Under the pieces are notes generated by a model. That model had not been told where the DNA came from and made no database searches. It saw only the letters and a program-made list of their open reading frames with translations. A stretch of 64,000 bases of DNA from Selaginella moellendorffii (lineage: Eukaryota > Plantae > Lycopodiophyta), in the NCBI RefSeq assembly GCF_000143415.4, contig NW_003314272.1, forward strand, positions 2,505,728-2,569,727. Direction: 5' to 3'. Shown here piece after piece: positions 1 to 64,000 of this stretch. Each line of letters opens with the position of its first letter. Positions within the stretch are counted from its first letter, which is position 1. A program made the position numbers and the translations under genes.

Positions 1-2403
1 AGCTGTGTGTCAGACAAGGCACGAACTCTCTATCTCTCCCTCGTACCTGCAGCTTTCCCAGATGCCAAGTCCCACAAATCCCGACCACTTCAATTATCTT
101 GTCGTGCATGAACTGCGGCCCAAACTCGTCTTCGTGCTCCTCTTCGTTCTGCCACAAGTCCACGCCGCCCATGTAGCTGCCGATGTTTGTGAACAAAACG
201 CCTTCCGTGTCCTGTCACGTTAAGAGACGAGGAGCTTCGACTTGCCAAAGAAACGCTCAAACAAACCTCTGGTATGATGATTTCCGAGCCGTCGACCTCG
301 ACACGGAGGTGCCAGGGGAGATCAGAGCAAGTTCTGTCCACGATGTCTTTCGCACCCTCCTTAGCATACAGCATTTTATTGAGGAACTGTACGTAAGAAC
401 ACAGCTTTAGACTTGATATCATAAACTACCAGGAGAGAGTACCTGATTGTAAAACTTTTCTGGATTCTCTTCACGAAGCATGTGGATATCTAGAGCCACT
501 TTTGCGTCGCACCCGATCCCTACATGGCAACCACCATCGTATTAGCAATACAAACGAAATGCAGTGAAGAGAACGTACCAAGGTAGTTATTCACGTACTT
601 CTCAGCCACAATCTCCTCTCCAGGCTTAGAGTAATTGTCAGAGATGCGAACAAGCCATCGATCAAGCATCGAAGCCGCTCCATGATCAACCTCGTGTAGC
701 ATGTTGTAAAGTCCACCTTGCCTTCCAACGGCAGCATATCCTCCCCCCCACGAAAGAACTCTGGCTAAGTCGTTCCCAGTTCCTATCGGCAAAATGGCTA
801 CGGGAGGAGGAGACTCGTAGTTACGTTTCTCAATCTCGTCCAAAACCCAGCCAACCGAGCCATCCCCGCCGCAAACCAGAATCCGAAAGTGCGCGAAGCC
901 TTTGAAAAACTCCAATCCCGCATCCGGTCCCTGAGCCTTACTAAGCTCAAACACCTGCATCAACCACGAGCAAGAACACATACGTAAGGCAAAAGGAAAA
1001 ACTCACTATCTAGCTGAAACGCATGCATAATGACCCTGAAAGAAGTAAAGAACGAGCCATACAACCTGTTCGTGCCAGCTGAACGTTCTGCCGCGTACGA
1101 AAAACCAGACTCAAGCATCCTGACTGTAACCCGACGCCCAGACTCACCCTGTTTATAGCAGTACCGAGTCAGTGTTCCTACGTTAACAATGCAATAAGCT
1201 CTGCACTTCTAAAAGCCGGCCGCGCAACGCAAACACCACACCAGCAGGCAAACTCAAGAAGACGTCGCGTACCTGGACGGGATTGAGCAGCATGTTTAAG
1301 TGTCGTCGAAGAGCCGTCCCATGCTGAGCTCCACTCTTGCGATTGATAAACACGAGCAAAGGCCTCGCATCCCCCGGAACTTCCACCAGCTGATACTTTT
1401 GCTTCGCCGAGGGACCGTGTACCACCTCCAGCTCGTTGTTGAGCTTTCCATTCGTCAACTCGTCAACTTCCTTAAGTTCTGCCGAGCTGGTTCGCATACT
1501 ATCTCCATCAGAAATCACTCCGTCGGTGGAGATCCTCGAAGCCTCGGAGGAGCTCGAAGCCAAAGCGTTTACATTTTCACTCGACCTCTTCCCCTTTTTC
1601 CTTCGTTTCCTGATCTGTCCACGCACGGACGAGGCCAGCTCGTTGGCTCCCTGAGTTATGGAGCTGATAAGCCCGACCATCCTCTTCCCGGTATCTTTCA
1701 CCCACAGCGGCGAGACGATCAACCTCTTGTGCATCCCAAGATCACAGAGCTCACTCGAGTTTCTCGAGTGGACGGAGTGGCAATCCACATGAACTAGGCG
1801 CTGACACCACATACACCGCCAGATCGCGCTTCCACCCAAGAACGACGCGTTGCAAGGCTCGTCACAGTGCATGCAGTAGGCCCTGTCCTCTGGGATATCA
1901 TCCACGTCCATCCACCTCTCGACCCACTGGTGGAGCAAACTGGAAGAGGACCCGGCCATGGCGACGCTCTTGCAATCCTTGGCCGCGCTCTTGGAGCAGC
2001 CCAGATGCGATGCCACGCCGCAGACGAGGCAGCGGTGGAGCGAGTAGACCGCGCCGGAGGAGACCGAGGAGAGGGATTGCGAGGGAGTGATGGCATCGAG
2101 GCAGACGAAGCACGTCGATGGCCGCGGCCGCGAGCTGCTGGATTCCTGGCTCCAGATGTGCGCGGTGCTTGGCGCCCTGACCCTGCCCCTGGATCGCCGC
2201 TTGGCGTGAGCTGCGGCCTTCATCCACTGGATAGCCAGCTTGCGCTGCCACTGGATCGCAACGTAGACGAAAAAGCCCGCCAGGAGGAGCGTGGCGACGA
2301 GCCAAGAAACCGCGGGGAGGATCGACTCGCCGGGCCGCGCGAGCGATGGGAGAGTGAGGCGAGGGAGGAAGTAGATCGGCGCGGCGCCATCGTCCTCCTC
2401 CAT
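1..2403 (-). CDS. DGK1: Diacylglycerol kinase, plant cluster I (DGK1/2-like); multi-exon, 3' end runs off the window
   Basis: ORF 1183-2403 has an N-terminal TM helix, two C1 domains and [11 protein letters not shown]. The next exon has the catalytic CGGDGSVGW and PIGTGNDL motifs; further exons give NNYLG and [13 protein letters not shown]. Confidence 0.92.
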
Positions 2404-2636
2404 CGCGCAATGCCCGCAAACCCTAATTCCTGACCCTGGAAGAAAGAGAAAGAGGCCACGTCACTGCCTACAAAATAAATTCTTCCAAAAAGAATATGCT
2501 CCCAGGAGAGCCATTTTTTAGGGTTTTGGCGAGAAGACAATGCGTGGCGCTGCCGCGCAGATCTGAGGCGCTGAGCTGAATCCGCCGGCGTCGCGCTCCC
2601 GAGATCTCTCGTCGGCGCCTCCGGATCGAGGTAAAG
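2404..2636. promoter_or_regulatory. Bidirectional promoter between DGK and VPS45, with telo-boxes
   Basis: Divergent ATGs are about 233 bp apart; AAACCCTAA near 2418 and TTAGGGTTT near 2518. Confidence 0.55.
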
Positions 2637-4986
2637 ATGGTTTTGGTGGCGGCGGTGCGGGATTATGTGAGCAAGATGCTGAGCGACATTGCGGGGATGA
2701 AGGTGTTTGTCCTCGACGCGCAAACGGTATGGCTTGCGGATTTTGTTTTGCTGGTTTGTTTTTTTTTTTGTTCTTTTTAGTGTTCCTTTCATTTCGTTGT
2801 TCCCTTCCTGCAGCTAGCAATTGTGAGCGTTGCTACAAGCCAGTCTGAATTGCTCCAGAAAGAAGTTTTCCTCGTGGAAAAGGCTGAAAGCACGTCTTCG
2901 GAGCCCATGACTCACTTGAAAGCAGTATGCTTTCTACGGCCAACAGCAGAAAATATGCAAAACTTGAAGGAGATCCTCGGCCAACCACGCTTTGGAGAAT
3001 ACCATCTATGTAAGTTCTTCTCTCTTTCTCTTTGAGCGTCTTATGATGATTCTTGTTTTAGTTTTCTCAAACATCCTCAAGACAAATTTCGTCCAAAACC
3101 TCGCGGATTTTGACCAGCATGAGGCAGTGCAGCAGGTCCAGGTGAGATTTTACTCACGCGCTCTTTTAGTAGTTCTTACGAATGCATTCTCACAGGAGCG
3201 ATAAACTTTGCAGGAGTTCTATGCCGATTTTATTGCCCTCGATCCATACCATTTTACTCTCAACACACCTTCTAATCATCTCTACATGGTACCTCTGCTA
3301 TTTGATCCTACCAAAATTCAGCCGCTCTGCGAGAGAATAATAGAAGGCGTGTCGTCTGTGTTTCTAGCTTTAAAGAAACGTCCTGTTATTCGCTATTCTC
3401 GCAACTCTGAGATTGCCAGACGGATTGCTCAAGACGCAGCCGTAAGAATAGATATTTGTTTTTCTCTGACCAGATGATCGAGCCTACGCTGTTTTGCAGA
3501 GGCTAATGTATGAACAAGAAGCCGCATTATTTGATTTTAGACGAACGGAGGTTCTGCCACTACTTTTGATAATCGACAGAAGGGACGACCCTGTGACGCC
3601 TCTTCTAAATCAATGGACTTACCAGGTCTTAATATTCTTTTATCATTTCTTTTTCGCTCATTTTTTTTTTTTTCCAGGCCATGGTGCACGAGCTGATTGG
3701 AATACAGGATAACAAAGTGGATTTGAGAGAATACTCACGAGTTCCCAAGGACCAGCAAGTAAGGAGCTCACTTTGGTTCATGTTTTTAAATTTCCTACGC
3801 AGGAGGTGGTACTATCTTCTGAGCAAGATCCATTTTTTAGGAGCAATATGTTCGAAAACTTTGGTGATCTCGGGATGAACGTGAAGAAGATGGTGGACAC
3901 TTTCCAATCCCAGCATAAAAGCAATCAAAATATACAGTCTCTAGGTTCGTTTTCTCTCTGTTTTTGCGCTTTCTGTCTTGGGCTAATTCTAGAATACTAC
4001 AGAGGATATGGCGAGATTCGTTGAAAATTATCCCGAGTTTCGGAAAATGCAAGGCAATGTTTCAAAGCACGTAGCTCTTATGACTGAAATGAGCAGACTT
4101 GTGGATGAGCGGAAGTTGATGTCAGTTTCTCAAGCTGAGCAAGAGTTAGCTTGTCATTCAAGCCAGGCTGCAGCATTGGATGTAAGTGCCCTCCACCTTA
4201 CACTCTCGTTTTTGTTTTTGTCTGCTTCACTAATTTTTTTAAACGATTTGTAGGAGCTAAATGTCCAATGGGAGCTACCAGGCGTGACCGATGACGAAAA
4301 GCTGCGGCTGGCTATGCTCTACGCCTTGCGGTACGAGAGAGAGAACCCACAGCAGCTGCAAGAACTGGTGGACAGGCTGAATGCGGGACGTAGCAAATAC
4401 AACTCCAACGTAAGGACGCTCTCTTTTACAGTTTCTGGATAGTAACATCAAACGATTGGATGCAGCTGCTATATTCCCTCTTAAAGCAAGCGGGTGAAGA
4501 AAAACGCACAGGAGATCTTTTCAGCAACCGGGATCTCTTCAATAGAGCTCGGACAATGGCTCGTGGATTGAAGGTAGCAAATCATTTGAGCAACTGAAGG
4601 AACGCTAAAGTGTTGTGGCTTGCAGGGAGTCGAGAATGTATATACGCAGCACCAACCTTTAGTCTTCCATTTGATTGAGAGCATCGCCAAGGGGCGACTC
4701 AAGGACGCAGATTACCCGTTCGTCGGTAACCACGCTCAGCAAGGCAAGCCACAGGACGTGGTGATTTTCATCATCGGCGGTACTACGTACGCCGAGTCTC
4801 GAGTTGTTGCTCTCCAAAACGCTGCCAATCCAGGGACTCGCGTCCTCCTTGGGGGCACCGTGGTGCACAACTCAAAAAGGTAGACCCAGGCTTGCCGAGC
4901 GAATTAAGAACTTACTCCTGTTTGGTTCCAGTTTCTTGAGAGACTTGGAGGAAGTCCAGAGAGTTGGCCGCGCCAGCATCTACTAA
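2637..4986 (+). CDS. VPS45: Vacuolar protein sorting 45 (Sec1/Munc18 family), multi-exon
   Basis: ATG 2637 [27 protein letters not shown]. Exons contain [43 protein letters not shown] and [10 protein letters not shown]. Short GT-AG introns. Confidence 0.96.
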
Positions 4987-5603
4987 CAGGAGAGGTAACG
5001 AATAAGTTTTGCTTCATTCCTTGGAAGTGTAGTCCTCAAGCAAGCGCCCCTAGTGTATAACACTTCCATATTACCACGCTGGAGTCATTTCCTCGAATAG
5101 TATAACTAAAGGTTGTTCATCTAATTAACCTTTTTCATATATACAAAACTATGGCAAAACTAAATCCAAGTTAAAATATAAAGTTTCGTGATAATGCTCG
5201 AATATACCCACCATTCAGGATACAAGCGTCTCAATTCTGTTGCAACGTGATTAATCTAGAGAACCTTCATCCCCTACTCTGCTATCCATAACACCCAAAA
5301 GGAGTCTCTCTCTGACAAGAAATTTCATAGTGTACTTGTTTTGCCAGCATCAACCAAGAACCAGAGGTCTGTATACTGCTCCAAGAAGGCCAAGGAGGTG
5401 GGAAGCTCCAATAAGCAATTGAAGCCCACCACTGGAGCTGCTGGAGATGCCGCTGCTGCCTCCATGAAGGGGAATGATGAAGATCAAGGGGGACCTTATG
5501 CTCATAACACTTTTAATTGAAGAAGAATTCTGTTCTTTGCACTATTTAATGAAACTAAAGATGTAATTTGTTTTATAATAAAATTTGTAAGGTAATTTTA
5601 ACA

Positions 5604-5686
5604 CACCCAGCATCATCAGTCACACTAAAGGCTTGTGTAGGACAGGCAGGGTTGACAAGGCTCACCACATTTTCAAAGAGATGGTT
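5604..5686 (+). pseudogene. Isolated PPR-motif fragment
   Basis: Translates to TPSIISHTKGLCRTGRVDKAHHIFKEMV, one degenerate P-type PPR repeat with no surrounding ORF. Confidence 0.45.
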
Positions 5687-6740
5687 ATATTAATATATTT
5701 AGAAATCTCAATTTTGCTTTTGTTAATTCTTTTGGTTTGCTTAGGGGGATTGAGATAGTAGTGGATATACTTAAAATATGCTTGGATATTCTAGAATATT
5801 CTACCATCTAATGGTTGTTATTCATTTAGATTAATTTTGTATTTATAATTTATAAACTTTCTCAAAGTATATTCTTTTTTATTCTATCATCTAATGGTTG
5901 ATATGCAATAAGATTAATCTTGTGTTTATAAATTACAAACATGCTTATAATTATAAACTTTATTGAATCAACTGGATTAATAACAAATTTAGGGAAAATC
6001 CAACCATAAAAAGCATGGGGTGGTAAATGCTGCAAGAATTAAACTACTACATAAGGATCTACAGGAGGAATATTTTTTGAGGTGGGAAAGTTGGTACTAA
6101 GAGTTGCAAGCATTACCATCAGAGACATGGGGACAAGTTGTGTAGGCCATGGAGATTGGCTTGGTGGGAGATAGCCTTCCCAACCTTTATTAGTTGGATC
6201 CTATGATGGAGCTCCTGCTAAAATGATGTCAACTTTCCCTACAACATTCAAAGCTTGGTCATTGTTTGTTGGGAAGGTTAAAGCAAACACAACACCACAA
6301 GATCAATGCAACAGTGGAGACACTAGAAGGCTACACTTTTTAATTGCACTGAGAAGCAGCCTCCAACCCTAGACACCATTCATCTTCCTAATTTTGAAGA
6401 GTGTAATATGCTATAGTGCACATGGTTTTGACTTTTTATCCTTTGATGATTTACCATAGGATAACCAGAAAGCGGAACCTAAACCCTCTTTGTGCCACGT
6501 GACATATGCCACGTGTCACATGCCATGTATCCATAGAACAGTGGTGTGGAACCTGAGGTTCAAGACCTTGGGCCACTAAACACCTAAGGTTCAAAACCTT
6601 GGGCCACTAAACGAAGGAACGGTGCCAAACCCCAGTTAAACGCGAGGACATAGGTACTCCACTAGCTAGTATGGTGTGGAGTTTGGGCTTAGACTCAAGC
6701 TGAATGTAGAACAAAGATAGGCACGCAAGCGAGAGCTAAA

Positions 6741-6927
6741 TGTAAGCTCTTAAGTTTGGACTTCCCAGGAGGTCACCCAACCCAGTACTATTCAAACCCA
6801 AGGACACTTAACCCCAAGTATCCCAAGACCCTTAACCGATTGAAGTACACTCTTATTTATGGGCCCTTTCCCTCTATATTTAAACCCCATGGACCGTCTC
6901 TCGAGTCATTCCCTTTGATTGCTTACA
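6741..6927 (-). mobile_element. Cassandra-type TRIM solo LTR carrying a 5S rRNA-derived A-box/IE/C-box segment
   Basis: TGTAAGC...GCTTACA inverted termini and 5-bp TSD CTAAA. Rev-comp of about 6756-6812 reads GTTAAGTGTCCTTGGGTTTGAATAGTACTGGGTTGGGTGACCTCCTGGGAAGTCC, matching the plant 5S internal control region. The other LTR has the empty site (about 21498). Confidence 0.88.
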
Positions 6928-7304
6928 CTAAACTATATCTCAAATTAGTTAACCATGCCCAACCTACCCACTATCCTTACTATACATTTGGAACCAAGGA
7001 GTGCCAAACCCCCAAGCATGGAGCCAAGGAGTGTTGGAACTGGACCACGGAGCAACTCTCGAGCATATAGCCCAAGGAGCGAAGGGACAATAGCCCGGAG
7101 TGACTTGGAACAGTCCTAGAGCAACTAGCATCCCAATGCCAGAATTAGTACGCAAAACGGAGCCAAATAGAGTTTGGTACTATTTTAGCATACTGGTGGC
7201 CTAACGTGAGGACATGGGTACTCCACCAGCTAGTATGGTGTGGAGTTTGGGCTTAGACCCAAGCCAAACATAGAACAAAGATAAACACGCAAGCGGGAGC
7301 TAAA

Positions 7305-7435
7305 TGTAAGCTCCCCAAGTATCCCAAGACCCTTAACCGATTGGAAAAAAGGGTACATTCTTATTCATGGGCCCTTTCCCTCTATATTTAAACCCCATGG
7401 ACCGTCTCTCAAGTCATTCCTTTTGATTGCTTACA
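7305..7435 (-). mobile_element. Second Cassandra solo-LTR copy lacking the 5S segment
   Basis: Same termini and flanks as 6741-6927, but the 63 bp equivalent to 6749-6811 are missing. Confidence 0.82.
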
Positions 7436-10400
7436 CGAAACTATATCTCAAGTTAGTTAACCATGCCTAACCTACCCACTATCCTTACTATACATTTGGA
7501 AACCCGCCCCCCCCCCCCCGTCCTTGAGGAACACACGCTTTGGGCTTTCACCCCAAGCCTCCCTTAGTCTCAAGAGTTAATCTCTATGACAAGCTTGAAA
7601 CTTACTAAATATGGAATGGTGCTAGATTGCGAATTTGGATATGGGACGAACACTATTGTGTTTAGGACAATTTCTACATTCCGTAGATATACCAAATGAG
7701 CAAATCTAGACACTTTCCATAAATAGCATTTGGGATTGAAATAAGATTAACACAAAGGGTATGATAGCGAGGGTGTATGGCAGACACAGTAAGCTATCAT
7801 TTAACGATATTAAGGGACCAAACTCAATATTGCGGGGGTTCCCAACACTAGCAAGTGCAAGTCAACAACATGAGTTTCTCGTCACCATGCCAAGTATGCT
7901 TGACTAAATAACAATGTAGGATTTCCTTCCTTAGTGCCCTTTCGGTCTTAGTGCACGTGTGATGATCAATTTCTCAACTAGCTTAGACGGAGACTGATAA
8001 CGGGTCTAGCAATACCGACTTCCTGCCATCGTGGCAGTAAAGAAAGAGTGTCCGTAAGGACTGGCCGACAGGTAACTTTTGATACCCGAAGTCACATTCG
8101 CGACACTCTCCCCCCTTAGGGAAGATTGACATCCTCGTCGGTGCATACTCAAGTTTAGAATACCACCAAGGAAACAACTCCAGAAAAAGTTCACGGTATT
8201 CACACTATGTGAGAAATGCACCAACTTAAATGAGTTAAGAGGCAACCTCTTTGTCTAAATCGGATGTACTACCAGCTTAGACACCTTTTAGCCGTCGCTG
8301 ACAAGGAAATGACCAATAGAGTCAGCCACCCTTGCTGCTTTGGGTGTCACCCAACTTACAAAAGTGTGATATGCCCTTGCCCGCAAGGACATAGAGAGAG
8401 AAGCTAGAGGCCTCAACCCTCATGAGCAAAGAAACTAAACCTGTCGGTAAGGTTTAGATAGACTATTGTAAATATGTAGTTAGAGTTGTTTACACGGTCA
8501 CGCCCTTTTACCATACGAGGGTTATGCATTTGCAAACAATGTGCCTGTTCCCGAAGTTGAGGTACGTAAGGTATATTGTGAGGAATGGAGTTATGATACG
8601 GAACAAGGAATATCGACAGAGAGGCAGGTGATGTGACCAGTCGATAGTAGTTACCCCATGACTAAAGATTTCACCATGCACACAAAGTGCTGAAGCTAGT
8701 CCGCCTATACTGGCCCAAACTCAAAGATCAATATATGGATTATATCAAAGTCATAAACAATAATATCTTAGAGATTTAATTATTAGTGAATAAATCTTAG
8801 ATTAGAACACAAAAGTATTCCAAGTAAGTTATCATCCAATAAACCAGTATTACAGTATATGAACCACCAAGATCACTATCATTAGAAAACATAGGATTCA
8901 CTATCCAACAAAATTTAATAGCAAGTATATCATCAAGTAAACTCAATAAGAAAACTTAACTACCGAAGATTGTAGACAGTATGTCAAAGAACTTACCAAA
9001 GATAACTCAAAAAAACACAAAGTATTATTGACTAGCAAGCAAGATGCTCGCGAACGTATCACCCAAAGGAAATAACATTTCAACCTATCAGAACTAACTC
9101 AAGCAATAATTAATAAAACAGAATGAATATGGCAAGACTAACAAACACTCGTTCATGCTAACTATCGCACTAGCCAGTCTCAATAGATTTTGGTCAATAA
9201 TACCAAGGAACATAAATTGCCTAAGCAAGTGTCAGCAACATCCTATTGATGTCTCAAACCCAAGAGACCAATCCAAAGCAAACCACAAAGAACATATGGT
9301 AATGCGAAAAGCCAAAAGCCATCAAAGAGAATAACTAACCATTATGAAAGATCATCAATCATCCCATTAATAGAGAGATGCATAATCATCATGAAAGAAG
9401 AAATCCACCATTTTAAAGAATGGCAAATCATTCTATATCAACGATAATCAAGCAAAACCTTTAACAAAGATAATCAATTATCCTATATGATAATCAATCA
9501 TCACCAATGATTGCTAAATGCAAAAGCTAACTTCAATATTGAAGCTATGGGCTAAAAATGCCTTCCCCCAACAACTCCGAATAAATAGAACAATGAACAT
9601 GAAAACTCAAGAAACCAAAAGTTTGAAGAAGTCTATAACTAAGTCTTGCCTAATAATGATAACGAGTTTTGCATGAACTAACTTCAATGCTAAAGAAGAA
9701 ATTATGGTACAACCATTAATATCCTCCTCAACACATCCATAAGCTAAACTTCATAATGCAAAGCTAATGAAGAGCATGTTTGCATCAATCCAAAAGCCAA
9801 ACATAATGAAGTTATACTCAACAAGTGATCATTAAATGATCCTCCATGAATCCATGTATAGCAAGATGTAATTCACTAAAGAACAAGCATAAGAAAATCA
9901 TCAATGATTGATATATCCCAAACTCAAATCCAATAAAGACTCAAACATTTCAATATCAATCACTAACTCTTCGTCTTATAAAGCTAGTATAGTCCACTAT
10001 TAAATCATCTTTCAAGAAAAAGCTAAAGCTTAACCCTTACTAAGTAATCTCATCTAGAACACAACTAACTCAACTTGCCACTCAGTTCATTTAAACGTCA
10101 ATACAGTTGCCAACTAGCAAATACATGAATGCCAATAACATAAAGCTATAACCTAAACATCAACAATCTTTGCATTGAGACTAATGAAACTCAATATCAA
10201 TCCTACAGAGAGACATTTCATCCTACTTAAATCTCAATACCAACAATGTAAATGACAAGGCATCACTTCAATACCATTAACACCAGAATAAAGCTAAAAA
10301 AAAGAAAAAGTGAATCACCACTAAAAGCTCTCTAGCAACTAAGCTAACCAAAATCGAAGATACTATACTTAGTATCCGAGACCAATCCTTCAACAATACT

Positions 10401-12519
10401 CAGTTACAAATAACACATCATCAAGGAATGATTCACCATGTCCAAGACTCAATGAAATCCAACATTATAGACTAAACGCAACCAAATGATATTGATAAAG
10501 GTAAAGTCACCATGCCAACATGGAAAACCCATGTAAGTCTAATGACACGATCTTCTGCAACACCATTTGGCAAAGCAAGCCCATCACTGCTAAATCATCA
10601 TCAAATGAAGCAAGTGTCAACAGTTCTGAGCAAAGTCTATAAGTAATCACTAGTTGCTAAGCAACTAACAATCACTCTTCAACTTGCCTTCACAAGACTC
10701 GAACACCAAACTCATGTCATTGAGTTACATATTTGTCCAACATGAATATAATACCCCAGGTACAAGGTAATGGTTCATGGACAAGCACCAACCAAATGAC
10801 CACTCGAATTCAACTCAACCACGATAAGCTCACCAACACATCTAGTCAATAGCTCTGAGCATGCCTTGAAGAGGCTAGCTATCCATGATCAACTCTTAGT
10901 CGAAACTAAAGTGAAGACTATGAGATGGACTCATATCGATACACAACCTCCTCATAGACAAAGCTATAGTATGGGTACTAACATCTTAAACTCAACAACT
11001 AAATTGGACATCACCTTTCTCAGCCAAAGCACAAAGTTACCAAAACTAAGTCAAAATCAGTGAGAGCTCACTACCCTCATAGAGTTTAACAAAATGCAAA
11101 GTGCAATCTGCCACCAAGCAAAATGCTATAGAAGAAAGGCACAAGGGTCACCCTTCTTAGAAAAGTGCAATGGCCACTTTTTTACACCAACTCCAGACTC
11201 TATCCAACTCAATTATTTTAGCCCCAAAAGTTAGCATCTAATTCGTACTAGCTTTCGAAAATGGAATGGTTTTCGAGCAAAGTGACCAACAGATCAGCTA
11301 TTGGAAAAGCTTAGGAAAATTTGTGGAAAGTTTTTATCCTAGAGAAAGAATGACTCTTAGTCCAGGAATGCAAACTTTCAAGACTCAACCAACTTCCTCC
11401 TACAAACAACTTCACATAGGTTCATCTCAACATAAATTCTCATGATCCAACAATATGCTTAAGCATCTAACATCTTTGCCCATTTTTCCAACATCTAATA
11501 CCGACATCCGCAAAATGCAAAGTGAACATCCAAGGCTTGATCACGAAGACCACATCTCTAGATATCCACTTTGCACTAACACTCTTCTTCAACCATCTTC
11601 AAGATCTAATGTGAAGCCAAAACACTAACAAAAAAAATGATATAGAAAATCAAGCTCTAAGGAAAATTCCTCATCACTCGAATCAACAATGCCACTTCCA
11701 CTAACACAAGTGCTAGTGATGTCAATGCCCCAACTACACATTTTCTCCACCCAACAATCTACTCCAAGTACTAACGGATCAACTAACGAGTTATAGCAAA
11801 TGAATGCTACAACCCTTTTCCAACACCTTAATGGGCAAACTCAAAGAAACAAGGTACCAACTTAAGCTTAGCATAATGGACCACCATCGAAAATCTAGTC
11901 AAAGCTACTACAATGCTACTTCGTGCAAATAGACTAGCTTCACTATCAACCACTTTGGGGTTAATCATCATTTAACTAAGCAACTTAGTAAACACATTGC
12001 TCATTATCACATGGATATGATATAAAATCACAATGACTTGATCATCAATTGAGCAACACTATGAGCAATGCCTATGTCACTACTACAAGGTTTATGTAAG
12101 TATCAAGTGCCAACTCAATTCAACAAAATGCAACACAAATGCCACACTTCACCGATAGAGATTTACAACACCCAATACCCCTAACTTTTGTTCACAACAC
12201 GGACAAGCTCATGCCACTCTCTTTCTGACCAATCTCAAAACTAATCCAACACCAAGCTACACAAGGAGCAATAGCAAAGTTCCCTAGAAAAGAATTGAGC
12301 ATTGCAACTCAAGTCTTCCAATAGCAAGCCTAGATAAAATGGTTTAGCGTTTTATCACTATCCATCCCATAACTCACCACTTGTAAAACTATCACTTCCA
12401 ACATGCATCAAGGTAGGGACTCTTGATTGCATATTGTGAACATGAGCAATGAGTCACTATTCGTTGCAAATCATCCCTCCAAGAAGAGAAAATGATTTAC
12501 ATGTTTGATCTTACATGAT

Positions 12520-15500
12520 GAAGTCAAAAGTAAACGTTCCAAAGTGCAAAGGTAGATCAATAGAATCTGTGACTACTCAAAAATGAGTAGTGGAATTGAG
12601 TTAGAGAGGGTGTCTCTAACAGGTTTAGCGAGAACTGAACCAATAAAAATGAGCAACCCACCCCAGGTGGTCAAAGGAGTCTCTAAGTTGGAGAGACTAT
12701 CCTCCTTAGAGGATGGGTAAGGCATGGTGAGCCTTTGGTGTCAAACCATTGACGAATATGGAGAAAGCATGGTGAGCCTTCAATGTCAAACCATTGACAA
12801 ATATTGGCTAGGTGCCAAGGATGGAAATGGTAACACATGCGGGTGTTACTTTATAAAATGGTTTACCGTTCGATGAGGACATCGAACTTCGTCTATGGGT
12901 GGTGGAGTTGTGAGACACAAAATCCCTAGGCCCCAAAGTGGAGACGGAAAGGGTGTCACATGGTAATGGCCGAAGCGAAAGCCCAAACGAGTGTAACACG
13001 TTTGGACTAAAAGCTTTGACTTGGAAGGTCGAGAGCGGGAGTGGAACTCCCAACAAAGTGCTCAAGGAGGGAGCACGAAGCGAGCAATAAGCAAGGCTCC
13101 AAAAAGGGACCCGAAAAGGACCAACATATGACACGTGGAAGTGTCCGAGATGGAGTCCGAGATGGACCCGAGATGGAGTCCGAGATGGAGTCCGAGGTGG
13201 ACCGAGACGGAGTCCAAGATGGACCCGAGATGAAGTCCGAGATGGACTGAGACGGAGTCCGAGTGTAAGGAACCGACTCCCTGAGATGTTGTAGGCTAAA
13301 GGATCCCCAAAAGCTTGACTGAAATGACAAAGAGTTCATCGGATGGGACCAAGTCGAAGATCGAGTCCAAGACTGACACTAGGACCGAGTTCGAGATAGA
13401 GTCTGGAATCGAGTCCGAGACCGACTCGGGGACTGAGTTCGAGTCCGAGTTTGAGACCGAGTTCTAGACGGAGTCCGAGATCCGAAATCGGGTCCGAGAC
13501 CGAGTCCGAGGTCGAGTCCGAGGTCGGGTCCGAGATCGGGTCCGAGGTCGAGTCCGAGATCGAGTCCGAGACCGAATCCGAAGTCGGATCCGAAATCGGG
13601 TCCGAGATCGAGCCAGAGACTAAGTCCAAATACTAATACGGGTCAAGGGGTGAAAGCCCAAAGCATGCGTCTCCCAGTGGGGGGGGGGGGGGGGGGGCTG
13701 TAGGGGGTTCCAAAAGTATAGTAGGGAGAGTGTGGGGGTTGGAGCCCAGTGGAGCCAGTTTGGCCAAGAAAGGCCAGTTTGGCCCAGGAAGGCCAGACCT
13801 AGTGTTGGGTGATGAGCTGACCACTGGGAAGTCCAAGACTAGAGTGAACACGGACCGACAAGCGGGGTAGCTTGGTGAAGTGTTCAAGAGCCGGCTCTAG
13901 TTCCCCCGGGAGATCGACTGGCCGATGCTCCCAGTCCAAGTGTGGGTGGCACTACCTACTTGGATACCAGGCGTGGCTCAACGGAACCTCACTCTAAGCC
14001 CATGGCTAGAGCACCCAAAGGTGGAAGGCGGGGAGAGTACCCAGGTGGCTTGTGTAAGGCCACGGTGTTCCGAAATGTTGTCCCAAAGGCCCAGACTGTG
14101 GAAAGGAAGAGGAGCAGTCCTCTGGGGTAGTGGTTGTGGGGAGAGGAAGTCCCAGAGGACCGTGGGACTTAGTGGTCGGGCCTGTGGGCCTCGATCCAGT
14201 GGCAGTGTTGGCAAACACGGCGAGGGGCAGAAAGGGACTTAGTGGGGACTAACAGAGGGATATTGGGGAAGGTTGTTCCCCTTATCGGTGGGCATCCTAA
14301 GGATGCTAAGGAGTGGATCTGAGATGACCACTCACGAATGGTTTGCCTAGTCTTGGAGAGCCAAGACTGTAATGCAAGTGGTATTGGACTACCAGTGTGG
14401 CAAAGGTGATTGAGCATGGCCTTAGCGTAACAGGCTGCTATATCGGTGGTACCTTTTAGTGTCGGTCATGGGATCGGACACGTGGAGCACTTGGACCAGG
14501 TGCAAGGGTTGAGTGGCATGGATGCCATTCTTGGGGCTAGCAAGTCCCAAGTCCTGGATTGGACTTATGGAGGTTGTGAAAGAGACTCCTCCAAGTGGTC
14601 GGAGGTGTGGTTAAGTGACTAAAGTAAAATGAAAAATTTAGTCGCTTACAACTTGGTATCGGAGTTGTTCCTTAGTCCGACTTTTATTGGTGCTCAAGTA
14701 TATCACCATTGATATTGGCATCAGAAGGTCCTAGGAGTGGGCCTATCCTTGAGGAGTAGCATGTCGAGAGGACATGACTCTCCACTCGAGTTCATGCATG
14801 AACTTGGGCACGATGTGGTGGATAAAAAAGGGCCAATAATTGAACGACTTTGGGATCTTGGGAACAGTATGTGGTTTTCCTCAGAGAGTTGAGGATGTGA
14901 TCCAGATGAGCGTTTGACTTAGCAAACTGGCTAATGTAGTTGTGGTAAACAACTATAGTTAGAATCACGGGAAAGATAAAGACTCCAAAACAATAAAGGA
15001 GTCACAAGATTATCCTCACATAGTTGAGGTTGGTGCTCATGAATGTGAGACCAGAAGTAATAACCGTGGGAGGTCAAATACGGAAGAGGACCCAAGTCCT
15101 TGAAATGGTAGCCGGAGCTACCTTTAATAAATGCTGGAAAAACCCAAGGAATTGGGGGGTGTACTTAGAGATGAGTTGGTATTCTCATCACATGGACAAG
15201 TAGTCCTAAGGGGCAAAGGTTGCCCCAGAGAACAAAATCAAGTGTCAGAGTAACACTTGTGAAAATAGTCCTTATGAGTGAGGACATGAATGCAAGAAGT
15301 GTATTCCAGTGAGCTAAGTAGGACCTTACAGGTCTGTGGATTAACCAAGTCCAAAACTGCTGGATGACTCAAGTAGAGTCAAAGAATGGCCCTAAAGGAC
15401 TAATGGAAGCATTTGGACTGAAGTGTGTGGTACCCCACAAAGGATGGGGGGGATCATAGGATCCAAGGATGAGAATAGAGGGTATCTCATCGATGGCAAA

Positions 15501-18500
15501 ATGTGCCATACTAAAGTTGTGGGAAAGATATTCTCAGAAGAAAGCAACTTTGGCCTAGATTTGGGTGCAAACTCTATGGTGTGGTGCTAATGGATAGTTA
15601 GCATGAGGAACAACTATATTGGTCTTGGCAAAGACTTAGACACAAAGAAGAAGTGTCATAGAGGTAGGCTCGTGGAGCCGATGGTGTGGAGACACCAAAT
15701 GTGCCAAGGTGTTATACCTTAAGGCTATGTTGGTGGGTTCATGAGAACCCCTTGCCAAAGGAATCCCAATGGAAATGGGAATGGCATAGCCTAAGTTGCA
15801 GAGCATGCGGTTGGAGTGTGGTGACCCAGATAATGATGGAGGTGTGGAAGCACCAGCAATGAGTTGTAGGACTTGACAACTATGAGGCAACTAAGCAAGA
15901 GGTGCAAAATAATTCGTTAAACAGGTAGAAGGTAGCTACCCAAGCCTTCTTAATGGCATAAGGAAGTTGGATATACCCTTACGGGGGATAAGTTGCTTAT
16001 GTTGCTATATAGTAAGTCAATGTCATGAAAGGAAATACTCATTGTCAAGGAAGCCGTCATTGGGACACCCAAACACTCTAGAACACCAGGAGGTGGTGTT
16101 TGATGTCGCGAGGGCAATAGATAATGCCCAAGGGACTAAGTCCCTAGCGAATGATGGATAGAAGGTGCTATCCAAATGTCCAAGGTGGCGGAGACAGGAG
16201 AAGACTGTCTACTCGAATTGGACAAAGCCAAAAATGGAATTTTGGCAAGGCTAGTGATGGGCATGTAAAGGCCCATAAGCAACAACGTAATCTCAGTGTG
16301 TGGGATTATAGGGTGAGCATACCTGGATTGAGGAACCACTCCCTAGGCTATCGGGTAGGTTCATCCCTAAGAATACTTGCTAAGGCATGATAGAAAGTGC
16401 AAAGCTATCCTCCTGGTCTGGAGGAGAATGACCAAAGGAAAGGTGTGAAGCCAAAAGCAAGAAGTAAGGGGATAGAACCGAACCATAGGAATCGAAGGGC
16501 ATGACTAAGGTTGGTTATGCCAGCTGGGAGTGGAGAATCAAGTGGGGGCTCGAAGGTGTTGTTGCTAGCAATCGTGATACCATGGAGAGTCTAAAATATA
16601 GAATTGTCCATGTTAGACTATATGGTAATTGGAAAGTTTGCAAAAAGGGAGGCCTTAGCAGGCTAAGGGATAGAGTTCCTTCAAGGTTCCCAAAGACGAT
16701 TCTAAGTAGCTTAGTACCTAGAAGGCCAAGCGTAAATGGTTCAAGGAACGCACAAAATCAGAGTGGCGCAGTAGAAGCGTGGTCTTGAAGCTTGCCATGA
16801 GGCAAGGCTATCAAGGTTAGGGAAGTAGTTCCCGAGTGTTCAAAGAGAGGGCTTTGAACGAAAGTCGATGATTAAGGACTTTCACGCTTATGCAGGAACC
16901 ATGTTACAGTGGTCGGAGGACTTGCCAAACGAGATTGGCAAGTCAGGGGAACGAATACCCTAGTTGAAGGTGATTACTTCAAAAAGGGTGGGCCATGGGG
17001 CCAAGCATGGAGCATGATCACAGACTTGTCAAGTGAGAGGACTTGGCAGTGTGGAGGAACTAGGTTCCTAAGCTGTGATCTGTAGCACGCTTTAAGTATA
17101 AGTTGGTGCACCGGCGTGGGGAATCACGCCAGGCATCTAGGGTGATGCCGTCCGTAGATGCATATACGGAGGTTGGGTTCGAGTCCCGACCCTCTAGTGC
17201 TTGGGTTCGAGTCCCAACTCACCAGGGCGTGGTGATGGTTTGGAATATGAGGACACTCATTTTTTGGTGGTCATGGACTCTTAGTGTGGAGACTGGCTTG
17301 GGCACACCGCCAAACGAAGGATGCCTCAGAGTCGTGATGCACGGTTAGATTGCTTAGTGTGGCTCAGCATATCTAACTTGACCACTTTGGTGCAAGTGAC
17401 ACCAAGGACGTGGTGAATGAGATAGGGACACCCAGTCTCAGTTGCTATGGACCCTTGGCCGGAAGGGCTGGCTTGGGTGCACCGCCAAGTGTGGGGGATG
17501 CCCCCGGGGTCATAGTCAACAACTTAGTAAGGTCTGGAAGACTTAATTCCTATTGGTAGACCTATTAAGGGGTCAAGATGAGATCACTAGGTGATCTAAT
17601 GGCTAAACAAGGGCAAGGTCTTTGTTTGGGTTAAGGAATATGATTCCTAGTTCAAAGTGTTGATTTGAACTATTGATAAAGGTGTGGCTGGTCAAGGTGA
17701 CTAAGTGGGAAGGACACCTAAGGGAAATGAACTACTACAATACAATGGTATTATGAGTTCAAGAAAATAGTCTCCAGAGACAGGCCCATGGGTGGGTCAC
17801 AAGGTTGGGCTAGGAAGAGAGCCTAGAATAGTTGGGGAGACTTACTAGGGGTGAACACCCTAGTCTGGGCAAAGCAAATCCTTTGCTATGGAACCAAAAG
17901 AATACCTCTAGGAGGGAGGTAATGATCCTATGTTGCTTGGTGCAACAATCCAAGGATAGGAGCAAAAGACGAGTGCCCAAGATAGGGCCGTGGAATCCAT
18001 TGGAAAGAGTCCAAGTGGCAAAGTTAGCCAAGGAACACTAATGTGTTTGATGCTAACAGATTACGGAAAAAGAAGTGGACTTCCAAAGATAGATTCCCAA
18101 GTGCTCCAATTTGGCAAACGAAAGGCTCCAAGGGAGGGAGCAACTAAGGAGCCAAAAGATAGGGCCGTGGACAGCCTTAGCACAAATAATGATAAATGAA
18201 ACGTAATGCCAATGGTGGCACAAAAATAGAAAAGAGGATGAGGGTGCCCTCGAGTAGAGAACTTCCTAGGAGGGGAAGTGGAGTTGCATAAAATGTGCAA
18301 GGCAAGGTGTCAGAGACACCTAGGAAATTGACTTCAAGAAGTCAAAAGTAAACGTTCCAAAGTGCAAAGGTAGATCAATAGAATCTGTGACTACTCAAGA
18401 ATGAGTAGTGGAATTGAGTTAGAAAGGGTGTCTCTAACGGGTTTAACGAGAACTGAACCAATAAAAAGGAGCAACCCACCCCAGGTGGTCAAGGGAGTCT

Positions 18501-20451
18501 CTAAGTTGGAAAGACTATCCTCCTTAGAGGATGGGCAAGGCATGGTGAGCCTTTGGTGTCAAACCATTGACGAATATGGAGAAGGCATGGTGAGCCTTTA
18601 ATGTCAAACCATTGACAAATATTGGCTAGGTGCCAAGGATGGAAATGGTAACACATGCGGGTGTTACTTTATAAAATGGTTTACCGTTCGATGAGGACAT
18701 CGAACTTCGTCTATGGGTGGTGGAGTTGTGAGACACAAAATCCCTAGGCCCCAAAGTGGAGACGAAAAGGGTGTCACGTGGTAATGGCCAAAGCGAAAGC
18801 CCAAACGAGTGTAACACGTTTGGATTAAAAGCTTTGACTTGGAAGGTCGAGAGTGGGAGTGGAACTCCCAACAAAGTGCTCAAGGAGGGAGCACGAAGCG
18901 AGCAATAAGCAAGGCTCCAAAAAGGGACCCGAAAAGGACCAACACATGACACGTGGAAGTGTCCGAGATGGAGTCCGAGATGGACCCAAGATGGAGTCCG
19001 AGATGGAGTCCGAGGTGGACCGAGACGGAGTCCGAGATGGACCCGAGATGGAGTCCGAGATGGACCGAGACGGAGTCCGAGTGTAAGGAACCGACTCCCC
19101 GAGATGTCATAGGCTAAAGGATCCCCAAAAGCTTGACCGAAATGACAAAGAGTTCATTGGATGGGACCAAGTCGAAGATCGAGTCCAAGACCGACACTAG
19201 GACCGAGTTCGAGATAAAGTCCGTAATCGAGTCCGAGACCGACTCGAGGACCGAGTTCGAGACCGAGTTCGAGACGGAGTCCGAGATCCGAAATCGGGTC
19301 CGAGACCGAGTCCGAGGTCGAGTCCGAGGTCGGGTCCGAGATCGGGTCCGAGGTCGAGTCCGAGATCGAGTCCGAGACCGAATCCGAAGTCGGATCCGAA
19401 ATCGGGTCCGAGATCGAGCCAGAGACTAAGTCCAAATACTAATACGGGTCAAGGGGTGAAAGCCCAAAGCATGCGTCTCCCAGTGGGGGGGGGGAGGGGG
19501 GGGCTGCAGAGGGTTCCAAAATTTTATAAGGGAGAGTGGGGGGGTTGGACCCCAGGGGAGCCAGTTTGGCCCAGGAAAGGCCAGTTTGGCCCAGGAAGGC
19601 CAGACCCAGTGTTGGGTGATGAGCTGACCACTGGGAAGTCCAAGACTAGAGTGAACACGGACCGACAAGCGGGGTAGCTTGGTGAAGTGTTCAAGAGCCG
19701 GCTCTAGTTCCCCCGGGAGATCGACTGGCCGATGCTCCCAGTCCAAGTGTGGGTGGCACTACCTACTTGGATACCAGGCGTGGCTCAACGGAACCTCACT
19801 CTAAGCCCATGGCTAGAGCACCCAAAGGTGGAAGGCGGGGAGAGTACCCAGGTGGCTTGTGTAAGGCCACGGTGTTCCGAAATGTTGTCCCAAAGGCCCA
19901 GACTGTGGAAAGGAAGAGGAGTAGTCCTCTGGGGTAATGACCAAGGACACAGTTGTGGGGAGAGGAAGTCCCAGAGGACCGTGGGACTTAGTGGTCGGGC
20001 CTGTGGGCCTCGATCCAATGGCAGTGTTGGCAAACACGGCGAGGGGCAGAAAGGGACTTAGTGGGGACTGATAGAGGGATATTGGGGAAGGTTGTTCCCC
20101 TTATCGGTGGGCATCCTAAGGATGCTAAGGAGTGGATCTGAGATGACCACTCACGAATGGTTTGCCTAGTCTTGGAGAGCCAAGACTGTAATGCAAGTGG
20201 TATTGGACTACCAGTGTGGCAAAGGTGATTGAGCATGGCCTATATCGGTGGTACCTTTGAGTGTCGGTCATGGATCGGACACGTGGAGCACTTGGACCAG
20301 GTGCAAGGGTTGAGTGGCATGGATGCCATTCTTGGGGCTAGCAAGTCCCAAGTCCTGGATTGGACTTATGGAGGTTGTGAAAGAGACTCCTCCAAGTGGT
20401 CGGAGGTGTGGTTAAGTGACTAAAGTAAAATGAAAAATTTAGTCGCTTACA
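12520..20451 (+). mobile_element. Nested non-autonomous Ty3/Gypsy element (tandem remnant: 3'UTR-PPT-LTR-PBS-internal-PPT-LTR)
   Basis: Near-identical LTRs 12909-14650 and 18727-20451 (TGTGAGAC...GCTTACA). PBS TGGTATCGGAG at about 14654. Gypsy-type GAGGAC...GGTGGAGT PPT before both LTRs. Pol relics such as NKGKVFVWVKEYDS*FKVL (about 17606) and PKIGPWNPLERV (about 17975); no long ORF. Confidence 0.85.
13141..13620 (+). repeat. LTR-internal tandem arrays of GATGGAGTCCGA-type 12-mers and TCCGAG-type hexamers
   Basis: Directly visible; repeated at about 18960-19430 and expanded and diverged at about 26540-27020. Confidence 0.85.
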
Positions 20452-21033
20452 CTTTCATCCTTGATGACTCTCTTTTTGGTTTCATCTTTAACTAAACCTT
20501 AAGCTTGCTTTCGCACTACCTTCAGTTCAATCCAAGAAAAATTTATGAGAGAGCATAGCAATGATTACTTGAACCAATAGACCAATCTCTACAATCTTGA
20601 TTGATTCACCCATAATCATGCCTAAAAAGGATCCACTAGTGCTGTGCTAAATAGCTACGGACCAGCCTATTTGCCACTCATAGCAAACCCAAGGAAAGTT
20701 TACTTTCACCCATGGTTCATGGAACCACCGATAAGCTAACATTAACCTTGCCAACTCAAAGTGTAACCTCGAGTTGCTAATGTGCCTCACTCACAAGCCT
20801 AACTGCAAACTCATGCAAATGGAACAACTCAATCCATCCTATGAGCCCAAGAGCAAGCTCACATTACTACAGTACAAAAATGTAACCAAAATCCATACCC
20901 AAGGAACGATTGCAAAACCTTTGCACCAAAATGTATATCCACTCGGATCATCATTTTCATCTCTACGTACAATGAGACTAGTTGCCCAATCTCATTGAAT
21001 AGTACTCGCTGAGACTCATTCTTTGATACCAAA

Positions 21034-22164
21034 TGTAGCGCACGTGGTTTTGACTCTTTATCCTATGGTGATTTACTATAGGATAACCACGAAGTGGAAC
21101 TTAAACCCTCTTTGTGCCTCATGACATATGCCACGTGTCCATAGGACAATGGTGTGGAACCTGAGGTTCAAGGCCTTGGGCCACTAAACGAAGGAATGGT
21201 GCCAAACCCCCAAGCATGGAGCCAAGGAGTGTTAGAACTGGACCATGGAGCAACTCTCGAGCATATAGCCCAAGGAGCGAAGGGACAAGAGCCCGGAGTG
21301 ACTTGGAACAGTCCTAGAGCAACCAGCATCCCAATGCCAAGACCAGTACGCAAAACAGAGCCAAACGGAGTTTGGCACTATTTTAGCATACCGGTGGCCT
21401 AACGCGAGGACATTGGGTACTCCACCAGCTAGCATGGTGTGGAGCTTCGGCTTAGACCCAAGCTAAACACAGAACAAGGACAGGCACGCAAGTAGGAGCT
21501 AGACTATGCTTCAGGTTGGTTGGCCATGCCTAACCTACCCACTATCCCTACTATACATTTGGAACTCCCCTCCCCCCCCCCCTTAAAGAACACACACTTT
21601 TGGCTTTCACCCCAAGCCTCCCTTAGTATCAGGAGTTAGTCTTTGTGACAAGCTCGAAACTTACTAAATATGGAATGGCGCTAGATTGCGAATTTGGATA
21701 TGGGACGAACACCATTATGTTCAGGACAATCTTTACATTCCGTAGATATGCCAAATGAGCAAATCTAGACACTTTCTATAAATAACATTTGGGACCGAAA
21801 TAAAACTAACACAAAGGGTATGATAGCGAGGGTGTTTGGCAAACACGGTAAGCTATCATCTAGCGATATTGAGGGACCAAGCTCAATATCGCAGGGGTTC
21901 CCAACACTAGCAAGTGCAAGTCAACAACATGAGTTTCTCGTCACCATGCCAAGTATGCTTGTCTAAATAACAATGTAGGATATCCTTCCTTAGTGCCCTT
22001 CCGGTCTAAGTGCACGTGTGATGACTAGTTTCTCAACTAGCTTAAGCAAAGATTGATAACGGGTCCAGCAATACCGACCTCCTACTGTCGTGGCAGTAAG
22101 GAAAGAGTGTCCGTAAGGACTGGCCGACAGGTAACTTTCAATACCCGAAGTCACATTCGCAACA
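21034..22164 (-). repeat. 5' LTR of the Copia element
   Basis: TGTAGCG...GCAACA termini, adjacent PBS, collinear with 6412-8105. Confidence 0.85.
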
Positions 22165-25100
22165 TATGCACACATATAGTGCCTATGGAAAACTCTAATA
22201 TTTTCAATTTTCAATGGTAGGCCTACTTTGCTAACACACTTTCAACTGCTATAGTCTTCTAAGTGATTATTAACTTGAACTTTAAGACTAGAAGTATTGT
22301 ATTATGCTTCAAAAAATGAAATTGAGAATTTTAACTGTATCATAGTAGCTAGTACCCTAAAAAACTCTATCAAAGTTTCAAAGCTTCTACAGGCGACAAA
22401 ATCCAAAATAAAATGAACAATAACTTATTCTATTAGTAATAGGGATAAATTTGTAACTTCGAAATAATATAGATTTACATTTCACTATTTCCTTATAACA
22501 ACATTGTGATACAACAACAGAATGATTTGATGATGGTATCAATAAATGTGAGAATGTGAAAGATAGAGTAGCAATGAATCATAATAATAATTATTATAAT
22601 CAGAAACACCATTATAGGGTTCACTTTCTAGGATACAGATGTGTGTATGACAATGACAGTAACAATTGTGCAAGCCAATGTTGGCACGGAGGTGATCAAG
22701 GTGCAAATTCCTCCAACAAGGCTGCCAATAGTGTCGGAGAGGTATGGGCTTCACAGTGCCCTTGAAGTGGATGGGGTTTTTGTCATTGATGATGATGTTG
22801 AAGATTGCCTCATCTACATTCTTCAACCGAGTGTAGCTCAAGCAGAAGGTATGAGCACATGGCATACCTTAGACACAATGAGTGTTGGTCTACTTTCCCA
22901 TACTTTTCATCACTAAATGAATGGTTAATTTCATATTTACCCTCTTTCTTTTGGTCTACTTGTGTGGGTTTTGCAGTTGGGCTAGTGTGCTATGTTCCTT
23001 TGACATGTTGTGGGTGTCTGGCATAATCATGCCTAGATTTGGCTCCCTATTTGAGGTGCTCGCTATGGCTGTTGTATTCCATTGGTATTGAATTGGTTGT
23101 CTTCCCCATCCTTGGTAGCTTTATTCCTTGGATTTTTATTTCAATTTTTTTTATGGCTATGGTGGTGTGTGAGGTGACCTTGTGCCCATTGCTGCTGGTG
23201 GACCTAAACAAGAGGCTCTAGGCCTGGTGATAGGCAAAGAAATTATCTATTGCCCGCACAGTAAACCTCATTGCAAGTGCTGCAAATGCAAAAAGGGGCA
23301 TGTTGACACTTAGATGGTTTCCATAGTTGCAAGGTCCACTTGGAGAGGAATGAAATAGGAGGCATAGTAAGAATATAGTTTTCTTTATCACTTACTGTTA
23401 GTTCCTAAGGAGATCCAACTTGAAGGATTGGAAAGAAAAGGAATGGAATGAGTTGTGGGTTGGCTACCTTTACAGGCCCTTGAAATGCCTAATGAGGGGA
23501 TCTATTATAGCACCAAAGAGAGATGTGGCTCATTTGTATATTACATTATAGACTCTGTATAACATTCATTAGGCCCCACCCAATGTACCATCATATAAAT
23601 GATTTATCTATTTTTATTTTTCTTTTCAATGAACCTCCTCATGTGCAACAAGATATCACAAAATGGTCACAAAATTACTATTAAGCAAACCAAGCATTGC
23701 TATATCCAATGTGTAGCAATTTTTTTATAAATATATAACTAGTTTTTTTATGGATAAAATTCTCATAAAATTAGCTAAATTATTTTTTAACTTTGATTTA
23801 ATAAATTTATAATTTTAGGAGAAAACATTTTTAATGGAAATTTCTACAGCTTTATGCAAAGATTCACTCAAATGATTTCATAATATTTTCTAATATAAGG
23901 TCCAAATATATAGCTTAAACAATTATGTATAATTATTAGTAGAGTGGGATTTTAGTAGCCATTAAATTGGTGTCCTCTTAGATATAATTTTTGGTTTTGA
24001 AGCTAATTGAATTTTATATTCCATATACTCATACTAGTTTATATCATTTTAAAGTTTTAGCTTTAACTATTATTTGAGACAATAGATATTATATTAAAAA
24101 AAATTAATTTTCTTTACATTTAAAAGATTTTATTATATAGCTTTGTAAGTGCATAAAATATAGAACTAGAATACAGAAATATACATATCGATTAACCCAA
24201 AAACCCTAACTTATATACAAGAGCGAGTAGTCTGGATTAAAACTAATTCGATGGCTATCAAAATTCCACAACATTAATATTAGTATATAACATCATAGCC
24301 ATACACTCATTATCCCCTCCTCTCGAAATAATGAAGATAATCATGATTCTCTAGGGGATGGACTAGGATCCAAAGAAACATCAAGAGGAGGCACTAGTGG
24401 ATTTATAAATAGTGCCAATTTTTTTTAATCCCTTTATATAAAGTGTTTCAGCCATTGTATATGCATAATTTCTGGAGGATTAATCTATTTGACGTTGTGC
24501 CAAACCACATAAACTTGTTATGCAACTTACTACAACATCTAATATGGTACATTCCATTGAGCAAGAAACCCTTTAGACAAATTATATACCATAATATTGG
24601 GAAAATAGACTAACACTAAGTCATCTATTTTGTACTCCATAGGAGTTATAATACCTTTGTTATCCCATTTATATGCAACCTATGTGTTCAATAAATTTTG
24701 TTGGGATAAGTGGAAGAATGTTTGTTAAATATTAATCCCCCGAACTAGCATTGGCAGCTTGTGGCAATCGTAAAGGTAAACTTAATTCTATTGGTAATAT
24801 TAAATTATGACAATATAGGAGTTTATATAAAGAAATCTGAATGCTGAAAATAGATGATAAGCACTCATGAAAGTGTGGCATATCCCCAAGTGAGACGTTG
24901 AAATGCCTCAATTATAAATCCATAACCATTTGTTTTAGACAGGATTGCTAGAACACTCAATCGAGAAGGACATATATAATAGTAGTTACAAATGCATTAG
25001 CAAAGCCTCCAACTTTCACCCATTGAGTCAAGTAGTCATAAGTAATAATGATATGCTTATTATTAACAATTAACCATGGAAAAAGCCCCATCATATCAAA

Positions 25101-25711
25101 TGCTTCTAACTCAAATAGACAAGAAATTACAATTGACTTCAACTATCATTTTGTAGCACGAAAAGGAGTATTATGAGCTTCGCACCAAATGCAACTATTC
25201 ATATACTAAATAATATTACATCACATTTCTAGCCAATAGAAAGATTTACGCAACTTCTTAATCACACAATGATGTCCCATATACCCGCCTAAAATAGCAA
25301 AATCATGATAGGTGTGGAGAAAACATGGAATAATGATGAAAGGCACCACTAGTCATAAACGATCATCACAATACGTCCCTACAAAATAAAAAAATTCTTC
25401 CTCAAAGTGATATTAAAATTATAAATGCTAAAATGACAAGTCATTAGTAAGTGATGTAGGATTCTCAAACCTATTACGAAGTCTTCAAATCCATGGCTTA
25501 GCTTTTTTAGCCACACAAACCTCATCAAAAGAAAATAAATTTTGTTCTACACCTTGTGGACACTGAACATCAAGTACAACAAACATTAGCATAGAATCCT
25601 CAACCAAAAAATCCATAGATGTTAGAACAATAAGCTCGTCAAAAATATAAAAAGAGAGTGAAGAAGGAAGAGAAGCTCGAAAAAGAACATCAACATCAAC
25701 CATAAAACTAT

Positions 25712-25904
25712 ATATAACTAAAGAGAAATATTTGAACGATGGTCTATAGAGGATCAAATATAAAGGGAAAGGGCTCATAAACAAGAGTGCACTCTTTTTT
25801 TCCAATCGGCTAAGGGTCTTAGGATATATAGGATTAAGCGTCTTTAAGTTTGAATAATATTGGGTTGCATGACCTCCCAAAACCTTTAAATCCAAAAGGT
25901 TACA
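25712..25904 (+). mobile_element. Third, diverged Cassandra-type solo LTR
   Basis: Homologous to the rev-comp of 6741-6927 (CCAATCGGCTAAGGGTCTT; degenerate 5S box TTAAGCGTCTTTAAGTTTGAATAATATTGGGTTGCATGACCTCC); ends in GGTTACA. Confidence 0.7.
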
Positions 25905-26424
25905 AGAATTCCCTAGGCAATAAACAACATCGCAACTATATATCACCAAGTTCACTTATTGCACTTTACTTAAAAAGCATTACATATCATTCACACACTT
26001 TGGAAGCTTGAAAACAACCACAAGTTTGTTAGGATTAATTTGCAAACTTTCATAAGAAATATAATACCCAAAATAAATGGTATCTTTAAACCAAAACATG
26101 CACTTTAATCACTTCAACTTTATAATAACTTCCTACAACTAATCCAACACTTTACAAGTATTATGTACACATTTGGAATTGTCACTTCATTTAATGGAAG
26201 ATAATCAATGCAAAAATAAATACTTCTATCAAACTTTATTACAAGATGAGATTCACACACCCAAAGACTCTTGACTTTCCAATAACACCCTTTTCCAACA
26301 TCTTTTAATAGTTGCACATAAAATTTTGATTTCTTTTGGTGATCAACAATGAATAAAAACCTTGATTGAATGAGCATTTTAATTGGAATAGAATGACGTG
26401 TTGCAATATTGGCCCCAAACAACA

Positions 26425-28045
26425 TGTGAAACACAAATCCCTAAGCCCCAAAGTGGAGCCAAAAGGGTGCCACGTGGTAGTGGCTGAAGCAAAAGCCAAA
26501 CGAGCGTAACACATTTGGATTAAAAGCTCCGATTTGAGGAGTCCGAGATAGACCTAGATGGAGTCCGAGATGGAGTCAAGATGGAGTTCGAGATGGATCG
26601 AGATGGAGTCTGAGATGGAGTCCAAGATGGACCCGAGATGAAGTCCAAGATGGAGTCCGAGATGGAGTCTGAGATGGAGTTCGAGATGGACCGGAGATGG
26701 AGTCCGAGATAGAGTTTGAGATGAACCCAAGATGGAGTTCGAGATGGAGTCCGAGATGGACCGAGATGGAGTCTGTGATGGAGTCCAAGATGGACTCGAG
26801 ATGCAGTTTGAGATGGACCCGAGATGGAATCCAAGATGGAGTCTGAGAAGGACCCAAGATGGAGTTCAAAGTTGAGACCGAGACCAAGACCGGGATCAAG
26901 ACCGAAACTGGGACCTAGACCAAGACCGAGGCCGAGGCCGAGACCGAGGCCGAGGCCGAGACCGAGGCCGAGGCCGAGACCGAGCCCAAGCCTGAGTCCA
27001 AGTCCAAGTCCAAGTCCGAATTCGAATCTGAGAGGGTGAAAGCCCAAAGCATTCGTCTCCCAAACCCTGGGGGTTTTGGTGAGCTCCAAAAGTATAGTAG
27101 GGGGAGGACTCCAGTGGAGCTAGTTTGGCCAAGAAAGGCCAGTTTGGCCCAGGAAGGCTATACCCAGGTGTTGGGTGATGGGATAACCACTGGGAAGTCC
27201 AAGGCTAGAGTGAATACGGACTAACTAGCAAGGTAGCTTGGTGAAGTGTTCAAGAGTCAGCTCTCATTCCCCTGGGAGATCGAATGGTCAATGCTCTTAG
27301 TCCAAGTGTGGGTGGCACTACCTACTTGGATACCTAGCATGGCTCAATGGAACCTCACTCTAATTCCATGACTAGAGCACCAAAAGGCGGAAGGTGGGGA
27401 AAGTATCTATGAGGCTCGCATAGGGCTACGGTGTTCCGAAATGTTGTCCCAAAGTCCCAGATTGTGGAAAGGAAAAGTAGTGATCCTTTAGTGTGGTGAC
27501 CAATGATATGGTCACCAATGATATGGTCATGTGGTGAGGAAGTCTCAAAGGACAGTGTGACTTAGTGGTCGGGCTTGTGGGCCTTGATCCAGTGGCCATG
27601 TTGGTGAACACGGCTATGGACAGAAAGGGATCTTGGTAGGGAATGTTAAAGGGATATTGGGCAAGGCTATTCCCCATATCTGCGGGCATCTTAAGGATGC
27701 TAAGGAGTGGACCTAGGATGGTCACTCATGGATGGATGGCCTAGTCTTTGAGAGATGGGACTGCGATGCAAGTGGTGTTGGACCACTTGTGTGACCAAGG
27801 TAAATGGGGATGGCCTTAGCTTAATGGGCTGGTATGTCAGTGGTACCTTGGGGTGTCAATTATGGGATCGAACACGTGGAGCACTTGGATCAAGTGCAAT
27901 GGCTGAGTGGTATGGATGCCATTCTTGGGGCTAGCAAGTCCCTAAGTCCATGATAGGACTTATGGAGGTTGTGAGTGAGACCCCTCCAAATGGTCGAAGG
28001 TGTGGTTAAGTGACTAAAGTAGAATGGAAAATTTAGTCACTTACA
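26425..28045 (+). mobile_element. Solo LTR of the same Gypsy family as 12909-14650
   Basis: TGTGAAACAC...CACTTACA, collinear with the nested LTRs, flanked by an AACA(T) target-site duplication. Confidence 0.85.
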
Positions 28046-30414
28046 AACATGTCAAATTCAAAAAGATCAGCATACTCCTTCATGAGCCAGTCAACCGCTA
28101 TAACACAAAGACTGTCAAAGGGATCAGAAGCAATAGTAAAAACAAAGGGATGAAGAGAAAACAAAAGTGAGAGGAATAAAAGAAATATAAATAAGCATGA
28201 GATAAAAAGGAAAATCCTTAAAGTCATATTTGGCATAATTGCACCACAACTAATCCACACTAAGGATGAGGTTAAAAGTTTAACTTGGCACCACTTGCAA
28301 TGATTGCAACTTAAGTTTGAAATTGCCCACATGCACAACCAGGTCCACCTCATCCCATGCACATGCGTATATACGTCCATTGCTATAAAGAATGAAAATT
28401 GACTCTGCCACACGACACAAATGTAGACAGCAACATATAGTAACATCACTTTTATTTCCCCATTATTTCCTTCTTTGTTTCCATATTGTTCCTCTATTCC
28501 CTCTTCTGAGCTGAGCAATGGAAGATAAACTCGAGCCTGTATTAACTAACATGGAGAGAAGAATAAAAGATTTTTTGTTATAAAAACAAGCTTGGAAAGT
28601 AAATATTGAATGAATTGATGCCAAGTGAACCCCTTCATGATACTCCCAAAAAAAGAGGGAGGGGTCACTAACTTATTTATGCAAGATCTTTCTATTACTT
28701 ATATGACTCTTTGTTTTCCAGAAGCATCTCGGTATCTAGACCTTCTACTGCAACAGCACCAACAGTGACACCAAGGTCTCCACCCAAGAAATAGAGGTTG
28801 CCAATCTGGAAAATGCCAACAACAATAATAAGTGTGACCAACTTCATTACACGCCTAATAGTGGACATCACAGCCATGACCAAGTTCTCACCTTTGTCCT
28901 TAAACTTAGGCAATAGTAATATTAACTTCCATTAGAACAGAACTATCTCCCATAAAAAGTGGAGTTGAAAGATATATAGTGAAAAGTGGAAGAAGTGACA
29001 TCTTATAACGTTGTGCCAAATGAAGAACATCGTCAAAGGTTGTAGGAGCAAGTGCCTGCACAAATCATATAATATCTTGATAAAAGGCTAGCCATAACAT
29101 TCCCAACTTAATCTGCTTCGATATATTTAGTTTTGCACAAAGTAAGAGGCTTCAGAAACGAACACCAAATTGCATCACAGATTTATACAACCATTGACAA
29201 AGATAATACAATTGTTCAAAGGCATCATCACAATCATCGGCATATTTATATGCACATTTGAAGACGTTTGAAAGAATGTTCTAATTCTTATGAGTGGCTG
29301 CACTCAAATCATTATACCACTGTCCTTTAGAGACATGTGGGAAATTCACACAAACGCCGAGCATCATCCCAAAAATGATATGTGGCAATCACTATAAAGT
29401 GATCGAACCAATGGAACATATTATCCCTAGCACTCCCAAAAAGAACTTTTGCCAGTTGCAAGGATTGACACCAAAAGCAAGAAGAGTTGTACCACATGCC
29501 ATGAAGACCGCCATCAATTGAGTCTAATTGTTCAACTATAATTGCATAACATTGAGCAACTAAACTAATTGGTACTCCAAAGTCAAAAGAGGATAAAATT
29601 ATTACTCTACCATGAAGATAAACGAAAAGGAAGATGCAAAAGAGAAGAAATTGAAAAAGTTATAAGGAAAGGGAGATTTAGACAATGCAAAAGTTAAATA
29701 TAAACCAAAATCCAAAATCCAAAGTCCAAACACTCCTTAGGGATAATCAAAGTTGTTTTTCATCTTCTCCAATGTGAATGCATGGAATATGGAAATGAAA
29801 TACAAAAATGAAACCTTAAAAAAAACGCTCTTTAAAGACAATTAAAGTTGTCTTTCATCACCAATATGAATGCATGGAATATAGAAATGGAATACAAAAA
29901 TGAAACCCTTAATTTATATACAGGAGTCTAGATTGAAACTAATCCAATAGTTATCAAAATTTTATTAAGCTAATATTAATATATGTTATTGTACTTACTA
30001 TTTATTTTATAGTTTAGAGTCCTAATACTTTATTTAAAAATATTTTTAAATATCAACTTTTAGATGAATTGGAATAATAGAAATACTTAGTATATATGTA
30101 ATACACAATAGATTATTAAATCTTGCAAAGTAATAACTAAATTTTTATTCTGTATTTTAAATATTATATAGCATTAATAAATCATACATTTTCTTTTATA
30201 TCACCTGCATATTTTTATCAATTATTCCAACAAGACTTTAACTTTTTATACATATGTTTTTCCAGCAAAAACACAATTTTTATGAGAAGCATTAATGTCT
30301 ATGATAAAGCAAACAGTCTACTTCAAAATTTTCCAAAAGCTTTTTAAATTTTGCAACAACCATTTTTTCAATTTGTAATCTCTTCTTAAAGCCCTTCTAA
30401 TGCAAAAAAAATTG

Positions 30415-31505
30415 TCAATGTCTAATGTGTCCAAAGCACTCATCAAGTTTGTGTTCAAAATAACTGTGTTGATATAGTAAGAAGACAGGAACACTTCTGT
30501 CCTGTCTCACCAAGGCAATTTTACAAGAACTCCCATGTACACCCACACCCTCCCGACACCTGGGATGGAATGATGGTACTGCAAAGAACCTCACAACATC
30601 GTCCCACACAGACCTGTTGACGAAGAGGTCATGCTCTGGTCACCTACACAAATCATCTGCCTTCTTCAAGAAGTCTGTAGCGACCCCTTTGAATCCCGTA
30701 AGAACATCTGACGTAAAACCTGTCTCTGCCTCTGTAAACACCAAAGATGGTGCTGAAGTCGATTCATCCACGTCTTTCACAAACTTCAGTGGTCCCAGAT
30801 ATTATGGTCTTTTCGAACCCCATTTCATGTAGAGCAAAGACGAGCTTGTCTAGTATCGACCTCATTCACAGTCTCGCTCCTGGATACGTGATAGTTCCTG
30901 ACATTCGTCTACCCCAACACCGTCCCAGTCTACCTGTCCTTTCAGCTCAATGATGTCAGAAAAGATGGTGCTTGCTGCTTGAATGTTGGATGAATTGCGG
31001 ATCAGACCAAGTATTCTTGCCACCACCATGGATCACGCTATGGATAGTTGAAGTGTGGAAAGTATACCTGCACAACACAAACATTTGAACTCCCTCACAC
31101 ACCTTAAAATGTTGCTCCGCAGGCAGGGAAGGAAGACATTCCTTCACCCCGTTTCCAAATTTCCGCACAAACGTCCTCAAATATTGCAGACGTTCCGTGA
31201 TGGCGTTTGTGATGAAATATGGGAACGGGTGAAGGCCCTTTACCCATTCCTAAATTTCAGCACAAACGTCATCAACGTTCTTCCGTGGAACAGCGATGGC
31301 CACAGAATTAACCACAGCCAAAGGGCAAACAGGATCGAACAGGGAGCACATCAACCACTAGAAAGAAAATTGGGGCAAGAAGTAGAAGCCGAAGCCGTCC
31401 TAGCATACCTCTAGAGGATCTCGTGGGACCAGTGACATGAGAAGATCCCCAAAATTGCACTTTGCTGAGACCATCTTCTTTTCTTCGCGCTTCACGCGGA
31501 ACCAT
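30415..31505 (-). pseudogene. Decayed spliced gene of unknown family
   Basis: GC-richer island with exon-like pieces (EWVKGLHPFPYFITNAITERLQYLRTFVRKFGNGVKECLPSL) and GT-AG pairs, broken by stops. Confidence 0.3.
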
Positions 31506-34073
31506 GCCTCATCTTTTCTTTCGGACCCTCAATTCTAGGGCTAAAGCTAGAAAAAGGCGCTTTTATAAAATTTTATGTTTTTCCAATAACGAAAGCTTCG
31601 TTCTATTTTAAGGATATTCGGTTTAGTTTGTTGATTTGAGGTTATTTTACTTTTTTAGATAAAATCCTTTTCTAATATCTCTAAATTTGTTCTAGTTCTT
31701 TAAAAATTAAAGTGATGTAGTAGTGTTTCCAAGATTAACATTTATGCTTAACAATAAGCTCTACAACTTTTTATTTTACATTTATGGCATAAAGTTTTTC
31801 AACTGCTTTGTATGGCAAAATCTCAATTAACATATGGGATGACCTGTGCATTCTAAATGTAAGTGGAAATTGAGCTATAACTCTAACTAGAGTAATTATA
31901 TAATTTTGCTTATATGGGGCTGGGCAAATGTGTTACATCTTAATCTATAACACTCTTCTATGGGCAAGGTGCTCCATTATCACAAGTGATTGCTTTGTCA
32001 CCATTTCTAAGCAATTTCAAAATAGAGATCACTGCTGAAATGGGAGGTATCTAATTTTTATTTTACTTTTTTTTTTTGTTCTCATTGATATTTGCGGGTG
32101 AGGTTGTGATGCAGGCTCAAGTAAGAGCTTTTGGATATTGAAGAACCAATTAGCCACTGGTCAGGATACATCATTTTCCTCATACATGAAATTTTTTTTT
32201 TTTTTCCGTTACTCAGGTGCTTGAATACTGTCATGCCTTTCAGATTGAATCACTTGAAGATCTCAGCTACCTTGAAAACACTTCCAATCCAGTTGTACAT
32301 CTCAACGAGTGTTTCTCTGGAACGCAATGATCATGACATATGCCATGTATAGCAAGCAAGTGCTAACTCTTCCAGGGTAAGCAAAGTAAGTCTTGACTTG
32401 TGAGATTTCTAACAACTGCAACCTATAGTTTCTTGCGGCAGAGAATATGATAAGAGTGGTCTCACGCAAGACGTGTTGGGAAAACTTTTATAAAAAGCCC
32501 GGCAGTGTGGATGACTTACGAGCAGTGACAGGTCACAGGATGAAATGGTAACCTGGAACATGAAAATCACTGGCTTGTTTTTGTCTAGAGAAATGACAAA
32601 GATCAAAGCAGCATGCAAAAGGTATGGTCCTTTTCTCTTTCTTTTATAAAACAACACCACAGAGAGAAATAGAGAGAAATAAACACAACACTCACACAAG
32701 GCCTCCACAATGCAATATTTTCAGAGCAAAGGCCTCTGCCATATGCTGAGATAGCAAGAGGCAAAGTCTTTCTGAGCAAGGATGAGTGTCCTAGATGGCC
32801 AAGGTTTTCTCTCATCCGATTTTAGGTATGGAAGGAACTTCATTTTAGGGCATTGTAAACGACATATGCAATAGGTGGTAGAGATTGTGAAATCTTCAGA
32901 TCTTAGCATGCCAGGTTAGAGGCTTTCACAACCCAAGGTAGAATTGCTTCTGCCAACTATATTGCTCTTTATCTTGTTTAATCTGCCCTCTATATTTACT
33001 CTTCTTTAAGCATCGTATCCACATTGCTCCAGCCAGACGAAGATGGGCAAGGGAATGCTGGTGGTGCTGTTGCAGTAGCTATTACTTGTGGTTGCCATGG
33101 GATAATGTGCAGAGCTTGGATAGCATTATTTTATTTTCAATTTTAGTATAATTTTTAGATATGTTAATATTAATCATAAAATGCCAATCGATTATTATTT
33201 GACTTTTAGAAACATTTTCCAATAGTTTTAAAACTTTTTTGAACTAATTAATTGACATAAGTATGATATAAATAGTTATTCTTTAGTTAAATTATGGCCA
33301 CCAATATATGATTGCATATGGGAGCATTATATATTTACATATGTGTGGATTTAATTTTTTCTTTTGAGTTGTATGCAAAAATATTATGCACATAATCACT
33401 TTTAGATTGCTATATAAACAATTTAAACTTCATTGTGTGTGTAATATTTTTGTCATGGGGTATGCCATGTATGCATAGGTCATGACATTTTATATTGTCA
33501 CATAAGACTGATGCTGCATCATCTTAAAGAAAATGGCATCATCACAAATTTAATGTTAATCATGTGCTATGAAATTTTTAATATTGTAATGGTTATTTGT
33601 GCAAAGTGATTTTCATTACCCTCACCAAGCAAACATCCCTGAGCACACAGTGATTGAATTTAACTTATAGTATTTAAAATATGCTTAAAATCTAATTTGT
33701 GTATTGGAAAATATTACATCCACAAGCTTGAAATCTAAACTTTACTAATGTGTCAAACTATATATATATATATCAAACTTCCATAATTTTTTTTATGTCA
33801 AATTGCTTACCTTAAGTATACCTCAGGTACAAGGGAGATATACCCCAAATTTTATAATAAAATAGGTAAAATTAACTTTATTATCAATAATAAAGTACAA
33901 GCAAAGGTTTGGATTTTAAATTTTTATAAAAAATTAATAAATAAATGAAGAAATAAATTATACACTGTCATGGTATACTAATCCTTGATTTAAATTAAAT
34001 TTAAAATCTACAATCTACTAGATAAAATTATGTTAAATACAAATTTTTAATGCAGCCCTAAGAACTGGGGAAG

Positions 34074-35578
<1,505 letters not shown>

Positions 35579-35849
35579 AAGTAGCACAAAATCGGAGTGT
35601 ACTAGATCCTTACGTGCCAAGGAAACACGTTCGTCCCATTGTAATCATAGCTCTAGATAGAGCCAAGATCTCTGATAGATAGATCGCGAAGAAGAAAGTC
35701 CTCGCGGAGCTCTCGCTCGAGCGCCTCACATTTCCAAGTCATCGTCACGTCCCTTCTGGAGCCCATTAATCTCGTGCACAAGCGCTAAAGGTAAGAACGG
35801 CCCGGACCATCCCGTACAAGTCTCGTGCGCGTCACCGTGTTACTTTGAG

Positions 35850-36125
35850 CCGAATGGAAGGTAGAGCAAGAGGCTCCTCGAGGCAGCAGCAAGATCGCAC
35901 TCTCTTGGCTGTGGCGTGAATTCTAAATCCTGGCTGGTTGAATCGGCCGGCGGTCTATTGCAGTGTGACGCATTTGTGGAATTCCCGCTCCAGTGAAGAT
36001 CATTATGGTGTTCTTCCTAGCGAGGAGCTTGTAGTGATCCATCTGGCTGTGGTAACAGTGAATTGTCCCGGCCTGGGCTGCGATCTAACGAGGATTATCT
36101 TCGAATTCTCGTATGTGGAGGTGGG
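35850..36125 (+). pseudogene. Decayed duplicate of the ACR 5' leader and first exon
   Basis: GVLPSEELVVIHLAVVTVNCPGLGCDLTRIIFEF matches 38542-38660, with deletions. Confidence 0.75.
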
Positions 36126-37059
36126 GAAGAAGACCATCAACTCTATTTTGAGCTTTTTGCATTCAGCAGCATCCTTAGGAGATTATTTGAAGAACTGGAA
36201 GCCAAAAGTTTTACCATGAATGAGAAGCGTATCACCGCAGCTATCATCCAAGGTTTGAAGCCAGTTTTCCAGCGGAAGGTGGCAAAGTGGAAATATGTTA
36301 TTTGCTAACCTCTTTTTGAGTAGGTTGAGCGGGACATGTTACCAGAGCTTGGCATGACTAGTCCAACCATCATTCTGGATTGCCTATGAATAGAGTGTAA
36401 GCGCCAAAGACAGAGGATAAGTTTGCCTTTGGTGCTAGACAATGACGGAGTTAGTGTAGTATTGAGAGCTTGTCCAGCCGCAGATGCACCTCAAGGAGCT
36501 AAAAGCCTTACACTCACAAGATGCTAAGCCATCCTGTCACCACATATTTTGCACTCAATCAGATGAGGTGCTGGATTCTCCACCCTGAGCAGCAGCCAGC
36601 GCACCCGCAACAGCAAGTGTTACAGGAGCAAGTCCTACAGCAGCCTCTAGCCAACAACTTTAGCCAACAATATTTCCAGAAAGTTGGCTGGTCCCTTACA
36701 AGAAAAAAGTGACTTAAAAAGTCAGTGTGCAATGATTTTTCTCATGCAACAATTTTCTCCTCTAGAGGAGTTACTTGATTTTGGTTAACATTTAAAACTT
36801 TTTTCCACGTCTCAAGATAAATCCTCTTCCACAGAGCCAATCCGACATCTAATCTTCTCTAGATCCCAGTGCATTTACAGCAAAGGTGTTTCCTGACAGC
36901 AAGCTTGAGAGGCTCTTTTGGACTCAGGTTCTGGGAGCATCCACATAGAAAATCATTGATCATTTGGAGCTTTCTAGCACGCCATGACATTTGCCTAGTA
37001 ACTAGTCCGCTAGAAGATGTTGTGGCAAGCAATTCTGAGAATGAAGTCTGCAACAACTA

Positions 37060-37830
37060 ACTCACACCGTCCACGCATGCAGGTTTTAGGGCCTCATTCT
37101 GCCATTCAAGATGACCATCGAGACGATCTATAACGTTTGGTTCAAGGAACTCCGCATAGTCGATTGACCTCACTGCCCGCGTCCTGGAGGTAAAATCCGA
37201 TTTGCAAACACAGATGAGACTCAACAACGCGCAGTGGCAGGATGGGGCCGTCCCTTGGGAGAAATAAGGGAGGTTAATTTTTTATCTTCAACCTCCAGTA
37301 CACAGTTCCGGAGCATTAGTTTGACGGCGGCGCTAAACAACTGAGAGACAATGAATCGGTGGAGGATGCAAAAAGCTTTCTCAAACTCGTCAAGCAACTT
37401 TTGTGCAATCTGTACGAGCTGGAGCATGCCGAGAGATGGCCGAACATTCCTAAGATTTTGCCAGAAATTATATGGTGTCAATGTCCCGCTGGGTCCCATG
37501 ATCGTGTACATTCTTTGGTTTTCTTCGTTCTCATTTTTTTCCCCCTTTTGTCTTTTGTGTTGTTTTGCACAGCTGATATTTGAGGATCTCTTGGCTCTAG
37601 AAATTGATAGACGACTTGAATTATCTTTGCTTGGTGTTTCTGTAGGCAAGATGGCTCTAAATAGTCACCCAAATCTTGATACAAATTGGAACGGACTACA
37701 AAGGCCAAGGCGAATACGCGATGTTATGGCCTAGGCGATTGCAGCAGGTGGTACACATTATGATGTGGAACTCAAAAAAATTGGTAAACTATTCAAAATG
37801 GCATATGCAATTTTCAAAAAGAATAAGACT
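37060..37830 (+). pseudogene. Fragmentary copy of the orphan family at 40780-42785
   Basis: Shared blocks TATAACGTTTGGTTCAAGGAACTCC, LIFEDLLAL and ALNSHPNLDT. Confidence 0.7.
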
Positions 37831-38301
37831 TTTGACGCATACTCTGTTATCCAGTGCTCTTAATAAATTTGTGGGTTTCTCTCTTAAGTCCATGCCAGGT
37901 TCTTACTAGAGCCAAATCAAAGCTGATTTCTTAAAAATACTAGCTCAAAAGTGTACTAGGAGATCCTCCAGAAGGAGCTATTCCGCCAAGGAAACGCAGC
38001 AAGTGTAAATCAAAGCTCTAGATATAGAACACTTTGCACCAAGGAAATGCAATCTCTAAGTTGATAGATAGATTGCGAAGAAAAAAGTCCTCGCGGAGAT
38101 TTTAACGAGCTCGCGCGCGCTTGAGCGCCTCACATTTCTAAAGTCCCTTTTGGAGCCCATCAATATCGTGCACAAGTTAAAAGTACGGACGGTCTCGATC
38201 ATTTCCGTACAAGTCTCGTGCGCGGCATCCGACGGCCATCCTCGTGCCACGGCTCCTCTTTTTCTTACGAGCGCGCTAGGGCTTTAGCGCCTTTGCTGGT
38301 A

Positions 38302-38439
38302 ATGGAAGGTAGAGCAGCATGGGCAGGGGAGGAACCAGCGGCAGCGCTGGCCAAGGCGCTGGTTAGATCCTCGAGGCAGCAGCAAGATCGTGCGCTCTGG
38401 TGGCTGCTGTGGCGTGAATTCCACATCCTGGCTGGTTGA
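38302..38439 (+). other. Candidate 45-aa upstream ORF in the ACR leader
   Basis: MEGRAAWAGEEPAAALAKALVRSSRQQQDRALWWLLWREFHILAG*, followed by a probable leader intron (about 38458-38521) and the ACR ATG. Confidence 0.4.
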
Positions 38440-38541
38440 ATCGGCGATTCCCGCGAGGTAGGCCGGCGGAGTAGCTTGTTCTATCGCAATGTGACTCATT
38501 TCTGTGGAATTTCCGCTCCAGTGAAGATCTAGAGCGATATT

Positions 38542-40066
38542 ATGGGTGTTCTTCCGAGCGAGGAACTTGTAGTGATCCATCCTGCAGATCCGACTGTGAT
38601 AACAGTGAATTGCCCCGACAAGAGAGGCCTCGGCTGCGATCTAACGAGGATTATCTTTGAATTTGGCCTGAGTCTCGTCCGTGGAGGTGGGGAAGAGCGT
38701 CCTTCTTCTTTCAGTGTTCTTACTTCTTTTGTTGACATTCTACCTTGCACAGATGTCCAAACCGATGGACGGTGGTGCTTGCTGGTGTTCTGGGCGGTGC
38801 CAAGAATCACCACCGCGAAGCCCATCCAATGGGGACTGCTAAGAAAACGAATGATAGCAGCGTGCCCGCCCGAGAACCAGGTTTTCGTGCCGGTTGATCC
38901 GGATTTCGTGACGAGTCCTCTCAAGCTATTTCTTCTCCAAGTTTACTCGGCAGATCGAGCGGGACTTCTTCATGGTACGATTCAGTCGTAAAGCTGCCAG
39001 GATTGTCAATTTATTCTTTTTTTTTTGCTCCTACCCGCAGACATGTCCAGGATCTTGTGGGAACTGGAGCTCACTGTTCACAAGGTCAAGGCTTCTACGT
39101 GTCCAGATGGAAAGGTCATCGACTTCTTTATAATCTCTGACAATAAGTGAGTGAGCAATTATTTGAAACATGGTGACCCTCTTTTTCTTATACCTTTTTT
39201 GTTTGCCCAGGTTGCTACTTCCATCGAGGGAACGGACACTAGAAGTTTGTGAACGCATAAAGAACTTGATGGGAGGCTTGCAGTCGAAATGTGAACTGAA
39301 GGAAGCGGGGCCGGAATATGGAGGTTTGATGTGCACTCCCGCATTAAATCTGCCGCCTTCGGTGTCGGAGCTACTGTCCTCCGGTGTGAATTCCCAGCAA
39401 AACGGTGACACTCCCAGAGTCACTATCGACGACCTTCTAAGTCCGGCGCACACACTCCTGCAGATATCTTGCAGAGACAGAAAGGGCTTGCTTTACGACT
39501 GCTTAAGAGTTCTTAAGGACTTCAACTATCAGGCAAGGCAAAAACTTCGTCGGTTCTAAACTAGCAACTCTCTGTTCCACAGGTTGCTTACGGTCGTTTG
39601 TCGATGTCTACTATCGACAAAGGGAGAGGCGAGATCGATCTTTTCATAACTCAAGCTGATGGAAGAAAGCTCGTGGATCCGGAGAAGCAAAAAGCTTTGT
39701 GTGAGCGGGTTGTAAGAGACGTGGCTAATCCTCTCTGGGTGACGGTATTGCCTCGAGGACCAGACTCGGAGCTCTTCGTAGCCACACCGATCGAGCTCAG
39801 CGGAAAAGGCCGTCCTCGGGTTCTATACGACGTAACTCTGGCATTGAAAATGCTCGACGTCTGTATTTTCCAGGTAAATCTTCCAAAAGTTTCATGGTGT
39901 AAACTTGTTTTAAGTTCTGCGATTGATTCAGGCTGACATTGGTCGCCACACCATCGGTGACATGCAATGGGAGATCTACCGTGTCTTGCTCATTGACTCG
40001 GGTGACCTCTCCCAGCGAATGCACGAACTCATTGGCGAGCGAGTGAGAAATGTTTTAATGGGATAG
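38542..40066 (+). CDS. ACT-domain repeat protein, ACR9/ACR10-like, multi-exon
   Basis: ITVNCPDKRGLGCDL, TDGRWC, DRAGLLHD, LSPAHTLLQISCRDRKGLLYD, ELSGKGRPRVLYDVT; ends VRNVLMG*. Confidence 0.92.
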
Positions 40067-40779
40067 AGACAAAAAGAGGCTGGGGAGTGTGTGGCAACCA
40101 TAACTTCACGATTTAAATCAATCTGTACAGAAAAACACATGGAAAAACCACAATTATATAAGAAACCACCATTATATAAGAAATGTTTTAAATACCATGG
40201 TAATTTTTCTAAACATTGGAGTTATAGTTGAGAGAAGAAAAGTTGAAAGAAATAAATTTCCATTATAAAGCACATAGAGTTGTTAAAAAATTTCGACCAC
40301 CCTACACTCTCTTGAGATTAATCACTTAACCCTAGAGCAATCTTATAACTTTGACTTGTAATGTTTAATCGAAACCCTTTAGCATCTTGACAGTGGCATA
40401 TCATATTTCTTGTTTTACTATTAAATATCCTAGAATATACTTAGATATTTCTAGATATTCAAGGTATATATTTTACACCTATAAACCAAATCAAATTTTT
40501 CTATAACATTTATAAACTTAAATAAACTACTTGATATTTATAAAAACTTTAATATAATATTTACCTTTTTTATTTTAAAATTTATAAGCTGAAATTTACT
40601 TTGCAATTCATACTTTAAAACTAAAACATAATGATAAAATTTTAAATAGCTAGTAAAATTTTCAAATCATAATTTTCTGTAATAAATTCTATTTTAAAAG
40701 AATAAAATCAGAATATACTTACTATAATTTATTAATGTAATATTCAAGTACCCTTGTTATCTATAAAATAAACCTTTGA

Positions 40780-42785
40780 ATGGAAGGAAGTAGTTTGTCA
40801 TGGATGCGGGATGGACTCAGGCAGAGGAAATGACTCCGCGTGGGTCTGATCGTGGCCGATTGGTTCCAAAGCAGCATAGGTACCAGATTGCTGGGAGTGG
40901 TGGCAGGGGCATTCCAGCGCTTTGGGCTGGAGCTGGATTATTCACCAGGGGCATCGTGGTTCTACGCTGTGGATGAGTCAAGTGTGTCGGAGCTCAAGTG
41001 GAAGATCTGGACTGTGGCAGTCGCCCACGTCCTCCGGGTTCCCGTCCCGGAGGTTTTCTTGCACCTCTTCATCGCGGCCGACTATTTCACGCGCCAGCGA
41101 GGTTGCTCCAACCAGCAACGTTACGGTGGCCCCGGGAACTACTGTCCTTCGTGCTCCCTTGCCACTACGCTGTACAGAAGCTTGAAGAGGTGAGTTCTCG
41201 AGATTTCTTGTGGCAAATCGGTAAAAGAGCTTGTTTTTTTTTGTCTTTTTGTCGCAGCTCAAGGCGAGAGACATTCAGACGCCAGCCACGGAAGCGATGT
41301 CTTCAGCGGAAGGAATTACATGTATGGCTTGTCTCTTTTCCTTTTCACTTCTAACCAGTCGTCTGTGCAGATCTTGTGTCGCTCATGTCCAGGAACTTTG
41401 CGTGCTCTTCTTCGCGTGGCTGCAGCTCCAGATCCAAGCAAACAAGCAGCCGTTCGAATGGCTCGACGCCTTCGAAGCTCAAGCCAAAGCCGGCGGCGGG
41501 GGGCACCTGGGCAACCTCTTGCTCTTCTTCCTAGAGACAGTGCACGCATACAGGTTTAAGGATTTCTATCTGCCACCCAGGGAGAACATCGACAGGGTCT
41601 ATAACGTTTGCTTCAAGGAACTCCCGATGGTAGAGTGGCAGTCGATCGATCTCACCGCCGGCGTCCGTCATGTGTTGGAGGTAACATCCTTAGCTCGACT
41701 TGCAAAACACAGATGAGACTCAACAGGCTTCTTATTCTTTTCTTTTTTCTGTTTTTCTGGCAGGAGGTGGTGGCAGGAGTGACTCCCACATTCGAGTGGG
41801 ACAAAAGCCTTCTTGTAACGGGTTCAAAGGAGGTCGCTCGTTTACCAGCACAGGCCTCGCGAGGTTCCATACGTTATGGACTTTACGGATGCAAGCTTGC
41901 AGATTGGCCGTCTGATCTACACTTGGACACTGACGAAGAAGGGGCAGCGCGACCATGCCGAGCTCCAGACGCTGTGCTCGACGGGCAACTCGATCGTGGA
42001 GCACGCACAGTCGGTGCCAGTGGGAAGCAGCGACGAGCGCCAGCTCTACCGTGCCGCCGCTGCCGTTTTCGGCAAGGATTTTAGCGGCCATTTCGTGCAG
42101 CTGTGCAGGAACGCGCAGTGGTCCCTTGCTCGCAATCCGAGCTGGGGGAAATAAGGGAGCTGGCATGGTCTTCAACTTCGAGTACAGAGTTCCGGAGCAT
42201 TACTTTGACGGCGGCCCTAAGCAACTGAGAAACGAGGTGCCGTTCGGTGCCATGATAGTCTACATTGTTCACGTACGCACACTCTCTTTGGTTTTTTCGT
42301 TGGAATGTGTTTCTGATTTGTTTCCTTTTCTCTTGTGTGTTGTTTTGCGCAGCTGATATTTGAGGATCACTTGACTCTAGACATTGATCGCAAAACGTGG
42401 ACAGAAGAGTGTGAGTGACATGAATTATATTTGCTTGCTGGAAGTGTTTACTAAAGCTGTTTTTGCAGGCACCTTAGCTCTAAATAGTCACGGAAATCGT
42501 GATACATATCGGAACAAGAGAGGCATTTTTATTGCATCAGATGGGACGAGGAAGAGATGTCTAGCTCTTGAGAAGCTGATAAACTCTCCCAACGTACAGA
42601 GGGCCTTGGGAGCCAGCGCTGATGAAATAGGCGATGCTGTGGTCAAGGCGATTGCAGCAGGTGGTATATATTATGATCAGGAACACAGAGATTTATGGTT
42701 TAAAATGGGCAAAATATTCAGAGGGGATTATGAGAGACTCTCAGCATATAGTATAGCATATGCAATTTTCAAAGGATTAATTTAA
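40780..42785 (+). pseudogene. Spliced gene of an unrecognised lineage-specific family, disabled
   Basis: ATG 40780 with an in-frame TGA at 40831; frameshifts near 41870 and 42150; GT-AG introns; paralogs at about 37060-37830 and 61690-63030. Confidence 0.65.
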
Positions 42786-42985
42786 ACAAATATAGATATC
42801 TCATCTCAAATGTGAGGGAGCGTTCAAGAGTTGAGCTCAATGGAAGTCACACCAGTTTTTGTTTGAGCTTTGTTGACTTTGGATTGGTTACGTTGACTTT
42901 TCATTGACTTTCTTTGACTTTTGAGCTACGAGCATTACATGGATATTTCCAGTGATCAAACACTGGTTTTCATGGTTCTTCTGGC

Positions 42986-44232
42986 TTACAGCTTTGCATA
43001 TTCCAGGTGTTGCTTCCCGTTGAGCGCATTGCCCATATACGCGGTGATAAACTCCCGGAAAGTAAGCTCCCTGAAGAGAGGCTTTTCGTCCGGCACCAAG
43101 GGCTTGAGAACCGCTTCAAAGCCGGGTGAAAAGAAGAAAGCCGCCGACATTCGTGCATTTCCGGAGCTTACAGTGGCTCGGTGTTCCACACTCTTATATA
43201 TTCCATTGCTCATCACCTGCGACACCACGGCAACTTCAAAGATGGAAAGGCAAGGTACTCTCTAAGTTACCTCTAATATATCTCCAATGTTGACGACGAA
43301 TGCATCCGGCATGGATTTCACAGGCTTCCACTCGCCATTCTTTCTTATCTGGAGGCCCTCTACCTCGTCCTGGAGCAGTATGGTGATTCCCACGCCATCG
43401 GAGTGAGGACTTAATCCCAGCACAAGATCCGGCTCCGGACAAGGTGGATAGTAATTCATCCTCAGCGATGAATGAGCGTCTGGCCCGAAGGCGTCACCGA
43501 AAAGCTCCGGGGGCTGGCCGAGGGCTCTCGACAGTGCAGCGAGGAGCTTCAATGCGAGAGAGCGGACTTGAGCTCCATAAGCTTGGATGGTTTCTCTGGA
43601 AACGAATTTTGAAGAACACACAGGTGATTTTTTTTTTCTAGAGAGAGTTTGTTTATCTTACTTGTACTCTGCTGGATGAACAGGCCATGGGAGTGCTACA
43701 GGCGGGAGAGCGTGGAAGAAAACATCGCCCCAGTCGAGCACGGTGTCTTTGGAAGGTAAGAAATACCGTCCATATCCTTCCCTCCGCAGCTTTGTGGATG
43801 AAGCCGTGTACGACTCCTTCTCCTCTTGTGGCAGCCTGAAAAACTCGCGAATTACGCCCCTGGCGCTTTGCATCAGCGCCGGTGGAATTCCATGGTCAGT
43901 GAGCTACAAGGGCGCGGCATCTCAGACTTTTAGTCTCAACTCTCAAGAGAAAAAGAGAGAGAGATCGATCCAAGAACGAAAGATTCGAGAAAAAAGCGGG
44001 AGGAATGCTTATCAAAGCTTACCTGGAAGAACCCCCATTCTCGGCAAGCTTTATCCAGCTTCTGGAGCTCGATCTTGTCACTCAGCTGCGAGGCGTTGAT
44101 CACTGGGATGTCATCGAGATCTGGCGAGGAAAACTTGGATGGGCGATCGTGAATCGGCCGCACGAAACGCTGTGGCACATGAGCGGTGCCATTTTCGACG
44201 AGGGATTGGACTGCAGGAACTCCGGAATCCAT
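42986..44232 (-). CDS. 2-oxoglutarate/Fe(II)-dependent dioxygenase (DOXC class), 4 exons
   Basis: ACREWGFFQ, LRMNYYPPCPEPDLVLGLSPHSD (HxD), NIGD, SNGIYKSVEHR and RMS (RxS). Confidence 0.95.
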
Positions 44233-44349
44233 ACCTTTGAATTGGCTGGTTGTTGAGGTAATAACAAGAGAATCGTTCCAAGCGTTAAGAGGCCTTTAAA
44301 CTATAGCGAAGGGTTAGGGTTTTGGCAGGGACTCTGTTTTGTCCTCTCC

Positions 44350-45723
44350 ATGGCGGACGAGCGCGCGGCCATCGCCGCGGCGCTCAATCGATTGCTGGAG
44401 ATATGCCGCGGCTCGCAAGAGGTACTTCGTCTATGAATGTTTTCCTTTGCTTATGCTGGATCATGGATCGTGGATCAGGGCGTGGGAGCGAATGTGATTG
44501 AGAGTAAAATGAGCGATGTATCGGTGGACATTCGCGTCAAAGCAATCAACATTCTTCTCCAAAAAGTGAGGATTCTTTTCTTGAAGCGATGATTTTTCTC
44601 GGATTTATTCGCCTTTCATCCGCAGGGCCAGTGGCAATTGTTGAATAAGGATGGGCAGCTTTTCTACAGGGAACAATCTCGCGAAGAGGCCACCAAGTAT
44701 GATCTCTGTTCCTTTGAGGCGTCTAAACTTTTGAGTGTGATACAGGCTGAAAGGCTTACAAACGGAAGATTTGCTGGTGTATCAGGCGATCCAAGCTGCG
44801 AAGAACGACGGTATCGATGGAAAAATTGTGGATTCCTAAAGCTTGGTTGCTCTTGTGATGGCCAGGAATATGGACGAAAGAGATAAAGCTCTCGACGAAC
44901 TTACAGCAGCCTCAAGTGACAAAAGCCATAAAAAATCTGGAAGTTCGAAAGCTCATCAAACCTGTGCCTACTACGCAAGTAAGTCGCGGGAGCTTCGTTT
45001 TCAAGAAATCTTGCTAGCTGAATTGAAGTTCTCCCTTGAGTAGAAAGGCAAGAAGGTTTACATTCTCGCCGAATTGGAGCCCTCGGCAAAGCTGACTGGT
45101 GGAAGCTTTTACAAAAACCAAGAGTTTGATGCGGAGTTCGTCAATCTTCTCAAGCAGCAGTGCCACCAGTTCATCGCCAAGCAAGTAAGCTATGAATTTC
45201 TTTCGATTTCTTTCTTCTTACACGAATGTTCTTTCAAGGCTGGCGGTGCCAATGTAGATCAAGTAGCAAACTTCACAAGGAAGTCGGGGCTTTCGAACGA
45301 TCTGAGCCTTAAAGATATCAAACAGGTGAAACAAATTCCAAGCTTTCGTCGCTGTCGCTCATTGTGACTGGTAGATTTTGGATATGTTGGTGCTCGATGG
45401 AGAAGTCGATGAAGTTGGAGCTGGAGTAAGTCTTACAAAACGTAGTAAGATCTGGATTCATTTCTTGCTACTTTTTCTTTTCACGCAGGCCTACCGTGCC
45501 TCACAATCTAGAATTTCCGACTCGTCTGCGATGACAAATGTGCCTTGCGGTGTTTGTCCCGTAAGTTCTTGCGGAAACTCTTGTTTTTTTCTCTCTCTTT
45601 GTTTCCATTGTTTTCATTCTCTCAATGCTCGTGATTTTGTCACAGGTGATCCACGAGTGCTCGCCCAATGGAATCATTTCTCCAAAGACGTGCGCGTACT
45701 ACCAAGAATGGCTCAAGTTCTAG
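44350..45723 (+). CDS. RPC6: RNA polymerase III subunit RPC6/RPC34, multi-exon
   Basis: LKGLQTEDLLVYQAIQAA, GIWTKEIK, LEPSAKLTGGSFY, C-terminal Fe-S motif VPCGVCPV...C...ISPKTCAYYQEWLKF*. Confidence 0.9.
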
Positions 45724-45810
45724 TAACGAAGAAGAGTAAGTTCGTGTAAGACAATGCGAGGGTTTAGGGTTCTTATGATAGGTCTTGGCAGGGCGCCGCG
45801 AGGAGGAGCG

Positions 45811-48013
45811 AATGCTGCGACGCCGCCGGGCGCTGGAGCTCCTGCTGCTCCATCCGCGCGGCACGGTATCATGCTGGCAGCTCGCCCACAACAAGATGCC
45901 GCCGTGGGCGGCATTGGTCCCGCCGGGCGCCAAGATGTCGCGGCACCAGGGCCGCGTCGTCAATCAGCTCTTCCCGGTCGTCAATCTCCGCCTCGCGGTG
46001 AAGCGCTGCCCCGATGGAGCCCTGCCGGTGGAGGAAGGGTTCGTGGTCCAGCAGGGCACCAGGGCGGAGTCCTACTACATTACTCGTTCCAGGAATCAGG
46101 CCAAGGGCGTGGTGAGGAGGCTGCTCGAGGCGACGGAGGCGGCGTCGCCGGTGCTCACAGTCGCCGGGAAGAAGGTGAGCATCGTCAATCGCCAGGTTGA
46201 TCCGGCGGCCGTGGTGAGGGAGCTGGATCGAGCCTGGAAGCCGCTGGAGCGGCCGCTCAAGCAGAAGATCGTGCTCGGGGTGTTGGGGGCTGTCCGGAAC
46301 TGCTCGGCCGGGCTGCATTTCTTCCACTGGGCTCTCCAGCAGCCGGGGCTGGAGGTGGACACCGTGCTCTACAATGGTCTCGTGGAAATGCTTGTCAAGA
46401 GGGGCTACTTGGATCAAGCTCTGCGGCTCTACGAGAAGATGAAGAGGCCCGAGTTTGCGAGAGGGGGGTGTGCACCGGATGGAGAGACGCTGGCGCTGCT
46501 CGTCCGGCCCCTTTGCCGGTCGAACTTCGAGACGGCTCTCTCGCTCGTGAACGAGGCTCTGGACGGGAGGATGGAAGTTGGCGATGATCTCCTCCACGCG
46601 GTGATAGTTTGCCTTTGCAAGATGCAAGGAAGGCTGCCACTGTCGCTCAGGTACTTTCACAGAATGAAGAGCCCCGGTGATGAGACTTACCAGCTCTTGG
46701 TGAGGACCATGTCCAAGGAGCAATATGTCTACGAGGCCTACGATCTCATTGTCTCGATGGAGGTTGGCAAGGGGTTTCCCACGGACGACGTGACTTACCA
46801 CTTGCTCATCGCCGAGTTTTGCCGGAGGAAGGAACTGAGCCACGCTCATGTCCTGCTGCACGACTTCATGGACCGGGGAAGGATCCCGTCGGTGCTGAGC
46901 TTCAACGCGGTGCTGGAGCTGCTGTGCAACAAAGGCGACCGGGACGCGGCCGAGAAATCGTGGAACCTGTTCCAGTCCATGAAGAGAATGAGCGTGGCTC
47001 CCAACACGGTGACGTACTCCATCCTCTTGCAGGCGCTCTCGAATGGCAACCGTGTGGACCAGGCCATGATCCTCCTCGACGAGATGCTGCGGAGCGGCTG
47101 TATGCCGGGCTCCATCACTGGCAGCGCGCTCGTCTCGGCTCTGGCCAGGGCCGACCGGGTGACCGACGCTCTCGACTTGGTACTGAGGATGCACAGGGAG
47201 TTTCACACTCGGGTGGAGTTCCAGGCCACCTCCAACACAGTCTACGGCTTCCTCCGGCTCAAGCCGATGAAGACGTGCGTCAGCGCCCTCAAGAAGCTCC
47301 AGGAAGTGAACTTCACCCCGGACTTGGCCATGTACGACGTGGTGATCGAGATGCTGTGCGAGCGAGACATGATCAAGGCGGCCATGCTCTACTTCAGCGA
47401 CCTCAACCGGAGGAGCGTCCCGGACGTGAAGTCGTACGAGCCCCTGGTCCTGGCGTTTTGTCGAAACGGGAAGCTACCGGTGGCATACAAGCTCTTTCGG
47501 CACATGATCGTGAGGGGGTGCGATCCGAGCCTGACGATCTACAAGGCGCTCATCACGTCCTTCTGCCGCGGGGACAAGCTGGACGACGCGTGCAAGCTGC
47601 TCGAGTTTATGTTCAACAAGGACGTGTACCCGGACGAGGAGCTGTACAGGACGGTGCTGGAGGGGCTGGAGAGGACGGGCAATGGACAGGCTTTCGACGT
47701 GCTGAAGAACGCGCTCAAGGAGTCGGCGGATGGGAGCCCGGGCGAGGTGATGTTTAAGGCCGTGTTCAAGCTTCGAGGATGCGTGAGGCCGGCCAAGGAC
47801 TCCAAGGTGAAGAAGGCTCGCTCGCCCGGCAAGAAGCAGCCAGTGGCGCCAGCGGGAGGAGGAGCAAGGATGGAGAACGAGACCGAGGCTGCCGAAGTGG
47901 TGGACGTGGTGTCCGGGCCTCCTCCGGACGATACACCGGTGAAGGTGGTGCGCTTCCCAATGAGGTTTAGCGACTCGGACCCGGAGAGCACGTCCGGGGA
48001 CGAGAGCGACTGA
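45811..48013 (+). CDS. P-class pentatricopeptide repeat protein, single exon
   Basis: The 742-aa ORF 45785-48013 (first ATG 45811) has many PPR repeats (YNGLVEML, PNTVTYSILLQAL, IYKALITSFCRGDKLDDA). Confidence 0.93.
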
Positions 48014-48960
48014 GTTTTTTGCTCGTCTCGCCCGGCTGGAGCCCCATATGTTTTTCGGGTATCTGGATCACAGGGAGCAAGGACCGACTTATACTCCCTA
48101 CACTCTTGGACTTGGGAGTTGGAAGTCGAGAGTGTTCATGGAGTTTAGAAATGAATCTTGGAAGCTCAGCAGTTGCGTTAAACCATCACAAACTCCGAAG
48201 ACAAGAAAGATTTGTTTGACCGAGATATTAGCCGCCAACGACAAAGACGACACCTTGTACAAAGCAACAAACGTACTGAGAGATGCCCAACTTGGGCATA
48301 TGCTCTAATGCAGTGGGTGAGGAGATTCCATCCTATCTCAAACCATTTGCTTTCATGGAATTGAATTTAGAAATGAAAGAAAAAGTCTGTGAGCTCAAGC
48401 CAGTAATGAGTTGGGATCTGTGTGGGGTAGAACCATTTTCAAATATTTATTTGCCCAGAAAGCATCCTCACTTGCATATTCATCTCCCAGGTCTTTGCTT
48501 GGAGAAAAAGTAAAAAATTTATTGCATAAAGTTCCATTTGTTTTCATGGAATTGAGCTTAGAAATGAATGAAGTAAAACTCTGTGAGCTTAAGCTAGTAA
48601 TGAGTTGGCGTTAAACCATCATGGGAAGGCAAAGATTGAATTGCCCGAGACATGGCCAAAGACAAGGATGACACACAGAAAACAACAAACATCCAAGCAA
48701 AGGCCTGGGAGATGCCGATTTTGGGCAGGCGGTGAGGATATTCGCTGGATAAGTCCATCGCATCTCAAACAAATGTATATGAAAGTGGTTATTAAGCACC
48801 ATGACACAATCCCATCGTTTTATGATGCTTCTTAGCTCCTTCTCAGTGCTCGTCTTTGCTAATATAATATTCTAGATCCAAATCTTGGCAAGGCTGATCT
48901 TATCATCTTTGTAGCGTCACTCTCTCTTTTGTTTTTCTTATGATAAAACAAAAACAAACT

Positions 48961-50470
48961 CTACGATTTCCACACCGAGCAGAAGGTAACCGGCCGGTGC
49001 TTCCACAGCAAAACCAAGCAATTATCCTCGTTCCGAAGCTCCCAGTTCACGTCGTTCTTCTTCACCAGCATCCGGGCGGTCTCGACGATCTCGTCGTGCG
49101 GAGCCTCGGCCTCGAATCCGGCACTCCTCATCCTCGCGTTCCAGCTCTCGCGGCTCTCGCTCAGCTCCATGCCGCTGGCCAGCCTCGCCACCACGGACGT
49201 GGAGAACAAGTGCTCCATGATCTGCCGCTCCTCGCACTCGTGTCCTTTGAAAGCCCCGCTCATCGAGTCGAGGAAGCTCCAAAAGTGGCCAATCACCTCG
49301 CCAGCAACAGTGGAGAAGTCGGCGGACGTGTTGTCCGAGTCGTTCTCGCCAACGATCACCAGGTCGGGCTCCAGCTCCACGCGGACAAAGTTTAGAAACT
49401 CTTGTCTCTGGCTGCTGTCGATGTGGTTGAGCCGGAAGTGAGCACAAACCGCCAGGGCGTCGGGCTTGGCGATCGCGAACGCGTCCCGAGTGAGAGAATG
49501 CAGCGGTGTAGCGAGCATCCGCAGCTCCATGTTGAGTCCCATCACCTTCGCGAACCTTTCCAGCCTGCTTTTCACCTCGGAGCCAGAGCCGAGCCCCGAG
49601 CAAGGATCTTCGACGACGGTGAGCTTGAAAACGCTCGGAGGCCCCGACGGTCTCGTCGCAAGACCTTCGATCAATGTAGGCCACTGAGTCCCCTGAGAGT
49701 GTCCGATGTCGATGACATGTATCGCGTCCTTCCCTTCGAATGCATCCAGTAGCACTCCACTTGTCGCCGTGTAGACCACCTGGTACCACGGACTTAGATC
49801 GTGGAACTTGAGCAGAGCGTTGTGGAAGTTCTTGGCAGTGGCACTTGCGTCCAAGTTGTGATGATATGCTTGAGCGGCGGTTGGAGTCCCTGCGATTTTC
49901 CCGAACAGAGCCTTGAGACCGTAAGCTGCCAGCCTCTGGTTCGCGTCACCAGTGAGACATCCCAGATCGTTGAGCACCCACATCAAATGCTGTGTCCGTT
50001 GTACGTTGTTGGTTGCAATTGCCTGAACACAATTGTTGAGCAGCTGCAAAGCCCATTTGGACTCTTTCGCGGGCGCTTTGTCCTTAGATGACAGCTTCCC
50101 TGGAACTTTGAGTTCTTGACTGCGGTCTCGCTTGCCCAACGAGCTCCAATTCGGAGAGCATACTGGAGTAAGATGTCTGCGTTCGTCCTTGATATTTGAG
50201 GTCTGTAAAAGAAAGAACTATTAGATCGATCAATGGAAAAGCCGAACAGCTTACATCGATGGTTTTAAGAGTGTTGTCCACTTGGGTACCAGACCAAAGT
50301 TTGCTGTCGGCGAATTCAGTGCTGCTGGATGAAGCTTCTTCCGAGAAATCTAGAAGACCATCATCATTAATGTCGGAGTCTTCCATTTCCTCCAACCGAA
50401 ACTGAGGTCCCATATCACTTTCCTGCATCAGCGACCATAGCTCGTCCTGGAACAACTTTGGACTATCCAT
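48961..50470 (-). CDS. NSP1: GRAS transcription factor, NSP1-like, one intron (about 50204-50252)
   Basis: KWALQLLNNCVQAI..NNVQRTQHLMWVLNDL...GDANQRLAAYGLKAL, IHVIDIG..QGTQWPTLIE, and the C-terminal WKHRPVTFCSVWK are characteristic of the NSP1 clade. Confidence 0.85.
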
Positions 50471-50861
50471 TGTACTTGCGCTCTGTATGCATCTACAATA
50501 TATGTCGAGGTCGGCTCTACATATGCCACTGTCCCGGCTGCAAAAGTTGACTTCACACTGCTGTCACTTGATACATCCCCGGAATTTATAAAACTCGAGA
50601 ATATCCTGTTGACAGCCTGCTAATGTCAAAATAATTCGGTACTTAACGTGGCTGAGAGGGAGTTGGCCCCGGCAGATTCTCCAGAAAACCAATAACAATC
50701 CCCGAGGCGCACGGGCAACAGTATCCTGATGGAGCCAGCAGCTGAAAAATACTCGCATTCTCTCCGCCGGGCATCTCGGGAGTTGTCCGTCCGTCCTCGG
50801 ACACTGCCAGGGGAGATGCATCACGAGAGAATACCAAGCAGTCTCCCCTCAAAGGAGCGAG

Positions 50862-53097
50862 TCAATTGCTCAGTTCCAACGCGCAGACACACTCGACGTG
50901 TGGCGTATGGGGAAACATATCTATAGGCTGGACGCTTAGAAGCCGGTAGCCACCAGCTAAATCGGAGCCATCCTGCAGAAGCGGAACAATAAGCGGAGAT
51001 AGTTCTCACGGCATCTTGTACCTTGGAGTGACATAGCACGTCAAGGTCCCGAGCACATGTTGCCGGATTGCAGGAAACATACACTACTCTTGCAGCGCCG
51101 GACTTCAGGATGAATTGTAGTAACTTCGGATGCATGCCAGGTCGATTCGGATCTGCGGAGAAATGTATCTCTTTTCATCAGGAACATTCCAAACAGCACT
51201 ACAATGAGAAAAAACCCAACCAGCAATAATGATATCGGGCCGAGGAAAATTTGCTCCGAATCCGGAAGTAAGTTTGTTCAGGTCTCCCTGAATAAATGTC
51301 GCGTTTAAAATGTTGTTTCTGTTCGCATTGCGCCGGGCGTTCGCAACAGCCTCCTGCACAAGTTCGTAGCCATAAACATGGTTGACCCTACACATGGAGG
51401 TTGATTCAACAAAAAACAGCCACAGTTTATATCTTACTTATTTGCCATTGAGAGGCCAATAGTGCCCGTGCCGCAAAACAAGTCCAGCATATTCATTTCG
51501 CTAGAGGCCTCCGTCAAGTTGCATGCTTTTTCCACAACTTCATATAGAACTTCTGCCTACAGAAGAATATTGAGTTAGATTGCGCAACAAAATCTAAGAC
51601 TAGATTTTACCTGTGATGTGTTCGTCTGAAAAAAAGAGTTGGCAGAAATCTCAAAAACGAGGCCACGCAAACGTTCCGTAATGGCTGGAGCTCCATACAG
51701 AAGATACTGTTTTTCACCAACCCCTGTGTTGGCCATTGAGGATGTCACATTATTAACAATGCTAGTCTGCAAGTTGGACATCAGGAACAAAATATAAAAG
51801 CATGTAAAAGAAATGTACCCACCACTTCAGAGTAAGTTACAAGCTTCTCTATCAATGGTTTTATCACACGGGGATGGTGCACCGAAGTTACGATATTAAC
51901 CATCACTTGCAGCTTCCCTGTGTGTTCGTCACTAGGTGAAAACGTATTAGGCAAGACCGAGAGGTATCACTCACAGACTTACTGGCCGGATCTCAGTGTG
52001 AGATGACGAAGAAACCCGCTATGCGTCTTTGTATCATATGCTGAAAGATCATTCCGATGAGTTTCGCAAAACGTATGCACGTCTAAGAGTATCTTGAGAA
52101 GAAAAAAAAGGAAAAAGCGATAAGAAAGTAGAACAGCATCTTGGCAGTCCCGCTCACCTGGTTCGCAACGTCATGTTGCAGAAGGCATTCTCTAATGTCC
52201 AGGATTTTGTCGTAGCTCCCAGGTACGTGGAGCCCAAGCGCAAAGTCCTCCTTAATATCTGGTGACTGGTTCTTCACAAACTCGTTGGGTGGCAGCCATC
52301 GAGTTCCAAATGAGAACTCCATCTAAGGGAAGTGCACGTCAGAACTCTTGAATGGAAACAACCGGGACTGCGTACCTGTGTCAGGAAAACGTTCAGCGTT
52401 TTAAGCCTCTATGCTAGAGGAGAATTTCACCTTGTTCCTGTAGTGGTACTGATTTGCACAAGGCAAAATCGGTTTCAAGTAGCTGCCACTGCCCGACTCC
52501 TCACTCCTCCCAAACCTCCCGACTCGTGAAATGAGCTGATGGACTTGGTCTTCCTTTGCAGCAAGCTGGGCCTCATAAGATAAGTTTTGTGTTCTACAGC
52601 CACCGCAGCTTTCAGCGTACTTGCACGGTGGAGTTACTGCATTGTCGTGTGTGACGATCGTCCGCAATTTTAGAGCCTAGAAAACAAAACCATCCAGCGT
52701 AAGACGATCCCACATTGCCAGAGAATTTTTCTTCTTTCTCTTATACCTCTGCATAGCTTCCCTTTCGCTTGGTGATGCGCGCTATCAAGCGTTCTCCCGG
52801 CAATGCCCTATCACACATGACCACATACCCGGTTTCCAAAACTTTGCACACGCCCTGTCCCTTGAATGCCAGGCTCTCGCAGACGAGCTCCAGCTCCTGG
52901 CCTCGCTTGGGGAAGAACGGTACCTTCTTAGCCGGCTGTTCCTCAGATTCCGCTGCTACTGCTGCCCGATTTGCCTCGGATGAATCCTCTATCTGGAGCA
53001 GCGTCGCCGACGAGAAAGCACAAGAATGCGAGATTTCGCGCATTCGAGGGCGTGGCCAAGAGAATGGGAATGCGCGCCATGGCGCCGCGACGACCAT
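50862..53097 (-). CDS. TrmA/RumA-family RNA uracil-5-methyltransferase with TRAM domain, multi-exon
   Basis: CESLAFKGQG, CKYAESCGGC, YRNK, ISANSFFQTN, LDLFCGTGTIGL, YVSCNPATCARD, PHTPHVECVC. Confidence 0.92.
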
Positions 53098-53238
53098 CTC
53101 TCCCAAAACCCTTGGAAAATATTTCGAGCTTTGAATCTCAACGGTTGCGATGTGTACAAGAGACCTGGACGGCTGAGATTTGCTCCCGGTAGCCAAAGGC
53201 GAAGAAATGGCCTTTGCTCTGTGTGGAATTTCTAGGTT

Positions 53239-53701
53239 ATGGCAGCGGCGTCACGAGCGCTATCTCCAGGTACGCGCTCGATCCGGGCACTCGCTTTTGT
53301 GTGGAATTTCCTCGCGCTGCGTGGATCTCCCAGCAATTGGGGCCGAAAGGCCGCCAATGCGAGTGATCTTGCCTCGCTTCGCGTTTTCTCGCTGGATCTG
53401 GCGAAGTCTCCTCTCTCACACACATTCTTGTGGGATGATCTCGTGCAGAAGAACAGAAGGTATTGGAACTGACGCAGCTCGCGGGCCTGGAAATTCGAGA
53501 GGACGTCTTTCTCACGGTACTGTCTCGAGCATTGCGATTTTTTTAGGGTATGGAAGCTTATAGATTGGAATGCAGCTGTGGGAGCTAATGCAGCTAGAAG
53601 CGTCACCTGTGTTGATACTCCAGCTTCTCAAGGAATTGGTTGGCACTGGTAGCGGGCTCGATGGATCCACAAACTCCGAGGCAAGTAGGAGCAGGAACTG
53701 A
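53239..53701 (+). CDS. MOZART2 (MZT2)-like microprotein, 74 aa; exons 53239-53269, 53449-53516, 53576-53701
   Basis: Canonical GT-AG splicing gives MAAASRALSPEEQKVLELTQLAGLEIREDVFLTLWELMQLEASPVLILQLLKELVGTGSGLDGSTNSEASRSRN*, which resembles the MZT2 core LS.EE.EL.ELAQ.AG..ID.DVF.IL.DLL.L...P..V.Q.LK. Confidence 0.72.
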
Positions 53702-53762
53702 TAGAGGAAAATCATAGGGACATAGTCGAGGAGGAAGAGAGCAAGAGATTAAACAGGAGGCG

Positions 53763-55674
53763 ATGGCGGGTGCTGCCTCAGCACTCTTTCTTTTAGATAT
53801 GAAGGGTCGGGTTTTAGTATGGAGAGACTATCGCGGAGATGTATCAGCAGCGCAGGCTGAACGCTTTTTTGCCAAGATACAAGAAGGAGAGGTACGTCCA
53901 GATTCTATTTTGTTGTTTGGTTGCTCTAGGATGTGCTCTTTTTTTTCTAGAGTGATTCAAGCTCCCAAGATCCTGTTGTTTTCGACGATGGAGTGACTTA
54001 TCTTTTCGTCCAGCACAACAACGTGTACGTAATGACGGCATCCAGACAAAATTGCAATGCTGCGAGTCTCCTTTTGTTTCTGCATCGAGTTATCGATGTA
54101 AAGTATCCTCATACTCTTTGGAGCTCTTAAGTTACGAGTGCTGGTTGAAATCGATATTAACCTGTGTTCTTTGTTTCTGTTTCAGGTTTTTAAGCATTAC
54201 TTTGAAGAGCTGGAGGAAGAGTCGTTGAGAGATAATTTTGTTGTAGTGGTAAATTTGTTTTTTCTCCGTGACTCTCCGGTGTTTGTTCTGTTTTCTCATA
54301 TTTTTCTAATTGCATTTGCAGTACGAACTTTTGGACGAGATGATGGACTTCGGATATCCTCAGTTCACGGAAGCAAATATTTTGAGCGAGTTCATCAAAA
54401 CAGATGCCTACAAGATTGAAATCACTCAACGTCCTCCCATGGCAGTGACAAATGCAGTATCCTGGCGTAGTGAAGGCATTCGCTACAAAAAGAACGAGGT
54501 ACAAAAACTACGGTTTTAATTGTCTCGCTTTTATCGTGGATTGCAGGTTTTTCTCGATGTTGTCGAAAGCGTCAACATTCTTGTTAATAGCAACGGTCAG
54601 CTGGTTCGCTCAGATGTTGTCGGTGCTTTGAAAATGCGAACATACTTGACGTATGTTTTTTTTTTTTTTTTTTTTTTTTTGCCTTTGATTCTTGCAGTTC
54701 TAAGCGGATAATCTTTTGTTTTCAGGGGTATGCCGGAATGCAAGCTCGGTCTCAACGACAGGGTTCTTCTAGAGGCACAAGGGCGCTCGACCAAGGGCAA
54801 AGCCATCGACTTGGATGATATCAAATTTCACCAGTAAGTCATTACACCTATTGTGCTACATTGCAGTCACCACGTTTTTGAGAATAGGTGTGTTCGGCTG
54901 GCTCGCTTCGAGAACGACAGGACAATATCCTTCATTCCTCCGGATGGTGCTTTTGATCTCATGACATATAGGCTAAGTACACAGGTTGTTACACGCCCTC
55001 GATGTTTGAGTTGATTTTCTGACCATTCCTTTGATCAGGTGAGACCTTTGATATGGGTGGAAGCTCAGGTCGAGAGACATTCTCGGAGTCGCGTGGAGTA
55101 CGCAGTGAAAGCCCGCAGCCAGTTCAAAGAACGCAGGTATTTGAATAGTTCGCATTTCCAGTCTCATATGTTTTCTCTACTCTTTGCAGCACGGCAACCA
55201 ATGTCGAAATTGAGCTGCCGCTTCCTGCAGATGCCACCACACCCAACGTGAGAACATCCATGGGCTCATCAGTCTATGCTCCCGAGAAAGAAGCCTTGGT
55301 ATGGAAGATCAAGTCATTCCCCGGCGGCAAGGTACTTCAATCGCTTCTTCTTTCAAACTCTCACGACTTTTTCGCTCAGGAGTACATGTTGAGAGCTCAA
55401 TTTGGCCTGCCAAGCATTGTGAGTGAGGAGAGTGTGCCAGAGAAGCGTGCGCCAATTCGAGTAAAGTTTGAGATACCTTACTTCACTGTTTCAGGAATCC
55501 AGGTGAGTTCTTCGAGCTAAAAGCTCCAAGGTTTTCGTTTGAGTTTGCGTTTGTTTCGCTTGCTTCCAGGTTCGCTATTTGAAGATCATAGAGAAGAGTG
55601 GCTACCAAGCATTGCCATGGGTGCGTTACATCACAACAGCGGGCGAGTACGAGCTAAGAATGATCCAATACTAG
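53763..55674 (+). CDS. AP1M: AP-1 adaptor complex mu subunit, multi-exon
   Basis: MAGAASALFLLDMKGRVLVWRDYRGDV, YELLDEMMDFGYPQ, GMPECKLGLND, FIPPDGAFDLM, SGYQALPWVRYIT. Confidence 0.96.
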
Positions 55675-55721
55675 ACCTTCGTCTAGTTGTGGTCCTTTTT
55701 TCTGTCAAATAAGTTTTTGGG

Positions 55722-55735
55722 TTTTCCCGCCAAAA
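55722..55735 (+). promoter_or_regulatory. E2F-binding site upstream of MCM3 (telo-box at about 55752)
   Basis: TTTTCCCGCCAAAA about 60 bp before the MCM3 ATG; MCM genes are canonical E2F targets. Confidence 0.7.
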
Positions 55736-55790
55736 TTTGAGTGCCTAGGTTTAGGGTTTTTGAGCTGGGGCATGGCGCGATAGCTACGCC

Positions 55791-59123
<3,333 letters not shown>

Positions 59124-59256
59124 AACAATGTAACATATCAAAACGAAAAATGTAAAACTAGTTAACTTAAGATTCAAACTAAAACCTTTATAACTCTTTT
59201 GTAACTGAAACCATAGGGTTAGGGTTTTCCCTTTAGGGCTTCTTGTCAACTCGAGA

Positions 59257-59808
59257 ATGTCGGCATTCAAGAACTTCTTGAACAGCCCAGTCGGTCCCAA
59301 GACGACGCATTTTTGGGGCCCCGTTGCCAATTGGGGATTCGTCGTTGCTGTGAGATCGATTCTTTTGCGAAATTTTAGCTCTAATCGATGTTTCTTGTGA
59401 ATTTCTTGCTCGCAGGGGCTTGTGGATCTCAACAAGCCGCCGGACATGATGTCGAGCAACATGACGAGTGGTACATTCTCTTGGGAAATCATTTGAAACT
59501 AAGCGCATTTTTTCTAGTGTATGAATTCTTCTTCTTCTTCCTATCGATTTTCCTCTTTAAATCGTTTTATCTTTTTTCTTACAGTGATGTGTATCTACTC
59601 GATCTTGTTTATGAGATTTGCGTGGATGGTCCAGCCTCGGAACTATTTGCTCTTCTCGTGCCATGCCGCCAACGAGTCGGTCCAGCTCTATCACTTGGCG
59701 AGGATCTACAATCACCACCAGTTAAGTTTCTCGCTTAGTTTTCTCGCTGGTTCCAACGTACGATCTTCGTTCTTGGGCAGATCGAAAGGCTCTGCTGCGA
59801 AGAGCTGA
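59257..59808 (+). CDS. MPC1: Mitochondrial pyruvate carrier 1, 4 exons
   Basis: MSAFKNFLNSPVGPKTTHFWGPVANWGFVVA, FMRFAWMVQPRNYLLFSCHAANESVQLY. Confidence 0.93.
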
Positions 59809-60259
59809 TGGAAGAGATGGAAGTTTTCATATACTATACTATACTCTCATCTTCGTGGGAAGTTTTGGATCTACTGCTATTGCAATCTCTTTTTCCTAAC
59901 TATTACATCAACAAAATTATTAGAAGCATTCTTTCAAGTTTTCCTTCTGTACATGGAAGGCAATCCATTAGATGGATAAAATTCAGGTTAAACTTACTTG
60001 AAACATTCAGGCATTCAAGATCTCTTGAAACATACAGTAGTGAAGGCAGTAGCTTCTCAAACATCTAAGAAGTTTGTTCAAAGTAGTTAAAAGTACAAAT
60101 TAAGCTAGCATTCAAGTGATTTCACCTTTTTATTTATGTGGATTTAATGTGATCTTTGGAATGTTCCCTTGGGACAGAGGCCCAAGATCTAACTAATTAG
60201 GTCTTATGTAAATCTGGTAGACCAACTCATTAAAGGAACATGTTTGTGAGAGGCAAAAT

Positions 60260-60640
60260 GGGTGTTACACTGTTTCTGAGATACCATGCATGTGGAACTT
60301 CTGACAAAATTACCACTTGCTATAGAACATGAAATTGGGTATATAGAGGGAGTGAAGGTAGTGGCATATTGGTTGGACAAAAGGGAATTACAGGAATTCA
60401 AGTGGCAGTTTGATGAGTTAGTCAATAAGGGGTATATCATGAGGTTTTAGTGTTCGTAAAGAAGAAAGACAAGTAGATATGCATGTACATAAATTATCAA
60501 TTGCTGAACAAATACACAAAAGAAGAACAAGTACATATTACCAACAATTAAGGACTTCTTGATAAGTTGGAAAAAGTAAAATAGTTTTCCCAACATGGTC
60601 AAGTTACCATGTTGGGATCATGGTAACTTGAAAAGATGTT
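60260..60640 (+). mobile_element. Gypsy reverse-transcriptase relic
   Basis: FDELVNKGYI, VFVKKKDK*ICMYINYQLLNK and YILPTIKD-like pieces with stops. Confidence 0.6.
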
Positions 60641-60849
60641 GATTGTTAGAGACATGAAATACATTTAACTTGATCCATGCGATATAATTTGTGGACAATG
60701 GTGATGCCATTGCTCAACTTGGAGCCGATGTGCTCCACACCAGTAAGTTGCCAATGTCCTTCTGTTAGGAAGTCCCACCTGTTCCATTTCCACCACCCCA
60801 TCCTAGTCATTTTGTCCGAGCCGCTACACTGTATTGGACAATGCATCTT

Positions 60850-61060
60850 TCGGCAGTCTCTGCCTCGTTTTCCATTCTTGCTCCTCTTCCGCGCCACTGG
60901 CTGCTTCTTGCCAGGCGAGCGAGCCTTCTTCACTTTCGAGTCCTTGGCTGGCCTAACATATCACCTCGCTGGGGCTCCCATCCGCTGATTCCTTGAGAGC
61001 GCTCTTCAGCGCATAAAGCTTTGAGGTTGCTGAAGTAGAGCATGGCCACCTTGACCATGC
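60850..61060 (-). pseudogene. Inverted duplicate of the 3' part of the PPR gene at 45811-48013
   Basis: KSKVKKARSPGKKQPVA and ESADGSP match about 47700-47890. Confidence 0.8.
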
Positions 61061-61689
61061 CTCACTCGTTGAACTTCCAAAAATTTTATGGCTTTTGTCA
61101 TTTCAAGCTGCCAGAGTTTTATCTTGGCCATCAAAAAGGCAATTAAGTTATACCCTTTGATTACTATAGTTCAATTCTATTCCTTTATTACTTACTTTTG
61201 GCCTCACATGTTTTTTTCAGTTAAGAAATCTAAAACATTTCTATGAACACCATCATCTTTCGCAGCTTGGATTCTTGTAACAATTTCAAAATTTTATACT
61301 TGTTCTAAAGAGATCATACTTGGCCTCTCTATGAGATTGTTCTTCGGCATATTTTCCAGCAATCGATTCAGAACAAAGTCTTGCTATTCTCTTGTTGATC
61401 ATAGTGGAATACAGCCTTAAGCTATGGATTCTTGAGTTCCTGCCGTCCTAACCCCTGTCCAAAATGACACCGCTCATGCTGGATTTGGAGATGCTCTTCC
61501 CATTGAACGCAATGATGAACTTTGAGCACTTACTGGACAAGGTATTTTGGAGGCCAGGCGGTGGCACTCATTCGTTGCAACTCAAGTCAAAAAGCTGTCT
61601 AGTAAGTGCATACTCTTGGCATGCTGGCACGACAAATCCATGTTATCACCTATAGTTGGGAAGAGCTCTAACCCATATATTCTTAAATT

Positions 61690-63030
61690 GTTCTTTTGAA
61701 AATTGCGTATGCTACAATATATGCAGTAAGCCTCTCATAAAAATATTTTGGCCATTTTAAACCATAACTCTTTGTGTTCCTGATCATAATATGTACCCAT
61801 AGCATCGCCTATTTCATCAGCGCTGGCTCCCAGGGCCCTCTGTATTTTGGGAGATTTTATCAACTTCTCACGAGCTGGACATCTCTTCTTAGTCGCATCT
61901 GATGCAATAAAAATGCCTCTCTTGATCCAGATTGTATCAAGATTTGGGTGACTATTTAGAGACACCGTGCCTACAGAAACAGCTTTAGTAAATACTTCCA
62001 CTAAGCAAAGATAATTCATGTCACTCACATTCTTGTGACGTTTTGCAATCAATGTCTAGAGCCAAGTGATCCTCAAATATCAGCTGCGCAAAACAACACA
62101 CAAGAAAAAAGGAAACAAATAGAAACACATTCCAACGAAAAAAACAAAGAGAGTGTGCGTACGTGAACAATGTAGACGATCATGGCCGAACGGCACAATG
62201 TTTCTCATTTGTTTATGGCCGTCGTCAAAGTAATGCTCCGGAACTCTGCTAGACTAAGATCAGCCCTCTCCATGCCAGCTCCCTTATTTCTCCCAGCTTG
62301 GATTGCGAGCAAGGGACCCCATCCGGCTCCCACTGCGAGTTCCTGCACAGCTGCACGAAATGGCCGCTAAAATCCTTGCCGAAAACGGCAGCGGCGGCAC
62401 GGTAGAGCTGGCGCTCGTCGCTGCTTCCCACTGGCACCGACTGTGCGTGCTCCACGATCGAGTTGCCCGTCGAGCACAGAATCTGGAGCTCGGCATGGTC
62501 CCGCTGCCCCTTCTTCGTCAGTGTCCAAGTGTACATCAGACGGCCAATTTGCAAGCTTGCATCCGTAAAGTCCATAAAGTATGAAACCTCGCGAGACCTG
62601 TACTGGTAAACAAGCGAGCTTCTTCGAACCCAGCGCTCCAGAGGCACAAGAAGGCTTTGGTCCCAGTCGAATGTGTGAGTCACTGCTGCCACCACCTCCT
62701 GCCCAAAAAAAAGAAAAAACAAACAAAACAAAAGAATAACGAGCTAAGGACTTTACCACCAACAGGTGAGGTCGATAGATTGCCACTCTACCATCGGGAG
62801 TTCCTTGAACCAAACGTTATAGACGTTGTCGATGTTCTCCCTGGTTGGCAGAAAGAATTTCTGAAACCTGTATGTGTGCACAGTGTCTAGGAAGCAGAGC
62901 AAGAGTTTGCCCAGGTCCCCCCCGCTGCCAGCTTTTGCTTGAGCTACGAAAGTGTCGAGCCATTCGCGCGGATGCTTGTTTGCCTGGACCTGGAGCTGCA
63001 GCCACGCGAAGAAGAGCACGCGGAGTTGCT
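61690..63030 (-). pseudogene. Third copy of the orphan family, 5'-truncated
   Basis: MDFTDASLQIGRLMYTWTLTKKGQRDHAELQ and RGIFIASDATKKRC are near-identical to 41876-42785. Confidence 0.8.
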
Positions 63031-63039
63031 CACTCACAT

Positions 63040-64000
63040 CAAACAGGAGAAGGGCATCCAGAAGAGATGAGAAAGTACAAGGAACTCTAGACATGAGCTC
63101 TGCCGACGATCCTGGAAATGACTTTGATTGCAGCATGGCACTCGGAGCAGACATGTAAGTTCTTGACGATTTGAAGCGGGGTGCAAGGATCAGTTGTCAA
63201 CAAACCAAAAGCTAAAGCAACTCTTTCGCTGTGATAGCCGAAATGCTCCACATTTCTTCCATCGTCTCGACATCCCTCAGCACCTCGTTCATATCAGGTA
63301 CATAGCCAGCTTCTTGCATTTGCCGGTCCAGCCTTTCCAACTCGGCTTTAAGTTTATCAGTTTGTGGGTGCAGCTTGCCGGTCGTGCCAAACTCATGCAA
63401 CCTATTCTTAATCTCGATATAACTTTGTCCTGGGAGCTTCTTCCAACCTCTCTCTTGCATCGCTCGTCAAATTCTCCGGACGTCATCCCACCTCCCAACT
63501 CGGCCATAGATACTGGAGAGGAGCACAAACGCAGCGGTATTCGCCGGATCCAATTCCAGAACTCGATCGGCAACGAGCTCGGCTCTCTCCACGCGGCCGT
63601 GCATCTTGTAACAACCGAGTAGCGTCACCCAGATAACACTCATCCGCTGGAAAGGCATCTCGTCCACCACCTCCTCGGCTTGAGTGACCCATCCAGCCCG
63701 GCCGAGGACGTCAATCAAGCGCACGAAGTGGTCGACCTCGTGGGAAATGCCGTGATCCATCGTCATTGACACGAAGTAACTCCTGGCCAGTTCCACAAGT
63801 CCGGTGTGGCTGCAAGCGTGCAAGATACTGTTAAAGGTAACTCGGTTCATTTCGCACGACTCCATGATCATCTCTTGGAATAATTGCAGGGCGTCGTTGC
63901 TATGCCCGTGCTGGGCATATCCGGTGAGCAGCGTGTTCCAGCATACGAGATCTTTCTTTTTGACTGTGTCGAATGCGATCCTGGCTTCGTGCATTCTCCC
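63040..64000 (-). pseudogene. PLS-class PPR-E-DYW (RNA-editing factor type) pseudogene; 5' end outside the window
   Basis: PLS repeats, E domain, PG box KKLPGQSYIE, then [10 protein letters not shown] and [21 protein letters not shown]. Premature TGA after VRRI, a frameshift, and a degraded DYW tail. Confidence 0.85.

What the first reader, a model, noticed from the sequence alone, without database searches (positions are those of the whole stretch)
53239..53701. Hidden three-exon MOZART2 (MZT2)-like gamma-tubulin ring complex gene in a land plant
Seen: a clean GT-AG spliced 74-aa ORF between the TrmA and AP1M genes, absent from the ORF track. Established: land plants are known for MZT1-type GIP proteins, while MZT2, which binds GCP2, has been described mainly as an animal gamma-TuRC subunit. 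By eye the core LSPEEQKVLELTQLAGLEIREDVFLTLWELMQLEASPVLILQLLKEL aligns without gaps to the MZT2 helices and fits GIP/MZT1 less well. Inference: a plant lineage may keep an MZT2-GCP2 module, perhaps tied to flagellated sperm and basal bodies.
Basis: partly seen in the sequence, partly recalled or inferred. Interest (0 to 1): 0.82.

Follow-up and report, generated by a model that had tools for sequence, protein, structure and literature searches.

The report
Plant MZT2 gene upstream of AP1M
The spikemoss window holds a real, unannotated three-exon gene for a 74-residue homologue of MZT2, a small gamma-tubulin ring complex protein that papers say plants lack. In spikemoss, mosses and liverworts it sits 32-79 bases upstream of the clathrin-adaptor gene AP1M and appears on the same assembled RNA contigs.

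Summary
Exons 53239-53269, 53449-53516 and 53576-53701 (+), both introns GT-AG, give a 74-aa ORF. It passes Pfam MOZART2 (34.7 bits, cut-off 23.3) and does not hit MOZART1. It aligns without gaps to solved MZT2B (E 1.5e-7). The model has three helices, and its best structural match is human MZT2 in the MZT2/GCP2 module.

Orthologues exist in mosses, liverworts and a second lycophyte. They share the exon structure (28-31/68/126-138 nt) and have dN/dS of 0.08-0.3. I found none in ferns, seed plants or algae, but the searches could have missed them.

Papers state that plants lack MZT2. Databases already hold bryophyte members as unnamed proteins, so the gene is a new member of a known family.

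The MZT2 stop lies 61 nt before the AP1M start codon. This tandem, with a 32-79 nt spacer, recurs in Ceratodon (both paralogues), Physcomitrium, Marchantia and three unidentified plants. Spliced RNA contigs carry both ORFs, which suggests an ancient two-cistron unit.

In the window, RNA contigs support junction 2 directly. Junction 1 rests on homology only, and intron 1 is retained in contigs of three runs. GCP2 binding, translation and any link to sperm are untested.

The parts
53239..53269 (+). MZT2 exon 1, coding part: ATG plus 10 codons and 1 base. The phase-1 donor splits a conserved Glu codon.
   Evidence: Sequence. The homologous exon 1 is 28 nt with the same phase in Ceratodon and Marchantia. 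No spliced read across this donor was shown for this organism.
53270..53448 (+). Intron 1, 179 nt, GT..AG. It is retained in some RNA contigs, which carry a 9-nt deletion at 53291.
   Evidence: Contigs of X1, X2 and X3 read through it although intron 2 is spliced in X1. If it is retained, an in-frame TGA at 53436-53438 leaves the MZT2 frame without an ATG (read from the sequence).
53449..53516 (+). MZT2 exon 2, 68 nt: helix 1, the following turn and the first half of helix 2.
   Evidence: Exon 2 is exactly 68 nt in Ceratodon (both paralogues) and Marchantia.
53517..53575 (+). Intron 2, 59 nt, GT..AG, phase 0.
   Evidence: The spliced junction is seen in the X1 contig and in the loose end of the X3 contig.
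53576..53701 (+). MZT2 exon 3, coding part: end of helix 2, helix 3 and a poorly conserved tail, ending in TGA at 53699-53701. The exon runs on into AP1M.
53702..53762 (+). Intercistronic spacer, 61 nt, with no AATAAA.
   Evidence: Sequence. The equivalent spacer in other plants is 32-79 nt and not conserved in sequence.
53763..53889 (+). AP1M (AP-1 complex mu subunit) start codon and first coding segment, in the same exon as the MZT2 stop.
   Evidence: Contigs of all four runs join 53889 to 53949 and onward. The spliced product is a complete AP-1 mu protein.
52741..53105 (-). Its RNA contigs end at 53103-53105, so the region shared with MZT2 is about 130 nt.
   Evidence: contigs end at 53103-53105, adapter-flanked in X3; weak TRAM hit, 16.2 bits, below the cut-off.

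Best explanation
This is a genuine orthologue of MZT2 (MOZART2/GCP8), a three-helix microprotein.

Expression: in this lycophyte, as in mosses and liverworts, it is not a free-standing gene. It is the upstream ORF of a transcription unit whose downstream ORF is AP1M. Its three small exons make up the spliced leader of the AP1M mRNA. Long transcripts that start about 130 nt or less from the divergent upstream gene carry both ORFs.

Inferred: AP1M is translated mainly from shorter transcripts that start inside or after the MZT2 exons, and perhaps also by reinitiation or leaky scanning on the long form. Retention of intron 1, or a cassette exon in another species, removes the MZT2 start codon from the frame and may set how much MZT2 is made.

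Shown here: homology, fold, purifying selection, conserved exon structure, the conserved tandem with AP1M, and co-occurrence on spliced RNA contigs.

Inferred only: translation, GCP2 binding, and how AP1M is translated.
For: Family:
- Pfam MOZART2, 34.7 bits against a 23.3 cut-off, and no MOZART1 hit.
- phmmer against the PDB finds MZT2B at E 1.5e-7 and human MZT2A/B at about 1e-5.
- A plant profile finds MZT2A/B at about 1e-9 and no MZT1 chain.
- The AlphaFold2 model has helices at 10-21, 28-39 and 44-56 with core pLDDT near 90.
- The top Foldseek hit is 9h9p_C, human MZT2 docked with GCP2-NHD: TM 0.87 by target, rmsd 1.1 A, 42% identity.

A real gene:
- Orthologues at 45-62% identity occur in Ceratodon, Physcomitrium, Sphagnum, Marchantia, Riccia, Calypogeia and Diphasiastrum.
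- Exon lengths are 28-31/68/126-138 nt with the same intron phases.
- dN/dS is 0.075 for Ceratodon-like against Physcomitrium, and 0.08-0.34 for the other pairs where dS is measurable.

Coupling to AP1M, same strand, distance from MZT2 stop to AP1M ATG:
- window, 61 nt
- Ceratodon chr11, 72 nt, and its chr8 paralogue, 70 nt
- Marchantia, 56 nt
- Physcomitrium RNA contig, 69 nt, with both ORFs fully spliced
- contig L003, 58 nt; L010, 65 nt; L018, 79 nt; a further species, 32 nt
- The upstream neighbour differs between lineages (TRAM-type gene, prefoldin, GFO/IDH/MocA oxidoreductase), so only this pair is kept together.
- In the window, one X1 contig runs from intron 1 through exons 2-3, the spacer and AP1M exons 1-2.

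Start-site heterogeneity: the X3 main contig starts at 53500 next to adapter remnants, the X10 contig starts at 53556 and the X2 AP1M contig starts at 53743.
Against: - No read or contig shown here crosses junction 53269/53449. The contigs that reach upstream retain intron 1, which leaves the MZT2 frame without an ATG.
- Contigs cannot prove a single transcript. L010 even merges MZT2 with the divergent prefoldin gene.
- The long mRNA has 2-5 further ATGs between the two start codons in every species. Simple leaky scanning of the green-alga type is therefore unlikely, and how AP1M is translated from it is unknown.
- There is no ribosome-profiling or peptide evidence.
- In Diphasiastrum the annotated copy has no AP1M within 8 kb downstream, so the coupling is not universal.
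- Plants are not known to have CM1 proteins such as CDK5RAP2, the partner that the animal MZT2/GCP2 module docks (table of PMC5371999).
- A language-model look-alike search placed the moss orthologue beside mixed MOZART1/MOZART2 clusters. This is a weak lead only.
Confidence: 0.72

Rival explanations
1. The ORF acts mainly in cis, as a conserved-peptide upstream ORF that throttles AP1M translation. Its resemblance to MZT2 reflects ancestry, and the peptide has no role in the gamma-tubulin complex.
For: It always lies 32-79 nt upstream of the AP1M start codon on the same strand. Several ATGs lie between the two starts, so the ORF must reduce AP1M translation on long transcripts.
Against: - Conservation covers the whole three-helix core, and the last ~20 residues next to the stop codon are the least conserved.
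- The core folds with high confidence into the MZT2 fold.
- Diphasiastrum keeps a copy that is not followed by AP1M.
- Homologues in animals are trans-acting subunits (PMC7416306).
- A dual role is not excluded.
Confidence: 0.1
2. MZT2 and AP1M are two ordinary monocistronic genes that merely overlap. MZT2 mRNAs end at a poly(A) site inside AP1M, AP1M mRNAs start downstream, and the contigs joining them are assembly merges of overlapping transcripts.
For: - Assemblers do merge overlapping transcripts. L010 joins MZT2 with the opposite-strand prefoldin gene.
- Several AP1M contigs in the window start inside or after the MZT2 exons.
- Genome annotators call two separate genes in Ceratodon and Marchantia.
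Against: - A 32-79 nt gap leaves no room for both a terminator and a promoter, and the window's spacer has no AATAAA.
- Contigs from at least five species carry the spliced MZT2 ORF followed by several hundred bases of spliced AP1M.
- The tandem has survived in both Ceratodon paralogues and across liverwort, moss and lycophyte while the other flank changed.
Confidence: 0.15
3. In this organism the gene is a decaying relic. The ORF is intact by chance, but exon 1 is no longer spliced in, so no protein is made.
For: Contigs of three runs retain intron 1, and no exon 1-exon 2 joint was displayed.
Against: - The ORF is intact, both introns keep GT-AG, and exon 2 keeps its exact 68-nt length.
- All 15 columns that are invariant across the 13 aligned plant sequences hold in the window copy, which is one of those sequences.
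- The table of joints was truncated (6 not shown), so absence was not demonstrated.
- Depth in run X2 fits a spliced exon 1, but that is my inference.
Confidence: 0.03

Closest known systems
Animal MZT2A/MZT2B (MOZART2, GCP8), Pfam PF12926
   Same: It has the same Pfam family, a gapless alignment of about 50 residues at 30-40% identity, and the same three-helix fold. The best structural match is human MZT2 in the MZT2/GCP2-NHD module.
   Different: It is much shorter (74 aa against 98-167 aa in the solved chains and animal hits seen here), lacking the long basic C-terminal tail. It is encoded in the leader of another gene. Its partner and its role in plants are untested, and no CM1-type docking protein is known in plants (PMC5371999).
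Plant GIP1/GIP2 (MZT1, MOZART1, Pfam PF12554)
   Same: Both are small three-helix gamma-tubulin complex microproteins, and the MZT2 fold is described as MZT1-like (PMC7416306). A weak structural match to a 56-residue chain of a Xenopus gamma-TuRC entry appears at rank 10. I did not identify that chain.
   Different: There is no MOZART1 hit at E<=10 and no MZT1 chain in two PDB sequence searches. UniRef nevertheless labels at least two of the bryophyte orthologues 'Mitotic-spindle organizing protein 1', which looks like a mislabel.
Bicistronic nuclear loci of plants and green algae, such as CDC26-TTM3 in land plants (recalled from memory, Lorenzo-Orts et al. 2019, not read here) and the green-alga polycistronic loci (PMC7896298, PMC11892635)
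   Same: A small conserved protein ORF lies a few tens of bases upstream of a larger, unrelated ORF on the same mature RNA, and the arrangement is conserved over very long times.
   Different: I did not find this pair in those papers. PMC7896298 has no mention of MOZART, MZT or tubulin. The upstream ORF here contains internal ATGs, unlike the ATG-depleted upstream ORFs I recall for the green-alga loci, which I did not read. Alternative start sites and intron-1 splicing seem to add control.
Conserved-peptide uORFs (CPuORFs) of plants (PMC2075485)
   Same: It is a conserved peptide-coding ORF in the 5' leader of a conserved main ORF.
   Different: At 74 codons it is long. It is homologous to a known trans-acting protein and is least conserved at its C-terminus. 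It is not in the 2007 catalogue: that paper has no mention of adaptor, clathrin or tubulin.

Membership tests
MZT2 / MOZART2 (PF12926) | Scores above the curated Pfam gathering threshold for MOZART2 | tested here: met
   The score is 34.7 bits against a cut-off of 23.3, E 1.6e-8, residues 6-62 on profile positions 25-80 of 91. The plant orthologues also pass.
MZT2 / MOZART2 (PF12926) | Sequence similarity to experimentally solved MZT2 chains rather than to MZT1 | tested here: met
   The single sequence hits 7fad_B (MZT2B) at E 1.5e-7 and human MZT2A/B at about 1e-5. The plant profile hits MZT2A/B at about 1e-9. No MZT1 chain appears at E<=10.
MZT2 / MOZART2 (PF12926) | Three-helix MZT fold | tested here: met
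   The AF2 model has helices at 10-21, 28-39 and 44-56 with core pLDDT 87-93. The top Foldseek hit is 9h9p_C (MZT2): TM by target 0.87, rmsd 1.1 A over 48 columns, probability 0.99. The E-value is only 0.23 because the protein is so short.
MZT2 / MOZART2 (PF12926) | Binds the N-terminal helical domain of GCP2 specifically | not testable with these tools
   Only single-chain prediction is offered, and I did not retrieve this organism's GCP2. The property is known for human MZT2 (PMC7416306).
MZT2 / MOZART2 (PF12926) | Co-purifies with gamma-tubulin ring complexes | not testable with these tools
   This needs biochemistry.
MZT1 / GIP (PF12554) | Matches the MOZART1 profile | tested here: not met
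   No MOZART1 hit at E<=10 for the window peptide or at E<=0.01 for the orthologues.
Bicistronic (two-protein) nuclear mRNA | Two conserved protein-coding ORFs on one mature, spliced RNA | tested here: inconclusive
   Spliced contigs carry both ORFs in the window organism and in at least five other sources. Contigs can merge overlapping transcripts, so long reads are needed.
Bicistronic (two-protein) nuclear mRNA | Both ORFs translated from the same RNA | not testable with these tools
   No ribosome-profiling or proteomic data were on hand.
Conserved-peptide uORF (CPuORF) | Peptide-sequence-dependent control of the downstream ORF | not tested
   Only position and conservation were established here. 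The conservation pattern (helical core, not the C-terminus) does not favour a stalling peptide.

The most novel reading that the evidence does not exclude
The ancestor of land plants had a two-cistron mRNA in which the gamma-tubulin-complex microprotein MZT2 is translated from the leader of the clathrin-adaptor AP1M message. The unit would have been kept since the liverwort, moss and lycophyte lineages split, on the order of 450 million years by my recollection. It may have been lost, together with MZT2, in plant lineages that gave up centrioles and flagellated sperm. Plant MZT2 would then mark the gamma-tubulin complexes of discrete organising centres such as polar organisers and blepharoplasts.
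Probability: 0.4. Interest if true: 0.78.

Novelty: new variant of a known kind. Interest (0 to 1): 0.66.

Why it matters
[quoted passage not shown] This locus and its orthologues show otherwise. Bryophytes and lycophytes keep a well-conserved MZT2, and my searches also returned mollusc members, so the family is older and more widespread than stated.

That gives plant cell biologists a concrete candidate to test in Marchantia or Physcomitrium, both easy to knock out, for roles in the centrosome-like organising centres and the de novo centrioles of spermatogenesis.

The conserved tandem with AP1M adds a second point of interest. It would be one of very few deeply conserved two-protein nuclear transcripts in land plants, apparently tuned by start-site choice and leader splicing. 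It also explains why annotators miss the gene.

Tried and rejected
- The word-index protein search with the single peptide found nothing. The exhaustive phmmer search then found the orthologues. Two of its seven hits were false: a bacterial methylase and a WD40 protein.
- I tried to identify the organism by exact look-up of two single-exon ORFs of the window, a C1-domain protein and a PPR protein. Neither was on record. The Selaginella identity therefore rests on other agents' notes plus consistent features: 48-88 nt introns, 45% GC, and GRAS and PPR genes.
- I looked for prior description of a plant MZT2 or of this gene pair: gene identifiers and names, MZT2 with moss, MZT2 with LECA, bicistronic with bryophytes, the 2007 CPuORF catalogue and the green-alga polycistron paper. 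None describes it.
- The bacterial promoter and terminator scan is irrelevant to a eukaryotic locus and I ignored it.
- The ESM Atlas look-alike search gave mixed MOZART1/MOZART2 clusters at scores of 0.88-0.91. That is too weak to weigh against the HMM results.
- I rejected simple leaky scanning as the way AP1M is translated from the long RNA, because 2-5 ATGs lie between the two start codons in every species.
- I did not send an artificial exon 1-exon 2 join to the run-finding tool, because that tool asks for letters copied exactly from the window.

Full report
**What is in the sequence**

On the + strand, 53239-53269, 53449-53516 and 53576-53701 join into a 225-nt reading frame of 74 codons plus a stop. 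Intron 1 is 179 nt and intron 2 is 59 nt, and both are GT..AG.

The window is 45% G+C. The neighbouring AP1M gene has many introns of 48-88 nt. The window also holds GRAS and PPR genes, so it comes from a land plant. Notes by other agents of this scan name the genome as Selaginella moellendorffii. My own exact look-ups of two ORFs found nothing. I therefore take that identity as consistent with what I see, not as proven here.

**What the peptide is**

- Pfam returns one family, MOZART2, at 34.7 bits against a gathering cut-off of 23.3 (E 1.6e-8). The match covers residues 6-62 and so crosses both splice junctions. Nothing for MOZART1 appears even at E<=10.
- Against all PDB chain sequences, the best hits are MZT2B (7fad_B, E 1.5e-7, 52 residues without a gap) and human MZT2A/B.
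- A profile of 13 plant sequences hits human MZT2A/B at about 1e-9. It still hits no MZT1 chain.
- An AlphaFold2 model built on a 23-sequence alignment has three helices (10-21, 28-39, 44-56). The core pLDDT is about 90 and the tail is disordered.
- The top Foldseek match in the PDB is chain C of 9h9p, human MZT2 in the docked MZT2/GCP2-NHD module. The TM-score is 0.87 by target, rmsd 1.1 A and identity 42%.

The three family features I could test are met. Binding to GCP2 and association with the ring complex cannot be tested with these tools.

**Is it a real gene**

An exhaustive phmmer search of 1.84 billion representative proteins gave five true hits. Two profile searches extended the set. 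Named members are:
- mosses: Ceratodon purpureus (two paralogues), Physcomitrium patens, Sphagnum fallax;
- liverworts: Marchantia polymorpha (Mp_1g15950), two Riccia species, Calypogeia fissa;
- a lycophyte: Diphasiastrum complanatum;
- several molluscs.

The plant proteins are 45-62% identical to the window peptide. Fifteen columns are invariant across the 13 aligned plant sequences, the window peptide among them.

Genomic copies in Ceratodon and Marchantia have the same layout. Exon 1 is 28 nt and ends in phase 1, exon 2 is exactly 68 nt, and exon 3 is 135-138 nt. The window has 31/68/126.

Where synonymous divergence is measurable, dN/dS is 0.075-0.34.

The MZT2 stop codon ends at 53701. 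The AP1M start codon is at 53763, in the same exon, 61 nt later. The same tandem, on the same strand, recurs everywhere I could look except Diphasiastrum:

| Source | Gap from MZT2 stop to AP1M ATG |
|---|---|
| Window | 61 nt |
| Ceratodon chr11 | 72 nt |
| Ceratodon chr8 paralogue | 70 nt |
| Marchantia | 56 nt |
| Physcomitrium RNA-run contig, both ORFs fully spliced | 69 nt |
| JGI contig L003, spliced | 58 nt |
| Ceratodon-like RNA-run contig L010 | 65 nt |
| Unidentified plant L018 | 79 nt |
| Another unidentified plant, L004-L009 and L014 | 32 nt |

The gene on the other flank differs between lineages: a TRAM-type gene here, prefoldin in Ceratodon and an oxidoreductase in Marchantia. 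Only the MZT2-AP1M pair is kept together. In Diphasiastrum the annotated copy has no AP1M within 8 kb downstream.

**RNA evidence in the window organism**

The evidence is contigs of four RNA-like runs from four studies.
- A 705-nt contig of X1 covers 53268-53515. It skips to 53575, runs through the MZT2 stop, the spacer and the AP1M start, and is spliced into AP1M exon 2.
- The main X3 contig begins at 53575. Its loose end carries the last 16 bases of exon 2 behind adapter remnants. That confirms junction 2 and suggests many RNA 5' ends at about 53500.
- The X10 contig starts at 53556, and the X2 AP1M contig starts at 53743.
- Contigs of X1, X2 and X3 read through intron 1, with a 9-nt deletion at 53291. 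With intron 1 retained, an in-frame TGA at 53436 leaves the MZT2 frame without an ATG.

Junction 2 and co-occurrence with AP1M are therefore shown. Junction 1 in this organism rests on homology.

One of the unidentified plants shows a parallel. All six of its RNA-like contigs either include an extra exon of roughly 90 nt inside intron 1 or retain the intron, and either form takes the start codon out of frame. Leader splicing and start-site choice may thus control how much MZT2 is made, but this is inference.

**How it most likely works**

By homology, the peptide would pack its three helices against the N-terminal helical domain of GCP2 to form an MZT module on the gamma-tubulin complex, as in human cells (PMC7416306).

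I think it is translated from long transcripts of the MZT2-AP1M unit. AP1M would be translated mostly from shorter transcripts. The long form has 2-5 further ATGs between the two start codons in every species, which argues against simple leaky scanning.

The rivals are these:
- a purely cis-acting conserved-peptide uORF;
- two overlapping monocistronic genes whose contigs were merged by assembly, which does happen, as L010 shows;
- a relic in this species.

I rate them at 0.10, 0.15 and 0.03.

**Comparison with what is known**

Papers state that GCP8/MZT2 could not be found in plants (PMC2982109). They also say it 'is missing in plants' (PMC7416306) and that it occurs 'only in deuterostomes' (PMC6281477). 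A survey of spindle factors marks Mzt2 only in its first species column and cites Arabidopsis loci for Mzt1 but none for Mzt2 (PMC5371999). A 2026 paper reports MZT2 in chytrids alone among fungi (PMC13358043).

I found no paper that mentions a plant MZT2, the Marchantia gene identifier or this gene pair.

Databases, however, already hold the bryophyte proteins, as 'hypothetical' or 'uncharacterized'. Most carry a precomputed MOZART2 domain, and UniRef labels at least two of them 'Mitotic-spindle organizing protein 1'.

The gene family in plants is thus unnoticed rather than unknown to databases, and the Selaginella copy is unannotated. What seems new is the correction of the published distribution and the conserved tandem with AP1M.

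**Limits**

- The absence of fern, seed-plant and algal hits is weak evidence. The word index, the length window and the fact that such leader ORFs are rarely annotated could all hide them.
- The link to flagellated sperm is a correlation only.
- No translation or interaction data were available.

Noticed in passing
L004-L009, L014 (unidentified plant; JGI and ENA contigs): All six RNA-like contigs of this species either include an extra exon of roughly 90 nt inside MZT2 intron 1 or retain that intron. Either form puts the exon-1 ATG out of frame with the MZT2 helices. The productive exon 1-exon 2 splice can be modelled from L004 but was not seen. This parallels the intron-1 retention in the window organism.
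   Followed up: partly
window 53291: RNA contigs of three runs from three studies lack 9 nt here, inside MZT2 intron 1, relative to the window. This is probably a haplotype or strain difference.
   Followed up: no
window 53500 and 53103: In run X3, contig ends at 53500 (+ strand unit) and 53103 (upstream minus-strand gene) are flanked by sequencing-adapter remnants. This suggests that many RNA 5' ends lie exactly there. It would place a major AP1M start site inside MZT2 exon 2.
   Followed up: no
P0021 (Physcomitrium patens isoform X1, 92 aa): This annotated isoform has a 20-residue insertion in the middle of helix 2 compared with the 72-aa isoform. It probably comes from an alternative donor in intron 2 and is unlikely to fold as MZT2.
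   Followed up: no
P0007, P0028-P0032, P0040-P0044: Clear MOZART2 proteins occur in bivalves and gastropods, which are protostomes. The statement that MZT2 is restricted to deuterostomes is therefore outdated on the animal side as well.
   Followed up: partly
P0009, P0017, P0019, P0020 (UniRef names): UniRef names the Ceratodon (P0009) and Riccia fluitans (P0020) proteins 'Mitotic-spindle organizing protein 1', although they match MOZART2 and not MOZART1. The names printed for P0017 and P0019 are cut off after 'Mitotic-spindle'. This looks like a naming error that would hide the family.
   Followed up: partly
L002 (Diphasiastrum complanatum, KAJ7514562): The 115-aa gene model has an N-terminal 37 residues unlike any other member and a 4.2-kb intron. 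No AP1M lies within 8 kb downstream. It is either a relocated paralogue or a mis-modelled first exon.
   Followed up: partly
L001, L019, L010 (Ceratodon): In both Ceratodon paralogous regions a prefoldin gene lies head-to-head with MZT2. One RNA contig (L010) joins the spliced prefoldin and MZT2 ORFs on opposite strands. This shows that contigs can merge neighbouring transcripts.
   Followed up: no
window 45785-48013 (+), 48961-50139 (-), 1183-2403 (-): Long single-exon ORFs encode a PPR protein, a GRAS-domain protein and a C1-domain protein. Neither the PPR nor the C1 product was on record by exact look-up.
   Followed up: partly
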